Below are positions 1 to 64,000 of a DNA stretch of 64,000 nucleotides, piece by piece. The DNA comes from Candidatus Bathyarchaeota archaeon. Lineage in GTDB: Archaea; Thermoproteota; Bathyarchaeia; Bathyarchaeales; DTEX01. Location of the stretch: the NCBI GenBank assembly GCA_025059045.1, contig JANXEA010000002.1, forward strand, positions 10,798 through 74,797, read 5' to 3'. The notes beneath the pieces were generated by a model that was given only the letters and a program-made list of their open reading frames with translations, made no database searches and was not told the DNA's origin. Position 1 is the stretch's first letter, and every line of letters starts with the position of its first letter. The translations under genes were made by a program, and so were the position numbers.

Positions 1-2
1 GT

Positions 3-1064
3 GATTCCCCGATAGTTTATGGCGAAGACTTGGATGAAGTGGAGAGAATAGAAAGGAAGGCGGCGCTGGCGGGTCTCAAGCTCATAAGACAGAAGATTAG
101 GCACCTGGGAACCGAAAAGTGCGGGGAGATCCTTCAGAGAATACGCCAAGACCTGGACAACCGAGTCGAAGTGAGGATGAGAACAGAGGTTAAGAGCTTA
201 CTAGTCGAAGATAAAAAGGCAAAGGGCGTCGAGACAGCGGATGGAGAAAAGATCTATGGAAGATACGTGGTGGTAGCTCCAGGGAGAAGCGGAGCGGAGT
301 GGCTTAAATGTGAGGCTCAGTCTCTTGGCCTGAAGACATTGAACAATCCTGTCGATGTGGGGGTACGAGTAGAGGTTTTGGCATCCGTCATGGAGGAGCT
401 AACTAATGTCCTCTACGAGCCCAAATTCATCTACTACTCGAGAGCATTCGACGATCAGGTGAGAACATTCTGCGTCAACCCCTACGGAGAAGTTATAACC
501 GAGTCCTATGGCGGGGTAATCAGCGTTAACGGACAGAGCTATGCGGAGAGAAAGACGGAAAACACAAACTTCGCGATACTCGTCAGCACGGCATTCACCT
601 ACCCATTCAGGGAGCCAATTGCGTACGGAGAGTACATTGCCAGGCTTGCTAACCTGCTCAGCGGCTGTGTAATAATCCAGAGACTTGGAGATTTAGAAGC
701 CGGTAGAAGATCGACGGAGGATAGAATCGGGCGGAGCGTCGTTAAACCAACATTAAAGACCGCTACACCTGGAGACCTGAGCTTCGTTCTTCCATACCGT
801 TACCTGGCAGACATAAAAGAGATGCTCCAGGCATTAGACAATGTTGCGCCAGGCATCTACAGCAAACACACGCTCTTATACGGCGTGGAAGTCAAATTCT
901 ACTCCTCTAGACTCGAGCTTAGCGGAAGCTTAGAGACACGCATCCGAAACCTATTCACGATAGGAGATGGCGCTGGTGTAACTAGAAGCCTGATCCAGGC
1001 AAGCGCAAGCGGGGTGATCGTTGCGAGGGAAATAATGAGAAGGGAAGGAAAATTCAACGCATAA
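3..1064 (+). CDS. FAD-dependent oxidoreductase (COG2509-like), 5' end outside the window
   Basis: Frame 3 is open from base 3, with no stop before the TTG at 30, so the gene begins upstream. It carries a VVVAPGRSGAEWL block and the C-terminal flavoprotein signature FTIGDGAGVTRSLIQASASGVIVAREI. Confidence 0.6.
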   Translation, partial: DSPIVYGEDLDEVERIERKAALAGLKLIRQKIRHLGTEKCGEILQRIRQDLDNRVEVRMRTEVKSLLVEDKKAKGVETADGEKIYGRYVVVAPGRSGAEWLKCEAQSLGLKTLNNPVDVGVRVEVLASVMEELTNVLYEPKFIYYSRAFDDQVRTFCVNPYGEVITESYGGVISVNGQSYAERKTENTNFAILVSTAFTYPFREPIAYGEYIARLANLLSGCVIIQRLGDLEAGRRSTEDRIGRSVVKPTLKTATPGDLSFVLPYRYLADIKEMLQALDNVAPGIYSKHTLLYGVEVKFYSSRLELSGSLETRIRNLFTIGDGAGVTRSLIQASASGVIVAREIMRREGKFNA

Positions 1065-1092
1065 TGAAGGGTGAATAGAGATAACATTCCTA

Positions 1093-2292
1093 GTGGGGAT
1101 TGTGGGTAAACCAAACGTCGGAAAATCAACCTTCTTCAGCGCAGCAACACTAGCTACTGTTGAGATTGCCAACTACCCATTCACAACAATAAAACCGAAT
1201 AGGGGTATAGGCTATCTAAGGACGCAATGCGTGTGCAAAGAGTTAAATGTGGTTGACAATCCCGTTAACTCAATCTGCCTTGAAGGAATAAGGCTCATAC
1301 CAGTCGAACTAATAGACTGCGCAGGCCTCGTGCCAGGTGCATGGCAGGGCAGAGGCTTAGGAAACCAGTTCCTAGACGAGATCAGAAAGGCCGATGCATT
1401 AATCCACATAGTAGATGCTGCCGGCTCAACAGACTTAGAAGGCAAAATGGTCAGTCCAGGAGCACATGACCCTATCGAGGACGTGAAATTCCTGGAAAAA
1501 GAGCTGACAATGTGGCTTGCACAGATTTTGAATAAAGACTGGCCTAAGATTTCAAGAACGGTGGAATCAGGATCAGTTGATCTATTCTCCATACTTGAAG
1601 AGAGGCTAAGCGGACTCTCAATTAGAAGAAAGCACATCATCGAAGCGGTTAAAGAGACGGATCTAAACCCGGATAAGCCAGCCAAATGGTCTGAGGAGGA
1701 GTTTCTAAAATTCGTTAATTCGTTACGCAGGATTTCAAAGCCTATGCTCATAGCTGCAAACAAGATCGACATGCCGTCAGCCGAAGAAAATATTATAAGA
1801 CTGAAGGATCTGGGGTATATGGTTATACCGTGCAGTGCCGAGGCGGAACTTGTCCTTCGGAGAGCGGCTGAGAAGGGATTAGTAAAATATAGGCCTGGCG
1901 ACATGGACTTCGAGGTTTTAAAGCCGGAAAGCCTGACAGATAAGCAAAAGAAAGCACTGAGCATCATTAAAGAAAAAGTTTTAAGACAATACTCGACAAC
2001 TGGGGTGCAAGAAGCGATAAATGCGGCCTTCTTTAAGCTCCTGAACATGATAGTCGTATACACCGTGGAGGATCCGGAGAAATTGACCGACCATAACGGC
2101 AGAGTTCTACCCGATGCTAGGCTTGTCCCATATGGAACAAAAGCTAGGGAGCTAGCGTACCTAATACATACTGAGCTGGGTGAGAGTTTCATTCACGCTA
2201 TCGATGCAAGAACAAAAATAAGAAGGGGAGAAGATTATATTCTAAGAGACAGGGACATAATATCCATAATAAGCGCGAAGAAGCGCGGATGA
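1093..2292 (+). CDS. Obg/YchF-type P-loop GTPase with C-terminal TGS-like domain
   Basis: GTG start. G1 motif GIVGKPNVGKST, G3 DCAGLV, G4 NKID. A 399-aa protein with a C-terminal beta-grasp-like region (VVYTVED...RLVPYGTKARELAYLIH). Confidence 0.85.
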   Translation: MGIVGKPNVGKSTFFSAATLATVEIANYPFTTIKPNRGIGYLRTQCVCKELNVVDNPVNSICLEGIRLIPVELIDCAGLVPGAWQGRGLGNQFLDEIRKADALIHIVDAAGSTDLEGKMVSPGAHDPIEDVKFLEKELTMWLAQILNKDWPKISRTVESGSVDLFSILEERLSGLSIRRKHIIEAVKETDLNPDKPAKWSEEEFLKFVNSLRRISKPMLIAANKIDMPSAEENIIRLKDLGYMVIPCSAEAELVLRRAAEKGLVKYRPGDMDFEVLKPESLTDKQKKALSIIKEKVLRQYSTTGVQEAINAAFFKLLNMIVVYTVEDPEKLTDHNGRVLPDARLVPYGTKARELAYLIHTELGESFIHAIDARTKIRRGEDYILRDRDIISIISAKKRG

Positions 2293-2409
2293 GCAGGCAC
2301 CCATCAACCCCCTATATTTCCCCCAGATTAAATCGTAGCTATGCGAGAAGGATGCGAAAGTTTTTTTAATTAATTACGAAATCCATTAAGGAAATGGAAA
2401 AAGTTTCAG

Positions 2410-4701
2410 GTGGCGAATAGATTGGAAGGGGGCTCAGAAAAAATCGAACACCCAAGAAGTGGGCTTACACCTAAGGTTCTAGTGATAGGCATAATACTAT
2501 CGATCTTTGCAGCGTTTTTCAACCAGTCCGAGTATGTAGACTTCTACGAGACCGTTGGGGCGTTGACCCATCTTGATAGCGCCTTCATGCTTTTCCCGGG
2601 AGCGCTACATACGACGGTACTTGGCGGAATCTTTCTAAGCCTAATCACTATTGGTCTTATCCTGCTTATCGACAGGCGGGGGAGATTCTCTAAGCAAGAG
2701 CTAGCAATGATATTCATAATAGGTGTGCTAATCACCTCCATTAACCTTTCAAAAGATGGGTTCATGTCAGGCGAGGATATCCATGAATATATGGCGCCGA
2801 TATGCTGGTATTTCGAAAGCGAGGCGCGCCAAAAGGAATTTTTAGCTCTCTATGCTGGCACTGTCTGGTGTCCAGGACAATTCTCGAATGCAAGCTATGT
2901 GCGAAGCGTACTTAAGGGAAATTTGCTGCAGGGGACGATGATGCCCATAGATTGGGGAGCATGGATGCCTCTTATCGCATACAGAGTGTTATCGCTTACG
3001 GGAATGGCATACCTTGGTGTGGCTATAGCCCTCCTGGTTAGAAGATCATTCATCGAGATCGAGGTGCTTTCCTTCCCATGGGGTGAGATAAATCTCGTCG
3101 CTTTTGAAGAAACCTTAGCTTTCATTAAGGGAGAAGATGCAGCCGGAAGGAAGATTCGAAGACCTCTCATCCTAAGCTTCCTAATCTTCTTCTTCCTCTT
3201 CTTCTCCATGTATGCGCCAAACAACATTCTCTGGCTAGCAGGCGTTAAAGGAGTATCATTCAAAACATGGATGCCATGGTGGACTTATCCGGAAAAGAAC
3301 CCGACTGTTGGAGCGCTCCAATGGTGGACTTCAGACAACATCTTTGAGGTGGACCCCACATTGCTAGGACTATCTTTCCTTCCATGGGTGGCCCTGCTGA
3401 TTCATCTGTGGCCAGTTAACCATGCAGCCTTCTTCATTATGCCTATTGAGGTTCTAATTGGATGCTTTGTAGGTGACATCTTCTTCGAGTGGATATATCC
3501 GATGATACTCTACTCCATAGGACGCCTTCCTACATGGAAAGCCACGGACGCTGTCTATGGGGTAGCTAGAAGCGTTGCTAGCGCTTGGTATGGTGCAGGA
3601 GTATATCTTGGATTAGGTCTATTCATACCATTCGTTATAATTCCACTTTGGAAAAACAGATCGGTCTTCAGTCCAATATTCAAGGCGGCGGCAGGAAGGA
3701 AAGTGAAGAAGGAAATAGATCCCAACGCGCCCACATCATACACTAGTGTATGGATACTTGTCTTGGCCTCCATAATAATGATACTTGCTGGCTTCACGAT
3801 TGTCGGATGGCAGATTACATGGGGTCTACCCATAATACTCTTGTCCTTCGCAGTCGGGATAGGTCAGCTAAGACTAATAGCAGTTGGAGCCGCCTTCATC
3901 TTTGCAACGTACGGATTTGCAAACTTTGACCCCGGACAGTTCCCTGGATCTATGAATGCCTTCCAACGGCACATTACAGCAGCGATATTCGGGCTAGCGG
4001 ATCCTTACAGGGTCATGGATCCGGCAATGTGCACCTTTAGCGCATTCTGGGGTGGAATGACGGGATATGGCGGAACATTCGGCTTCAGAATATGGTGGCT
4101 GATAATGGGAGCCGCCTCGGTGCTCGCAGCCTTCTATATTGCGAATAGAGTGAAACTTGAGGGCAAAGATGTTCTTAAGGCCGCGCTGATATTTATACCG
4201 GTCTCATTGATACTCTTCGATGTCTGGCACATAGCCTCAATATACCTCAACGATGTTCTTTCAGGGCGCTTCTTCAGCATAAGCCTAATCCAGAAAATGG
4301 TGAGAAGGGCTCTCGTAAGGTCTGTTGGCTCTATAGGAATCACGTTGCCAAGCGGAGAAGCAGTCATGGAGATATACACGGTCAGAACAGCATTCGTGGT
4401 CTTAGGAATAGCAATAACCACAACCCTATATATTCTCAGAGATAAATTCGAATGGTTCAGGATCTCGCCTGAAGGCTTCTGGTTCGGTGTCGTTATGGGA
4501 CCGACATGGACTCTATCATTGGCGATGCTGATAATCAAGTATCTGAGTACCAGAGTTGGAGGTGCGACATTCTATGAAAAGATCGCTAAACCGATAGCCA
4601 TAGGCATAATAATAGCCTTCGGTGCTAACATCTTCATACAGCACTGGTTCCAGCTGGCATACAAGTGGCAGACGGCTTTCGGAATAAATTACGCCCCTTG
4701 A
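2410..4701 (+). CDS. Polytopic membrane protein, module A gene 1 (function unknown; one of four paralogs in this window)
   Basis: A 763-aa ORF that is hydrophobic throughout. It shares the motifs GRFSKQELAMIF and IEIEVLSFPWGE with ORFs 4790, 26100 and 28309. A T7 tract follows the stop. Confidence 0.8.
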   Translation: MANRLEGGSEKIEHPRSGLTPKVLVIGIILSIFAAFFNQSEYVDFYETVGALTHLDSAFMLFPGALHTTVLGGIFLSLITIGLILLIDRRGRFSKQELAMIFIIGVLITSINLSKDGFMSGEDIHEYMAPICWYFESEARQKEFLALYAGTVWCPGQFSNASYVRSVLKGNLLQGTMMPIDWGAWMPLIAYRVLSLTGMAYLGVAIALLVRRSFIEIEVLSFPWGEINLVAFEETLAFIKGEDAAGRKIRRPLILSFLIFFFLFFSMYAPNNILWLAGVKGVSFKTWMPWWTYPEKNPTVGALQWWTSDNIFEVDPTLLGLSFLPWVALLIHLWPVNHAAFFIMPIEVLIGCFVGDIFFEWIYPMILYSIGRLPTWKATDAVYGVARSVASAWYGAGVYLGLGLFIPFVIIPLWKNRSVFSPIFKAAAGRKVKKEIDPNAPTSYTSVWILVLASIIMILAGFTIVGWQITWGLPIILLSFAVGIGQLRLIAVGAAFIFATYGFANFDPGQFPGSMNAFQRHITAAIFGLADPYRVMDPAMCTFSAFWGGMTGYGGTFGFRIWWLIMGAASVLAAFYIANRVKLEGKDVLKAALIFIPVSLILFDVWHIASIYLNDVLSGRFFSISLIQKMVRRALVRSVGSIGITLPSGEAVMEIYTVRTAFVVLGIAITTTLYILRDKFEWFRISPEGFWFGVVMGPTWTLSLAMLIIKYLSTRVGGATFYEKIAKPIAIGIIIAFGANIFIQHWFQLAYKWQTAFGINYAP

Positions 4702-4727
4702 TAAGCCCTTAGACAACTACCCCCATA

Positions 4728-4734
4728 TTTTTTT
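4728..4734 (+). terminator. Oligo-T tract (archaeal-type termination signal) after module A gene 1
   Basis: TTTTTTT lies 27 nt after the stop codon at 4701. Confidence 0.35.
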
Positions 4735-4789
4735 AAACTGCAAAAACCTTAAAAAAAATTTATAATCATAATCCAAAAAGAGTCAAAGG

Positions 4790-6733
4790 ATGCCGCATAT
4801 GTACGAAGAGAACGAGTACAGGTCAGGACTGACAAAGTATTCTGTCCTAGCAATTCTGTATGCAATTGTAGTTTTCATACCTTCAGGTATGTACCTAGAC
4901 CTAATGCTGGGTACTGGAGGAGCGGCGAGTAGTCTATTCACACTCATCCTATTTGTCGAGCTTGGAAGGCTTTCAAAAATCGACATCTCAAAGCAGGAAG
5001 CCGCAATAATACTCATGTTTGCTGGAGGGATAGGGTTTAATGCGATGAACCTAGTTTACAGATCATGGTTTGTTAAGAGCGACTTTGCAAAAGCATTCGG
5101 TTTCGAGAAAGAGATACCGTGGTGGTATGCGCCTACATCGGACAGTCTTGCGTATGAATCGCGAAACATCTTTCATAGGGACATGATTGCGCCTTTACTG
5201 ATTTTAATATCGTTGACCTTAATCGGTCTTTTAGTGAGCTGGGGATGGAGTATGCTTGGAAAGGAAATATTCATTGAGAATGAGAACCTTCCCTTCCCAT
5301 TAGCCAAAATGAACGCTGATCTTATCCTCGTAATGACCAGCGAAAGAAGAGAATATCGAGTCAAAATCCTGAGTCTATGCGCCCTGATTGGTCTCTCATA
5401 TGGGATGATGGTTTATGTATGGCCTTTCTTTGTGCAGGTTACCACCGGGATCCCATATGAGAGAGCCTCCCCGCTTCCTTTACCCTGGATCGACCTAACA
5501 CGATATACAGAGATTATGCTGCCAGGGGCAGTAATCGGTATCTCCACAGACATTAGTTCATATCTGCTTGGTTTCATAGTTCCATTCGGGCATATAGTGC
5601 AGATATTTATAGCATCAGTTGCAATATTTATTATTGGAAATTACTTATCTATCAGACTCTCTCCCCCTTTTGGAATAAGGGACTGGTGGTTTCCAGGTTT
5701 CTCCGCTCAGACACTGGCTCAGCGCTCAATCCTCTACATGTGGGCTAGTCTCCAAATTGGTTTCTCACTTGCAGCTGGTCTACTTCCCCTAATTTCACAG
5801 CCAAAAATGCTTAGGAGGACATTCAGTCAACTCTTCACGCTTCGGGCTAGGAGCCAAGACAGGCGAACAGAGCCTATTCCAGGCGGCCTGCTCCTAGGAG
5901 CACTCATTCCAATAACGATAGGCTTCATAGTCCAGTTATGCTGTCTCCTTTATTTTGTTCCAGAATGGGTTGGGCAGAACCCATGGGTTCTAGCAGCGTT
6001 CCCATCACTTCTATTCCTAAACATGCTCACACGTTCTCGTGCCCAGGGTGAAACTGGACTTTCACCCAGTCTAGGTCAAATAGAAAACTTTATATATTAT
6101 GCGACTAATGCTCCCGTGAAGGTTTGGTTCTCGCCGAATCCCGGCTTCTCATATTCTGAGGGGCTCAGTGGAACACCATTCAGCACATGGAGTGGAAATG
6201 TCCATGCGATAAAGATAGCTGAGTTAACCAAGACGAAATCATCCTCTCTTCTGAAGACAACACTTATATTCGCGCCGGTAGCCATAATCCTCTCATTGCT
6301 CTTCACCCAAGCCTTCCTTAGCATAGCTCCCATACCCTCAGGAAGATATCCTGGAACAGTCATATACTGGCCGATATCGGCTACCTATACCTCCATTTGG
6401 GTTGGGGGAAGAGCAGCAGGCCTCTTCAACATTAGCCATGTCGGATTGGCGGTGTTGATAGTTGTGGTTCTTCACTTAACGTCAGTTTTTCTCAGAATTC
6501 CAATATCGGTGATCGCTCTTGCAGTAGGGGTAGGCACATTGCCTCCGAATGCGATAGCCTACCTAATTAGCGGACTGGCTTCTCTTCTAATACGGCGGAT
6601 ACTCGGCGAAAAGTTCTGGCAAGAGTATAGAAACATCATAGCCGCTGGTGTTACTCTCGGCTTAAGCATAGCGGTCTCCATAGCGGTCTCCCTTATGCTT
6701 GTGGACGCTTCAAAGCTCTCTCTTCCATGGTGA
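4790..6733 (+). CDS. Polytopic membrane protein, module A gene 2 (function unknown; paralog family)
   Basis: A 647-aa hydrophobic ORF with motifs SKIDISKQEAAIILMF and FIENENLPFPLAKMNADLI. These match the equivalent positions of ORF 28309 (SNLSRQEVLILYY, YVERLNYPFPYAVVDASI). It ends 6 nt before the next gene. Confidence 0.8.
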   Translation: MPHMYEENEYRSGLTKYSVLAILYAIVVFIPSGMYLDLMLGTGGAASSLFTLILFVELGRLSKIDISKQEAAIILMFAGGIGFNAMNLVYRSWFVKSDFAKAFGFEKEIPWWYAPTSDSLAYESRNIFHRDMIAPLLILISLTLIGLLVSWGWSMLGKEIFIENENLPFPLAKMNADLILVMTSERREYRVKILSLCALIGLSYGMMVYVWPFFVQVTTGIPYERASPLPLPWIDLTRYTEIMLPGAVIGISTDISSYLLGFIVPFGHIVQIFIASVAIFIIGNYLSIRLSPPFGIRDWWFPGFSAQTLAQRSILYMWASLQIGFSLAAGLLPLISQPKMLRRTFSQLFTLRARSQDRRTEPIPGGLLLGALIPITIGFIVQLCCLLYFVPEWVGQNPWVLAAFPSLLFLNMLTRSRAQGETGLSPSLGQIENFIYYATNAPVKVWFSPNPGFSYSEGLSGTPFSTWSGNVHAIKIAELTKTKSSSLLKTTLIFAPVAIILSLLFTQAFLSIAPIPSGRYPGTVIYWPISATYTSIWVGGRAAGLFNISHVGLAVLIVVVLHLTSVFLRIPISVIALAVGVGTLPPNAIAYLISGLASLLIRRILGEKFWQEYRNIIAAGVTLGLSIAVSIAVSLMLVDASKLSLPW

Positions 6734-6739
6734 AATTGG

Positions 6740-9700
6740 ATGAATATAAGTGGAGGAATAATGTCATCTAAAAGGCAAGTATGCAAATGGATCAAGATTT
6801 TATTAATGGCGAGTATAATGCTCATCAGCTTTTTCAACCTAACCCAGATTTACCGCGCAGATCAAATTTTAACAGTCACCTCAACCCCCTCAGAAATGGA
6901 CTATCTTAAACTCGCAAGTATGGTAGACATGGAACTTGTCAAGCATCATCTTTACATGTTGTCAAAAGGGATCTATGAAATATCTGGTGTGCACAGTCGC
7001 GCCACGGGGACTCTGGGAAACGAGCTTGCCGCAAGATACATTTATGAAGAATTTAATAGACTAATGGAGAATGTTTCCATTCAGAGTTTCAGAGTTCCAG
7101 TACCGAAGAGTTACGGCGCCAATATTACGTTTCCTGACGGCAGCGTCATAAAATTATATCCAGTGCTACCTAACCTAGTTTGCCCCTCAACCACGCCGCC
7201 TGAGGGGATAAGTGGCACACTTCAATACGCCCGTGAAGGGTACCTTAAAGACTTCGACGGAATGAGGATTGAAGGGTCAATAGTTATATTGGATTATGAA
7301 TCTGGAAATCGATGGCTTAATGCCATGAAGCTGGGAGCCAAAGCCGTAATTTTCCTGCCGCCCAAAGATCCATTAAACAGTTTCTCCCCATACGGGCATC
7401 ATCACACCCACCCGAAGTATCTTGAGAATTTCCCAGTCTACTTCCCCCGCTTCTATGTGAAGGAGGAAGACTTGAAGAGTCTTTTCATCAATCTAGGCAA
7501 GAATGTTACAATAAAATCAACTGTTAGATGGGAGAATGCTGAATCTTGGAATATAATTGGCTTCATTCGAGGAGAGAACCCGAATGTCATCTTCGGGATC
7601 TCCTCATATTATGACTCATACTCGTTTGCTCCTGATCTTGCGCCAGGAGCCCAGGACGCATGTGGAATTGCAGCACTACTTGCCCTTGCTAAACACTTCA
7701 ACGAACATCGGCCTAAGGCGACGATAATATTCATCGCATTTGGAGGCCACTATCAGACAGTTGCAGGTGCACTTCAATGGGCAGAGAGTAGGGAGTATGC
7801 GGAAATAAGCCAAAAGATCTGGATGATACTTAACCTAGACCTTTCCACTGGGTCAGATGCCCTTCATGTTACAAATGTGGCTCACCTCTGGACCCACGCT
7901 CAGGCTGGCCACACAGAAGCCTATATCGGGATAGGCAGGCATCTTGAGAATATGCGAAAAGCAATATCGGAAGCATATGTTCGGGCAGGCTTAGAACCGC
8001 CTACAGTTTGGACTACATACATTCAAATGAGGACTGGGGGTCCTGGAGACCCGCCTACCAACTATCATGAACCCCATCCGAATAGGGCGTTCCTGACGGA
8101 ATTAGACGCCTTCGACCCTTGGGGAAGCAGAGCGCCTGACTATTGCAACCCAGCCTTCTTCAATATCATTACGGCGAAGGATATTCGTCCATACATCTTC
8201 ACACCATTCGATACATATGACAAGTTGAATTTCGAAAACCTCGAGAAACAACTGCGATATATATATGCGTTAATTCTAACTTTGTATTCGAATGAGGACG
8301 TGCAGTGGCTTATAGAGAACCCGCTAAGATCATGCGCTCCAAGCGGGCGTGTCCAAAGAAATGGAGCATTTGTAGGGCAAACAGCCTTCTGGGACCCCAA
8401 AACGACATGGTATAAACCAGTTCCTAACCTCCTTGTAGTCGCAAGAATGTACTACAGCGTAAATAAGGCTTCAGGTTGGGACGGATGGGGAGGAACAGGC
8501 CCAACATATTACAGGTTCTTCACATACTCAGACGAGAACGGCACCTTTAGGTTCCCATATACTGTCCGAGTATCAACAAAAGCCTGGGTCGGAACAGATG
8601 ATGAAGTATACTTTGAAGCTTATGCCATAGATCCTGAAACAGGCCAGATAGTTGTGGGTCCAGATCTTGGACGGCGAAGCATGATTCCATATCCCTTCGC
8701 TAATACTGTTTGGGAGGGTAAATATGGAGATTGCTTCCTCGGATACCTCACTGTACAAAACGTTACTAGCACAATAATCGTGTCTGACAATTATGCTATT
8801 GGAGAATTTGTAAGTAGAAATCTCTATGATCGTTTTCCTCACCCATCAATCACGGTGAATACGTTCCTCTCGCATGTCCAACCTGAACACTACGCCGTCC
8901 TTTATGACCCTGCAGTCGGTCTCGCGGCGATTCTTCTCTCAACAAACGAGCCTATAGAGGTGATGATCGGGAGGGGAAGAGTGCCTTATGGTCTCATTGT
9001 TAACGCCAGCCGAGAAAATATGCTTGGGACGGGTATAACTTTTGGATATGGACAAACTATCCTAAAGTACCCATATTTAATTTACTGCGAGAATCTGAGA
9101 TGGGTTATCGAAGAAAGATTTAGGTTGGTGGAGCAGTATAAGCCCGTGGATCCCTACATTTATGGTCGCTTCATAAGGGGTGTACAAAGCCTAGAGAAAG
9201 TGTATATCGCATTAAATAATCTATCATACTCGGAAGCCTACGCCTATATGATAGATGCGTGGAGCGACTTATATTGGGCATATGCCAATCAGAGAGGCGA
9301 AATTGAGAACATCGTTTCCATCGCGCCTTATGTCGCCTTCTTTTTGGTGCCCTTCGCCTATTTGACTGAAAGGCTCATACTAAAATCAAGTGGTAGTAAA
9401 CGCATAGCATCGACAATATTAATACTAGTACTCATCTTCTGTATAATTTATACTGTAAACCCGACGTTCAAACTTTCAGGAAACCCGGTTCTAATGGTCA
9501 TAGCTTTTAGTACAGTTATCCTGTCAATCCCGATTCTTTTCATAATACTTAGTAAGGTTGTAGCATTTTTGAATGAGATAAGAATTAAGGTTTTTGGTCG
9601 CCACGAGATCCAGGTAGGCCGAGTAGAACTTGCAATTGCAGCTATTCAGCTGGGAATAGAGAATATGCGAAAGAGGAAGGGGAGGACCGCGCTTGTTCTA

Positions 9701-11356
9701 GTGTCAATAGCGCTCACCATAAGTGCGCTAGTAGCCATGACATGGTTTATTCAAGACGTGCCAGTGATTCCGCAAAGGTTCGTTCCGCCTGAAACCGGCT
9801 ATCAAACGATCCCATACAATGGTATACTTATCCATTACAATGAATGGGGGGGAGAAAGAGAAGGTCACTGGATAGGTGAGCTAGTGGAAAATTATGTGGA
9901 GATCAAGTACTCAAGCTTAGCAATGATAGCGAAGAGGGCGTGGTATTGGCCATGGTACTATGATGACGAAGCCGGAATAGACATCACACATGAAAATAAC
10001 TCAATCAAAGTATATTGCCTCTACGGGTTATCTCCAGAGGATCATCATTTCACAAGTTTCCTACCAAACTTTAACGGAAGATGGTTCCTATCCACAGATA
10101 AATATGCGTGCATACTAATGAGTTCCCACGCCCAATCACTTAAGGCAACAATAAATTCTATAATAGAAATTCAGGGAATGCCCTACAAGGTTATAGGAAT
10201 AATAAGAGATGAAGAGATCTCCTCTGCAGGAGAACTTGACGGGTACAGTGTTCTGCCAGTAGATATTCGAGCATCAAAAACTGTGGACGCGTGGGTAACA
10301 TATTATGAGCCATCTGAGGTTATTTTCATCCCGTACTGGACCGTCATTAACATTTGGGGAGCGCGTACTGGATGTATAAGCCTAAAAATCTCGAACGCAA
10401 GTCTCGCGTGGACCGTCGTGCAAGAGCTCTATGAGAGATTCGGAAGCCTATCCTTCTGGGTTTGTATGGATGGAAAAGTCTACACGCCGACACGCATTTC
10501 GCAAACGCAAGTATTCGGGCTTGAATACATGTTTCCCGCCATCGGAATAAGCATGCTTTCAATATTGAATATGATGCTCGCATCAGTCATGGAACGGAAA
10601 AAAGAAATTTCCGTATATTCAGTGCTTGGTGCCTCGCCATTAAACACCGCGCTTATGTTCCTAACCGAGCATGCAGTCCATGCGGTGATAGGCGGCGTTT
10701 GTGGTTTCATCGGAGGAAACGTGCTCTTATTGCTAATTGCGAGACAGCTAGGAATAAACTACACGTACTCAATAATCCAATTCAATGTCTCTGTGCTAGG
10801 AGCGATGCTGATGGTGATACTTGTGAGCGTATACCCGGCGACGATCATTGCAAAACTCGTCACACCGAGTTTAGAGCGAGCTTGGAAAATGCCAACAAAA
10901 CCAGTCGGCGATAACTGGGATATCCCGATGCCATTCTTCACCTCAGGGGAGGAGGTTGGAGGGGTCCTGGAATTCATGAGAGAATTTTTCTCTGGACATT
11001 ATGATTCGAACGCGCCGGTTTTCTGGGTTGAAAGCATAAAATACGTTGAAGGAGAGGCGGATGGGGTCCCATATATGGGGTATAGCATGCAAGTACACCT
11101 CTTCCCATATGAGACAGGTATCATTCAAGAAGCGAATGTAATCGCAAAGACCGAGGATGCAAGATGGAGGATCTTCCTCCTGACCAAGAGGTTAACGGGC
11201 ATGCGTGATAGGTGGATTCAGCAGAATAGAGGGTTCGCCGACGCTGTTAGAAAACAGTTGTTACTTTGGAGATCACTTAAGCCGGAAGAGAAAATGGAAT
11301 ATATCAAAAAATCAGGGGGTGTGACGTTTAACAAAGGCCATTCTGTATCAGATTAA
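6740..11356 (+). CDS. Giant chimeric envelope protein, module A gene 3: N-terminal anchor, PA/M28-peptidase-like ectodomain, 3 TM, MacB/FtsX-type permease module, conserved C-terminal cytoplasmic domain
   Basis: 1538 aa.
- PA-like: GSIVILDYESGNRWLNAMKLGAKAVIF.
- M28-like: WNIIGFIRGENPNVIFGISSYYDSYSFAPDLAPGAQDACGIAALLALAKHF.
- FtsX N-terminal TM: IENMRKRKGRTALVLVSIALTISALVAM (~nt 9657).
- FtsX core: LNMMLASVMERKKEISVYSVLGASPLNTALMFLTEHAVHAVIGGVCGFIGG (~nt 10560-10730).
- C-terminal domain from VTPSLERAWKMPTKPVGDNW (nt 10859 to the end). Confidence 0.85.
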   Translation: MNISGGIMSSKRQVCKWIKILLMASIMLISFFNLTQIYRADQILTVTSTPSEMDYLKLASMVDMELVKHHLYMLSKGIYEISGVHSRATGTLGNELAARYIYEEFNRLMENVSIQSFRVPVPKSYGANITFPDGSVIKLYPVLPNLVCPSTTPPEGISGTLQYAREGYLKDFDGMRIEGSIVILDYESGNRWLNAMKLGAKAVIFLPPKDPLNSFSPYGHHHTHPKYLENFPVYFPRFYVKEEDLKSLFINLGKNVTIKSTVRWENAESWNIIGFIRGENPNVIFGISSYYDSYSFAPDLAPGAQDACGIAALLALAKHFNEHRPKATIIFIAFGGHYQTVAGALQWAESREYAEISQKIWMILNLDLSTGSDALHVTNVAHLWTHAQAGHTEAYIGIGRHLENMRKAISEAYVRAGLEPPTVWTTYIQMRTGGPGDPPTNYHEPHPNRAFLTELDAFDPWGSRAPDYCNPAFFNIITAKDIRPYIFTPFDTYDKLNFENLEKQLRYIYALILTLYSNEDVQWLIENPLRSCAPSGRVQRNGAFVGQTAFWDPKTTWYKPVPNLLVVARMYYSVNKASGWDGWGGTGPTYYRFFTYSDENGTFRFPYTVRVSTKAWVGTDDEVYFEAYAIDPETGQIVVGPDLGRRSMIPYPFANTVWEGKYGDCFLGYLTVQNVTSTIIVSDNYAIGEFVSRNLYDRFPHPSITVNTFLSHVQPEHYAVLYDPAVGLAAILLSTNEPIEVMIGRGRVPYGLIVNASRENMLGTGITFGYGQTILKYPYLIYCENLRWVIEERFRLVEQYKPVDPYIYGRFIRGVQSLEKVYIALNNLSYSEAYAYMIDAWSDLYWAYANQRGEIENIVSIAPYVAFFLVPFAYLTERLILKSSGSKRIASTILILVLIFCIIYTVNPTFKLSGNPVLMVIAFSTVILSIPILFIILSKVVAFLNEIRIKVFGRHEIQVGRVELAIAAIQLGIENMRKRKGRTALVLVSIALTISALVAMTWFIQDVPVIPQRFVPPETGYQTIPYNGILIHYNEWGGEREGHWIGELVENYVEIKYSSLAMIAKRAWYWPWYYDDEAGIDITHENNSIKVYCLYGLSPEDHHFTSFLPNFNGRWFLSTDKYACILMSSHAQSLKATINSIIEIQGMPYKVIGIIRDEEISSAGELDGYSVLPVDIRASKTVDAWVTYYEPSEVIFIPYWTVINIWGARTGCISLKISNASLAWTVVQELYERFGSLSFWVCMDGKVYTPTRISQTQVFGLEYMFPAIGISMLSILNMMLASVMERKKEISVYSVLGASPLNTALMFLTEHAVHAVIGGVCGFIGGNVLLLLIARQLGINYTYSIIQFNVSVLGAMLMVILVSVYPATIIAKLVTPSLERAWKMPTKPVGDNWDIPMPFFTSGEEVGGVLEFMREFFSGHYDSNAPVFWVESIKYVEGEADGVPYMGYSMQVHLFPYETGIIQEANVIAKTEDARWRIFLLTKRLTGMRDRWIQQNRGFADAVRKQLLLWRSLKPEEKMEYIKKSGGVTFNKGHSVSD

Positions 11357-11377
11357 GAGTCAAGCCTGGCGAGACAT

Positions 11378-13693
11378 TTATGTCTTCCCGAACCAGATCC
11401 TCCAGCTTTTTCTCTCCTCTCCTTTCTGAAACATAATTGTAGCCTTCAAGATCGGTCCCATAATATTAGTGCTCTCTACTCCGCTAAAGCGAACTGGACT
11501 GAACCCTTCGGGTACATAAATGAAGATATTGTGGCTTGTGTCCTCCGGACTAACTGAAATCCCGTCTAGGACCAGCCTGCCCCCCTCCCACCTTAAGTCT
11601 TCAAGTTCTATCCCTCCCTGCGTAATATGCCTATCCGTCGAGATTACTGTAGGAGACTCGCTGAAATCATGTATGGAAAGAATCTTGCAGTCATTAGGCT
11701 GAATCTCGAAAGCAATCTCGCCATGTTGCACTCCAATGAAGTTTCTGTTCCAAAAGTCGAAGACGAGAACTTTTCTGTCGGCTAAACCTATCTTTCCTAG
11801 GTCAAGACGAATGGTCTTTTTCTGAGTGCAGCTCCAGTTAAATAATCCAACGACATGCCATTCGCCAAATGGCTTCTTTACGATCAGATCATAGATTTGT
11901 GGTAAATCATTCTCAAAGAGGTCGACGGGTCTCGCTCGCCCCGGATAAACTGGAAGAATTTTCTTGTATAACTCCACTCTTTCATTGGTTGCGAACTTCT
12001 GCAAATATCCGCCTGCAAACATGTTTAGGCACATGATTCCAAGTAGCGAAATCCATGATCTCGTCCTCTCAAAGGAGTATGGCTTTGGGCGTGGATAGTT
12101 TGCGGGACAGAAAGGTGTCTCCGAAACATCGAAGAATTCCGGATGATTCCAGAAGCACCTTCCATGGAGATGATACATTGCCTTAAGACCTGAAAGGACA
12201 CGGTCGGAAAGATGAGGTCTCCAGTCACGTGAGGTTCTAAATGCATCTGCAAATCCTATGACTGGGCCAAATGGAACACCGCATGCCTCTATGAAGACAT
12301 TTTTTCCAACAGCTTCACGCACTTGGCGGTATCGATCCCTAAATATCTCCATGGCGGTTCGTTCCCATGATAGATTATGTGTAAAGTCGTAATGGAAATC
12401 CAGGATCACATAGTCAATGTCCCAGTCCGCAATCTTTCCATAAATCTCCTTAACTTTTTCTTTCTCGTTGTGTTCTCCTGCCTTAACGTAAAGGAATGCG
12501 CGTGTACTTAGGCAGAGTTTATATCCTCTTCGGTGAACTAGATCCGCGAACGCTTTGATTCCGCTTGGAAAGTATTTCTCAACTCTATACCCTCTGCTGT
12601 TCTCAACCCAAATTGGGAATGAATTCATCTCATACGGATTGAATAGGTTTGGTGAACCGTGAGAAGAAAAGTCCTGCCAGAAATATTTGAGGCCATACTT
12701 TCCCAGCCCTGTATGGTCTAGATAATCCATCCACTCGATGAAGAATGATTCTCGGCCCAGGAGCGTATAAGCATTGTTTTCTTTATCGAAGGAGTATGGC
12801 ATGAATACTCCGGCAACTGGCGTCGGATGAATATTTATATAATTATATTTCATCAACATTTCAGCGTATTGGTCCATGACGCTGAAGATGTCGTCGCCCC
12901 ACATGAGCAAAGTAGCCGACATTCTGAAGGATCTTTCAGGTCTTATCCTTAGCGGTCTCCTCTCTAATGCTGGTCCATTATATTCTTCCCATGACCCGGA
13001 TCCCCATAATGGATCCAAGTAGCAGCCGCCGCTTATAATTAGGTTTAATCCCTGAATTGGTTTTCCAGAAGCCTCTTTTATGAGAACAGCGACTTCGACA
13101 TTAGCAGTTTCTAGGACTCCTGCTACCAAACCGTTTCCCCCCTCCTTGCTTTTTGCCATATGTAGCGTCCACCAACATCTTGCCCAATTTTTCCCGACAA
13201 CTCTGAGTCTCACATTTGAGAACTCAGGCGGCTCGCCTCCGGTTTTCCAGTATGGCATCCCAAAAAAGATCCTTCCAACATACTCTCTGAGACTTCCTTC
13301 TTCTTCCTCAGTTAATGCGAGTGCGTAAACTTCTCTCACATATAGGTCGTTATCCTTATCATTGAAGATTTCAGGCTGGAAAACAATGCAGCGCCCAATA
13401 GAATATACAACCCATCTAAGTTTCGGGAGATTGGCGCTTTCAGCAGTAACCTCTAACCCCTGGGCCTCACCTACTCCTGTCTTCAACGTCTTCCATGCTA
13501 CGGATCGCTTATATGAACTGTCTGTAATCTTTATTAGGTTTCCATCTCCATCGATGAACCCCATAAAACCATTCTTGAAGAGTGTCTTGTTTCGAATGGT
13601 GCAGGTCAGTTTTCCAGTTTCAACATTGAATTCAAGTTTCACATCACTTCTAGTGGACATGGAGCTCACCACTATCAATAGTTCATTCGACAA
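11378..13693 (-). CDS. Putative cytoplasmic glycoside hydrolase (clan GH-D / GH36-like alpha-galactosidase fold)
   Basis: 771 aa with no signal peptide. Blocks DWDIDYVILDFHYD and FIEACGVPFGPVIGFADAFRTSRDW resemble the K-x-D nucleophile and R-x-S-x-D acid/base regions of GH36/GH27 enzymes. Matched by eye only. Confidence 0.45.
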   Translation of the reverse strand: MSNELLIVVSSMSTRSDVKLEFNVETGKLTCTIRNKTLFKNGFMGFIDGDGNLIKITDSSYKRSVAWKTLKTGVGEAQGLEVTAESANLPKLRWVVYSIGRCIVFQPEIFNDKDNDLYVREVYALALTEEEEGSLREYVGRIFFGMPYWKTGGEPPEFSNVRLRVVGKNWARCWWTLHMAKSKEGGNGLVAGVLETANVEVAVLIKEASGKPIQGLNLIISGGCYLDPLWGSGSWEEYNGPALERRPLRIRPERSFRMSATLLMWGDDIFSVMDQYAEMLMKYNYINIHPTPVAGVFMPYSFDKENNAYTLLGRESFFIEWMDYLDHTGLGKYGLKYFWQDFSSHGSPNLFNPYEMNSFPIWVENSRGYRVEKYFPSGIKAFADLVHRRGYKLCLSTRAFLYVKAGEHNEKEKVKEIYGKIADWDIDYVILDFHYDFTHNLSWERTAMEIFRDRYRQVREAVGKNVFIEACGVPFGPVIGFADAFRTSRDWRPHLSDRVLSGLKAMYHLHGRCFWNHPEFFDVSETPFCPANYPRPKPYSFERTRSWISLLGIMCLNMFAGGYLQKFATNERVELYKKILPVYPGRARPVDLFENDLPQIYDLIVKKPFGEWHVVGLFNWSCTQKKTIRLDLGKIGLADRKVLVFDFWNRNFIGVQHGEIAFEIQPNDCKILSIHDFSESPTVISTDRHITQGGIELEDLRWEGGRLVLDGISVSPEDTSHNIFIYVPEGFSPVRFSGVESTNIMGPILKATIMFQKGEERKSWRIWFGKT

Positions 13694-13798
13694 ATCTGCC
13701 TTAACGCTTCGCAGCCTAAATATAAATTTAATGTTTCAAAAAATATTCTCAATTCAATTCGCAAATTTCCATAATTTTATAGTCAGTCAAAGCGTTTT

Positions 13799-15316
13799 CT
13801 AAGCCAAATCTAATATGAGCCCGCTTATCGAGTGTCTAGGGGCAGTGTATGTGAGTGTGTCTCCACTGATTTCCTCATATGAGCTTCTCGGTTTAACCTT
13901 GTATGGAAACTCGAACCCATTATAATCTCTGACATCTGCTGAGCCTAAAATGTATATTTTCGCTGCTTTTATTGTTTTACCTTCAATTACTTTAATTCTT
14001 ACCTCAAAATCTTCGTCCAAACTCTGATTTACAAGTGTTACCACTATCTTTTTTTTCTCTCTATCTAAAGAGGCTGATGCGTCCACCGCTCTTAACGGCT
14101 TAAGGGCTCCGGATGGTGATTTTTCCACCATCTTTTGCGTAGGGTGGCAAATAATGGGTGAATCTACATTGGCATTTAAGGCATAGTTGCCCATGTGCTC
14201 CTTATATATATCAAATAGATGGTATGTTGGGGTCAAAGTGATTTTATGCCCCTCGGTATGAATTAGGCTTTGGAGAACATTCACCGTCTGAGCTAGGTTC
14301 GCCATATCAATAATACTTGAATACCTGTTAAAAAGATTGAGAACTAATCCCGCAAGAATAGCGTCCCTAAGGGTGTTTTGTTGAAAAAGTCCAACCTTAT
14401 GTGTCGCCTGAGGATACCAGGTTCCCCATTCATCTACCACGATACCAATTCTCTTTTCTCCGACAAGATTGATTGCCCTCGATGTCTGTTGAATAAAGAA
14501 TTCCATATTCTGAACATCGAATAGTAGATTGTAGTACTCCTCATCTGTGAATTCTACATCCCCTCCGAAAGGGTTTCGGCGGCCACTAAAATAATAGTGG
14601 ATGGCGACGCCGTCTACAAGGTTCAATCGATCTCTCAAGCATTCCAAAAAAGTAGTCATCCACTGAATGTTTAGGCGGCCGCATGCAATAAGATTGATGG
14701 ATGGATCCGCCACCTTTAGAAAATTGGCGAATCTCTTATACTCCCAAGCATAGTATGTGGGGTCGAATGATCCGCCACATGCCCAACTCTCATTTCCTAC
14801 TGCCCAATATTTCACATTATAAGGTTCTGGATGACCATTTCTAGCCCTTAACTCAGTATAGAATGTTCGACCTGTAAAGTTGCAGTATTCAACCCAGTTA
14901 AACGCTTCCTGTGGGCTTCCAGTCCCGACATTTAGGCAAATATAGGGTTCAGCGCCCACAGACCTGCAGAACATTATGAACTCATCTGTTCCAAACTCAT
15001 TAGACTCCTCGCCTCCCCACCATAAATTGCGTCTTCTAGGTCTATTCTCACGTGGACCAATCCCATCCTCCCAATGATACATGTCTGCGAAGCATCCGCC
15101 AGGCCACCTGAAGACAGGTGCACGTATAGCCCTTAAGGCGTCAATAACATCTTTCCTTATACCATTAATGTTCGGTATGCTGGAATCCTCGCCAACCCAT
15201 ATGCCCGGGTATATGCATCTCCCGAGATGCTCGATGAAGTGACCATAAAGGTTCGGGTTTATGAGGCCCACGTAATCATCCAATCTAATAGAGACATCAA
15301 CAATTTTTTGATTCAT
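13799..15316 (-). CDS. abfA: GH51 alpha-L-arabinofuranosidase
   Basis: 505 aa. N-terminal NPNLYGHFIEHLGRCIYPGIWVG, acid/base motif WAVGNESWACGG and nucleophile motif IVVDEWGTWY are the canonical GH51 signatures. No signal peptide. Confidence 0.85.
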   Translation of the reverse strand: MNQKIVDVSIRLDDYVGLINPNLYGHFIEHLGRCIYPGIWVGEDSSIPNINGIRKDVIDALRAIRAPVFRWPGGCFADMYHWEDGIGPRENRPRRRNLWWGGEESNEFGTDEFIMFCRSVGAEPYICLNVGTGSPQEAFNWVEYCNFTGRTFYTELRARNGHPEPYNVKYWAVGNESWACGGSFDPTYYAWEYKRFANFLKVADPSINLIACGRLNIQWMTTFLECLRDRLNLVDGVAIHYYFSGRRNPFGGDVEFTDEEYYNLLFDVQNMEFFIQQTSRAINLVGEKRIGIVVDEWGTWYPQATHKVGLFQQNTLRDAILAGLVLNLFNRYSSIIDMANLAQTVNVLQSLIHTEGHKITLTPTYHLFDIYKEHMGNYALNANVDSPIICHPTQKMVEKSPSGALKPLRAVDASASLDREKKKIVVTLVNQSLDEDFEVRIKVIEGKTIKAAKIYILGSADVRDYNGFEFPYKVKPRSSYEEISGDTLTYTAPRHSISGLILDLA

Positions 15317-15436
15317 ATTACCATCTCCAACTAGCCTATACAGTTTTGCTGAAGCAGAGCAGGATAAAAAAATATTTTTAAGAAGAGGACATTAGCGCAC
15401 ATAGGGATTCATCAGATTTGCTGATATTACTTTTTC

Positions 15437-16534
15437 TCAATCCCCTACGTCCGGCTCCCTTTCTGTGGCCTGCACTTCCATAAGCCACTCTTCGTTAAAC
15501 CAGCAGTGTTTGATGCTTCTTCGCAAGTATGTATACACTATATGGATAATGCCATCGTCTGTTTGTAGAAGTTGAGGATAAGAGAATTGTCCAAAAGCAT
15601 CTTCCAAAACTCTCTCATATGGCCATGTTTGCCCCTCATCAATGGAGAAAGCAACGTTAAGGGGAGTGCGCCCTATATGAGTGTCATTGAATGCTAGAAC
15701 AAAATGACCATTTTTAAGCCTTATCAGGGAAATGCCGCTGTTAGGATTTGGGAATTGGGTCTCAACTGCTTCACTCCATGTCCTTCCACGGTCATTCGAT
15801 ATGGATTTCCAGATAAATCCCCCAATATTGAGGAGTTCCTTCTTCTCAGCGATCTTTCCTGTTGAGTCTTGGACTGTTCTCCGAACTGTTGCCTTCAAAA
15901 AGCCGTGCAATGGATGGCTTCGAGTCCTCATATACATTAATAGAGAACCATCAGAGAGTTGAACAATGTTTCCCTGAACGCATCCAGTAACACTTGTTAC
16001 TGGGCCGTAGGTGTCCCAGACTTCTCCCATGTCCTCAGATATCATAACATAACAACAATTAGGCTTCGCTTTACTATCATATATTGGGAGGACTATGTCG
16101 CCGTTATCGAGGACTATAGGGTTATTTCTCACCCATAAGCCTCTCCTAGGACGGAAGATTTTATCTTCACTCCAAGTATTCCCGCCGTCAAAACTTTTTT
16201 TGTACATTATTATGCTTGAGGGTCCGCCTTGATCGTGGCTGACATACCAAAGCCACACAACACCATTTGGATCTACGAATAGCACTGGGTTTTGATCTGA
16301 TTTTCCAGGGACGTCTGCCAAAACCTCAGGATCACTCCAAGAATCACCGGAAAACCTTGAGCAGTAAATAGCAACATCACTAGCTCCCTCCCTCGATCCG
16401 GCGAACCACGCTGCAAGCAAATCTCCGCCTGGCAGTTGAGCGATTGTAGGAGCGTGGCAATCAGGGAACCTTCCCTCCTCAAATATGAGCTCTGAACCAA
16501 ATATTTGGGCCATACTCCCACCTAAAGAAGACAA
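15437..16534 (-). CDS. BNR/Asp-box repeat sialidase-like (GH33-like) beta-propeller protein
   Basis: 365 aa with Asp-box repeats SFDGGNTWS, SNDRGRTWS and SIDEGQTWP. No signal peptide. Confidence 0.65.
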   Translation of the reverse strand: MSSLGGSMAQIFGSELIFEEGRFPDCHAPTIAQLPGGDLLAAWFAGSREGASDVAIYCSRFSGDSWSDPEVLADVPGKSDQNPVLFVDPNGVVWLWYVSHDQGGPSSIIMYKKSFDGGNTWSEDKIFRPRRGLWVRNNPIVLDNGDIVLPIYDSKAKPNCCYVMISEDMGEVWDTYGPVTSVTGCVQGNIVQLSDGSLLMYMRTRSHPLHGFLKATVRRTVQDSTGKIAEKKELLNIGGFIWKSISNDRGRTWSEAVETQFPNPNSGISLIRLKNGHFVLAFNDTHIGRTPLNVAFSIDEGQTWPYERVLEDAFGQFSYPQLLQTDDGIIHIVYTYLRRSIKHCWFNEEWLMEVQATEREPDVGD

Positions 16535-16662
16535 AGATTGTTAATGCTATTTATTTTTAATTGCCAATTGCAAAAACAACGTATAGCAATTAAACGTGAT
16601 GAGTAGTAAACAATTTATTATGGATGTTAAGGAGGTAAAGATAGTGTTGGCGGGGATCTTAT

Positions 16663-19600
16663 ATGCATGGGTCCCGGAAGCTCTATGGATGGAAAGAGGC
16701 CGCTACATACATCCTTGCAGTCATACTTTTGGTGAACGCTCAAATTATTTCATCCGCATGTGAGCAGACCCCACGATCGATAGGCCGCATCTACATAAAA
16801 GTTACAGACGCAAACACAGGGGAACCTATCTCAAACGCAACTTTAATAATACTTGACATTACCACAGGGCTTGAGGAGTCAAAGATAAGGTCAACAGGTC
16901 AAAGCGGAGAGTACGTTTATGAGGAAGCGGTCCCTGAAGGGAAATATTGGATATACGCCTATAAGGGGAACTTGACTAGCGGTTATATGGAATATGCGCC
17001 TGCCGGACCATTTTTAATACATTTCTCAATCTTTGACACCGTGAAGAATCTGACGGTCCGGCTTGTTCCATGCGGAACCATCAGGCTTAAAGGTCCAATA
17101 TGGATGGCTGGCATATCTGAGCTACTAGAGAATTTTGCGGTGACGATTATTGACCCAGCCTGTGGAAAGCCTCCTATGTTAAATGGAGACTATATCAGCC
17201 AGTACAATTCTACAACAAGATTTTATCTTGCGGAGAAAGACTTGCTAAATAAGAGTCTCGTCTTCGTTCCTGCAGACGTTAACCTAGATCTGTTGGTGGA
17301 GGCCACATTCTATAGAAGAGAGGTGGGATTTAGATCCTTCTCGTTCAGGATTGAGAATGTCTCAGTCCGCAAGTCAGAGGAAGCCGCCTATGAACTCTCA
17401 TATTACAGTTTACGTGAGAGCATTAAAGATGTGAATAGTGTTGTCCAATCGGTCATGGAGGAGTTATCTTTTCTCCAGAGTATCGGTTTCTACTTTGTGC
17501 AAGAACGGTCAAATCTAGTGGAGCAGATCAGCACGATAAATGATGCGAGGAGAGAATTGGATAGGCGGGACTATTATGAATGTTGGAAGGCCCTTAGCAA
17601 AGCTTACAGTGAAAGTCTAAGTGTTAGAGAAACCCTGCGTTATTATGTTGGGGTGAGTACTCAGAGTGCGGTTTACCTTCCTACATTCCTAGCCGTTTAT
17701 AGCGTAATACTTGCTTTCTTCCTCTTTGAGGATGACCGGAAAAAAGTTGCTGCCAGCCTCATATTTTATATAGTATTTCTCGTGGCCCTATTCCAAATTT
17801 ATCCTGGTACAAGAACCATAATTAACCCAGAGACTGGAAACATTCGTTTATTTTTGTCAGCCTCTATTCTATCCATAGTCTGTGTAATGGTGCTAGTATT
17901 TTTCCTGCAGCGCCGACCGAGGCTTGGAATTGAAGGTTTAACGACGTTCAGGGATGTACTGGCCACGTTCTTCTCAATGGGGAAACGCCAGATAAGAGTA
18001 AGAAGATCTAGAGGGATCCTCACATTATCATCTGTGATCCTTCTGATCCTAGCATTCACCTCACTAACTTCTATGGGATATATTTATGGGCTAACATACG
18101 AGAAGATACCATACACATCGAACGTTGAGGGGATATTGATAAGGTCGACAGGAAATGAAACATTCATTTATGGACAGAATGTTTATAGGCTTTTTATTCC
18201 ATTCGGATCCAGCCTTGTGTACGCTCTTTCTCAAGATCCCGCAGTCGAGCATGTCGCTCCAAAGATAGAATCATATCCCAGCACAGAACCTATTGGAAGG
18301 CTCTTCTCAAATAGATCATCATTATCGATTTACGGTTTGATCGGCATAGTGCCAAGTGATGAGGCGCAATTTACAAGACTGAACAATGCGATCGTGAATG
18401 GCGAATACCTAAAAGACGGAGACCTTGAAGGATTACTCATAAGCAGCGAAGCGGCTTCAGAATTAGGAGTAAACAGTGGTGATAAGGTTATATTCTCGAT
18501 TGGAGGAATTGTCTCAAACTTTACAGTCCGAGGGATTTTCGGCAGCACATCCTACCAGCAGTTAAGGGATATAGATGGGCAGCCGTTTGGACCTAAGAAG
18601 GCTGCATTTTCCAACGGCACCATCTCATACTCATTATGTGAGCCGAAAGAAGTCATAATATTAAACTTTGAAGCGGCGCTGGAACTTCAGGCAAAGATAA
18701 ACGTTCAGAATAAAAGGGCTCCTGAAGAACCAGGCCCCCTCAATCAGCTCTCCAGAATATCAATAAAGCCTAAGCCAGCTGCGGACATAAAAGGTATGGT
18801 CGAGACCATTGTGAAAAGCTTCGGCAAAGACGCTTATGTCTCTAAAGATGGTGCAGTATACCATTATTACATTGGGTTTGCTTATGAGGCAAAGGGAGCT
18901 CTTGAAATCCTTGTTCCACTGGTGATGGCCCTCATAAACGTCGGCGCCGTCATGCTCAACGCAGTTTACGAGAGAAGCAAGGAGATGAAGATTCTGACGA
19001 CAATGGGATCAAATCCCATGCAGCTCGCTTCATTATTCATTGCGGAGGCAATGACGCTTGGAATGGTTGGTGGTGGGCTCGGATACATTTTCGGCCTAGG
19101 ATTCTACCGTATAATGCTCTTGACTGGAACTGGAATCGAAGTTAGAGAAAAAGTGGAATGGTATTGGAGCGCCATATGTCTATGTCTGGCAGTCTTGGCT
19201 TGTGTTCTCTCTACACTAAGACCAGCTCTACTCGCGATAAAGATGTACACACCATCAATGGTTCGGAAGGCGAAGATCTCTGAAGAGGAGAAGGAGACGA
19301 GAATGGAGGAGATTTTCAAAGTATATCAGGAGAGAAGCATGTCCATGCCAGTAAAAGTGAAGGAAGCGGAGATACTCATATTCACGACTTTCATAAAGTC
19401 AAGAATGGAGGAGATGAGATCAGGAATCTACGAGAGGATTGAAGACGTGGTGGATGAACCTGAAGTACAAACGCCCACTGGTAGGGTCGTACGCAAAGTA
19501 AAGTTCAGATACAATTGCCCACAGGAAAACCTAAAGATAAATAATGAATTAGTATGCAGCAAAGACAAAGGAGAAGACAAGTATAGGGTCCATCTAGTAC

Positions 19601-19713
19601 TTAATACTGACCGAATAGAGATATCGGAAAAGTGGATCTACAGAATCACTGATCTAATCCGCGACATTCTAATGGAATGGGTTCAAAACAAGGACAAAAT
19701 ATTAGGCAGATAA
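16663..19713 (+). CDS. CarboxypepD_reg-like ectodomain fused to a MacB/FtsX-type permease and the same class of C-terminal cytoplasmic domain
   Basis: 1016 aa.
- N-terminal anchor, then IYIKVTDANTGEPISNATLIILDITTG (carboxypeptidase-regulatory-like beta-sandwich).
- FtsX N-terminal TM: KRQIRVRRSRGILTLSSVILLILAFTSL.
- FtsX core: LNAVYERSKEMKILTTMGSNPMQLASLFIAEAMTLGMVGGGLGYIFG.
- Tail YTPSMVRKAK...MPVKVKEAE resembles VTPSLER.WK...IPLKVEHFE of the giant proteins. Confidence 0.8.
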   Translation: MHGSRKLYGWKEAATYILAVILLVNAQIISSACEQTPRSIGRIYIKVTDANTGEPISNATLIILDITTGLEESKIRSTGQSGEYVYEEAVPEGKYWIYAYKGNLTSGYMEYAPAGPFLIHFSIFDTVKNLTVRLVPCGTIRLKGPIWMAGISELLENFAVTIIDPACGKPPMLNGDYISQYNSTTRFYLAEKDLLNKSLVFVPADVNLDLLVEATFYRREVGFRSFSFRIENVSVRKSEEAAYELSYYSLRESIKDVNSVVQSVMEELSFLQSIGFYFVQERSNLVEQISTINDARRELDRRDYYECWKALSKAYSESLSVRETLRYYVGVSTQSAVYLPTFLAVYSVILAFFLFEDDRKKVAASLIFYIVFLVALFQIYPGTRTIINPETGNIRLFLSASILSIVCVMVLVFFLQRRPRLGIEGLTTFRDVLATFFSMGKRQIRVRRSRGILTLSSVILLILAFTSLTSMGYIYGLTYEKIPYTSNVEGILIRSTGNETFIYGQNVYRLFIPFGSSLVYALSQDPAVEHVAPKIESYPSTEPIGRLFSNRSSLSIYGLIGIVPSDEAQFTRLNNAIVNGEYLKDGDLEGLLISSEAASELGVNSGDKVIFSIGGIVSNFTVRGIFGSTSYQQLRDIDGQPFGPKKAAFSNGTISYSLCEPKEVIILNFEAALELQAKINVQNKRAPEEPGPLNQLSRISIKPKPAADIKGMVETIVKSFGKDAYVSKDGAVYHYYIGFAYEAKGALEILVPLVMALINVGAVMLNAVYERSKEMKILTTMGSNPMQLASLFIAEAMTLGMVGGGLGYIFGLGFYRIMLLTGTGIEVREKVEWYWSAICLCLAVLACVLSTLRPALLAIKMYTPSMVRKAKISEEEKETRMEEIFKVYQERSMSMPVKVKEAEILIFTTFIKSRMEEMRSGIYERIEDVVDEPEVQTPTGRVVRKVKFRYNCPQENLKINNELVCSKDKGEDKYRVHLVLNTDRIEISEKWIYRITDLIRDILMEWVQNKDKILGR

Positions 19714-19859
19714 GATCATCCGGAACCTGCCTATATAAAATTTTTGTTTTTCTAAACACGTCTAGCTCCGCCTATCCTACTTTGAACAGGAAAGACGAAA
19801 AACTTAATAACACACAACCTATAGTTCAAGATGAATTAAATTAAGCGGAGAGTAAGATA

Positions 19860-22800
19860 ATGAGATACCATGCCTTAATTCTAGCATTATTCATCTTATT
19901 AGCATCATCAATTTCGCATGTAGGAGCTACAGCTGTAAAAGAGAGGGTAATGGGTCAAAGTACGGAGAGAGCTACTCTAGATTGGAGTTACCGGGGATAT
20001 TCCGTTGCAAGCTTACTGGCTGAGCGGGAAGGTTTCGCCAAGGATGTCACTGGCGGGTTAAACGGTAGAGTATACCGTGTGACTTCGCTCTCCCCAGCGA
20101 GTGGTCCTGGAACGTTAAGAGAGGCAGTTTCATTGCCTGAGCCATTATGGATTGTGTTCGATGTGAATGGAACCATAGACCTTGGAAACGAGGAACCTTT
20201 GTACATTAGATCAAATAAGACGATTGATGGAAGAGGCGCAGAAATCGTGATTGCAAGGAAGGGGGTTAGAATAGATTTTCAACAGAACATCATAATAACT
20301 AACATACGCTTCGAGAATGTCGGCGGCGATATTATAGAGATCAGAGGAGAATCCACACTGATCTGGATCCATCACTGCGACTTCATGAATGGGAACGATG
20401 GAGCAATAGACATAGTGAAGACCGCTGGACCAAGTGTAGATGTAACGGTCTCATGGTGTAGATTCTGGTGTCACAAGAAAACTATGCTCATAGGTGGAGA
20501 TGCATGGGAACAAGAGGTGAAGAATGTTCGCTTAACACTTCACCATAACTACTTCTTCATCACCGATCAGCGCAACCCAAGGATCAGATGGGGAAAAGTT
20601 GACGCGTATAACAATTATCTTTATGGCTGGCGCGATTATGGAATGGGCGCAAGCATGTACGGAGAGCTACTTGTTGAGGCAAATGTCTTCGAGGCATTAG
20701 AAAACAAGGAAGCGGTGGTGGCTCCTGTGGGCTCAGGAGGCGAGCTGGACTATCCTGGATATGTGAGGCTGAAGGATAATCTATTCCTTAATGGGGCGAT
20801 AGCTAAAGTTGGCCCGGGATACTCCGGACTTGTCTTTAGACGCGAGGACTATTACACCGCCAAGATAGAACCTGCAACAGAAGGATTAAAACTTAAGATA
20901 ATGGCGCAGGCGGGAACAAATATACCATTCCAGCCGAGAATAATGGTTAACCTCAAATCTGTGGATGATCCATACCCATCAAAACATTACCTAAACAGGA
21001 CAGATATCTATGTCGGAAACACCACGGCAAGGTACTACTGCATCATCGAGCCCTATAGAACCCCCTCAGATAAGATTGTCAGATGTGATTGGGACTTCGG
21101 CGACGGAACAAAACTAACGGTAACAAATGTAGTCCTCTTCCATGATCCATCCGTCACCTACACTTACAAGCAACCAGGAACATACACAATAAAAGTTACA
21201 CTAACGACTGCGGATGGAAGAACAATAACACTAAGTGAAGAGGATGTAATATTGCCTGCAGAGACGGGTGGTGCTGGTGGTACAGGTGGAACTGGTGGGG
21301 CAGGTGGAACTGGTGGTACGGGAGGAACTGGTGGTACAGGTGGAACAGGCGGGGTAGGTGGAATAACCGCGCCCAGCGATGCTCCATGGCCAATGGGACA
21401 GCGTGATCTTTCCCGCTCAGGTTATACGAGCGATCTAGGCCCGGCGACTAATGAGTTATTATGGGTGTTCGATACGGGCACGTATGGCGAGCCTATTAGA
21501 AGCGGCGTCTCAATTGCATATGGAATAGTGTACTTCGGCTCCGACAACGATTGCGTATACGCCGTAAATGCGACTACTGGACAGATGATATGGAGGTTTA
21601 ACGTTACAGAGTTCACAGGCACCGGAAAAGCGGACGTGAGAAGCACACCAGCAATCTCCGATGGTAGAGTATACTTTGGCAGCAGAAACGGCGTCTTCTT
21701 CTGCCTAGACGCCTACACAGGCGCCGTCAAATGGTACTATATTCCAGTCGATGAGGACGGAAAGAATGTCTCTATCTTCCGCAGCTCTCCAGCGGTCGTA
21801 GAGGGCAGAGTTCTCTTCGGAACTAGGGAAAAATCCGGAAAGCTTTACTGCCTAAACGCGACGAATGGTCAAGTGATCTGGAGGTTCGCCGCGGAGAATG
21901 AGATAGACTCAAGCCCAACAGTAGTAAAGGATAGGGTGTACTTTGGCTCCGACGACGACTACGTCTACTGTGTAAACCTGTATACTGGCGAATTAATTTG
22001 GAAGACGAATGTAGGCAGCAATGTGATCAGGGCGCCAGTATACTACAATGGGCTATTATTCGCCGCGTCTCAGGGATTAGAAAGAATATTCGCCCTTAAC
22101 GCAACCACAGGCGAAAACATTAGAAACTACACGATCATGGGGTATCCGAAAGGCGGCGTCGCGGTTGGAAGCGGCAAGCTGGTTATTACAGGGGTAACAA
22201 GCGGAACCGTCTACTGCTTCGACATTGAGACGGGTCAGCGGCTTTGGAGTTACGGAACGGTTGGACTTGAAGCCTACGCAGCCATACCTGTAATCGCACG
22301 GGACATAGTCTACTTAATCGCTCCAGACGCTGCAATTCATGCGGTAGACCTGAACACCGGCCAAATGATATGGAAATATGTTACAGATCCTGCCCAGTAT
22401 TGGAGATGTGATGAGGCTTATGGTGCTATTGCGTATGGCTGCCTGTTCATCGGCGCCGGGGACGGCAAGCTATACTGCTTTGGAAGACCGCCAAACCTTC
22501 CGATGAAATTGACTGCAAAAGTAATATGGGCGAATGGCTCAGCGGTCATAGGTGCAAAAGCCACGATATCAAACGGGACGAACACGTTTACCCAGAACAT
22601 AAGCGCATCAGGGGAAGCAACATTCAGTATCTTCAGGGGCAACTACACGGTGAAAGTAGAATATGGATCCATCCCACTCTATGTGGGCACAATCGATCTT
22701 CAGCGTGACACTACAATAACAGTAACGCAATATCCAGAATTATTACAGTATGCAATCCAACTTCAAAGCCAAATAGCTAGTCTCCAAAATCAGGTCAATA

Positions 22801-22949
22801 ATCTTCAGAGCCAGGTCAATCAATTACAATCTGACAAGTCAAGTCTCCAATCACAAGCATCCAATAGCCTCTACATGGGTCTAGGAGGCGGTGCGGGAGC
22901 CGGCCTAATAATCGGCATAATCATCGCCTACATCTTGAAGAAAAGATGA
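19860..22949 (+). CDS. Secreted multidomain protein: PL1 pectate lyase, PKD-like domain, Gly/Thr linker, PQQ-like beta-propeller, coiled-coil stalk, C-terminal TM anchor
   Basis: 1029 aa with a signal peptide.
- PL1 motifs: SNKTIDGRG, LIWIHHCDFMNGNDGAIDI, RNPRIRWG.
- PKD-like: CDWDFGDGTKLT...YTYKQPGTYTIKVTLT.
- Repeated A-x-D/N-x-x-TG-x-x-x-W blades (VYAVNATTGQMIWRF, LYCLNATNGQVIWRF, VYCFDIETGQRLWSY and others).
- Coiled coil: QLQSQIASLQNQVNNLQSQVNQLQSDKSSLQSQ.
- Tail: LYMGLGGGAGAGLIIGIIIAYILKKR. Confidence 0.85.
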   Translation: MRYHALILALFILLASSISHVGATAVKERVMGQSTERATLDWSYRGYSVASLLAEREGFAKDVTGGLNGRVYRVTSLSPASGPGTLREAVSLPEPLWIVFDVNGTIDLGNEEPLYIRSNKTIDGRGAEIVIARKGVRIDFQQNIIITNIRFENVGGDIIEIRGESTLIWIHHCDFMNGNDGAIDIVKTAGPSVDVTVSWCRFWCHKKTMLIGGDAWEQEVKNVRLTLHHNYFFITDQRNPRIRWGKVDAYNNYLYGWRDYGMGASMYGELLVEANVFEALENKEAVVAPVGSGGELDYPGYVRLKDNLFLNGAIAKVGPGYSGLVFRREDYYTAKIEPATEGLKLKIMAQAGTNIPFQPRIMVNLKSVDDPYPSKHYLNRTDIYVGNTTARYYCIIEPYRTPSDKIVRCDWDFGDGTKLTVTNVVLFHDPSVTYTYKQPGTYTIKVTLTTADGRTITLSEEDVILPAETGGAGGTGGTGGAGGTGGTGGTGGTGGTGGVGGITAPSDAPWPMGQRDLSRSGYTSDLGPATNELLWVFDTGTYGEPIRSGVSIAYGIVYFGSDNDCVYAVNATTGQMIWRFNVTEFTGTGKADVRSTPAISDGRVYFGSRNGVFFCLDAYTGAVKWYYIPVDEDGKNVSIFRSSPAVVEGRVLFGTREKSGKLYCLNATNGQVIWRFAAENEIDSSPTVVKDRVYFGSDDDYVYCVNLYTGELIWKTNVGSNVIRAPVYYNGLLFAASQGLERIFALNATTGENIRNYTIMGYPKGGVAVGSGKLVITGVTSGTVYCFDIETGQRLWSYGTVGLEAYAAIPVIARDIVYLIAPDAAIHAVDLNTGQMIWKYVTDPAQYWRCDEAYGAIAYGCLFIGAGDGKLYCFGRPPNLPMKLTAKVIWANGSAVIGAKATISNGTNTFTQNISASGEATFSIFRGNYTVKVEYGSIPLYVGTIDLQRDTTITVTQYPELLQYAIQLQSQIASLQNQVNNLQSQVNQLQSDKSSLQSQASNSLYMGLGGGAGAGLIIGIIIAYILKKR
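21267..21362 (+). repeat. In-frame tandem 9-bp (GGT GGN ACN) repeat encoding a (GGT/GGA)n linker
   Basis: 96 bp reading ggtggtgct ggtggtaca ggtggaact and so on. It encodes GGAGGTGGTGGAGGTGGTGGTGGTGGTGGVGG between the PKD-like domain and the propeller. Confidence 0.9.
22404..22480 (+). repeat. 77-bp exact DNA repeat, copy 1 (inside the propeller of ORF 19860)
   Basis: agatgtgatgaggcttatggtgctattgcgtatggctgcctgttcatcggcgccggggacggcaagctatactgctt is base-for-base identical to 24223-24299. It encodes RCDEAYGAIAYGCLFIGAGDGKLYCF. Confidence 0.9.
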
Positions 22950-22960
22950 AGAACCCTTTC

Positions 22961-22966
22961 TTTTTT
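22961..22966 (+). terminator. Oligo-T tract after ORF 19860
   Basis: ccctttcTTTTTTatt begins 8 nt after the stop codon. Confidence 0.35.
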
Positions 22967-23064
22967 ATTAAGCGACTCACAAAAAAGGAATCTGGTTTGA
23001 GAAAAAGCTTAAAAGTTAAACCATATTAATTAATAAGGAACTCTTAGTTAGGAGGAGATGAAAT

Positions 23065-24684
23065 TTGAGAGCGAAGCCGAAAACTGGCTTGAGAAAAACA
23101 TCGACTCTAATGATGGCATTCGCCGTCTTTTCAATCATGCTCTCTGCCACACTTCCGATTGTCAGGGCATCAGCAAGCTCCAGTGGCACATATTACGCTT
23201 GGCCTATGGCAGGATATAATCTGCAACGAACCGGATATACGGATGAGGCGGGGCCGAAAACAAATAATACGTTATGGATATTTGACACGGGAAGCGTCGG
23301 TCAAGGAATAAGATGTGGTGTTGCTGTTGCATATGGGATCGTCCTCTTCGGATCAGATGACGATAACATCTACGCTGTTAACGCCTCGACCGGGACGCTG
23401 ATCTGGAAATTTACAGCCACGGGGTCCACGCCAGATATGAGAAGCACTCCGGCTGTGGCTGATGGAAAAGCATACTTCGGCTCAAGAAATGGGACACTAT
23501 TCTGCGTAGATGTCTTTACAGGCGCGCTGATCTGGAAGTTCGTGGTGCCGCCGACACCTGGGACAACATATATTCCCATCATGCGTAGCTCCCCGGCAGT
23601 GGCTGATGGAATGGTTGTAACGGGAGTGAAAGGTAGGGGATTCTACTGCTTAAATGCGACAACCGGGGCCGTCATATGGAACTTCACTACTGGAGATGAG
23701 GCAGACGTCAGTCCAGCCATAGCTGATGGAAAGGTATACTTTGGGTCAGATGATGATCAAGCTTATTGCCTAGACCTGAAAACCGGAGCTCTACTCTGGA
23801 ATAGGACCTTAAATAGTAATGTGCTGCGCATAGTAACCTACTATCGAGGGCTGGTTTTCGCTTCTGTGCAGGCGGCTCCTGGAGTAGCTGACGGCATAGT
23901 TTATGCCCTTAACGCGACAACGGGTGAGGTTGTAAGAAATTACACGTTAATTAATGGTGGGAACTTGAGAGGCGGCGTCGCAGTTGCAGGCGACAAACTC
24001 GTTGTATCCGGGAGCCATAATGGCATAGTATACTGCTTTGACATCGAAACTGGGCGACTGATTTGGAACTACTCCCTGGGCGTAGTAGGGGCCTGGTATA
24101 ATATACCGGCAATAGCCAAAGACACCGTCTATATCATAGGTAGGGACGCGATTATCCATGCGATAGACCTAGGCACTGGACAGGCTATCTGGAAGTATCA
24201 GACAGACGTGTTCCATGCGACCAGATGTGATGAGGCTTATGGTGCTATTGCGTATGGCTGCCTGTTCATCGGCGCCGGGGACGGCAAGCTATACTGCTTC
24301 GGAGCTCCCCGCAACGATATCTACTTAGAGATGCTTAGATACATATCTCAAATCTCGCAACTACAATCCAACATAAGCAGCCTATTGAGTGAGAGAAGTA
24401 CCCTACAAAGCCAGATTAATACTCTACAGGGTCAAGTGTCTAGCCTCCGGAACAGCGTGAATCAGCTGCAAGGACAAGTTACAAATCTTCAGAACCAAGT
24501 TAGTCAGTTACAGTCAGAGAAGGCAAGCCTCCAGAGTCAGGTCGATAAATTGCAGACTGACAAGATCAATCTCCAGAATCAGGCGACAAATAATCTTTAC
24601 ATGGGTTTAGGCGGTGGAGCAGCGGTTGGCTTGGTAATCGGAGTAGCCATACCCTCATTTTTAAGAAGAAATAGATCCAGTTAA
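23065..24684 (+). CDS. Secreted PQQ-like beta-propeller protein with long coiled-coil stalk and C-terminal TM anchor (paralog of the C-terminal half of ORF 19860)
   Basis: 539 aa with a signal peptide (TTG start). It has the same blade repeats (IYAVNASTGTLIWKF, FYCLNATTGAVIWNF, VYCFDIETGRLIWNY, IHAIDLGTGQAIWKY). It also has a ~90-aa Q/L/S heptad region and the tail LYMGLGGGAAVGLVIGVAIPSFLRRNRSS. Confidence 0.85.
   Translation: MRAKPKTGLRKTSTLMMAFAVFSIMLSATLPIVRASASSSGTYYAWPMAGYNLQRTGYTDEAGPKTNNTLWIFDTGSVGQGIRCGVAVAYGIVLFGSDDDNIYAVNASTGTLIWKFTATGSTPDMRSTPAVADGKAYFGSRNGTLFCVDVFTGALIWKFVVPPTPGTTYIPIMRSSPAVADGMVVTGVKGRGFYCLNATTGAVIWNFTTGDEADVSPAIADGKVYFGSDDDQAYCLDLKTGALLWNRTLNSNVLRIVTYYRGLVFASVQAAPGVADGIVYALNATTGEVVRNYTLINGGNLRGGVAVAGDKLVVSGSHNGIVYCFDIETGRLIWNYSLGVVGAWYNIPAIAKDTVYIIGRDAIIHAIDLGTGQAIWKYQTDVFHATRCDEAYGAIAYGCLFIGAGDGKLYCFGAPRNDIYLEMLRYISQISQLQSNISSLLSERSTLQSQINTLQGQVSSLRNSVNQLQGQVTNLQNQVSQLQSEKASLQSQVDKLQTDKINLQNQATNNLYMGLGGGAAVGLVIGVAIPSFLRRNRSS
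24223..24299 (+). repeat. 77-bp exact DNA repeat, copy 2 (inside ORF 23065)
   Basis: Identical to 22404-22480, whereas the flanking paralogous sequence is clearly diverged. Confidence 0.9.
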
Positions 24685-24701
24685 GCCTTCTTAGATCCCC
24701 A

Positions 24702-24708
24702 ATTTTTT
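24702..24708 (+). terminator. Oligo-T tract after ORF 23065
   Basis: ccccaaTTTTTTTc lies 18 nt after the stop codon. Confidence 0.35.
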
Positions 24709-24736
24709 TCTATATACCATCAATTTATTTTCGGCT

Positions 24737-25957
24737 ATGCTGTTGTTGGAGAAAAGAATAATGAGATCGCTCTGTATAAAAACGATGGCTGGTCTAGTAT
24801 ATATCTGCATTCTTTTTACGGTTTCCAATACACTAACATTGAATTCGATGGCATTGGTCTCCGACGCTACATTTTTTCACGTTTTCACAAACCCTGATTG
24901 TGAAGGCTGTATGAATGCGATTCAGCCGCTTTTAAATATTTTTCCTAGGGAAACGATAATATATGACATTAAGGACAGCAAAAATCTAGAGGTCCTAATA
25001 GGCATTCTTGAACAGACAGGTATGGAAAGCCCCATCCTTCCGCTTATACTAATTCTCAAAAATGATACTTTATTCGCTGTCGTAGAATTCCGAAGGGTCA
25101 TATTCTCGCAGGATGACTGGATCGTCGTAACCGAGACTAAATACGACAGAGTGCCAGTATATTTCGGTAAAGATGGATATGGAGTGGTTAAGCCGGAAAC
25201 ATTCCTAGAAGATATAGTTTGTCAGCGAATAGCCAAGCTGCTTACTGATAAGAGCGTTGACGAATTAGCGACTGGACTTGATTTCCAAATGTTCATACCT
25301 GCAATTGTGGCAGCGGCGTTAGCAGATGCAATCAACCCATGCGAGTTCCACGTTCTAATAATATTTCTCACACTCGTAATCTTCAATATGGGAAAGAAAG
25401 CGGTCCTAAGAGCCGGGCTAACTTACTCAGCAGCCATCTTCACTATATACTTCGCTCTTGGTTCGGGAATGAATGTTTTGCTGAGATACTCTCATCCGCT
25501 TAAGCCTATTATGGCTATGATTGTTGGAGTTGCCTCGATAATATTAGGTTTGCGGGAGATGGTTGCAGTAACGCTGGGAAAAAATATTTCACGAGTACCG
25601 ACGTCAATATCCGATAAGTTGTCCTCTCTTCTGCAAAAAAACTTTGCTACCTCCTTAGGTTCCTTCATTGTTGGAGCGGTTGCTGGAATACTACTTCTCC
25701 CTTGCACATCCGCCCCCTACTTCGTTGCTCTTTCTCTGATTTCACGAACAGAGACCATTATTCAAGGCGTAATTTTGCTCTTCATATACAACATCATTAT
25801 CATAGTGCCCTTCCTGTTGATCACATTGATGACTTACACTTTTGACCTTAAGACCAGTCAGCTTAAAAGATGGTTCAAGAAGACTGAGAGATCCACGGGT
25901 ATGACGCTTGGGCTAATTTATCTTGCGCTAGGTCTCTTATTGTTTTCCTTCATGTAG
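24737..25957 (+). CDS. Thioredoxin-like CxxC domain fused to a DsbD/CcdA-type thiol-disulfide transfer membrane domain
   Basis: 406 aa with an N-terminal anchor and an ectodomain carrying NPDCEGCMNA (CxxC). The membrane domain has the two DsbD/CcdA cysteine motifs ADAINPCEFHVLI and LLLPCTSAPYF. Confidence 0.7.
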   Translation: MLLLEKRIMRSLCIKTMAGLVYICILFTVSNTLTLNSMALVSDATFFHVFTNPDCEGCMNAIQPLLNIFPRETIIYDIKDSKNLEVLIGILEQTGMESPILPLILILKNDTLFAVVEFRRVIFSQDDWIVVTETKYDRVPVYFGKDGYGVVKPETFLEDIVCQRIAKLLTDKSVDELATGLDFQMFIPAIVAAALADAINPCEFHVLIIFLTLVIFNMGKKAVLRAGLTYSAAIFTIYFALGSGMNVLLRYSHPLKPIMAMIVGVASIILGLREMVAVTLGKNISRVPTSISDKLSSLLQKNFATSLGSFIVGAVAGILLLPCTSAPYFVALSLISRTETIIQGVILLFIYNIIIIVPFLLITLMTYTFDLKTSQLKRWFKKTERSTGMTLGLIYLALGLLLFSFM

Positions 25958-26099
25958 ATTTGGTGACCAACTGGTCTGAGCATTTGGCGAGTTTTCTCAT
26001 ATACTATAGTCCTGTTCCTACGAAGCGGTCGATTGCCAATAAAAAAGGTTCATCGCAAGTCTTTTATTCGCATTAAATAAAATTAACACTCGACCCTAA

Positions 26100-28163
26100 A
26101 TGAGCGAGGAAAGAATACATGCAAGGGTTTCCCCGATAGAGATCTTGGTGCTCATACTTCTGGCGTGGGTCTTCTTTTCTGTAGGCTACATTACAAGAAC
26201 TTTCTCACCAGCTAAATACTGGGTTGTAGACGGGATGTTCGTGCCATACATCTATGTGCTGCTCATCCTTGGGTTGATCGGTAAGCGTGGAATAAGAGGC
26301 AGAGGTGTTAGTAAAGAATTCGCGGTCTCCTTAGTCTTTGTATTAGCCATATTGACCGGAAAGTTTTTCTTCTTCGCGGGGTCGCCGGATGCCAATTTCA
26401 TAGACGTGATTGCTGGAACATACAGCAGCTGCATTGTAGCCCCCATCTTTCCATCAGGCGCTGCAGACTATGTTCGGCAACTACTGCCAGCGTGGCTGGC
26501 CCCACATTACGCAGAAGATGTCGCTAGCTACTATCGAGGAGGCGGCGGGCAGAACTGGTCTGTTCTGATAGGCCCAATAATCTCTTGGACGCTTCTGCTA
26601 ATCTCCGTCGTGCTAGTAACATGGCCCATGCTATTCCTAATACTTGGTCCATATTGGCATGACACGGAGAGGATACAGTTTCCTATGGCGCTGCCAGCGG
26701 TGTACCTCACTAATAACACATTTCCAGTTTCGGAGCATGATAATGCTGAATGGCTGTCAATCTTCAATCTTGCCAGTGCAAGAAACAAGGCTTTCTGGGC
26801 GGCTTTCTTAATCGGGTTGGTCCTTAATGTACCGTTCATAATCTCACAGGTTGCGCCACAGGTTCCACTCGGAGCGGTGGTCGGCGGAGGATACGGAACA
26901 TATCCAATCAACCTTGGCCCATACTTTAGCGGTATGCTTCCATCAGCTCATCTTTCGGGCCAGATCGTCGTATACCTAATTCTCCTATACGCTATCCTAC
27001 CATTAGACATTTCAGCTTCAATAGCTATCGTGGGAATGTTCTTCAGTCTAATCTACAGACCTCTCGTTGTAAGTTCAGGAATAGTCAGAGGCACGGATCC
27101 CGGTCAAGTCTGGCCCATTCCACATCTGGAGTTTAGGGTGGGCTCTTACATTGGTCTTGGGCTAATAGCATTCTGGGCTACTAGAGACAGATGGATAAAG
27201 GCTTTCAAGTCACTTAGCAGGGACTTCCAAGTCGACGGCGTCTCAATGAGGGCGGGAATGCTACTAATGTTTGCAGGCGTAATTATGATGCTGGGGATAC
27301 TGACAGCGGCGGGAGGAAATCTCTTCATGCAGATAATATGGTTCCTCCTCTTCACCCTTATAAACGTCGGATGCGCATACATATGGGCCAACTCGATATG
27401 GCTTGGTGGGGACTGCCATGGATACATGAGCTGGAGACTTGGACATTACATTGGCTCGAGCATCGGCGTATGGTCTGCTTCGGCGCCCCAAATGAACCAG
27501 GCTCTGGCGGTCTACAGTCTCTCATGCTCAAGCATGGGCCACTGCACCGGCGCATACCAGTCGAATAGCCCAATAGCCCCGCCCTTCATGGCAATAGCAT
27601 ACGGATATGCACGTGGCACTAACGCAAACATTAGGAAAGTCTTCCTCTACACAATAGTGCCCGTCATAGCGCTGGTTCCATTCGCATTGGTATTCAATAC
27701 ATATGTTAACAGCCACGCTGGAATAAGTAACCTTGGAGAATACAGCGGCAGCATTAGCTGGCTGGGAACGATTAGGGCTGTCCTCGACTGGGGCAACAGA
27801 AGCCTATCCTACGCGACAGGCGTAATGCCGTTCAGTCAATATTGGATAGCAACAATCATAGCGGCCGTGATAGTAATAGTGGTCGCAGCGCTCCGCTCAT
27901 TCCTTCCATGGTTCTTCCTACATCCAGTTGGCTTTGCAATCGGCTTCGCTGGGTTAGGAGGCTGGAACTTCTGGCTCAACGCCGTTGTAGGCATAGCCTT
28001 AAGGATTTCGCTAAGCAAGATTCTAGGTCCAAAGAGAACGATGGAATATCTAGTCCCGATTTTAGCTGGTCTGGCAATAGGCTTAGGTGCATTATACCTG
28101 ATCGTCGGCATCTATGTCCTCTGCACAAGTTCAATCCCGAATCTGTTGACGCTTTGGAAGTGA
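26100..28163 (+). CDS. Polytopic membrane protein, module B gene 1 (paralog of ORF 2410)
   Basis: A 687-aa hydrophobic ORF with motifs RGVSKEFAVSLVF and HDTERIQFPMALPAV at positions equivalent to ORF 2410. A T7 tract follows the stop. Confidence 0.8.
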   Translation: MSEERIHARVSPIEILVLILLAWVFFSVGYITRTFSPAKYWVVDGMFVPYIYVLLILGLIGKRGIRGRGVSKEFAVSLVFVLAILTGKFFFFAGSPDANFIDVIAGTYSSCIVAPIFPSGAADYVRQLLPAWLAPHYAEDVASYYRGGGGQNWSVLIGPIISWTLLLISVVLVTWPMLFLILGPYWHDTERIQFPMALPAVYLTNNTFPVSEHDNAEWLSIFNLASARNKAFWAAFLIGLVLNVPFIISQVAPQVPLGAVVGGGYGTYPINLGPYFSGMLPSAHLSGQIVVYLILLYAILPLDISASIAIVGMFFSLIYRPLVVSSGIVRGTDPGQVWPIPHLEFRVGSYIGLGLIAFWATRDRWIKAFKSLSRDFQVDGVSMRAGMLLMFAGVIMMLGILTAAGGNLFMQIIWFLLFTLINVGCAYIWANSIWLGGDCHGYMSWRLGHYIGSSIGVWSASAPQMNQALAVYSLSCSSMGHCTGAYQSNSPIAPPFMAIAYGYARGTNANIRKVFLYTIVPVIALVPFALVFNTYVNSHAGISNLGEYSGSISWLGTIRAVLDWGNRSLSYATGVMPFSQYWIATIIAAVIVIVVAALRSFLPWFFLHPVGFAIGFAGLGGWNFWLNAVVGIALRISLSKILGPKRTMEYLVPILAGLAIGLGALYLIVGIYVLCTSSIPNLLTLWK

Positions 28164-28183
28164 TCAATCGCTTCCACCCATTA

Positions 28184-28190
28184 TTTTTTT
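28184..28190 (+). terminator. Oligo-T tract after module B gene 1
   Basis: ccattaTTTTTTTaat lies 21 nt after the stop. It mirrors the T7 tract after module A gene 1. Confidence 0.35.
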
Positions 28191-28308
28191 AATGCCTCAA
28201 CCGTTTGAGGGTGTCCAATGAAGTTGAATAGCAAAATTCTTAAGATCCTGCAAATGATTATACCGAAGGAAGCCGCCTAGTTCCAACATACGGCTAGAGA
28301 GTGGATGA

Positions 28309-30210
28309 ATGAAGCCGAAGACGGGGCTAAGTTGGCGGATCATTCTGGCGATGGTAACATCGATCTTCCTCTTCATTCCAGTCAACATCTACTCATACTT
28401 TATTACTGGTGTTGTTCAAGGGTCCGTGGCGGTCTTCTTCATAACGCTGGTATTCTCGGAGATTGTCAGGCTTACTGGCTCAAATCTTTCAAGACAGGAG
28501 GTTCTCATACTATACTACGCAGCAGCTTGGGGAGGCACCGCGATGCCAATATACTACAACATAATTTATAGAACATTTTTTGTTAACTCGCCGCTTATCA
28601 GCTCCTACTCCATCTCCGGGAGACCGCTTATCGAGTATATTCCCACATGGCTTGTTCCTCTTCCCGGATCATACTCTGCCCGCACATTCTTTCAACCAGC
28701 TTTCTTAACGCCGCTTATCGTATGGTTCGTTTGGAGCGTCCTAATGCTGGCCATTACAATCTTCCTCTCAATAATGGCCTCCCACATCTACGTTGAGAGA
28801 CTGAATTATCCATTCCCATACGCTGTTGTAGATGCTTCGATAGCGACCTTTCTAGGCGAGAGACCGAGAGAATATGTGAAGTACTTTATTCCCGCGTTCA
28901 CCGTCGGCGTCATTTTCGGTTCGATAGCCTATCTGCCCCTTTCATTCGGCGGCGTGCTCATACCAATACCATATCTTGACCTAACAGGCATTATAGAGGA
29001 GATGCTTCCTGGAGCCCTCTTAGGGCTAGTCACCGTCTTATCATCATATTTTGGGGGGCTAATTGTACCAGTTAACCAGACAATCCCAATGCTCATCTCC
29101 TCCATCTTAATATGGATTATCATGAATTCGCTCTTCATAACAACCTTTCCTGGGGCAGCTCCAGAATGGGTTAGAGAATACTCGAAGGGAATGGGGCTTA
29201 TTGCCGTCCAGAACCGATCATATCTTCGGATATGGTTTGCACCGCAGATAGGCTTCACAATCGCCGCCTCAGCCTTCCTCATTCTCTTCGAGGCTAGGAA
29301 GCCGATAGTTGAAGCCCTAAAGGAGATGTTCCATGCAGGGGGCTCCGAGCAGCCTGGAGTAATGGTTGGGCTACCATCGCTTAGAGTGTCATTTCTTTTA
29401 TGGTTGTTATTTGGCTGCTTATCTGTAGTCTATTTCCACATTCTTGTACCCGAAGTCAGTCTCCTAATACCCATCCTCTACGTGTTCCTTTTCGGTTTCT
29501 TCATAGCAATGGTTGTAACCGCGTTTAGAGGTGAGACGGGTTTTTCTGTTCCTGGGCTTCCAGGATGGACTTGGCACACACTAATATACTTCTCACCATA
29601 TCAAGGATACGCCGGCTTCATATTAGAGCCTCCGGCAATAGACTCTGGCGGGCCAGCGTACTTTTCCCAGCAGGTTAAGGCATCGTCAAACGTGGGTGCA
29701 AGGCCCAGAGACCTTCTCATAGTATGGGTGCTTGGATACTTCCTTTCCCAGTTATCCGGTCTCATCTCGCTGGATTTCTTCTGGAGAATAGCGCCAATCC
29801 CGTCATCTGCATACCCCTTCACAGTCTACAGCGCGCTTAGCTCCGCATATAACGATGCGATGATTGTGTCTAGACAATTGAAAATAACCTTAGAGAGCAT
29901 AGGATTGCCGGCGCTAGCCCTGTTCGTGGCCTTGATAATCGGGGATCAGATCTCAAGGGTAATAGGCCTTTCTTTTCCGATTGTGGGCTTAGTTATGGGT
30001 TTATACCTTCCTCCCCACTCCGTTATCCCACTCTTCATCGGATCCCTGGTCAGCCGATACCTAGCCCCTAAACTTTTCGGCGGGGCGGAAAGATGGCGGT
30101 GTATAATGGGCTATATTGTTGCAGGAGAGCTTTCAGGAGAAGGTTTAATGCTTATGCTTAACGTTGTCCTAGCTCTCATGTATAAGTCGGCGTGGATGTG
30201 GCCATGGTGA
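28309..30210 (+). CDS. Polytopic membrane protein, module B gene 2 (paralog of ORF 4790)
   Basis: 633 aa. It aligns with ORF 4790 along its length (SRQEVLILYYAAAWGG, ERLNYPFPYAVVDASIATF, PGALLGLVTVLSSYFGGLIVP versus PGAVIGISTDISSYLLGFIVP). Its 3' end overlaps the next gene by 19 nt. Confidence 0.8.
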   Translation: MKPKTGLSWRIILAMVTSIFLFIPVNIYSYFITGVVQGSVAVFFITLVFSEIVRLTGSNLSRQEVLILYYAAAWGGTAMPIYYNIIYRTFFVNSPLISSYSISGRPLIEYIPTWLVPLPGSYSARTFFQPAFLTPLIVWFVWSVLMLAITIFLSIMASHIYVERLNYPFPYAVVDASIATFLGERPREYVKYFIPAFTVGVIFGSIAYLPLSFGGVLIPIPYLDLTGIIEEMLPGALLGLVTVLSSYFGGLIVPVNQTIPMLISSILIWIIMNSLFITTFPGAAPEWVREYSKGMGLIAVQNRSYLRIWFAPQIGFTIAASAFLILFEARKPIVEALKEMFHAGGSEQPGVMVGLPSLRVSFLLWLLFGCLSVVYFHILVPEVSLLIPILYVFLFGFFIAMVVTAFRGETGFSVPGLPGWTWHTLIYFSPYQGYAGFILEPPAIDSGGPAYFSQQVKASSNVGARPRDLLIVWVLGYFLSQLSGLISLDFFWRIAPIPSSAYPFTVYSALSSAYNDAMIVSRQLKITLESIGLPALALFVALIIGDQISRVIGLSFPIVGLVMGLYLPPHSVIPLFIGSLVSRYLAPKLFGGAERWRCIMGYIVAGELSGEGLMLMLNVVLALMYKSAWMWPW

Positions 30211-33200
30211 AGCATGCTCTAGATTGTGGAAAGATCTCGGCGTTGGCACTAGCGGTAACCTTCATTCTCTCCTGGAGCCCGGTTTGTTGCGGAGCAATCG
30301 AGGCGGGATCACGCATAGGCGGTGGTGCAGCATGGGTAATCGTCGATGACATAAGCCTTGATAATATTAAGTCGCATGTCAAATTCTTCTCTTCTCTGGG
30401 GACAAGGGTTACAGGTTATGAGGGATGCAGGCTTGCATCTGAGTATATAGAGTTGTTTTTCAGAGATCTAGGGCTCCAAGTGCTGGTTCACGATTACTGG
30501 ACGCCGATCCCAAAAGATGAGGGCTCATACATCATTGTTAATGATGGTGCTAATGCAGGTTCAAATTTCACTGCATACTCTCTCTGGCCTAACGGTGGGC
30601 TCTCATGCATCTCAGGAGGGTTCAAGGGTAAGATAATTTATTGTGGAGAAGGTACGCTCGAAGAGATGAGCGGCCTAGACGTCAATGGCTCTATAATATT
30701 ACTCGACTTTAACTCTGGAAGAAACTGGATCAATGCTGCTAAGCTGGGAGCGAAAGCAGTAATCTTCATTGAGCCTTCATTCACCACGAAATATGAGGCG
30801 CTTGCTAAGGGTTCACTTTCTCCACTTGAGTTTCCGCGACTATATGTTAAAAGGGATGTGGGGCTGAAACTTAAGGAGGTGGCTGACAGCAATGGCACGG
30901 TCACAGTACATGTAAGAATGCGATGGGTGAATGCTGAGGCAAGAAATATTGTCGGAATCCTGGAGGGTGACAGCAAAGAAGACGTTGTAATTTTCTCTGC
31001 CCATTATGACTCATGGAGCATAGTACCTGCTATTTCGCCATCATCTGAAGACTCCATAGGCATCTCCATCCTCCTTGAGATGGCAAGATACTTCAAGATG
31101 CACAAGCCCAGGGCAACAATATGGTTTGTTGCCTATTCAGGCCACTGGGAAGGAACCGTCGGAGCTGTAAAGTTCGTGGAGGATACTCTCTTGAGCTCCA
31201 ATAAGAGAATTTGGATCCAGCTGGGTCTAGATATTTCAAGCGAATCGCCAAAAATGGATTGTCTATATGTAAGTTCAGTCTACGGATCAATGGAGCCTAG
31301 CTATGCTTGGGGGGCTGGTGAAAGAAACACGATCTTCGCCCTAACGCAAACTTATGTGCAGAGATTTTACCCGCTAAGATCCTGGTTCCAGAGATTACTC
31401 GACGTGTCGATTAGAGACCTAAGATTAGAAAATTATGTTCCGGAAGATGTTAAGAAACTGGTTAATCTTGTCAATTTCGGCCTTACATATGAATCCAGAT
31501 TCGGCACCCAAGACGATTTCTACATGCTTGACACGGAACCAGCATTGTCGGCCTCGATGATGTCGGTTACATTAAAGACTCAGTATGGTAGGAGGATCTC
31601 TTGGCTCAGCCCACTTGACCAAGGTATAGACTGGACAAAGATTTGGCCACAGGTCATAACTGCCACGACACTGGCTCAAGGAATTGCTAACAGAAACTTT
31701 GATGTTGATCCTCCTTACGCCTACAGCGACGTCTCGCCTAAAAGATGGTCTCAGCTCCAATTTGGGCTGGCATCTATGGGTTATAGTACACTTTCGGGTA
31801 AGACTGTTGAATTCAGCAATTACACTGGCTGGTATGAGCCAGTGCCATGCTCCCTCGTTAGGCTGCAGATATATGAGAGCCAAGCCCTGAATGCATGGCC
31901 ATTCGCATACAGGTACACGATCAGCGGAGAGGATGGAGGATTCGTTTTTCATGGGCTGGTGCCCCTAGTCTCATGGCAGATCGATGCGTGGAAGTTTAAC
32001 CCTATAAGTGGGTCTGTCGAGTATGCTGTTGATCAGGGATTTTATGGCACCGCGCAGCAGGTTGCAGGCGGGCTCCGAACAACCGTGTTTCCTATCACGC
32101 CAAATGTAAGCGCGCTTGTTCCACTGTTCAAATGTAAGCATGTTACACTCTTCGATATGATTGACTATTTCGGCCTTACGGAGTTAATTGTGAGAGATTA
32201 TAGAAACCCAAACCACAGCTACCTGAACATGTACATATCTTCGGCGACGAGATTTGCCGCGCTTTCAGGAGGTATAGGCGTCTATGGTTTTGGATTAGGC
32301 ATCTACGCTACAGACTCAAAATCTTCACCAATCTTTTATGGCGCATTTATGGGGGCTGATGGGATAGCCAACATATACGTGAAGGAAGGAGAGAAGATAA
32401 CCGTCGCCTTTAACCCTAACTCAGATGCATACTCCTGGCCCACCATGCTAATGTCAAATAGCACGGCAGACAATCCCGAAGGAAATGGAATCACGGTCTC
32501 AGAGAATGTTGTGGTCACATTGACGGTTTACCGTGCTGCGTTGGATATGTACCGAATAGCCAAGAGCAGATATGAGAGCTTCGCCAAGTTCAATATTCGG
32601 GTAGCCTTTGCCGAGCAGATGCTTGAAAAAGCCCTCAAATATATAATTATGGCGAACAACTCATATTCGGCAAAGGATTATGAGGGCATATACGCCAATT
32701 CATACCGAGCCCTACAATACTCCTATAATGCCTACGCAAACGCCGCCATGCCCCTATACCATGAGGCTGCAAACTCTCTAATCTTCTTCTCCCTACTAAT
32801 CCTCCCATACTCCGTGCTTCTCGAAAAGATGATTATCCAGTTAAGATCATCTAAGAGGTTTATAGGGATCCTCGGCTTTGCACTCCTGACCTTCGGCATC
32901 TACTCAGCGGTTCACCCAGCGTTCTCAGTCATGACGAATTCACTGATGACCGTGATAAGCGTCGGCGTATTCATCCTGCTGGCTGCGATACTCGTTATAT
33001 TCCTAACCGAGCTGAAAGATCTGGTTGAAGCGGTCAGCGTGAGCCTCCTAGGTGAGCATATCTTCAAGACAGGTCGAGTATCAACGATAATGCATACTAT
33101 CACATACTCTGTTGAGAGTATGCGAAAAAGAAAGATGCTGTCAGCATTGGCCATGATAACCATAACATTTGTTACGGCTGCTATGACAGCTTTCACCTCA

Positions 33201-34784
33201 GCATCGCAGGGATATGCAACAGTTAAGGGGCAGAGCATCCTAAGCGCGCCGTATGATGGCGTGTTACTCAAGGTCATGTATGGGTTTCCGCCGGAGGAGA
33301 GAGGAAAAATATTTGACATAAACACGGTCAACTATTTGAAGTGGATCGCAGGCGACGACTATGAAATTTCGCCTAGGGTCTGGCTTTACCCACAAACCCA
33401 AAGCCCCGAGCTGATGCCAGTAGCGGAGATCGAAGCCTCTGGAAAAGGAGCAGTCCGGTCGCAACTCGTATTCCTAGGGCTGTCATCAAAAGAGCTGCAG
33501 CTAATATTCGGGGGATACATAAGCGGTAGCAGCATCTTTATAGGGAGATACGATTGTATAATGCCAAAGAGTCTAGCTGACCACTTAAAGATCAACGTTA
33601 AGGACTCTGTAACCATTAGGGGGCTGGACGCAAAGTTTACAGTGGTCGGGATAATGGATGTTCAGGGACAGGTGCTAGATTTTGATGGAAACCCCATCTT
33701 TCCAATAGACCCGGGCTTCTCAACCGATCTTTCCCTATCATCCACCCTATATCCGCAGACGATTCTTCCCTCACCAGTTTCGCCTGATCAGGTAGTTATA
33801 ATACCTTGGGAGACGGCATTGGAGCTAGGCGGCTTCATCTCGAGCATAGCGTTAACGCCGAAAACTGAGAGGTCTCTCCATGAACTTGAAGAGATAGCGG
33901 CCGATATTACCACCTGCACGAATCTATCCACCTATGTTGGCTATAATGGAGAATCATATGGCTTGCAGAGATTATTTGTCTTCCACTTTGCTGGATGGGA
34001 TGCAACTATAACTGTTCTTCTGGCATTGGCTCTGCTTTCACTGGTGAATTTTATGCTGGGAACATTGATCACAAGAAAAAGAGATGTTCATGTTTATTCG
34101 ACTATCGGACTGTCGCCGGGAGGGGTTATAGTTGTATTCATGACTGAAGGTGTCACATTAGCCTTCAGCGGAATACTTGCGGGTTACCTGATCGGCTATG
34201 CAATGAACACGGTCTTCATAAACATGAATCTGCTTCCTCCGGACTACACATTCAATTTCATGTCAATATCCGTGATGTTATCGATGATACTGATTATAGC
34301 GACTGTCCTATTGGCGTCGCTGTATCCCGCGCTTTTAGCATCCAAGATAGTTACGCCTTCGCTGGAGAGGAGATGGAAGATTGCTACAAAGCCTATGGGG
34401 GACGTATGGGAGGTTCCGATACCATTAAAGGTGGAGCATTTTGAGGCGTTGGGTGTACTAAGGTACCTGAGGGAGTACTATGAAGGAGCCGGAAGCGAAA
34501 AGACAGGCTTCCTCGTGCTCTCCGTCTCCGACATTAACATAAATGACCTGGAATTATCGGTCGACGTGATACTTAGTCCAGTCGAACAAGATATTACTCA
34601 GACGGCTGTCTTTAAAGCTAAGAAGGAGGAGGACAAGTATCAGTTTTTCATTATTTTGAGGCGGAAGACAGGAGATCCTAAAATGTGGCTTAATAGGACT
34701 AGGACATTCCTAGATGATGCCAGAAAACAGTTCCTGTTATGGAAAGGCCTCTTACCTGAGCAGAGAAGGAAATATGTATCATAG
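30192..34784 (+). CDS. Giant chimeric envelope protein, module B gene 3 (paralog of ORF 6740): PA/M28-like ectodomain, 3 TM, MacB/FtsX permease module, conserved C-terminal domain
   Basis: 1530 aa.
- GSIILLDFNSGRNWINAAKLGAKAVIF.
- RNIVGILEGDSKEDVVIFSAHYDSWSIVPAISPSSEDSIGISILLEMARYF.
- VESMRKRKMLSALAMITITFVTAAMTAF (~nt 33111).
- TRKRDVHVYSTIGLSPGGVIVVFMTEGVTLAFSGILAGYLIG.
- C-terminal domain VTPSLERRWKIATKPMGDVWEVPIPL (nt 34350 to the end). Confidence 0.85.
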   Translation: MDVAMVKHALDCGKISALALAVTFILSWSPVCCGAIEAGSRIGGGAAWVIVDDISLDNIKSHVKFFSSLGTRVTGYEGCRLASEYIELFFRDLGLQVLVHDYWTPIPKDEGSYIIVNDGANAGSNFTAYSLWPNGGLSCISGGFKGKIIYCGEGTLEEMSGLDVNGSIILLDFNSGRNWINAAKLGAKAVIFIEPSFTTKYEALAKGSLSPLEFPRLYVKRDVGLKLKEVADSNGTVTVHVRMRWVNAEARNIVGILEGDSKEDVVIFSAHYDSWSIVPAISPSSEDSIGISILLEMARYFKMHKPRATIWFVAYSGHWEGTVGAVKFVEDTLLSSNKRIWIQLGLDISSESPKMDCLYVSSVYGSMEPSYAWGAGERNTIFALTQTYVQRFYPLRSWFQRLLDVSIRDLRLENYVPEDVKKLVNLVNFGLTYESRFGTQDDFYMLDTEPALSASMMSVTLKTQYGRRISWLSPLDQGIDWTKIWPQVITATTLAQGIANRNFDVDPPYAYSDVSPKRWSQLQFGLASMGYSTLSGKTVEFSNYTGWYEPVPCSLVRLQIYESQALNAWPFAYRYTISGEDGGFVFHGLVPLVSWQIDAWKFNPISGSVEYAVDQGFYGTAQQVAGGLRTTVFPITPNVSALVPLFKCKHVTLFDMIDYFGLTELIVRDYRNPNHSYLNMYISSATRFAALSGGIGVYGFGLGIYATDSKSSPIFYGAFMGADGIANIYVKEGEKITVAFNPNSDAYSWPTMLMSNSTADNPEGNGITVSENVVVTLTVYRAALDMYRIAKSRYESFAKFNIRVAFAEQMLEKALKYIIMANNSYSAKDYEGIYANSYRALQYSYNAYANAAMPLYHEAANSLIFFSLLILPYSVLLEKMIIQLRSSKRFIGILGFALLTFGIYSAVHPAFSVMTNSLMTVISVGVFILLAAILVIFLTELKDLVEAVSVSLLGEHIFKTGRVSTIMHTITYSVESMRKRKMLSALAMITITFVTAAMTAFTSASQGYATVKGQSILSAPYDGVLLKVMYGFPPEERGKIFDINTVNYLKWIAGDDYEISPRVWLYPQTQSPELMPVAEIEASGKGAVRSQLVFLGLSSKELQLIFGGYISGSSIFIGRYDCIMPKSLADHLKINVKDSVTIRGLDAKFTVVGIMDVQGQVLDFDGNPIFPIDPGFSTDLSLSSTLYPQTILPSPVSPDQVVIIPWETALELGGFISSIALTPKTERSLHELEEIAADITTCTNLSTYVGYNGESYGLQRLFVFHFAGWDATITVLLALALLSLVNFMLGTLITRKRDVHVYSTIGLSPGGVIVVFMTEGVTLAFSGILAGYLIGYAMNTVFINMNLLPPDYTFNFMSISVMLSMILIIATVLLASLYPALLASKIVTPSLERRWKIATKPMGDVWEVPIPLKVEHFEALGVLRYLREYYEGAGSEKTGFLVLSVSDININDLELSVDVILSPVEQDITQTAVFKAKKEEDKYQFFIILRRKTGDPKMWLNRTRTFLDDARKQFLLWKGLLPEQRRKYVS

Positions 34785-34808
34785 ACCTACGCTTAGGGTG
34801 ATGTAAAA

Positions 34809-35591
34809 CTATTTTCCAAACCTTCTCTTGCGCTTCTGAAATGTTCTTATCGCTCTTAGAAGATCTATCTTTCTGAACTCAGGCCAGTATACGTCTAGGA
34901 AGCATAGCTCGCTGTATGCGGACTGGTAGAGCAGGAAGCCGCTCAATCTTTCTTCGCCTGATGTTCTGATTATTAGGTCTGGATCCTGTTTTGGAAGATG
35001 CGCTGTGTAAAGGTATTTCTCGAAGAGGTTTTCGTTTATTTCATCTACTGTAAGCCTATTCTCCTTCGCTTCCATCGCGATCTTCTTTGCGGCGTCGACG
35101 ATTTCCGCCCTGCCGCCGTAGGCCATTGCAATGTTCAAGAAGTGTTCGTTATAGTCCTTAGTCATCTCTTCAACCTTTCTGACTAGCTCCTGAATCTGCG
35201 GGGGAAGCATATTCAGTCTTCCTATAGCTTTGACCTTTACCCTGTGCCTATGTATGTCCTCATTCCTTAATGTCTGCTCAAGCCTCTCCTTAAAGATCCT
35301 CATTAGCTCTTCAACCTCATCCTTAGGTCGACTGAAGTTTTCGGTGGAGAAGGCGTAAAGGGTGACGGTCTTAACGCCTAGCTCTAAGCACCACCTCAGT
35401 AGATCTTCCGTCTTGTCCGCTCCGTAATGGTGGCCTATGCTAGGGTTTAGGGAATGGTTTACAGCCCATCTCCTGTTTCCATCGAGGATTATGGCTATGT
35501 GCTCAGGCATCTGCGCATCCTTTATCTGATGCCAGAGCCACCGCTCATATAGGCGGTAGACGCCAAGGATTGAGAGGAGGGTCTTAAGCAT
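34809..35591 (-). CDS. uppS: cis-prenyltransferase (undecaprenyl/polyprenyl diphosphate synthase)
   Basis: 260 aa with PEHIAIILDGNRRWA and RTSGEERLSGFLLYQSAYSELCFLDVYWPEF, the canonical UppS motifs. Confidence 0.9.
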   Translation of the reverse strand: MLKTLLSILGVYRLYERWLWHQIKDAQMPEHIAIILDGNRRWAVNHSLNPSIGHHYGADKTEDLLRWCLELGVKTVTLYAFSTENFSRPKDEVEELMRIFKERLEQTLRNEDIHRHRVKVKAIGRLNMLPPQIQELVRKVEEMTKDYNEHFLNIAMAYGGRAEIVDAAKKIAMEAKENRLTVDEINENLFEKYLYTAHLPKQDPDLIIRTSGEERLSGFLLYQSAYSELCFLDVYWPEFRKIDLLRAIRTFQKRKRRFGK

Positions 35592-35597
35592 TTCCTG

Positions 35598-36392
35598 TTA
35601 ACCTACCTTGGATCCACTTAAAGCCTCTGAGCAGAGACAGTTCCTAACATCTGAGATTCGAGATATAGCGCCTTCTATAACCTTTCTGATCTGAGGCATC
35701 ACAGATTTTGAAGCCTCTAAAACTTCATTCGAAGTAAGCCTCTCAGATATCCCCGCAGCCATATTTGAAACGAAACATAATGATGCGTAACATATCCCGA
35801 GTTCACGGGCGAGAGCCGCCTCGGGCGCCACGGTCATGCCAACCACATCGCAGCCTAGGATCCGGAGCATCCGTATCTCGGCCGGGGTCTCGAAGCGTGG
35901 GCCCTCAGTGCAGGCATAGACAGCCATGTCCCAGACTCTGGAGCCAGTTTTCTTCGCCTCTTCCGCTAGGATTCCGCGTAGATAGGGGCAGAAAGGCTCT
36001 GAAAAATCTATGTGCACAGCTGAATCATCGAAGAACGTTGATGGTCTTTGCCTTGTGAAGTCGATTAGGTCGTGAGGTATCACTAGGTCTGTAGGTTTAA
36101 GGTCTAAGTTGATTGCGCCGACAGCATTTGTTGCTATTATCCTCTTTACGCCGAGCGTATGGAGCGCGTAGATGTTGGCTCGGTAATTCACCCGATGCGG
36201 AGGGGCTGAATGTTCATGGCCGTGGCGTGGAAGAAAAATGACGCTTCTGCCTTGGGTCTCCCCTACCGATATTGGAGGCGGAAGCCCATATGGTGTTCCT
36301 ACACGTATTGTGTGGGGGGTTTTCAGTAGAGATTCTAGCCCAGTTCCACCGATTATGGCGACCCTAATCCCTCCTTTCTCACTGGGGGACAT
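35598..36392 (-). CDS. mtnP: S-methyl-5'-thioadenosine phosphorylase
   Basis: 264 aa with IIGGTGL, FLPRHGHEHSAPPHRVNYRANIYALHTLGVKRIIATNAVG and CTEGPRFETPAE. Confidence 0.85.
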   Translation of the reverse strand: MSPSEKGGIRVAIIGGTGLESLLKTPHTIRVGTPYGLPPPISVGETQGRSVIFLPRHGHEHSAPPHRVNYRANIYALHTLGVKRIIATNAVGAINLDLKPTDLVIPHDLIDFTRQRPSTFFDDSAVHIDFSEPFCPYLRGILAEEAKKTGSRVWDMAVYACTEGPRFETPAEIRMLRILGCDVVGMTVAPEAALARELGICYASLCFVSNMAAGISERLTSNEVLEASKSVMPQIRKVIEGAISRISDVRNCLCSEALSGSKVG

Positions 36393-37590
36393 TGTATTGC
36401 TTTTCCTCCGTTTTTTCGCTTCTCTCCCTAAATATATCCTTATAAATTCTTCCGAGGAAGTGGGAGATGAGCCCTGATGCCACTATAACTATTATTCCTA
36501 TGATCACTGACATGATCAGCCCCTCAGCCGGCAGGACGGGGTTAATGATTATCAGGGATACTTGGTGGAGTATCGTCCATGACCATGCGAAGATGGCGAC
36601 CAAGGCTGAGGTCCGCCAGAACCTTGAGTCCCGCTCCAGAAGATATCCGACCGATCGGCCTATGAGTATAATGCATACGCCGACTATCGCCATATCAATC
36701 GACTTGTTAATGAACCATCCGATGAGCTGAGGTAAGATCTCAAGGAGTTTTCCAACCTCAATTGGAAACTGGAATCTAAGATCAAAATTGGCGTTTATGT
36801 ACGATCCTGCCTGATATATACCTGTGACGATCAGGAGGATGCCCGTGATAAGCGAGAACCCTGAGACGAGACCTGATATCGAGTAGTGATAGATCCTTGA
36901 GAAGAAGGCAACGATCTTCTTGTCTAGGCCATAGCCTTTTCCTAGGAGGGAGCTTCCAAGGATCAGGAGGAGGACGATCCACGTCCACAGGTAAATATCA
37001 AACTGTAGGAATATGCCGAGGAGGGTCAAAACCCCCAGCGAGAGTAGAAGCAGGCCAGGCAGCCCAAGAGCGATCCTAGAGTAGCGCGGGTCCTCTACAA
37101 GCATTCTCAAATATTTGGAGAAGACTGCGGCCGTCTCCTCAACGGATTCGCTGTGTTTAACGATTACTCTGCGTAAAGATGTTACTGGAACCCTTGACTG
37201 TATTAGGGGCATGATCTCCTTATCTGAGAATCCGTCTGTGACGAGTATAAGTCCATCCGTCCTGAACTTCTCTAGTACGCTTGATAATTCGGAGACGAGC
37301 TTACGGTCGGCGGCTAACCCGCCTAACTCGGAGCCCGCTATAACAGCAACCTCGTATAGGCCGGACGTATTCTTGTCAGTCCTTAGGGAGTCATAGATTC
37401 TGATGGCTTCGAACATAGCGTTCGCGTCAGCTTCCTCTGGATCTGCAAGGACCAGTTTCAGTGCTGAATCCAAGACGTTGTCTCTTCCGATAACAGGTGT
37501 CCTTATGCCTGTCTTTCTTCCAACATCATTATCCCTATCAACGCATAAAACTAGAAGATGTTCCAAGCTTTTTTCTTGCTTCTCCGCCAT
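36379..37590 (-). CDS. DUF373-family archaeal membrane protein
   Basis: 403 aa. The N-terminal soluble domain (LLVLCVDRDNDVGRKTGIRTPVIGRDN...ADPEEADANAMFEAIRIYD) is followed by about 6 TM segments. Family recalled from memory. It overlaps mtnP by 14 nt. Confidence 0.6.
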   Translation of the reverse strand: MAEKQEKSLEHLLVLCVDRDNDVGRKTGIRTPVIGRDNVLDSALKLVLADPEEADANAMFEAIRIYDSLRTDKNTSGLYEVAVIAGSELGGLAADRKLVSELSSVLEKFRTDGLILVTDGFSDKEIMPLIQSRVPVTSLRRVIVKHSESVEETAAVFSKYLRMLVEDPRYSRIALGLPGLLLLSLGVLTLLGIFLQFDIYLWTWIVLLLILGSSLLGKGYGLDKKIVAFFSRIYHYSISGLVSGFSLITGILLIVTGIYQAGSYINANFDLRFQFPIEVGKLLEILPQLIGWFINKSIDMAIVGVCIILIGRSVGYLLERDSRFWRTSALVAIFAWSWTILHQVSLIIINPVLPAEGLIMSVIIGIIVIVASGLISHFLGRIYKDIFRERSEKTEEKQYNVPQ

Positions 37591-37648
37591 TACCCTTCTC
37601 CAAACAACCTGTTCTAAAAGTAAATTTGGGTTCTTCCCAATAAATCTT

Positions 37649-38530
37649 TTAGATCAAACCTCTCTCTGCGAGGAGTTTGAACTCTTCGAAGGATATCTTT
37701 TCCCCCCGCTTCAGCTTCTCCAATGCCTCCTGCTCAACTTTACTCCGCATCTCCATCTCCTTTCTAGCCCTCTCTGCCTCCTCACTCTCATGGATCCTCA
37801 TTTTGAGGGCTTTGATCTTTCCCTGAATCTCCCTGAATCTCTCTTCAATGAGCTGGGCTTCTTTCTTCACCTCTAGGTACCTTCTATGCATCTCATCAGC
37901 CTTACTTCGGTTCTCGTTGAGCAGTGAGGTTTTCTCCGCCAGTTCCCTCAAAATTTTTTTGCTACTCTCAAGAATCCGGGAAATACTGTCATTATAAGTG
38001 GCTATCTCATCCTTGAGCATGTCAGCCTCTTTTTGGAGGGAGGCAATCTTTTCCTTTATGCCATCTATCCTCCTATAAGATTCTATCTGCTTCTCCAGAT
38101 CTTTAACCTTCTCAATCAGCTTCCTTTCCTCATCAATTGCGTGCGGAACTGTTTGGATCCTCCATTCTATCTCTTCTATCTCTTTCCGCAAAGAATCTCT
38201 GCTTCGGGTAGGTCTGGCAGCAAGCTCCATTCTCAGTTTTTGTCTCAATGTTTTAAGATCGTCTATGATCTTCGCACGTCTATTTTTCGCCTCATCTCTG
38301 AGTGACCTCAGCTTTTGGATCTCCCCCCTCGCCTCGCCTATTCTGACCCTCAAGGCTCTGACCTCATCCCGAAGTCTCCGCGTTTCTGCGTTGAGTTCAT
38401 CGCGGATTTTGGCTATCCTCTTCAGCTCTTCTCTACGCATATCCCTGTCTGCCCTAATGGTGTTAAGTTCCCGAGCAAGATTATTTTCGAGGGAGAGGAG
38501 ATCTTCTTGAGGCATTCCAGCTTCTTCCAT
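37649..38530 (-). CDS. Archaeal coiled-coil protein (COG1340-like); start moved to the internal ATG
   Basis: Highly charged heptad-rich sequence throughout. The track start at 38629 lies inside tRNA-Tyr intron 4 and codons 3-8 overlap exon 5. The first downstream ATG (Met34, 38530-38528; TTG at 38533) gives ~293 aa. Confidence 0.65.
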   Translation of the reverse strand: MEEAGMPQEDLLSLENNLARELNTIRADRDMRREELKRIAKIRDELNAETRRLRDEVRALRVRIGEARGEIQKLRSLRDEAKNRRAKIIDDLKTLRQKLRMELAARPTRSRDSLRKEIEEIEWRIQTVPHAIDEERKLIEKVKDLEKQIESYRRIDGIKEKIASLQKEADMLKDEIATYNDSISRILESSKKILRELAEKTSLLNENRSKADEMHRRYLEVKKEAQLIEERFREIQGKIKALKMRIHESEEAERARKEMEMRSKVEQEALEKLKRGEKISFEEFKLLAERGLI

Positions 38531-38605
38531 CAACTCTCTCAGGCGGACAGATAGATTGGTAGAGGGGATTTTTAATTTTTCCTCCTCAATGTGCTTGAAG
38601 AAGAT

Positions 38606-38822
38606 TGGTCGGGCGGGCAGGATTCTCATAGGAGGCCGTTGACAGCCATCCTACTTTGAATTCGCCGAACCGCAGATCATCTGCGGCTCTCCTGCGACAA
38701 TCCGGTTTCTGTACGCTTGGCAGGCTGAGATCGCCTACCACGCTGGTAGACGACTACAGCATCTCCGCCAGCCCGCATAAAAGGGCTAGCTCGGAAGCTC
38801 TGCCAAGCTGAGCTACCGCCCG
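38606..38822 (-). tRNA. tRNA-Tyr(GUA) with four introns; encoded CCA
   Basis: Exons 38822-38792, 38760-38754, 38706-38691, 38660-38655 and 38622-38609, plus CCA at 38608-38606. They splice to CGGGCGGTAGCTCAGCTTGGCAGAGCTTCCGGCTGTAGACCGGATTGTCGCAGGTTCAAATCCTGCCCGCCCGA.
- Acceptor: 7 bp, CGGGCGG/CCGCCCG.
- D arm: GCTC/GAGC.
- Anticodon arm: TCCGG-CTGTAGA-CCGGA.
- T arm: GCAGG-TTCAAAT-CCTGC.
- C1-G72 and A73 match archaeal Tyr identity.
Each of the four junction pairs sits in 3-nt bulges 4 bp apart. Confidence 0.85.
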
Positions 38823-38849
38823 ACAATCATTCACAAAAGAAAATAGGAC

Positions 38850-38861
38850 ATATATCCTTTT
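38850..38861 (-). promoter_or_regulatory. BRE/TATA promoter of tRNA-Tyr
   Basis: The minus strand reads AAAAGG-ATATAT at -39 to -28 relative to the mature 5' end. tRNA-Arg has the same geometry. Confidence 0.55.
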
Positions 38862-39068
38862 CGTCTATCAATCCCGCTCATAAGATCTTGTCGGGAAACC
38901 TTAATTATATTCTTGTTAAAAATTCGTAAGCTGCTACATTCCACAAGAGGTAAGGAACCATATGTGAAGAGTACTATACGTAAAACGCGAAACGCTATAA
39001 GCAAAATTTCAATAACGCGGAAAACATTAATTTAAGATCTAAATGAAGACAAGCTAAAAATAGTGAAT

Positions 39069-39143
39069 GGGCCGGTAGTTCAGTCTGGTATGAATGCCGC
39101 CCTCGCACGGCGGAGGCCGCGGGTTCGAATCCCGCCCGGTCCA
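39069..39143 (+). tRNA. tRNA-Ala(CGC)
   Basis: GGGCCGG-TA-GTTC...GAAT-G-CCGCC-CTCGCAC-GGCGG-AGGCC-GCGGG-TTCGAAT-CCCGC-CCGGTCC-A. It has the G3-U70 Ala identity pair, no intron and no encoded CCA. Confidence 0.95.
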
Positions 39144-39595
39144 CTCTTTATATACTCTTGGATGAACCAGGAACACATAATTTTCTCTTCCTAAAGAACT
39201 TAAGCCCATCTTGCTCATAGATATATTCGAAGCCGCTTTCGATCAGCTGTTCTATCCACTCACGTTTTTTTCTTATTGACCCATTAATGGTTGAAGGTGA
39301 TGATCAGCATGCTAGTTAATTTAGGCACACCGCTAGAAATAATTCGGCATCCTCTATTTGAGGCGAGAATCTCCAACAGTTGCTTGCGAACCCTCAAGTT
39401 AACAAAGAGGTTATTTCGGATCTGAGCGATCTTTAAGCGGCCAATATGAAAGGATTAGTGAAAGGCTAACTTTATAATATGGGCCAATTCCTAAACACAT
39501 TGTAATTTACGGCATTTTGGGCTCACTTAATAGTCGGTTCTAATTGTTGTATTTGGGTAAAACTATATATACTTGGATGGATTATCCATCCAAGT

Positions 39596-40156
39596 ATGCG
39601 AATGGTGTCTAACAAGACAACAAAAATTGCGTTCATCAGTGTTCTTTCGGTCTTATGTCTGTCTCTTCAATTGTCACCTAGGCCTCCAAATGTGGAGTTC
39701 ACCTCGCTTCTGACATTTTTCAGTGGTTTCATTTTCGGCTCTCTTGTTGGTGGCTTGTTTGGTGGTTTCGTGATGTTTATTAATGGTTTTCTTTCGCCAT
39801 GGGGTTTCGCTGGTTTGAATATGCCCTTTCAAATGGTGGGCATGGGTCTTGTAGGTTTAGTCGGCGGACTTTATAGGAGGTTTGTGTCTAACCATTTTTC
39901 TGCTGGTTTTTGTGTTGAAGTTGCCGTACTGGGGGCCCTTCTGACCTTGATTTACGATTTGATAACTAATTTAGGGTATGCGGTCTACCAAACTTTAAGT
40001 GATATACCCTTCAATTTAGCCTTAATGATTGCTCTGGCTTATGGTACACCATTTTCCATAATTCATGTCGCTTCAAACGCGGCTCTGTTCGGAGTTGCAC
40101 TTTATCCTTTAATTAAAGTTACCAACACGATATTGGAGGTGAATAGGAGTGGTTGA
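39596..40156 (+). CDS. Small 5-6 TM membrane protein (possibly ECF-transporter S-component-like)
   Basis: 186 aa, hydrophobic and Gly-rich (FGSLVGGLFGGFVMFINGF). It overlaps the downstream DUF4430-like gene by 8 nt. The family assignment is a guess from architecture. Confidence 0.4.
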   Translation: MRMVSNKTTKIAFISVLSVLCLSLQLSPRPPNVEFTSLLTFFSGFIFGSLVGGLFGGFVMFINGFLSPWGFAGLNMPFQMVGMGLVGLVGGLYRRFVSNHFSAGFCVEVAVLGALLTLIYDLITNLGYAVYQTLSDIPFNLALMIALAYGTPFSIIHVASNAALFGVALYPLIKVTNTILEVNRSG

Positions 40157-40964
40157 GAAGAGAACTATAACCGTATTGGCTTTAGCGGCGCTTGTTTGGG
40201 CGCTGAGCACTTCAGGCCTTGCAGCATACTATCATGTGGAGATGAGCAGATTTCAGAGGTTGTCAGATGAGAGACTGCTAACGATTTCAGGGATTTCTAG
40301 AGGATACAAGAGGGCATTAGAGCAGCAGGACCTCCTCATGAGAGACTACAATGTATTACTCGGAGAATACTACATGTTCATGGAAGATGATTATTCAATG
40401 CTTGCCAGAAAATATGCCCAATTGCTCTATAATCTTGGCGGCAACTATACTGGAACGATTAACGACCTTCTAGGATTACAGGAGACATACAGAAGCCTGT
40501 TAGATGCAACTCTAAAACTTGCAGGGCGGAAAAATGTCACACGGGAAGAATTCGAATCAGTACTCAGGGAGTTCGACGAATTATTGGCAAATATTATGAC
40601 AAAGAGTCTTGAAAGCCTGCTGGGCGAAGTGACTACGATAAGGGTGAACCTCTGCATCGACTATGGAAACGGCACAAAGACATGGCATAATGTGACTGCA
40701 AGACTAGGCTGGTCACTTTTTGACTTAACCCGGCAGGTGGCCCGAATAGAATACGAGTACTACCCATCTATGGAACCCGGCCACATCTTCATGAAAACTA
40801 TTAACGGCGTTGCCCCTTCTCCCTCCGAATGGAAGTACTGGTTCTGGTATTACTGGGACGACACCACAAATAAGTGGATATCGGGTCAAGTGGGATGCGA
40901 TTCATGGACGCTATATGACAACGGAACCTATAGATGGATATACAAGACGTGGGGGGATCTCTAA
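40149..40964 (+). CDS. Membrane-anchored protein with C-terminal DUF4430-like domain
   Basis: 271 aa with an N-terminal TM and a helical region. The C-terminal pattern IFMKTINGV...WKYWFWYYWDDTTNKWISGQVGCDSWTLYDNGTYRWIY matches the remembered DUF4430 pattern (x-ING...W-x-Y...L-x-DGD-x-I-x-W-x-Y). Confidence 0.5.
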   Translation: MVEKRTITVLALAALVWALSTSGLAAYYHVEMSRFQRLSDERLLTISGISRGYKRALEQQDLLMRDYNVLLGEYYMFMEDDYSMLARKYAQLLYNLGGNYTGTINDLLGLQETYRSLLDATLKLAGRKNVTREEFESVLREFDELLANIMTKSLESLLGEVTTIRVNLCIDYGNGTKTWHNVTARLGWSLFDLTRQVARIEYEYYPSMEPGHIFMKTINGVAPSPSEWKYWFWYYWDDTTNKWISGQVGCDSWTLYDNGTYRWIYKTWGDL

Positions 40965-41203
40965 AGTGTCAAATGCCAATATTTTGGAAAAACAGAAACT
41001 CTCTTGAGAGATTAAGACAATCTGCGGTGTCTTCAAACTCCCTAAGCTTATCGGCTGTCCCAGTAATACTAGCATATGTTTATTCGACAATCAATATATG
41101 CTTAGTCGAATCTTCATAGAATTTTTTGAGGGACTAAAAAATGAGGTTGACTGGATTTTATTTTAATATTAGATTTTGCATATTATGGCTGTGTTGACCA
41201 GAA

Positions 41204-42075
41204 ATGTTGAGTGATGATGTTAAGAGAATGCTGATAGCCGCCCAAAGAAATGAGATCACAGAGCATCTCGTTTACGATAGGCTTTCCCAACTTATAAAGG
41301 ATCCTATAATAAAGAGACTTTGAAACGCATTTCATATGATGAATGGAAACATTACGGGTTTTGGAGGGAATATGCTGGCAAAGATGTGCAGCCAGACAGG
41401 CTTAAGGTATGGATTTTTCTCATGATTTCAAGAATTTTTGGAGTAACATTTGGCATAAAGCTGATGGAGAGCGGTGAGGAGGCTGCACAAGTCACCTACG
41501 AAAAAATATCGGCGTGTATCCCTCTCGCCAGAAGCATTATAGAAGATGAAGATAAGCGTGAGAAATAGCTGCTAGAGCTGATCGACGAAGAGAGGTTGAA
41601 ATATGTGGGCTCAATGGTTCTTGGCCTGAATGATGCGCTTGTAGAATTGACCGGGGCTCTTGTAGGGTTTACATTCGCTCTTCAAGACACACTTCTAGTT
41701 GCGATGGCTGGTTTGATTACTGGGGTTGCCGCGTCCCTATCTATGGCCACTTCAGAGTACCTTTCAACAAAGTCTGAGGGGAGTGGAAAGGTCCCAATTA
41801 AAGCAGCAGGGTATACAGGCGTGGCTTATATTCTGACGGTTCTGGTCCTTATATTTCCATATCTAATCCTTCCAGACTTGTACATGTGTCTGGTGCTCAC
41901 GATGATTGATGCGATAATCATCATCTTCGTCTTCACCTTCTATGTCTCTGTTGCGAAGAGTCTTCCATTCAAAAAGAGGTTTCTCGAGATGGTTTTTATA
42001 AGTCTCGGAATAGCATCACTAACATTTGCTTTAAGCTTCTTGATAAGAGCGTTCATGGGAGTCGAGATAGACTAA
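41204..42075 (+). pseudogene. VIT1/CCC1-family iron/manganese transporter with N-terminal ferritin-like domain, disrupted by a frameshift and an in-frame TAG
   Basis: Three collinear pieces.
- 41204-41323: MLSDDVKRMLIAAQRNEITEHLVYDRLSQLIKDP...
- 41320-41568 in another frame: ...NKETLKRISYDEWKHYGFW...
- After TAG at 41566-41568, the same frame continues LLELIDEERLKYVGSMVLGLNDALVELTGALVGF..., the VIT1 TM domain. Confidence 0.7.
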
Positions 42076-42183
42076 TAGAGTTTTTATCTTTTATGATCGT
42101 TATAGCCGGAACTTGAATGGTGGATTTATGGAGCATAATATTTAATCCCTTGATAATCATTTACGACTTTTGGAGGAAGGTCG

Positions 42184-43032
42184 ATGCAAACCGCTGGTAA
42201 GGTATTTCTCGTGATGCTTATCGCGCTTTGCCTTAGCTTCTCAGTAAACATTTTCCTTTATTGGCGGGTAGTTGAGTATGCTGAATGGTTACAGAGCCTT
42301 CAAGATAGGATCAACGAACTGAGCATTGAAAATCTTTCACTTAGGGAAAGTTTGGAGATTCTCAATCGCACCCTCGAATACCATCCGACCAACGCCTCTG
42401 TTACGGGAAACAATTGGATATACATGGTGGGTGTAACTACAACCAGCACGGGAGCCTATGAGGGAGAGATTCTAAGGATATACGCTAAGCTCATAGATGG
42501 GTCGGGAAACGTCTTTATTGCTACAAATCCGAAAATTGGGATCGAGCTCCAAAGGTCAGCTGAGACAGCGTTCACAGTAGCTTGCCAGATCACGAACGCC
42601 AGCGTAGCTAGCATAGATTGTATGCTCATAGTTACCGCGAACAAATCGATAGATGTTGTGGATGGCCCCTCAGCAGGCGCAGCAATAACCGTACTCCTAT
42701 CCCTGATGCTAAAGGGTAAAGAGCCTAGAAGGGATGTGGTTATAACTGGCGAGATATACAGCGATGGGACAATAGGAAGGGTTGGAGGGATAATCGAGAA
42801 GGCCATGGCGGCCGCGATGAACGGTGCAACATTATTCCTCGTTCCAGAAGGTCAATCAGTTGCGACAATCTACATACAAGAGGTTATCCAGAGGGGGCCA
42901 ATCAGAATTATACGCTACATTCCTCAGACTGTAAATGTCCAAGAATATCTTAGAGAGAAAGGATACAATATAAAGGTAGTCGAAGTCTCGAATATTATGG
43001 CTGCTCTACAATATTTCGAGGCGAAAGTTTAA
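42184..43032 (+). CDS. Membrane-anchored S16 (Lon C-terminal-like) serine protease
   Basis: 282 aa with an N-terminal TM. The catalytic Ser is in VDGPSAGAAITVLL and the catalytic Lys in GGIIEKAMAAAMNGA. Confidence 0.75.
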   Translation: MQTAGKVFLVMLIALCLSFSVNIFLYWRVVEYAEWLQSLQDRINELSIENLSLRESLEILNRTLEYHPTNASVTGNNWIYMVGVTTTSTGAYEGEILRIYAKLIDGSGNVFIATNPKIGIELQRSAETAFTVACQITNASVASIDCMLIVTANKSIDVVDGPSAGAAITVLLSLMLKGKEPRRDVVITGEIYSDGTIGRVGGIIEKAMAAAMNGATLFLVPEGQSVATIYIQEVIQRGPIRIIRYIPQTVNVQEYLREKGYNIKVVEVSNIMAALQYFEAKV

Positions 43033-43052
43033 GATTCTCAATGTTTTATGGG

Positions 43053-44309
43053 TCATCTACGCCTGCGACGTAGGATCATGGACGCGGCGGACAATGCTGC
43101 GGCTGCAAGTAATGCTGCGACGCCTATTGGTTCCTCATACCATTCACGGCTCTGCTCCATTATTATTAGGCTGAGGAACACTGTTCTAATTGTATCTCCG
43201 CATTTGCCCGTAATAGTCAAATTGTATAATCCAAACGGCGCCGTGCGACTTATCAGTATAAGTAATGTTGATGTGTAGGGGGGAGTATTTGACTGAACGC
43301 TTAAAGATATGGAAACCCCTGGAGGAAGGTCTGTAACTGAGAGCGTGACCGCTCTAGGCCAGTCAACAATCTTGCCGACACTGATAAGGGCTGTTCCATT
43401 CCCGCCTTTATTGACGCTTATGTTACTTGGATTAACGGATAAAGTGAAGTCGAAAACCTGCCTCTGCTCAACTTCGATGTAGAGGGTGTATAAAACATCC
43501 GCTACATAGTTTACGGCCTGATTCAACAATTCTCCTACACGACCCACAAACGTGGGGTTGCTCCAGTTATAGTTCCTGTCCATCCAAAGGCATGTTAATC
43601 CTCTACCGAGACGGTCAAATGTGGTGTCATAGGCAAGTTTAACGGCCGCCTCATAAGCCGATATAATTTTTAACTCTCCATCAAAGTATAGGGCTGCGCT
43701 AAACTCGGAATCGTAGCTTCCTGTTCTTGCATTCACGTAATCCTCGAAGTCGCTGTGATGAGTCTCTTCACCCCAAACTGTATTCTTCCCCATAATATGG
43801 CCGAAGACAGCCATGTCGGCAATATAATGTGTCATGGCACCTGCGTATTTCGCCGCAGCAGAAAAGTTTCCTAAGAGTAGATGGTTTAATGCCTGTTGGT
43901 ATGTTTCATTCGCCCTTCTGGCTGCAGAATCATCAATTAAGGTGCCGTTTAGACTATAGTATATGTGATGTTTTAAGGTGTCTCCTATCCCATCTGGGGC
44001 CTGACCGTTATCCGGGAGTTCAGTGCCATAGAGATATAGGTTCCTGTTTTCAGTTATCCACCATTTAGCGTAGTCTGGAAGCCAATCTAAAGCATGCTCG
44101 GCGATCCAATCATGCGTCCCATACTTTGGGCTGTGCGGATTTGAGCTGTAGCCTCCGTTGCTCCAAGCGTAAGATGGTGCGGCAACGTAGGAGAGTGCTA
44201 AGAGGCAGAAGACCGCCTCGACAAGGATGGTTTTTCTGTACCTTAAGACGTTGAATCCGCCTGAATTTATTCCAGCTTTATTTGATTCCCATCTTTCCAA
44301 TCCATTCAA
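43053..44309 (-). CDS. Secreted zinc-dependent phospholipase C / P1-nuclease-superfamily protein with Ig-like domain and C-terminal TM anchor
   Basis: 418 aa with a signal peptide (...VAAPSYAWSNGG). His-rich metal motifs are GTHDWIAEHALDWL, KHHIYYS, HYIADMAVFGH and ETHHSDFEDYV. A C-terminal beta-rich domain is followed by the tail PIGVAALLAAAALSAASMILRRRRR. Confidence 0.55.
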   Translation of the reverse strand: MNGLERWESNKAGINSGGFNVLRYRKTILVEAVFCLLALSYVAAPSYAWSNGGYSSNPHSPKYGTHDWIAEHALDWLPDYAKWWITENRNLYLYGTELPDNGQAPDGIGDTLKHHIYYSLNGTLIDDSAARRANETYQQALNHLLLGNFSAAAKYAGAMTHYIADMAVFGHIMGKNTVWGEETHHSDFEDYVNARTGSYDSEFSAALYFDGELKIISAYEAAVKLAYDTTFDRLGRGLTCLWMDRNYNWSNPTFVGRVGELLNQAVNYVADVLYTLYIEVEQRQVFDFTLSVNPSNISVNKGGNGTALISVGKIVDWPRAVTLSVTDLPPGVSISLSVQSNTPPYTSTLLILISRTAPFGLYNLTITGKCGDTIRTVFLSLIIMEQSREWYEEPIGVAALLAAAALSAASMILRRRRR

Positions 44310-44374
44310 AAATAATTGTTAATCCGCTTAAAATCCATATTGGCTTTTCACGCTGACTGTTGCTTAACAAGTTT

Positions 44375-45778
44375 TTATTGGTGCCAGTAGACCTCTATGC
44401 CCAAATAATTAGAAAGGGCTTCATAAATAGCTCTTGCCGTGTGTGACCTGTTTATGGCGACATGATGTTCAAAGCCATTTCTGCAGACATAACTTAATAG
44501 GGCTTGTAAATTTTTAACCTTAACCACCCCGAATGCGCCGAATGTTTCTGCTGGATCCGAGGTTATCTCGCCCTCGCCGATGTAGGCCTTTAACTTCCCG
44601 TTTACATCATCGGTTGTTAGTCTCGCAAATGTCATCGGGCCTTCCCGAACCCTTCCTATACACACCCCAAAAGCGTTTTCTATGCCTACAACTTTTCCAA
44701 TTATTTCTCCAAAGCCTATACTTTCTATTTGTAGCACGGATTTCGGCATGTTGCCGCAGTGGAAAATAATGCATCTGTCTTCTTCTTGCTCATAATTGTT
44801 ATTCCAGTCTACGATTGCGGAGGGTGTACCCGATGCCAGCTGTAGAATAAGCATTGATAATGTCCCCGTGATATCAACTTCACATGCTGCTGGGATCATC
44901 TTTTCACTCAGCATGCTCATCACTACACATGGCATAACCCCTAGGTTACGCTCCAGAGATGTCCAGCATTGAATGGCTACTGCTCTAATATCGTTCTTTC
45001 TTATCCATTCCTCGATGATCAAGTAGATCTTTGCAAGTGTATTCAGCTTAGATTCAGAGCAATGACTTAACTTTGCATAAGACTTAATCTCCTCAGCTTT
45101 TGCCTTGACTTTAGTGTCGGATGAGGGCAATTTGCCTACTCCTTCTATAATCTCTGATAAATCCAATGTTTCTACAGAAATTCCTAAGGACTCAAGAATT
45201 TTTTCTGAGAATCTCATAGTGTTGAAGGCAGAGGGCCTCGCCCCTATCGCTCCTAATCTAATATTTCGCAATCCCTTAACTACCTTACATACCATGGCGA
45301 ACCATTTTAGATCCTCTCTGAAAGTCTTTTCCTCGGGATCTACTGTATGCAGAGATGTCAGAGAGAACGGAATCTTGTACTGGACTAGGTTATTGCAAAC
45401 TGAGATCTTGCCGCAGAAGCTGTCCCCCCTTGAAGAAGGGTCAAGCGATGTTAATCTGTCTCTGAAAGCCTGAACCAGTATCGGGACTCTTAGCCCACTA
45501 AGCCTTATCGTATTAACTATTGCCTTTTCATCTCCGAAATTTGGTAACGAAACTATTATGCCATCAATCCTTTCCTCATTCTTCTTAAATATCTCGGCAC
45601 ATCTCTTTGCATCTTCCCATGAACCTACTACTCCAAGCCTGGTCTCATCTGGGGATGGGCAGACAACATCAAAACCCTCCTCTGCTAAAACCTTTATCAT
45701 CCTTTCCCTTCCCTGAGCTGCTAACTCCTCTGAGAAGAATTCTCTATGACCTACTATCAAACCGAAAGTTGTACTCAT
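44375..45778 (-). CDS. L-fucose/L-arabinose isomerase-family sugar isomerase (COG2407-like)
   Basis: 467 aa. Size and N-terminal layout (FGLIVGHREFFSEELAAQGRERMIKVLAEEGFDVVCP) match this family as remembered. It is the last gene of the kinase/transketolase operon. Confidence 0.45.
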   Translation of the reverse strand: MSTTFGLIVGHREFFSEELAAQGRERMIKVLAEEGFDVVCPSPDETRLGVVGSWEDAKRCAEIFKKNEERIDGIIVSLPNFGDEKAIVNTIRLSGLRVPILVQAFRDRLTSLDPSSRGDSFCGKISVCNNLVQYKIPFSLTSLHTVDPEEKTFREDLKWFAMVCKVVKGLRNIRLGAIGARPSAFNTMRFSEKILESLGISVETLDLSEIIEGVGKLPSSDTKVKAKAEEIKSYAKLSHCSESKLNTLAKIYLIIEEWIRKNDIRAVAIQCWTSLERNLGVMPCVVMSMLSEKMIPAACEVDITGTLSMLILQLASGTPSAIVDWNNNYEQEEDRCIIFHCGNMPKSVLQIESIGFGEIIGKVVGIENAFGVCIGRVREGPMTFARLTTDDVNGKLKAYIGEGEITSDPAETFGAFGVVKVKNLQALLSYVCRNGFEHHVAINRSHTARAIYEALSNYLGIEVYWHQ

Positions 45779-45816
45779 CCCGCTCCCTCCACTTCTTCAA
45801 AAATTCCTTAATGCGC

Positions 45817-47289
45817 TTATATTAGTATCCTTTGGACTATTTCCTTCCATTCTTTATAGAGTTTCTCCCTCTCCTCTAAGCGCATTTTGGGCATGAATAC
45901 ATCCGGTTCTTTCTCCTTGATTATGGATCTCACTTCTTCAAGATTTTTCCAGATTCCAAATCCAAGTCCACCCATTAAGAATGATCCTAAAGCAGAGATC
46001 TCTTCTATACGGGCACGTAGAACTGGTATGCCTAGTATGTCGGCCTGGAACTGCATGAGGAAACTGTTTCTGGTAGCTCCACCGTCAGCTCTCATCTCTC
46101 CAATCTTTACCCCTGCATGCTTCATAAGCACTTCTAAGACGTCTCTAATCTGGTAGGCTATCGCCTCCACCGCAGCTCTGACAATATGCTCTTTTCGGGT
46201 CTTAAATGTTAGACCATATATCATGCCTCTGGCGTCGGCCTTCCAGTATGGTGCACCTAGCCCGCTAAGCGCAGGAACAAAGTATACGCCCTCATTGTTG
46301 TTTAATGCAAGGCACATCTTCTCAATTTCGTCGGTCGTTTCCAAGATCTCTAAATTCTCAAGAAGCCACTTTAACGTCGCACCGGTCGCGTGTACATTTC
46401 CCTCATAAATATATGAGACTTCATTATTTACTGCCCATCCTACCGATGTAACAATGCCGTTTGGAGGCGGGAGATATTCCCCGCCTATATTCATGGCGAT
46501 GGATGATCCGGTTCCATATGTTACCTTCGTCATTCCCTTCTCAAAGCATCCTTCGCCGAAGAGCGCGGCTTGGGAGTCTCCCATAACCCCGCTTATCGGT
46601 ACTTCCCTCTTTAATAGTCCGTCGCAATCTGTATATCCAAATATGCCGTTGCATGGCATAACGTTGGGCATCATTGAAGCAGGGATGCCGAAGACTCTGA
46701 GCAATTCATCATCCCATGATAGGGTTTTTATGTTAAGAAGCATTGTCCTCGAAGCATTAGAAGGATCTGTTGCGTGGGCCGCTCCTCGAGTGAGTTTCCA
46801 AATGAGCCAGCTGTCCATCGTACCGGCTAAAGTTTTTCCTTCAGGCGGCTTCACGTTTTCCATAATCCATTTCAATTTGCTTGCTGAGAAGTAGGGATCC
46901 AGTAATAGTCCCGTTCTCTCACGCACTATGCCCTCATATCCTAATTTCCTATACTCTTCGCAGAGTTCAGCCCCTCTAAGGCACTGCCACACAATAGCGT
47001 TATACACGGGCTTACCAGACCTCTTATCCCAGACAACTATCGTCTCTCTCTGGTTTGTTATGCAGATTCCAAGGACGTCCTGTTCTTCTAGATGGCAGGT
47101 CTTAAGGAGGGAAGATATGACCCTTAAGACATTCATGTAGATTTCCTCAGGATCATGCTCCACCCATCCAGGTTTAGGGTAATACTGTGCATGAGGGTAT
47201 GAGACTTCAGAAATCTTCTCGCCTTTCAAGTTGAATAATATACCTTTGGTTGCAGATGTGCTCTGATCAATTGATACGACGTACCCCAT
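45817..47289 (-). CDS. FGGY-family carbohydrate kinase (glycerol-kinase-like)
   Basis: 490 aa. YVVSIDQSTSATKGILF...YPKPGWVEHDPEEIY and GATRNSFLMQFQADILGIPV are typical GlpK/FGGY blocks. Confidence 0.75.
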   Translation of the reverse strand: MGYVVSIDQSTSATKGILFNLKGEKISEVSYPHAQYYPKPGWVEHDPEEIYMNVLRVISSLLKTCHLEEQDVLGICITNQRETIVVWDKRSGKPVYNAIVWQCLRGAELCEEYRKLGYEGIVRERTGLLLDPYFSASKLKWIMENVKPPEGKTLAGTMDSWLIWKLTRGAAHATDPSNASRTMLLNIKTLSWDDELLRVFGIPASMMPNVMPCNGIFGYTDCDGLLKREVPISGVMGDSQAALFGEGCFEKGMTKVTYGTGSSIAMNIGGEYLPPPNGIVTSVGWAVNNEVSYIYEGNVHATGATLKWLLENLEILETTDEIEKMCLALNNNEGVYFVPALSGLGAPYWKADARGMIYGLTFKTRKEHIVRAAVEAIAYQIRDVLEVLMKHAGVKIGEMRADGGATRNSFLMQFQADILGIPVLRARIEEISALGSFLMGGLGFGIWKNLEEVRSIIKEKEPDVFMPKMRLEEREKLYKEWKEIVQRILI

Positions 47290-47300
47290 TTCTGAATCAC

Positions 47301-48242
47301 CTAATTTCTGAATCTTTCTAAAAAGTCAAGGGTTTTTTGAACTATCTTTTCACATGTGAGGCCATAATATTCGAATATTTGGGGCTGGCTCCCAGAGATT
47401 GGGAACTCGTCTGGAAGCGAGATGAATTTCACTGGAACCGGATTATTCTGTATTAGAAACTCGGCTATTGCGCTTCCTAGTCCACCGTGAATCGTATGTT
47501 CCTCTACAACGATTACTCTGCCATTCTTCTTCGATGTTTTCAGAAGAGTCTTCTCATCCAGTGGTTTAATGGTTGACATATCGATAACCTCTGCGCTTAT
47601 ACCGTGCTTTTTCAATTTTTTTCCTGCTTCAAGACAATGGTATGTTGTTTCACCCGTGCCTATAATAGTGACGTCGCTGCCATCCATCAGTATGTTCGCT
47701 TTTCCAACTTCAAAATTGGCTTCACCCTCATATACTATTGGCACCGGGTTTCTTCCCATCCTAATGTATGCGGGTCCCTCATATTCAACCATCTTTTCCG
47801 CTATCGCTTTTGTCTGGCTTGGATCCGCTGGCAGAATTACTGTCATACCTGGAAATGTTCTCATTATCGCAATATCGTTTACTGCATGGTGTGTATAGCC
47901 TAATGGGCCGTAGCTAACGCCTCCGCTTACACCTATCAACTTAACGTTGGCCTTCGAGTAGACTACGTCAACCTTTATCTGGTCGACGCATCTAGCGGTT
48001 AGAAAGCAGGCTGGCATAAAGACGAAGGGCTTTTTTCCAGCCTTAGATAGTCCAGCAGCTATTCCAATAGCGTTCTGTTCAGCTATACCCACATCAATAA
48101 ACTGTTGTGGTAATTTTTCCGCAAAATTATCCACGGCAGCTGAGAACCTGGCATCAGTCGTCAGAACTATTATTGATGGATCCGTTTTCGCCTTTACGAA
48201 TAAAGTATCGGAAAAAGTTTTTCTGCATGGCAAATCGTTCAT
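47301..48242 (-). CDS. Transketolase, C-terminal (pyrimidine-binding) subunit
   Basis: 313 aa with FIDVGIAEQNAIGIAAGLS and a HTIHGGLGSAIAE block. Its start abuts the stop of the N-terminal subunit gene. Confidence 0.85.
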   Translation of the reverse strand: MNDLPCRKTFSDTLFVKAKTDPSIIVLTTDARFSAAVDNFAEKLPQQFIDVGIAEQNAIGIAAGLSKAGKKPFVFMPACFLTARCVDQIKVDVVYSKANVKLIGVSGGVSYGPLGYTHHAVNDIAIMRTFPGMTVILPADPSQTKAIAEKMVEYEGPAYIRMGRNPVPIVYEGEANFEVGKANILMDGSDVTIIGTGETTYHCLEAGKKLKKHGISAEVIDMSTIKPLDEKTLLKTSKKNGRVIVVEEHTIHGGLGSAIAEFLIQNNPVPVKFISLPDEFPISGSQPQIFEYYGLTCEKIVQKTLDFLERFRN

Positions 48243-49043
48243 CTATTCCTCCTCCACTGGTTCACGGCTAAGTTCTTCAACTGCCTTTTGGTATTCTTCG
48301 TCGCTTAATCTGCCATGATGCCACCTAAAGTTGTTCTCGATGAAGCTGACCCCCTTCCCTTTGACGGTCTTCGCTATGACAAGATGAGGCTTCATATTGA
48401 ATGAAAGCGAGCCGATGGTCTCTATTAGCTGCTCGATGTTATGACCGTCTGTTTCCTTCACCTCCCATCCGAAAGATCTCCACCTCTCATCCAGAGGCTC
48501 AAGTTTCACAATTGCTTCTGTGCATCCTCCGATTTGAAGCATATTTCGATCTACAATCGCGACTAAATTGTCAAGGCTATGGGTAGCGGCGAACATCGCG
48601 GCTTCCCAGACTGATCCTTCCTGCAACTCTCCATCGCCCATTAGAACATAAACCCTATTAGTCTTCCCATCTGCTTTGAAAGCCCACGCCAACCCGCAGG
48701 CGATGGATAAGCCATGTCCAAGGGAGCCTGTGGCAACCTCAATGCCTGGCACGTCGATGGAAGGATGCCCGATTAGTTCCGATCCGAATTGACAGTAATC
48801 TCTCAATCTCTCTTTTGGGAAAAATCCGAGATCCGCTAATATAGAGTAATAAGTCTCAGTGCTATGCCCCTTGCTAAGGATGAATTTGTCCCCCTTTTTC
48901 ATAATAGCGTAGAATATTGCCACGAGGATATCCGTTTCTGACAGAGAGCCTCCTATATGCCCAGTCTTAGCCCGGTAGATCATCTCGATTACTTGTCTTC
49001 TTATCTCCCTACTTTTTCTTGTTAAATATCGTATGTCCAACAC
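48243..49043 (-). CDS. Transketolase, N-terminal (TPP-binding) subunit
   Basis: GHIGGSLS and GDGELQEGSVWEA motifs. The track start at 49121 adds about 26 non-conserved residues. A GTG at 49043 or TTG at 49040, just before LDIRYLTRKSREIRRQVIEMIY, fits the usual N-terminus better, but the start remains uncertain. Confidence 0.8.
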   Translation of the reverse strand: MLDIRYLTRKSREIRRQVIEMIYRAKTGHIGGSLSETDILVAIFYAIMKKGDKFILSKGHSTETYYSILADLGFFPKERLRDYCQFGSELIGHPSIDVPGIEVATGSLGHGLSIACGLAWAFKADGKTNRVYVLMGDGELQEGSVWEAAMFAATHSLDNLVAIVDRNMLQIGGCTEAIVKLEPLDERWRSFGWEVKETDGHNIEQLIETIGSLSFNMKPHLVIAKTVKGKGVSFIENNFRWHHGRLSDEEYQKAVEELSREPVEEE

Positions 49044-49319
49044 TTGCCATACCACGCCTCGAGAGTGAATCGATGCAATAATCAGATCTGGATTTCCATG
49101 GATATAGATAATAATTTTCACCTCTTAACAGGGAATTTTCAAAGTGTAAAGAGAAGCGTTGATGGATAATGTTGTGGATGCATAATAAGTTTATCTCTCC
49201 TGATGGCACACTATAACAAGAATATCATGCACCATGACGTAGGAGAATAGAAGGCTGAAAATGATAGTGTTAACCGAGAATTTAGGCCGAGGGATGGTTT
49301 AGTAAAATTTTTGGTTAGA

Positions 49320-50135
49320 TTAGAAGGGTAGGATCAATCTTATCCCCATGAGGAAAGCGGCTGAGCAAATTATCATTTTAAGAGTTTTTCCTTTTAGGCG
49401 TCTGGCGAGGCTTGAACCTACCTGGGCGCCTAGGATGGTCCCGATGGTTATGGGGAGGGCGTACTCAACCATAATGTTGCTTAACATGACATGCATGAGT
49501 ACCCCAACACCGTTGGTAAGAGCCATCGCAAATGCTGAAGATGCAACCGCGATGTGTGGTGGTACCCCTAGCAGGATCATTGTCGTCGTGTCGGTTATTC
49601 CGCCTCCTAGACCAGCCAGTCCAGTCACTAATCCGCTTGCGAGGCTACTTAATAGCGCCAGCTCGGGTCTTCTAATGACATATTCGAAGGTCTTTCCTGA
49701 GAAGTCAATCTTACTCCTTTTCCATCCTCTACCATTTTGCGTGCCACAAACTCTTGGGGTCGAATTGGATTCTTTGCGGACTATGAGTAGGATGGATATT
49801 GACATGATGAATAAGCCTACGATTGTCCTCAGCAGATTGGAGGGCAGAAGCGTGGTTAGGTAGGCGCCGATGGTAACTCCTGGCAGGTCGAGTACATCGT
49901 AGAGTAGGCCAAGCTTATAGTCAATTCTTCTCTGTTTAGCATAGGCAATTGTGGCTGAGAGTGTTGTGCCTAACATTGCCGCGACGCTGATTGCGACGGC
50001 TTTTTGGGATGACAGCTGGTGGACGAGAATGAGGATTGGAACTATTAGGAATCCCCCTCCAAGTCCAGCCATTGATGAGGGTACGGCTGCAAAGAAGCCT
50101 AATGAGAAGAGCGTCAAGATTTCAGTTATACTCAT
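49320..50135 (-). CDS. TauE/SafE (TSUP) family anion exporter
   Basis: 271 aa, about 8 TM, with duplicated GLGGGFLIVPIL and GLGGGITDTTTMILLG motifs. Confidence 0.7.
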   Translation of the reverse strand: MSITEILTLFSLGFFAAVPSSMAGLGGGFLIVPILILVHQLSSQKAVAISVAAMLGTTLSATIAYAKQRRIDYKLGLLYDVLDLPGVTIGAYLTTLLPSNLLRTIVGLFIMSISILLIVRKESNSTPRVCGTQNGRGWKRSKIDFSGKTFEYVIRRPELALLSSLASGLVTGLAGLGGGITDTTTMILLGVPPHIAVASSAFAMALTNGVGVLMHVMLSNIMVEYALPITIGTILGAQVGSSLARRLKGKTLKMIICSAAFLMGIRLILPF

Positions 50136-50210
50136 ATGTTTGAAGAGTAGATGACCCCTCTCTATTAAACATTATATGCGCGGGATCTGGTGGGCTCCTC
50201 AATTTCTTAA

Positions 50211-51152
50211 CTATTCCATAACTTCTGCATTCTTGAAGGCGTACCATGATGCTGCTAGTAGTGCTATGATGTATGCTGAGGCAACTAGGATCGATCTTGC
50301 TAAGACTATGGAGATGGGCTCAGAATAAAGAAGCTGCGGATACTGTCCCCTCAACGACATCTTATAGAACTTTACTTCTGCCGATGGGTAAAGGGCATAG
50401 TTAACCAGATTTGCAGCGATGTTGTCTGTTCCTGTGGATATAGCCAATCCAGGCGTGAAGGTTGTCTGGCCGGCTGCGCCTAGTATGTATCCGGTGACCC
50501 CGTTTCCTGGAATATAGTTAAGGATCCATGCTTGGTCTGAGAATAGTAGGATTATTGGGTGGCTTATGGATAGTGCCATGAAGATGCCGAAGGTTCCTAG
50601 GGCGGAAATTAGTGAGCTTTTAGAGATGGAGCCTATTGCGAGCACGATAGCGATCCAGACGAATGTGCTTAGGGTTGTTCCAAGCAGGGATAATGGTAGG
50701 AGATGGAGATTGTTCTGCGGACCATATATGATTATGCCGCCTATAGTCTGGTAAGCGAAGAGGACAGTGTATGCTGATAGTAGTGTTATGAACGCTGCGA
50801 AGAGCTTAGCTAGAAATATCATTGTTCTTGACACTGGCTTTGTCAACAGTGGGACTATTGATCCGCTTTCGAATTCTCCTGATATACTGTTCATGGCGAT
50901 GGCGACGGCGAAGAGGAACATGCCTAAACCTCCTATGCCCGCTCCTGTGTTTATTACGTGGTCGGGGTTCTGTTGGAGCTGCTGCCCGATAATGTTGTAG
51001 AGGATGACGGGTAGGATTAGGGAGAGGGTGGTGAGAGCGAAGGCGATGGCGACGACGCCTATAAACTTCTTCTTCCTAATGTTCCAAAGTAGCTCGTATT
51101 CGACTATTGCCCAGAAGCGGGTCATCCAGTTTCTTCTAAATCCGTTTTCCAT
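50211..51152 (-). CDS. ABC-2-type transporter permease
   Basis: 313 aa, 6 TM, immediately downstream of the ABC ATPase (3-nt gap). Confidence 0.7.
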   Translation of the reverse strand: MENGFRRNWMTRFWAIVEYELLWNIRKKKFIGVVAIAFALTTLSLILPVILYNIIGQQLQQNPDHVINTGAGIGGLGMFLFAVAIAMNSISGEFESGSIVPLLTKPVSRTMIFLAKLFAAFITLLSAYTVLFAYQTIGGIIIYGPQNNLHLLPLSLLGTTLSTFVWIAIVLAIGSISKSSLISALGTFGIFMALSISHPIILLFSDQAWILNYIPGNGVTGYILGAAGQTTFTPGLAISTGTDNIAANLVNYALYPSAEVKFYKMSLRGQYPQLLYSEPISIVLARSILVASAYIIALLAASWYAFKNAEVME

Positions 51153-51154
51153 CT

Positions 51155-52102
51155 TCAGCCTCTCTGCCCCCGCTCTGCTATAAGTTGCATGAAATACTCT
51201 TCTAGGGTCTGGCCCTTCAAACTCATTGAAACGATGACGCCTCCGGCCTTTGTGATCTGCTGCGAGACCTCCGATCTAACATCGTCTCTAGTCTTCAGCT
51301 TGATCGTCAGCATGTTTCCATCCTTTTCCACGCTTGAGATGAATGGTAGATTTTTTAGGGATTCTACAACCTCTTCTGAAGGCTTTGCAAGCTCAACCTC
51401 TAGGATCGGGTGGCCTGAAAGATTGCCTACGATGTTTTGGAGAGTGCTTGAGGCTAAGGCTACACCCTTATGGATTATTGTTACATGTGTGCAGACCTGT
51501 TCAACTTCGAATAGTAAATGCGATGACAGGAATATCGTTCTTCCCTCTTTCGCCATATTCTTAACGAGCTCTCTGACTTCAACCATGCCAACGGGGTCTA
51601 GGCCTAGGCTCGGCTCATCTAAGATCACAAGTTCTGGGTCGCCTATCATTGCTTGTGCAATGCCCAGCCGCTGCTGCATACCCTTACTATATTTGCCGAT
51701 GAGGTCCCTTTCTCTTCCCTTAAGACCAACCATCTCCAAAAGTCTCGAAATCTGCTCCTTACGCTGCTGTTCAGTCATGCCGTACATTCTCGCATAAAGA
51801 TCTAGGAGCTCCCAGCCCTTCAGATGCTTCGGGAATTTCGGGAGCTCAGGCATATAGCCCATCCTCATCCGGGTCTCAGGCATATCGCCGTGTACCTCCT
51901 GACCGAGAACTCTGACCAACCCCTCATCAGCTCTCAACAATCCCACCAGGATCTTTATCGTAGTAGTCTTCCCAGCTCCATTAGGCCCTAAAAACCCGTG
52001 TATAGCGTTCCTCTCAACTTCTAGATTAAGATTGTTAACAGCGATGATGGGGCCATACCTCTTCGTTAAGCCCACGGTCTCTATCGCCAGCTCCAAACCC
52101 AA
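51155..52102 (-). CDS. ABC transporter ATP-binding protein (ABC-2 / drug-exporter type)
   Basis: Walker A GPNGAGKTTT, signature YSKGMQQRL, Walker B VILDEPSLGLD. Confidence 0.9.
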   Translation of the reverse strand: MGLELAIETVGLTKRYGPIIAVNNLNLEVERNAIHGFLGPNGAGKTTTIKILVGLLRADEGLVRVLGQEVHGDMPETRMRMGYMPELPKFPKHLKGWELLDLYARMYGMTEQQRKEQISRLLEMVGLKGRERDLIGKYSKGMQQRLGIAQAMIGDPELVILDEPSLGLDPVGMVEVRELVKNMAKEGRTIFLSSHLLFEVEQVCTHVTIIHKGVALASSTLQNIVGNLSGHPILEVELAKPSEEVVESLKNLPFISSVEKDGNMLTIKLKTRDDVRSEVSQQITKAGGVIVSMSLKGQTLEEYFMQLIAERGQRG

Positions 52103-52598
52103 GAACTTCCCATCAAATTATCACTTGCTTCTCGTAATAATCATTCAGGGCTATTTAAGCATATTTTATAGGCCCGGTACACGGCATAATAACTTCCCAT
52201 CCGGTAGGTTAAAGATGGCTAAATATGCATTTACGAAGCATTATGAGAGCCTGCTTCTTAGCTTAACTTCCCTGACGAATTTCGCTGAGAAAGACGCCAC
52301 ATACTGCTGCATCAGCAAGCAAAAACGAAGAAGCAACAAGGATAACACCTAGGCCGTCGACAAAAGATCATTAAGCATTTTCCACATCCATACGATAAAA
52401 ATCCTCACTGAAAATATATTCTTATGTAGGAAACATGCATCGAGCCCGGTTCAGCAAACAACCTTAAATGCTAAAAACTCGCTTTACGCTCAGAAATACT
52501 TAGAAGAATTCTATTAATCGCTGTTAATTGAACTATTCAGATTGGAGAGAAGCAAAATGTTATTAGGGTGAGTTTGTACTCGTTTATTTTGGGTGTTT

Positions 52599-52945
52599 TT
52601 GAGTGAAACGGTTTTAGAGAAGGTTGAGGAAATAGGCAGGAATCTTGACGAGTTAAAGGCCTTTCTTGAAGATTTTTTCCTAACCGTTGAAAAGAGTATT
52701 TGTTGCTAAAACAGGTTGATAAGATAATCAAGAAAAGCGCTTTAACGAGTTGAAATCCCTCGATGAAGTTTAGGGTTCTTCTCCATAAAAAGGCATATGA
52801 ATTTTTAAAGAAAATCAGTCTTGAAGACAGGCAGCGCATAGTCGACAAGCTGAAACAACTGGAGAATTTTCCAGCGGTTAAATTAGACATGAGCTCAGGA
52901 ACTTGTTCTTTTTTAACACCCTTGGGAGCAAAAACCAGCGGCTAG
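52599..52945 (+). pseudogene. Decayed RelB/RelE-like type II toxin-antitoxin locus
   Basis: A short antitoxin-like frame, (L)SETVLEKVEEIGRNLDELKAFLEDFFLTVEK, ends at 52709. Further antitoxin-like text (KRFNELKSLDEV*) sits in a different frame. The toxin-like ORF at 52763, MKFRVLLHKKAYEFLKKISLEDRQRIVDKLKQLENFP, then loses the conserved RelE C-terminus (60 aa). Confidence 0.4.
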
Positions 52946-52997
52946 CGCAATCAACTTTGAAGTTGGCGAGGTCCTTTGGTTCACTTAAAATTTTAAG

Positions 52998-53071
52998 TGG
53001 GCCGGGCCGGATTTGAACCGGCGACCTTCGCCGCGTGAGGGCGACGTCCTAGCCGACTAGACTACCGGCCC
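52998..53071 (-). tRNA. tRNA-Val(CAC)
   Basis: The minus strand reads GGGCCGG-TA-GTCT-AGTCGGCTA-GGAC-G-TCGCC-CTCACGC-GGCGA-AGGTC-GCCGG-TTCAAAT-CCGGC-CCGGCCC-A. No intron. Confidence 0.95.
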
Positions 53072-53176
53072 AGTTGTGTCTACCTTGATTTAGGTTTGGT
53101 ATGCCTTTATGTTTTTCGCAGTTCGTTGAGGATGTGGATTGCGGCTATGGCTTAATTGATCTAAGTTGATGCGGAT

Positions 53177-53189
53177 AAAAGGTTTTTAA
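53177..53189 (+). promoter_or_regulatory. BRE/TATA promoter of tRNA-Arg
   Basis: AAAAGG-TTTTTAA lies at -39 to -27 relative to the mature 5' end. Confidence 0.55.
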
Positions 53190-53215
53190 TCCGTGAAGGT
53201 TTTCTTACATTTGGT

Positions 53216-53293
53216 GGGCCCGTGGCCTAGTAAGGATAGGGCGTCGGCCTCCTAAGCCGATGGTCCTGGGTTCAAATCCCAGCGGGCCCGCCA
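53216..53293 (+). tRNA. tRNA-Arg(CCU), CCA encoded
   Basis: GGGCCCG-TG-GCCT-AGTAAGGATA-GGGC-G-TCGGC-CTCCTAA-GCCGA-TGGTC-CTGGG-TTCAAAT-CCCAG-CGGGCCC-G-CCA. Confidence 0.95.
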
Positions 53294-53441
53294 GATTATA
53301 TTTTCCTCAGATTTGGCTTTTTCGCAAATTGATGGATTGGCCTGTTTGGTGAGTAATGTTTATTTAGATGTATGCTGGATCCCATTGATTTCATAGTAGT
53401 CTTTGGCGTTGATTTCCTACTAGGTGGCGGGTGCGTAATCA

Positions 53442-54782
53442 TTGTCTATTCATGGGATCGTTGCAATGCTTGCTTTTATTGTTTCAATCATCTTGACTCT
53501 TAGGCAGCCGAGTGTGAATTTTCCCTTCTTTTCGAGGAGGGTGCGGATCGATTATGGATCGGCGCCTCTTCTATGCGCTTTAGTTCTGCTTGCAATTCCC
53601 GGGATGCCTGCCTCAACCTTGTTGGCAAGCGGGCTTTTTGGCTGCTCATATATTAAGCCGTACTCTGTGATAATTTTCATCCTGTCCCTTTCTTATATCT
53701 GTATTTCATTGGATTGTACAGGCTTCTTTGAGCATGTCTCTCTAAGAGTTGTGGAGGTTGGTAGGGCTTCTGGCATTAAGCTATTCGCATATCTCTTCTT
53801 GATGACGTCGTTTCTGACAATGTTCACGAGCAACGACGTTGTGATATTGACGGTTACATACGTCATTCTTTATATGGCTGTACATGCGAAGATCGATCCT
53901 GTTCCCTTCTTGGTGGCGCAATTCTTCGCCGCAAATGTGCTTAGCATGGGGCTCTATGTTGGGAATCCGACAAACATTGTGATTGCGGATGCCTTCGGCA
54001 TAGAATTCATCGAATTTGCAAGGTGGATGCTTATTCCCTCAATCGCGGCCACCTTCACATGCCTATTTTTGCTGATGCTAATCTTTAGGAGGAGGATTCC
54101 TGGAAGGTTGGAATTGGCGGTTAATGGTTCAGCCGCACTTAAGGATAGGAGGGGCGCAATATTCGGCCTGCTTGTGCTGGGAGCAATGTTATTTGTGATA
54201 AGTCTGCCCGGAGACTATATAGATGCCCAACCATGGACTATTGCACTATCCTTCGCAACGATTATGGCACTGTACAACCTTGCATTCAATAGGTCTAGGG
54301 CGAAGACTGTTATTTTTAGGATGCCTTGGAAGATAGCGCCGTTCTTGGTAGGCTTATTCATAATTGTCGAGGCGCTAGCGGTTTCTGGGTGGACAGGCTT
54401 ATTCGCCCCAGCAATTTTGAAGATAATTTCAGAAGATGCGCTCATAACCGTGCCCAGCTTGAGCTTCCTCTCAGCACTTGCCGCAGGCCTAATGAATAAC
54501 CATCCCATGACCGTTTTCTTTGTTAAGATGATTAAGGAGAATCTTTCATCTCATCTGTCCGGTATGACCGAGATCGGCGTCATGTCGGCATTGGTCATTG
54601 GAAGCAATCTGGGCGCAAACTATATGCTGACAGGGGCGCTTGCTGGGCTCATGTGGAACAAAATATTATCGGAAAAGGGAGTAAAAATATCGTTTTCACA
54701 ATTCTCTAAGTATGGTTTCTTGGTGATGCCATTATTGACTCTGGCGACAAGTCTATCGTTTGTTGCGATGTCAACGCTTTAA
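53442..54782 (+). CDS. ArsB/NhaD-superfamily permease (arsenite-efflux-like)
   Basis: 446 aa, about 11-12 TM. FTSNDVVILTVTYVIL and VGNPTNIVIADAFG resemble the conserved ArsB blocks. TTG start. Confidence 0.65.
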   Translation: MSIHGIVAMLAFIVSIILTLRQPSVNFPFFSRRVRIDYGSAPLLCALVLLAIPGMPASTLLASGLFGCSYIKPYSVIIFILSLSYICISLDCTGFFEHVSLRVVEVGRASGIKLFAYLFLMTSFLTMFTSNDVVILTVTYVILYMAVHAKIDPVPFLVAQFFAANVLSMGLYVGNPTNIVIADAFGIEFIEFARWMLIPSIAATFTCLFLLMLIFRRRIPGRLELAVNGSAALKDRRGAIFGLLVLGAMLFVISLPGDYIDAQPWTIALSFATIMALYNLAFNRSRAKTVIFRMPWKIAPFLVGLFIIVEALAVSGWTGLFAPAILKIISEDALITVPSLSFLSALAAGLMNNHPMTVFFVKMIKENLSSHLSGMTEIGVMSALVIGSNLGANYMLTGALAGLMWNKILSEKGVKISFSQFSKYGFLVMPLLTLATSLSFVAMSTL

Positions 54783-54807
54783 CCTGGCCGCTGAACAGTC
54801 CGCCAAA

Positions 54808-56931
54808 TTAGGTTTCTAACTTGAATCTTTTCGGATTCTTTAGGAATGTTTCTTCGCAGAATTCTGAGCAGAAGTAGACTGTAACGCCTTCATACTCAAT
54901 TCTGCTGTATGCTGTTTGTGGATCTATCCTCATCCCGCAGACTGGATCCGTAACCAAGAGTCTCTTTCCCGCCCCCTCAGGCTCATATCTTCTGAGGGTT
55001 TGGCTGTTGATTGCTACTAGAACTGTGCTCAGCGACATTATTAATGCGCCTAATGAGGCTGGGAGATTTACACCTAACCATGAAAGAACGCCAGCAGCTA
55101 CTGGTATCGTAACAATATTGTAGCCGGCTGCCCACCATAGATTCTGGGCCATTTTCGAATAAGTTTTACGGGAAATCTCAATCAGCCTTGCCACGTCTCT
55201 AGGGTCATTCTTTACTAAGATTATATCTGCGCATTCTATCGTAACGTCTGTTCCAGCACCTATGGCTATACCTACATCTGCTGTGAGGAGGGATGGTGCA
55301 TCATTTACGCCGTCCCCAACCATAGCAACCATTAGGCCCTTCTCTTTAAGGAGCTTTATCCTCTCCGCCTTCTCATGTGGAAGAACCCTTGCAAAGTATG
55401 CGTCTACACCCAGTTCCTTTGCAACCCATCCTGCAACCTCCTCAGAATCCCCTGTAATCATGTAGACCTTCAAACCCATCCCCTTAAGATCTTTGATCGC
55501 CTCATATGATTCGGATCGAATGGTGTCGGTTAACGCGAAGGCTCCGGCGATTCTTCCGTCCACGACTGTGAAGACAACGGTTTCGCCGTGGCCGCTCATT
55601 CTCGTCAACTCGTTATCCTCAAGACTTATACCTAGTTCCTTAAGCAGGTTCATACTTCCAACGTAAACCTCTCTTTGCCCGACGATTCCATATGCGCCTC
55701 GTCCTGGAAAGGCCTTAAAGCCTGTGGCTTGAGGGATGCTTAAGCCCCTGCTTCTCGCATACTCGATGATAGCCCTTGCGATTACATGCTCAGAGTTCAG
55801 CTCGACGCTTGCCGTCAACTTTAAGAGTTCATCTTCAGGGATTAGGGAGATTACTTCACTCACACTGAATCTGCCAGTTGTTAATGTGCCTGTTTTATCG
55901 AAGACAACTGCATCAACATCCTTAATCATTTCAAAGGCGCGTCTATCACGTATGAGAACCCCGCTTCTCGCAGCGATGGATGTTGAGATGGCTATGACTA
56001 ATGGTATTGCCAAGCCGAGGGCATGCGGGCAGGCGATTACAAGGACTGTAACCGCTCTTTCAAGAGCGGTGTCAACGGATCCGATAAGCGACCAGGCTGT
56101 GAACGATATGGCTCCAACAGCAACCGCGACATAGAATAGAAAGGCAGCTGCCCTGTTCGCCAAGTCTTGAGTACGCGACCTGCTTTCCTGAGCCTGCCTG
56201 ACAATCTTAATCACTTGGGATAGGTAGGTCTCATCACCCGTCTTCTCCACTCTAACCTTCAAAATTCCTTCACCGTTTATGGCGCCGCCCACAACCTTGT
56301 CCCCAACTTTCTTGTATACTGGTTTTGATTCACCTGTCAATAGGGCCTCGCTGACAGACGATTCACCCTCTATAATGACCCCATCAGCCGGAATCTTCTC
56401 TCCGGGGCGAACAAGAACGATATCATATCTGCTCAGCTGCGAGGCAGGGATATCCGCAATTTCACCGTTCCTAACAACGTGGGCTATACTCGGCATTATG
56501 TGAACCAGCTCCTCCAGAGCCATGGAGGCGCCTAGAACGCTTTTAGCTTCGATCCAGTGTCCCAGAAGCATCACGTCGATGAGGGTTGCAATCTCCCAGA
56601 AAAAATCTTTCCCATCCGCCGCGGAAGCTGTTAGAGAGTAGAACATGGCCGCTGAGATCGCTGTGCCTACAAGAGTCATCATACCCGGCTGTTTATTCCT
56701 AACCTCCTGAAGTAGCCCATTAAGGAAGGGCCATCCGCCGTAAACGTAAATGATAATCGAGAAGATGGATAAAATCATTTTTTGGAAGGGAACTTGGATC
56801 CACTCAAGCCCAAACCACATCTGAACCATTCTTGATAGGAGCAGTATTGGGACGGTCAGAAAGAGCGAAACCCGGAATCTCCTCTTAAACTCTGCCAAGT
56901 GACGCACATCATGATGGCTGTGATTGTGCAA
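54808..56931 (-). CDS. copB: CopB-type (CPH) heavy-metal P1B-ATPase with His-rich N-terminus and C-terminal YHS/TRASH-like metal-binding domain
   Basis: 707 aa with [38 protein letters not shown] and [11 protein letters not shown]. The C-terminal [42 protein letters not shown] is YHS-like. Confidence 0.9.
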
Positions 56932-57132
56932 TCTCTCACCTGCTAACTCCTAGAAATTATTTTCCTGTTTAAATGATTCTTAGATTATAGCGCGGTTTTC
57001 CTTGCCTTTACACACCTAGTATTTAATGAAGTAGATGGTCGGTCTCTATGGGATAGGAAATTACGGATGATGCTGTAAGGGCAGGGCGAACCTTGAGAAA
57101 ATTGAGAACCATAGTTTTTCTTGATGTGCAAA

Positions 57133-57474
57133 CTAAATCAGAGCGTAGATATCTCCATTCTCCTCAATCTTCAGCTCTATCTTTCTTAAGGGATGTTTGG
57201 GCATTCCAAGCTGAGGTTTGCCTGTTTTAGGGTCATAGATGCCGTCATGTAGTGTGCACCAGATTTTTCCCGTGTAGCGGTTCCACTCAACCTCGGCTTG
57301 AAGATGTGTGCATAAGGCATCATAAGCCACAAATCCTTCCTCTAGATGGATTAGTATGCCAGGCCTCTCGGTTCCCTTTTCATCACCAACGGGGTATGAG
57401 AACTTTTTTGCCTCGCCAACAGGTATCCTTTTAGAGTTACCAATATATACCATTCTAACGATTTTCTCGGCCAT
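57133..57474 (-). CDS. Small Rieske [2Fe-2S] domain protein
   Basis: 113 aa with CTH...(16 aa)...CTLHDG, the C-x-H / C-x-x-H ligand pattern. Confidence 0.7.
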   Translation of the reverse strand: MAEKIVRMVYIGNSKRIPVGEAKKFSYPVGDEKGTERPGILIHLEEGFVAYDALCTHLQAEVEWNRYTGKIWCTLHDGIYDPKTGKPQLGMPKHPLRKIELKIEENGDIYALI

Positions 57475-57613
57475 TCATATCCCCACAATTCTTTGGGGCT
57501 TGAAGTATATTAACCTTGACGTGGTTGCCTGCGATTAAAGGTATTCTATGCCAGAATGCGGCATATGTGAGGAGGCAATGAAAACTTAAATCTCCATTCT
57601 CAGATACTAAGAA

Positions 57614-58000
57614 ATGGGTGCGTTCATGTCTAATGTATTGGATGTTAATGCTGAAGACTGGGAGATGGAGGTTCTAGCATCTAGCATCCTGACGGTCGTT
57701 GACTTCTGGCATGAGAGGTGCCCGTGGTGTATTAGGTTGAATCCAATCTTTGAGGAGGTTGCAGAAAAGTACGGGGACAGGGTAAAGTTTGTGAGGTTCA
57801 ATGTTCTTAAGAATCCTAATAATAGAGAGGTTGCGATAAGAAACGGCGTCTTAGGTACGCCTACGATCGCTTTTTACTGCGATGGGAAATATCTGGGTTC
57901 GGTGGTCGGCTTTTTATCAAAGACCGATCTTGAACATGCTGTCGAGGATTTTATGAGACGTTACAGAGAATGTGTCAAGCAGAGTACAGGGCTTAAGTGA
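57614..58000 (+). CDS. trxA: Thioredoxin
   Basis: 128 aa with the VVDFWHERCPWCIRLNP (CPWC) active site. Its 3' end overlaps trxB convergently by 8 nt. Confidence 0.8.
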   Translation: MGAFMSNVLDVNAEDWEMEVLASSILTVVDFWHERCPWCIRLNPIFEEVAEKYGDRVKFVRFNVLKNPNNREVAIRNGVLGTPTIAFYCDGKYLGSVVGFLSKTDLEHAVEDFMRRYRECVKQSTGLK

Positions 58001-58940
58001 TAAGAGGCCTCGACGAATCTTTCATCTTAGAAGAGATGAGGTACCGGTATGCTGAGAGCGCTGCTTTGCAGCCCTCGCCAGCCGCTATAATTATCTGCTT
58101 TTCTGGAACGCTTGTCACGTCTCCTGCTGCGAAGAGTCCAGGGTAGCTTGTTTCACATGCACAGTTTACGATTATTTCTCCCCACTTGTTCTTCTCGACG
58201 AAATCAATCATTCCAGAGTTGGGCGCGGATCCGATCTCGATGAAGACTCCTTGAACTGGTAAAATGGATGTTACTCCTCCTCTTTCAACTTTAATCCCAT
58301 TTACCGTTCTATCGCCTGTGATCTCAAGAACTCTCGTACCAAGCCAAACCTCAACCTTCCCCGTTGCTAGGGCCCTTTCAACTAGTATGGGATCGGCTTT
58401 GAGTTGAGGCATAACCTCGATTAGGTATATCTTACTTGCGATCCTTGTCAGTTGTAGGGTTGCTTCTAGGCCAGAGTTTCCTCCGCCGACTACGGCTACG
58501 TCCATATTCTCGAAGAGCGGCGCGTCACACGTTGCACAGTATGTTACCCCCCTATTTCTAAGCTCCCTCTCCCCCGGGACATTGAGCTCCCTTGGTCTCC
58601 TACCAGTTGCAACGATAACTGTTCTGCTCCTATACTCGGAACGGTCCGTCTTGACAAGGAACATGCCGTTCAGAGGCTTGACCGATTTAACTTCCTCCAT
58701 CTTCAGTTCGAAGCTGTAACGGTTCAGATGCTCGTAGAACTTTGCCGCAAGTTCCTCCCCGGTTATGTATTGGAAGCCAGTGTAGTTCTCAACCCCGGAT
58801 GAATAGGTGACCTGACCGCCAACATTCAGGGTTAGCACAACGAAGTTCATCCTCTTCCTGGCTGCGTATATGGCTGCGGTTATCCCTGCTGGGCCTGCGC
58901 CAACAATCACGAGATCATAGACTCCGTTAGAACCGCTCAT
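57993..58940 (-). CDS. trxB: Thioredoxin-disulfide reductase
   Basis: 315 aa with YDLVIVGAGPAGITAAIYAARK, redox-active CATCD, VVGGGNSGLEA and FAAGDV. Confidence 0.9.
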   Translation of the reverse strand: MSGSNGVYDLVIVGAGPAGITAAIYAARKRMNFVVLTLNVGGQVTYSSGVENYTGFQYITGEELAAKFYEHLNRYSFELKMEEVKSVKPLNGMFLVKTDRSEYRSRTVIVATGRRPRELNVPGERELRNRGVTYCATCDAPLFENMDVAVVGGGNSGLEATLQLTRIASKIYLIEVMPQLKADPILVERALATGKVEVWLGTRVLEITGDRTVNGIKVERGGVTSILPVQGVFIEIGSAPNSGMIDFVEKNKWGEIIVNCACETSYPGLFAAGDVTSVPEKQIIIAAGEGCKAALSAYRYLISSKMKDSSRPLIT

Positions 58941-58957
58941 ACTGCTTCACCCACATC

Positions 58958-59374
58958 TTATAGCATATTTTGCTTAAGCCTTTTTATAAGATCTATGACC
59001 CTCTGTTTTATTTCGTCCCTTATCTTCCTAGCCTCTCCAAGCGTCATCCTCGCAGGGTCAGGGATATTCCACTCCTCGATGTGCTTAGCATAGACTATCG
59101 GGCATAGAGCGCCACTACAAACTATGACAGCAACATCAGCATTTTCTTGGAGTTTTCTTGTAATGAGCTTCGGCTTCTTGCGGCTTATATTTATCCCATC
59201 CTCAAGCATAAGCTTAACCGCATTGGGATGAACTTTATCCGCTGGTTGAATACCTGCGCTTACAGCTCTCCAGCCTTCAGGCGCATACTTATTGAAGTAG
59301 GCTTCAGCGATCTGGCTCCTGAAACTGTTCTCTACGCAGACAAATAAGACGGTTTTCAACCAACTCAACCTCAT
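58958..59374 (-). CDS. arsC: LMW-PTP-type (thioredoxin-coupled) arsenate reductase
   Basis: 138 aa with the CX5R(S) P-loop VLFVCVENSFRSQIAEAYF and downstream Cys residues (VIVCSGALCP). Confidence 0.75.
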   Translation of the reverse strand: MRLSWLKTVLFVCVENSFRSQIAEAYFNKYAPEGWRAVSAGIQPADKVHPNAVKLMLEDGINISRKKPKLITRKLQENADVAVIVCSGALCPIVYAKHIEEWNIPDPARMTLGEARKIRDEIKQRVIDLIKRLKQNML

Positions 59375-59603
59375 AAGATAAGGTCCTTTAATTATTTTGA
59401 ACTCTGAATAAAATAAGGATTGATTATATAGTTTTTATAGGTTTATTTGGTAGGTGTGGCTAAGCCGCCGCACTGAGATTTGAGATGGTCGCGTATTTTT
59501 CCTTAAGATGTAGAGGATGAGGCTGCTGACCGCGTTTTCTTGAAAACTGGTAACGCGAGGGAAATGCTTATTAAAAAAGGTTTATTGAGAATGCTGATCT
59601 AAG

Positions 59604-60578
59604 ATGTTCGAGTGGTTGGGGCCATTTGGAAATGCGCTGATCCTATTAGTAACGCTCTTTATTCTTGATCGTTCAAGCGACTTAGCCGTTGAAAACGCCG
59701 TCAGGGTTGCAGATATTACTGGTCTGGGAAAAACTGTTGTAGGTTTTATCTTGGTTGCTATGACTACGACGCTGCCTGAACTAAGCGTGTCAGTTCTTGT
59801 TGCGGTTGGGTTGGAGGATGTTGGTGTAGCTGTTGGGAATGCTCTAGGCTCGAATATAGTTAACATATGCCTTATTTTAGGCTTGACTTTTCTAATAGTC
59901 TCCCTGATAAGGAAAAGAGGGGCACATTTAGAGGTTAAAGAGGAGGTGGAAACCCTTTACTTCGGGCTTTTCATGGCCTCAATGGTTCCTCTAATCCTGA
60001 TCTACGTGGGGTATGTGAGCAGGATAGTAGGCTGTTCTCTCATAGCGCTCTTCATATATAACCTATACAGGGTCTCAAGGAAGAGGAGAATCGAGAACGC
60101 GGATGCTCAGGATGGAAGGGATGATAAACTTGCTCGCCACGTCCTCTTAACCATAATTGGTGTGTTTATTCTAATTGTAAGCGCATCCATATTTGTGAAT
60201 TCAGCCTCATACATTGCAGAGTATATGGGGATCCCAAAAGTGGTTATTGGCGCCACAATAGTTGCCTTTGGAACAAGCCTGCCAGAGTTTGCAAACAGTT
60301 TAAAATCGTCTCTTAAGGGGCATGCGGAGCTGGCTTTAGGAAATATTGTCGGGTCATGCTTCATGAACGTAACCCTCATCTTGGGAACGGCTTTGATAGG
60401 CCAGAATTTCAGGGTAAATATGGCTGCCTTCACTGGCTTAGCTGTTTATGCGCTTATATCCTGCTTATTACTATGGTATTTCATCTCGAGTAAAAGAATA
60501 AGCTGGAAGGAGGGGGCGATCCTCCTCTCCTTATACCTGATCTTCTTGGTCGAGATCCTTGGAGGATACAGAGAATAA
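59604..60578 (+). CDS. CaCA-family sodium/calcium exchanger (YrbG-like)
   Basis: 324 aa, 10 TM, with alpha-repeats TTLPELSVSV...GNALGSNIVNI and TSLPEFANSL...GNIVGSCFMNV. Confidence 0.8.
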   Translation: MFEWLGPFGNALILLVTLFILDRSSDLAVENAVRVADITGLGKTVVGFILVAMTTTLPELSVSVLVAVGLEDVGVAVGNALGSNIVNICLILGLTFLIVSLIRKRGAHLEVKEEVETLYFGLFMASMVPLILIYVGYVSRIVGCSLIALFIYNLYRVSRKRRIENADAQDGRDDKLARHVLLTIIGVFILIVSASIFVNSASYIAEYMGIPKVVIGATIVAFGTSLPEFANSLKSSLKGHAELALGNIVGSCFMNVTLILGTALIGQNFRVNMAAFTGLAVYALISCLLLWYFISSKRISWKEGAILLSLYLIFLVEILGGYRE

Positions 60579-60779
60579 GATTGATGACAATAGAACCTAT
60601 CGTATATCATGCGCTTAAAGGTTGCCAACCTTTTGGCAAGATGTTTGTTGAAGCCAGTATTAGTGACTAAGCTTCTTAAATTGTTCTCCGTAAATGTGAG
60701 ATAGGATTGTTCAATTTCCCCTGAGATGCTTAAACATCACTTCCACGGAGCTGATGATAGTGTTATTTGCGCCTAATGA

Positions 60780-62024
60780 TCATCCTTCCCAGTCTAAAAG
60801 TCTCTTTTCGCCCTCTATCCTCTTTATATCCTTGGTTACTTCCATTGTTCCCAGATATCCGTCGTCCTTATCCCTGACTGCAAAATATCTTATATGTATT
60901 AGGCGACCGTGAGATTGGATCCATAATTCCGCAACATCCTTCTCGCCCTTTTTGAAGGCTTCCAATATCCTGTTGACTATGTGGATGCTTTTTTGTGGGT
61001 GGCAAAGCTGCACCCTTCTGCCGATGATTGATTTTGTTCTCACTAATATACGTTTGTCAGCTTTGTTAAAGTATTGTACAGCATCATCCTTATCAACAAA
61101 AGTTATGTCGAATGGTAAAGTGTTCAGGATGGCATCAATCTCCTCTTCCGTCAACGATCCAGTCTCAAACTGTAGCAGGTCTTCCCTTCCAGTCTGCCTC
61201 TCAACAACTACTCTCGGGGTGGGCGCCGCAGTCTTAGATATTAAATGCTTTGGAGTGAAGCAGCAGTAACCGATTTCATCGAAGTCAGCCATCATAGTAG
61301 ACCATTCCTGCTCATTTGTAATGACACGTAGGGCCGTGGGAAAAAGAATAGTATTCTCCTTGAATATGTGGCTTTCGAGCAAATTGCTTATGGTACTAGC
61401 CAGTTCCATGAGCCGCTTCTTAAATTCTGGAAAACTAATGCTTTCAGAGTTTTCAACAAGTTCCTTAAGCCGCCTCTTCTTCTCCCTAAGCTGATTGTGC
61501 TCTATCCACATTATCGCGGGCGGTTCGTTTACTCCATGCCTCTCTAAAGCTGGGAAAAGGGAGTTCTCCTCTCTTAAATAGTGTTTTTCAGCGTCTAAAA
61601 GATCTTCTATAATTTGTCCCAGTTGTGTTAACTCTTCTCTAGCGGCTTCAAAGTTTTCAAGGACTTACAACATCTCAGCCGATGATTTGAGATTTCTTGT
61701 AATTTTCTGAAGCATCATATGTTCCTCAATGAGTATGCCGATGGGACTTTCTGGAATAGCATCAAGCTTCTGCTTTTCCAATTGCTCCCTAAAGACTTCT
61801 AAATGCAGATCGCAAAGCTTCTGTATATCCTCCCTAGATAAACCCTCGCTTACAATCTCCTGCTCTATTTTAGCAATCTCGAGTGGACTAACACTCTCAA
61901 GAAATTGCATAAACCTATCCTTAACTTGGTTTGGGGGCACTCCGGCATGTATTAGCCCAATAATCTCTTTAAGAGCCTTTTTACGGTCTTCCTCAGTTAA
62001 TCTTCCCCTCATTATTCCTACCAT
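60780..62024 (-). pseudogene. DUF438 / hemerythrin-like / PAS-domain protein interrupted by one in-frame TAA
   Basis: ORFs 61665-62024 and 60780-61511 are in the same frame. Translating across the TAA at 61667-61665 gives ...KSSAEML*VLENFEAAREELTQLGQIIEDLLDAEKHYLREENSLFPALERHGVNEPPAIMWIEHNQLR..., which is continuous conserved-looking sequence (~414 codons). Confidence 0.7.
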
Positions 62025-62215
62025 TAAATCCCGAACGTCTGGAATCTTTCCTTCATCAACCGATTATTGATCGCTAAAGAATTTAATGGGCTGCCAATTA
62101 ATTTGGTTTTTTCTTATTATGCCTGAACCCATACCGTAGAATTCGAGAAATTGCAAAGTTTCGTTGCAATTTTGGGTTAATTGCTTTCTAACCATGGCAG
62201 GTTTGGATGCTTTAA

Positions 62216-63274
62216 CTATGCTGTAATTATTTGGTTGATGTTAAGGTTTAGGACTATCTCTGCTATGTCGCTTGCGTACTCAGCAGTTCTCCGTATACTC
62301 TCCATTATCATCCTCATGTTAGAAATATCGGTCTGCTTGACCTTGGATTGGGCCTCCCTTATTATTTTACTCTCTATTAGCGATATTGTTTTTGCTTTAG
62401 AGATTACTTGGTCGGCCATGAAATAGTCTCTCTTAAAGAGTGATTTTATCGCGTCCTCGAAAACCGTTTTTGCGAAGATGCTTACTTCCATAATTTTCTG
62501 GAAGATCTCTTCATTTGGTTCTTCCTCGAGGAGTAATACATTTCCAGCTATACTTGCTGCATGATCCGCGATTCTTTCAACCGATTTTACTATAACTCTG
62601 TAGCCGAGGCAGTCCCGCGGGCTGGAGAGTCCGATATCCCTGAGGATCTTCTCGTCTTGAGCAGCTGCCTTCAATTGTCGTATCACGTAAAGGTTAAACC
62701 TGTCTACTTCGTCGTCTAGCTGGACGACTTCTTGTGCAAGATTTCTATCCAAGCTCCTTAACGCCTTTATTGCGTCTTCATGCATGGATGCGGCTATCAG
62801 GCACATGCGTCTCAAAGCGCTTTCAACAGAGATCTCTGGATAGCCTATCAGTATTTGCATTTTAATTTCGTTCGGGGTCTCCGAAATTATTTCTGTGCCA
62901 ACTAATTTTTTACGAACTAAATCCTTTATTGCGTTTCTTTGCGCTGCGCTTATCCGTTCATCCTTGGCCAGCACCCTTATCGAGCTATATCCGACTAGGT
63001 ATAATGATATGATCTGCCTTGTTATTATGTCTGGGTCATCACTCTCCGAGATCTTTAGGGTTGCCTCAAAATTCTTTGTCTCGGTCTTCGCCACTTCTTT
63101 AGGTGTTAAGATTAGTGAGCCATTTTTTTGTGAGACGATTATCTGGCTTCCGGCGTTTAATCCATGCGAAGTTACCCATTTCTTTGGAAGGGAAATAATG
63201 TACGTGGATTTTCCAGTAAATTGTATTTTTCTTATCTCTTCAGCTGATTGATCCATCATATTTAATGATCCCAT
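62216..63274 (-). CDS. phoU: PhoU-family phosphate regulator with N-terminal AbrB/SpoVT DNA-binding domain
   Basis: 352 aa. KSTYIISLPKKWVTSHGLNAGSQIIV is AbrB-like and is followed by two PhoU-type helical repeats. Divergent from pstS. Confidence 0.75.
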   Translation of the reverse strand: MGSLNMMDQSAEEIRKIQFTGKSTYIISLPKKWVTSHGLNAGSQIIVSQKNGSLILTPKEVAKTETKNFEATLKISESDDPDIITRQIISLYLVGYSSIRVLAKDERISAAQRNAIKDLVRKKLVGTEIISETPNEIKMQILIGYPEISVESALRRMCLIAASMHEDAIKALRSLDRNLAQEVVQLDDEVDRFNLYVIRQLKAAAQDEKILRDIGLSSPRDCLGYRVIVKSVERIADHAASIAGNVLLLEEEPNEEIFQKIMEVSIFAKTVFEDAIKSLFKRDYFMADQVISKAKTISLIESKIIREAQSKVKQTDISNMRMIMESIRRTAEYASDIAEIVLNLNINQIITA

Positions 63275-63360
63275 CTATATAGTCAATCTATCACTATATT
63301 ATCTAATCAGGAAACCTATAAGTTTTTTCTGACATAAATATAGTGCCCGAGGTGAAATAA

Positions 63361-64000
63361 ATGAGCAAGGGTAAGTATAGAGGTGTTTCCAATGTTGTTT
63401 CAATAGGCGCGATGATTATATTTTTGATAGTCGGGCTAATCGCTGGATACTATATAGGCGCCAGTACAACGGCCACGCCGCAAGAACTTCTGGAGGATAG
63501 TGCTTGGCGGACATCCAAAATAACTCTCTCAGGGTCAACCACAGTTCTACCAATAGCCAATGCCTGCGCAATAGTGTTCATGAACAAGTATAACGCTACC
63601 ACGATCACTGTGCAAGGCGGAGGAAGTGGAGTCGGCTATAGCAATGTTATAGACGGGGTTGTGGATATAGGAATGGCTTCAAGGGAGCCGAAGAAAACAG
63701 AGATAGACAATGCCAGAAACAAGAGTGTTGACCTCTGGTTGCATCCCATAGCATTAGACGCCGTCTGCGTTGTCGTTCACCCCTCAGTTAGCAGTTCTCT
63801 GAATCTGACATTGCAGGAGGTGGGCAAAATATTCGCGGGCATATACACCTATTGGGACGAAGTTAGACCTGGACTGCCCCACAAAGAAATAGTCGTTGTC
63901 GTCAGGGAACCCGGTTCAGGCACAAGAGGCACTTTTGAGGAATATACAATGCAGCCATGGAAATATAATGTGACGGCAAAGGCAAGTGTGCAGCCAAGCA
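63361..64000 (+). CDS. pstS: Phosphate ABC transporter substrate-binding protein, 3' end outside the window
   Basis: ATG at 63361 preceded by GGTGA. N-terminal anchor, then ITLSGSTTVLPIANA and VQGGGSGVGY motifs. The frame is open to the window edge and is absent from the ORF track because it has no stop. Confidence 0.8.
   Translation, partial: MSKGKYRGVSNVVSIGAMIIFLIVGLIAGYYIGASTTATPQELLEDSAWRTSKITLSGSTTVLPIANACAIVFMNKYNATTITVQGGGSGVGYSNVIDGVVDIGMASREPKKTEIDNARNKSVDLWLHPIALDAVCVVVHPSVSSSLNLTLQEVGKIFAGIYTYWDEVRPGLPHKEIVVVVREPGSGTRGTFEEYTMQPWKYNVTAKASVQPS

Follow-up and report, generated by a model that had tools for sequence, protein, structure and literature searches.

Reviews of archaeal tRNA genes describe two or three introns per gene (PMC4090602), while a paper of 2021 gives their number as "up to three". 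Position 37/38 is the canonical insertion site and 30/31, 53/54 and 59/60 are among the listed non-canonical archaeal sites, and the tRNA-Pro(UGG) gene of Pyrobaculum islandicum carries introns at 25/26, 37/38 and 56/57 (PMC4090602). For the Asgard archaea, Supplementary Data 4 of Valentin-Alvarado et al. (2024) includes columns for a fourth intron, with 4/4 introns for the Freyarchaeia tRNA-Ile2(CAT) and tRNA-Arg(TCT), and four introns by R2DT for Leu(GAG) and for the Atabeyarchaeia-2 Trp(CCA) (PMC11291895). The Asgard tRNA-Tyr genes in the same table have 1-3 introns, and for some of the Asgard introns tRNAscan-SE had to be supplemented with R2DT or with inspection by hand (PMC11291895). The nuclear tRNA-Ile(UAU) gene of Cyanidioschyzon merolae contains three BHB introns, located at 37/38, in the T arm and within or adjacent to the D arm, and RT-PCR established that the flanking introns are removed before the canonical one (PMC3728597).

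The intron of tRNA-Tyr is involved in the modification of this tRNA in the Sulfolobales, where Cbf5 and a trans H/ACA guide acting across the intron make pseudouridine-35 (PMC2651775, PMC11077068). The archaeal H/ACA ruler measures 14-16 nt, and the PUA domain of Cbf5 binds the lower stem together with the ACA, or the CCA end of a tRNA (PMC7991803).

For the Bathyarchaeia, the searchable literature yielded no account of tRNA introns. Here we describe a locus in a window of 64,000 nt, this being the whole stretch of DNA that was analysed, from a Candidatus Bathyarchaeota archaeon. The locus very probably represents a functional Bathyarchaeia tRNA-Tyr(GUA) gene with four BHB-type, protein-spliced introns at 30/31, 37/38, 53/54 and 59/60.

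Structure of the tRNA-Tyr locus

The locus occupies positions 38822-38606 on the minus strand, where five exons and an encoded CCA end are interrupted by four introns (I1 to I4; Table 1). Joined together, the exons form a 74-nt cloverleaf in which every stem is fully paired, and the spliced sequence is identified by ARAGORN as tRNA-Tyr(gta). The spliced tRNA contains the anticodon loop CUGUAGA, the T-loop UUCAAAU, the C1-G72 pair and A73, and the removal of the introns thus produces what is expected of an archaeal BHB-type tRNA gene, namely a canonical cloverleaf carrying a plausible anticodon together with identity elements. The exon and intron coordinates, the perfect 74-nt cloverleaf and the Tyr identity had all been proposed in a first-pass annotation of this DNA, and were reproduced to the base by splicing the minus strand and submitting the product to ARAGORN. 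The CCA end is also encoded in most of the Bathyarchaeia orthologues among the matches listed.

Table 1. Coordinates of the exons, introns and associated elements of the tRNA-Tyr locus in the window
Feature	Length	Positions	Strand	Description
Putative archaeal promoter, BRE and TATA box, ACGAAAAGGATATATG		38849..38864	-	Sequence and conserved upstream block
Exon 1, CGGGCGGTAGCTCAGCTTGGCAGAGCTTCCG	31 nt	38792..38822	-	Positions 1-30: acceptor 5′ strand, D arm, anticodon stem 27-30; (nearly) invariant in alignment A1
Intron 1 (I1)	31 nt	38761..38791	-	At 30/31; BHB, 8-bp inner hairpin
Exon 2, micro-exon GCTGTAG (GCUGUAG)	7 nt	38754..38760	-	Positions 31-37 including anticodon GUA; invariant in A1
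Intron 2 (I2)	47 nt	38707..38753	-	At canonical 37/38; 5′ hairpin, linker, conserved 3′ module
Intron-2 module: CAGC, 9-mer CUGCCAAGC, 2-nt spacer, ACA		38710..38727	-	CAGC 38727-38724; CUGCCAAGC 38723-38715; ACA 38712-38710; based on pairing, conservation and covariation
Exon 3, ACCGGATTGTCGCAGG	16 nt	38691..38706	-	Positions 38-53: anticodon stem 3′ strand, variable loop, T stem 5′ strand
Intron 3 (I3)	30 nt	38661..38690	-	At 53/54; relaxed BHB, 10-bp inner hairpin
Exon 4, micro-exon TTCAAA (UUCAAA)	6 nt	38655..38660	-	T-loop positions 54-59; invariant in A1
Intron 4 (I4)	32 nt	38623..38654	-	At 59/60; BHB, 5-bp inner helix
Exon 5, TCCTGCCCGCCCGA	14 nt	38609..38622	-	Positions 60-73: T stem 3′ strand, acceptor 3′ strand, discriminator A73
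CCA end, genomically encoded		38606..38608	-	Sequence read directly

A putative TATA box has its downstream end 28 nt before tRNA position 1, and the syntenic loci (see below) and other Bathyarchaeia loci have the same ACGAAAA(R)NATA(T/A)AT block equally far upstream of their tRNA-Tyr. The block corresponds to an expected BRE and TATA box, suggesting on sequence grounds that it functions as the promoter of the gene.

For each intron, the helices were counted with the splice sites set between the second and third base of each of two 3-nt bulges. In addition to the inner helix, I1 has a central helix of 4 bp with one G·U pair (CUUC/GGAG) and an outer helix of 2 bp, and constitutes a full motif. 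A full motif is likewise formed by I4, with a 4-bp central helix containing one G·U pair (UUCA/UGAG), once I3 is gone, the 5-bp T stem that serves as its outer helix being continuous only after the removal of I3. The canonical I2 is of the relaxed hBH form: the central helix (CUGU/ACAG) consists of 4 bp, all Watson-Crick, and the 5-bp anticodon stem, continuous only after the removal of I1, acts as the outer helix, while no inner helix is present in strict register. The motif of I3 is of the relaxed HBh′ form, where the central helix (CGCA/GGCG) comprises 3 bp and an A·G mismatch and an outer helix is absent. Every intron thus has its splice sites in 3-nt bulges separated by 4 bp, in either the strict hBHBh′ or a relaxed form, and this geometry is conserved and covaries in 15 genes. 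The helix counts agree with the BHB details previously given for all four junctions, and all four introns are inserted at positions known for archaeal tRNA introns (list from PMC4090602).

Motifs resembling a BHB are common in themselves, with 7641 candidates passing a comparable filter in both strands of the window (128 kb x 78 lengths, or ~7.7e-4 of the start and length combinations). This filter is passed by three of the four introns, while I3 would fail it on account of the A·G mismatch. A chance assembly of a tRNA-like sequence from unrelated fragments would, however, need four such motifs at the exact places from which a tRNA is rebuilt, the product obtained here is a perfect cloverleaf, and the same layout recurs with covariation in at least 14 other assemblies. 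The probability of such an assembly is close to nil, as the comparative data refute it.

Distribution and conservation of the introns

Scanning of species-representative genomes with a pattern of the 5′ exon recovered at least 120 loci which, among the matches listed, belong mainly to Bathyarchaeia and Nitrososphaeria, with some in Caldarchaeum and Brockarchaeota. The mature sequence was compared with each locus by means of a splice-aware dynamic program and the boundaries were refined by BHB score; the 16 loci that were left unparsed represent cases of acceptor-stem G·U pairs, truncations at the locus end or bacterial look-alikes. The same four intron positions are found in at least 14 other species-representative genomes (loci L002, L003, L014, L023, L025, L027, L048, L053, L059, L068, L099, L106, L109 and L118), and all 14 of these genes splice to a tRNA-Tyr(gta) as called by ARAGORN. 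At least 15 public assemblies contain a four-intron tRNA-Tyr gene that has gone unnoticed.

Other relatives contain subsets of these introns. The 37/38 intron occurs alone in at least 23 loci and together with that at 30/31 in at least 22 loci, while rarer combinations are 30/31, 37/38 and 59/60 (at least four loci), 37/38, 53/54 and 59/60 (at least two), 37/38 and 59/60 (at least two) and 30/31, 37/38 and 53/54 (at least one). In the Nitrososphaeraceae, the 37/38 intron is accompanied by a T-loop intron situated one position earlier (at least 33 loci). The mature tRNA-Tyr sequence is essentially unchanged across the relatives with intron subsets.

The genes flanking the tRNA-Tyr locus, which code for a prenyltransferase, PNP_UDP_1, DUF373 and an unassigned 293-aa protein, are syntenic with those around tRNA-Tyr in 11 Bathyarchaeia loci, sharing ~60-75% amino acid identity (tblastx). 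This synteny places the host, represented by a MAG, among the Bathyarchaeia and not, as in the frame of reference initially chosen for the locus, among the Thermoproteales. Six of the syntenic orthologues contain all four introns (L059, L027, L003, L014, L053 and L068), while I1 is absent from L085 and L065, I3 is absent from L036, and L073 and L020 contain only I1 and I2. Each of I1, I3 and I4 is thus missing in some of the sampled relatives, where the exon junction is identical, indicating that each non-canonical intron has been precisely deleted in some natural lineage. The four introns are very probably ancient in this lineage and have been lost in differing combinations among related species. 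The relatives, with one to four introns in several combinations, provide a natural series in which the gain and loss of tRNA introns can be studied.

In an alignment (A1) of the 15 four-intron genes, comprising the gene in the window and the 14 others, the introns vary, whereas the exons show no or almost no variation. Within the BHB helices 95.3% of the cells are paired, versus 35-44% when the partners are slid, and 19 pairs display double changes, affecting both sides; these values were reached by 0/500 shuffles. Double, compensatory changes are observed in 8/8 pairs of the I1 inner helix, and covariation is evident in 4/6 of the inner pairs counted for I3 and in 4/5 inner pairs of I4. The acceptor stem is also maintained by compensatory changes.

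These data bear on the question of whether the locus could be a decaying or silent tRNA-Tyr pseudogene, with a working, conventional tRNA-Tyr gene elsewhere in the genome. The relaxed form of two of the four BHBs would be in keeping with decay, but the exons are invariant in 15 genomes while the introns diverge, compensatory changes uphold the intron helices as well as the acceptor stem, and the putative promoter block upstream is conserved. Furthermore, the canonical intron is present in every one of the ~100 related tRNA-Tyr genes among the matches listed, and no assembly has two matches among the 120 matches listed. A pseudogene is therefore very unlikely.

A second concern is that a genuine gene has been parsed incorrectly, with fewer or different introns, such as a single intron extending from 53/54 to 59/60, or with shifted boundaries. 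Alternative single-intron parses of two-intron relatives were indeed produced by the intron mode of ARAGORN, and spliced alignment without exon anchors misplaced the T-loop boundaries in L025, L099 and L106, which have a second TTCAAA in their intron loops and were parsed by means of exon anchors. The alternative parses, however, lead to wrong isotypes, whereas the four-intron parse leads to Tyr(gta) in all cases. The T loop requires the UUCAAA micro-exon, which is joined directly to exon 3 or exon 5 where a relative lacks I3 or I4. Product-preserving boundary shifts are impossible at the junctions in the window, and no sites other than those given in Table 1 fit the BHB register. An incorrect parse is as such extremely improbable. 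The core of the first-pass annotation, in which four BHB introns interrupt a tRNA-Tyr(GUA) gene and leave micro-exons 7 and 6 nt long, is supported by the sequence, by the presence and absence of the introns in orthologues and by covariation.

Detection by tRNA finders

The tRNA-Tyr locus was not found in the unspliced window by ARAGORN, in default or intron mode, nor by Rfam cmscan with the tRNA model, at the gathering threshold or at E<=5. Only three intron-free tRNAs (Ala-CGC, Val-CAC and Arg-CCT) were recovered from the window in the ARAGORN and Rfam searches, and a SPLITS-like scan of the whole window, in which each BHB-like candidate was removed prior to analysis with ARAGORN, yielded no further hidden tRNA. 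In intron mode, ARAGORN assigned the two-intron orthologues to the isotypes Phe, Leu, Val, Gly, Asp, Cys, Ile or Trp, as a result of I1, exon 2 and I2 being taken as a single intron. The forecast that default finders would miss or mis-splice the gene was thus borne out in both respects, with ARAGORN and Rfam missing the four-intron locus and ARAGORN mis-splicing the two-intron orthologues.

The miscalling of the two-intron orthologues and the failure to detect the four-intron gene suggest that tRNA-Tyr is probably absent or wrong in many Bathyarchaeia MAG annotations, as well as in quality scores based on tRNAs. Only 36 tRNA genes have been reported for a closed Bathy-6 genome (PMC11697101), and the undercounting of intron-rich tRNAs may be the cause of this number.

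Proposed processing and splicing order

Transcription of the gene would proceed from the BRE/TATA promoter ~30 nt upstream and give rise to a 214-nt precursor, the ends of which would be trimmed. The splicing endonuclease EndA would then cut the paired 3-nt bulges of each of the four BHBs, and the exons would be joined by an RtcB-type ligase. Cleavage would depend on a tolerant enzyme, given the A·G mismatch and the missing outer helix of I3 and the lack of an in-register inner helix in I2, and the relaxed motifs of I2 and I3 point to an EndA of the broad-specificity type. Non-canonical introns are reported to be cut only by the (αβ)2 and ε2 types of EndA (PMC5829648). A literature search for the EndA type of Bathyarchaeota returned nothing useful.

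The BHBs of neighbouring introns are interlocked. The I2 BHB has the anticodon stem as its outer helix, and this stem is split by I1, the central helix of which uses nt 25-28, and the outer pairs of which use C32-U33 that are also needed by the I2 central helix. Similarly, I3 separates the T stem from the I4 BHB central helix, and the central helix of I3 itself uses the T-stem 5′ strand. Furthermore, the 7- and 6-nt micro-exons would be freed as oligomers if both of the flanking introns were cut before ligation. This suggests that the order of splicing is not free, with I1 likely to be removed before I2 and I3 before I4, and that ordered cycles of cutting and ligation are required.

By ensemble folding of the full precursor, the cost of imposing the BHB is 1.8 kcal/mol for I3, 4.0 for I4, 4.5 for I1 and 12.2 for I2, the last of which falls to ~6 kcal/mol once I1 is removed, all being values of a 37 °C model, while the host is probably thermophilic. 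Together with the interlocking of the BHBs, the modelled costs predict as the likely order that I1 precedes I2 and I3 precedes I4, with the canonical I2 being spliced last.

A conserved module in the canonical intron

The module in the 3′ part of I2 (Table 1) was surveyed in 98 distinct loci among the matches listed, belonging to Bathyarchaeia, Nitrososphaeria, Caldarchaeales and Brockarchaeota. The plan of the intron in these loci consists of a 5′ hairpin of ~9 bp, a linker of 3-9 nt, CAGC, a 9-mer, a spacer, ACA and a further 3-21 nt before the splice site. The spacer measures 2 nt in 82/98 loci and 1 nt in nine, while the ACA is kept in 97/98 loci and persists in the 62 loci in which it has ceased to form a strand of the BHB.

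The 9-mer and the D-loop of the tRNA are reverse complements. In the window, CUGCCAAGC pairs with D-loop nt 15-23 of the same gene, and among the surveyed loci the pairing is 9/9 in 88 of the 98, versus 0.7% of shuffled introns. The two strands covary at position 17 (U-A 30, C-G 67) and at position 21 (C-G 10, U-A 72, U-G 11, A-U 5), where the occurrence of G·U pairs indicates that the constraint acts on the sense RNA. The adjacent CAGC pairs with G31-G34, as it does in 93-95 of the 98 loci, and the bases facing U35 and A36 in this survey are non-complementary.

The structure formed by these pairings is an alternative to that of the BHBs. When applied to A1, it is 99.1% paired, versus 25-44% when slid, and the RNAalifold consensus corresponds to it, with pairing between the D-loop and the intron. 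For a precursor containing I2 only, it is both the MFE and the centroid fold (z = -5.8). In the predicted fold, U35-A36 are the sole unpaired nucleotides of the 5′ strand, lying between a lower helix of ~13 bp and the intron hairpin, which directly follows U35-A36-G37. The distance from the position of U35 to the ACA is ~15 nt, made up in 82/98 loci of 13 paired nt (CAGC and the 9-mer) and the 2-nt spacer. The ACA is thus situated beside the lower stem, at a distance downstream of the position facing the putative target that agrees with the 14-16 nt H/ACA ruler, U35 being the first unpaired nucleotide. Through the Cbf5 PUA domain and the ruler, a geometry of this kind places target uridines in the active site.

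The sequence conservation and the folding models raise the tentative possibility, which we consider rather doubtful, that I2 acts in cis as an H/ACA-like self-guide that would recruit Cbf5(-Nop10-Gar1) for the formation of the conserved pseudouridine-35 of tRNA-Tyr before splicing. Alternatively, the module may serve another intron-dependent modification, or may have a role in folding or in the ordering of splicing. If the self-guide proposal is true, it would supply an archaeal rationale for the persistent intron of tRNA-Tyr, and a cis counterpart to the trans H/ACA guides of the Sulfolobales.

Full membership of the module in the H/ACA family was rejected, and it would at most be an H/ACA-like mimic. 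In place of a two-sided pseudouridylation pocket there is only a 3′-side guide strand, with the substrate in the same chain. Inspection by eye of the listed hairpins, which in the Bathyarchaeia introns are plain Watson-Crick stems with loops of 3-5 nt, revealed no tandem G·A of a K-turn or K-loop for L7Ae, and no Rfam H/ACA family was matched in 38606-38822 even at E<=5. A C/D-box reading of I2 was also rejected, as neither a C (RUGAUGA) nor a D (CUGA) box was seen by eye beside the guide-like segment.

The simultaneous formation of the D-loop/intron helix and the I2 BHB was judged impossible by topological reasoning. The helices cross and the linker between the intron strands is 2 nt in length, which makes them alternative conformers. 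The mutual exclusion of the module conformer and the I2 BHB fits the prediction that I2 is spliced last.

Comparison with known systems

The closest match to the intron-2 module is found in the trans H/ACA sRNAs Sso1 and sR115 of the Sulfolobales and Aeropyrum (PMC2651775, PMC11077068). In common with these sRNAs, the proposed target is U35 of pre-tRNA-Tyr, the intron would be required, the guide-like strand pairs with the 5′ flank of U35 and the ACA is located ~14-16 nt away. Unlike in Sso1 and sR115, no K-turn or two-sided pocket was found in the module, the guide-like strand and the ACA lie in cis within the intron, and the lower stem is formed with the D-loop of the tRNA itself.

The experimentally determined order of intron removal in the tRNA-Ile of C. 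merolae matches that predicted for the Bathyarchaeia tRNA-Tyr, which is here modelled only, and the former gene differs in being eukaryotic and in having three introns. With the multi-intron tRNAs of the Thermoproteales, the Bathyarchaeia gene shares BHB introns at both canonical and non-canonical sites, relaxed hBH and HBh′ forms, and neighbouring introns so close together that one must leave before the next BHB can form (PMC8450103). It differs from the Thermoproteales genes in having four rather than three introns and very short exons of 6 and 7 nt, in belonging to the class Bathyarchaeia, and in the conservation of its layout in many species, with all intermediate states present among the sampled relatives.

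The Asgard tRNAs share with it the presence of four introns in one archaeal tRNA gene (PMC11291895), but belong to another phylum and to other isotypes, and were tabulated without analysis of BHBs, conservation or splicing order. The initial suggestion that four introns would be at or beyond the described maximum holds in its first part, as the count ties with the highest recorded one found for any tRNA gene, and fails in its second in view of these published Asgard cases, which reduce the novelty of the count and leave the tRNA-Tyr call unaffected, as the first-pass annotation had anticipated for such a record. The Bathyarchaeia gene thus extends the four-intron extreme from the Asgard archaea to the Bathyarchaeia.

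Module in the canonical intron

The canonical intron of the tRNA-Tyr gene (intron 2, at 37/38) harbors a compact module, identified from sequence and comparison, which carries a 9-nt segment complementary to the D-loop of the same tRNA. The module is also present in at least about 98 of the tRNA-Tyr loci recovered by scanning species-representative genomes (e.g. L002, L004, L007 and L067, among the loci listed), and covariation of the 9-mer with the D-loop can be observed, among the loci listed, across Bathyarchaeia, Nitrososphaeria, Caldarchaeum and Brockarchaeota. In the predicted dominant pre-tRNA fold, U35-A36 is unpaired and located ~15 nt from the ACA, an arrangement which, as modelled, would be H/ACA-like.

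Features in and around the tRNA-Tyr gene
Feature	Position in window	Strand	Basis
Intron-2 module: CAGC, 9-nt D-loop complement, 2-nt spacer, ACA	38710-38727	-	sequence, comparison
Mechanical ORF, 326 aa	37649-38629	-	ORF call
tRNA-Ala(CGC), intron-free	39069-39144	+	ARAGORN
snoTBR7 match (C/D-box snoRNA family), 23.5 bits, E=2.2	41333-41403	+	Rfam, sub-threshold

Genomic neighborhood

The mechanical ORF covers the final 24 nt of the tRNA-Tyr gene. In the NCBI record, the corresponding gene encodes 293 aa and begins at 38530. This start lies 76 nt downstream from the CCA, and there is therefore no real overlap between the protein-coding and tRNA genes. No Pfam match is on record for the 293-aa protein. 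The tRNA-Ala(CGC) gene runs on the opposite strand, with 246 nt between it and the 5′ end of tRNA-Tyr, such that the two genes are divergent and share a single intergenic region. The snoTBR7 match found elsewhere in the window is probably due to chance.

Annotation and binning of related loci

When ARAGORN is run with intron detection, two-intron tRNA-Tyr genes are mis-spliced, with the first intron (30/31), the anticodon-bearing exon 2 and intron 2 taken as a single intron (L010, L020, L031, L043, L057, L070, L073, L077, L078, L098, L104 and others). The isotypes wrongly assigned are Phe, Leu, Val, Gly, Cys, Asp, Ile and Trp, and wrong isotype annotation in MAGs is a likely consequence.

Archaeal-type, intron-containing tRNA-Tyr genes also occur on two contigs with bacterial MAG labels. 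The locus L024 ('bacterium ES-bin-123') resembles those of Nitrososphaeraceae, and L114 ('Candidatus Acidoferrum sp.') those of Bathyarchaeia, suggesting that the two contigs are archaeal and mis-binned.

T-loop introns in Nitrososphaeraceae

Two introns, one at 37/38 and one in the T-loop, interrupt the tRNA-Tyr genes of L004, L011, L012, L017, L019 and at least about 28 other loci (Nitrososphaeraceae, Nitrosocosmicus). The Nitrososphaeraceae T-loop intron has its own conserved bulge-helix-bulge motif, with the inner helix CAA/UUG, and is inserted after mature nt 59 (Sprinzl 58/59), one position before the 59/60 intron of Bathyarchaeia.
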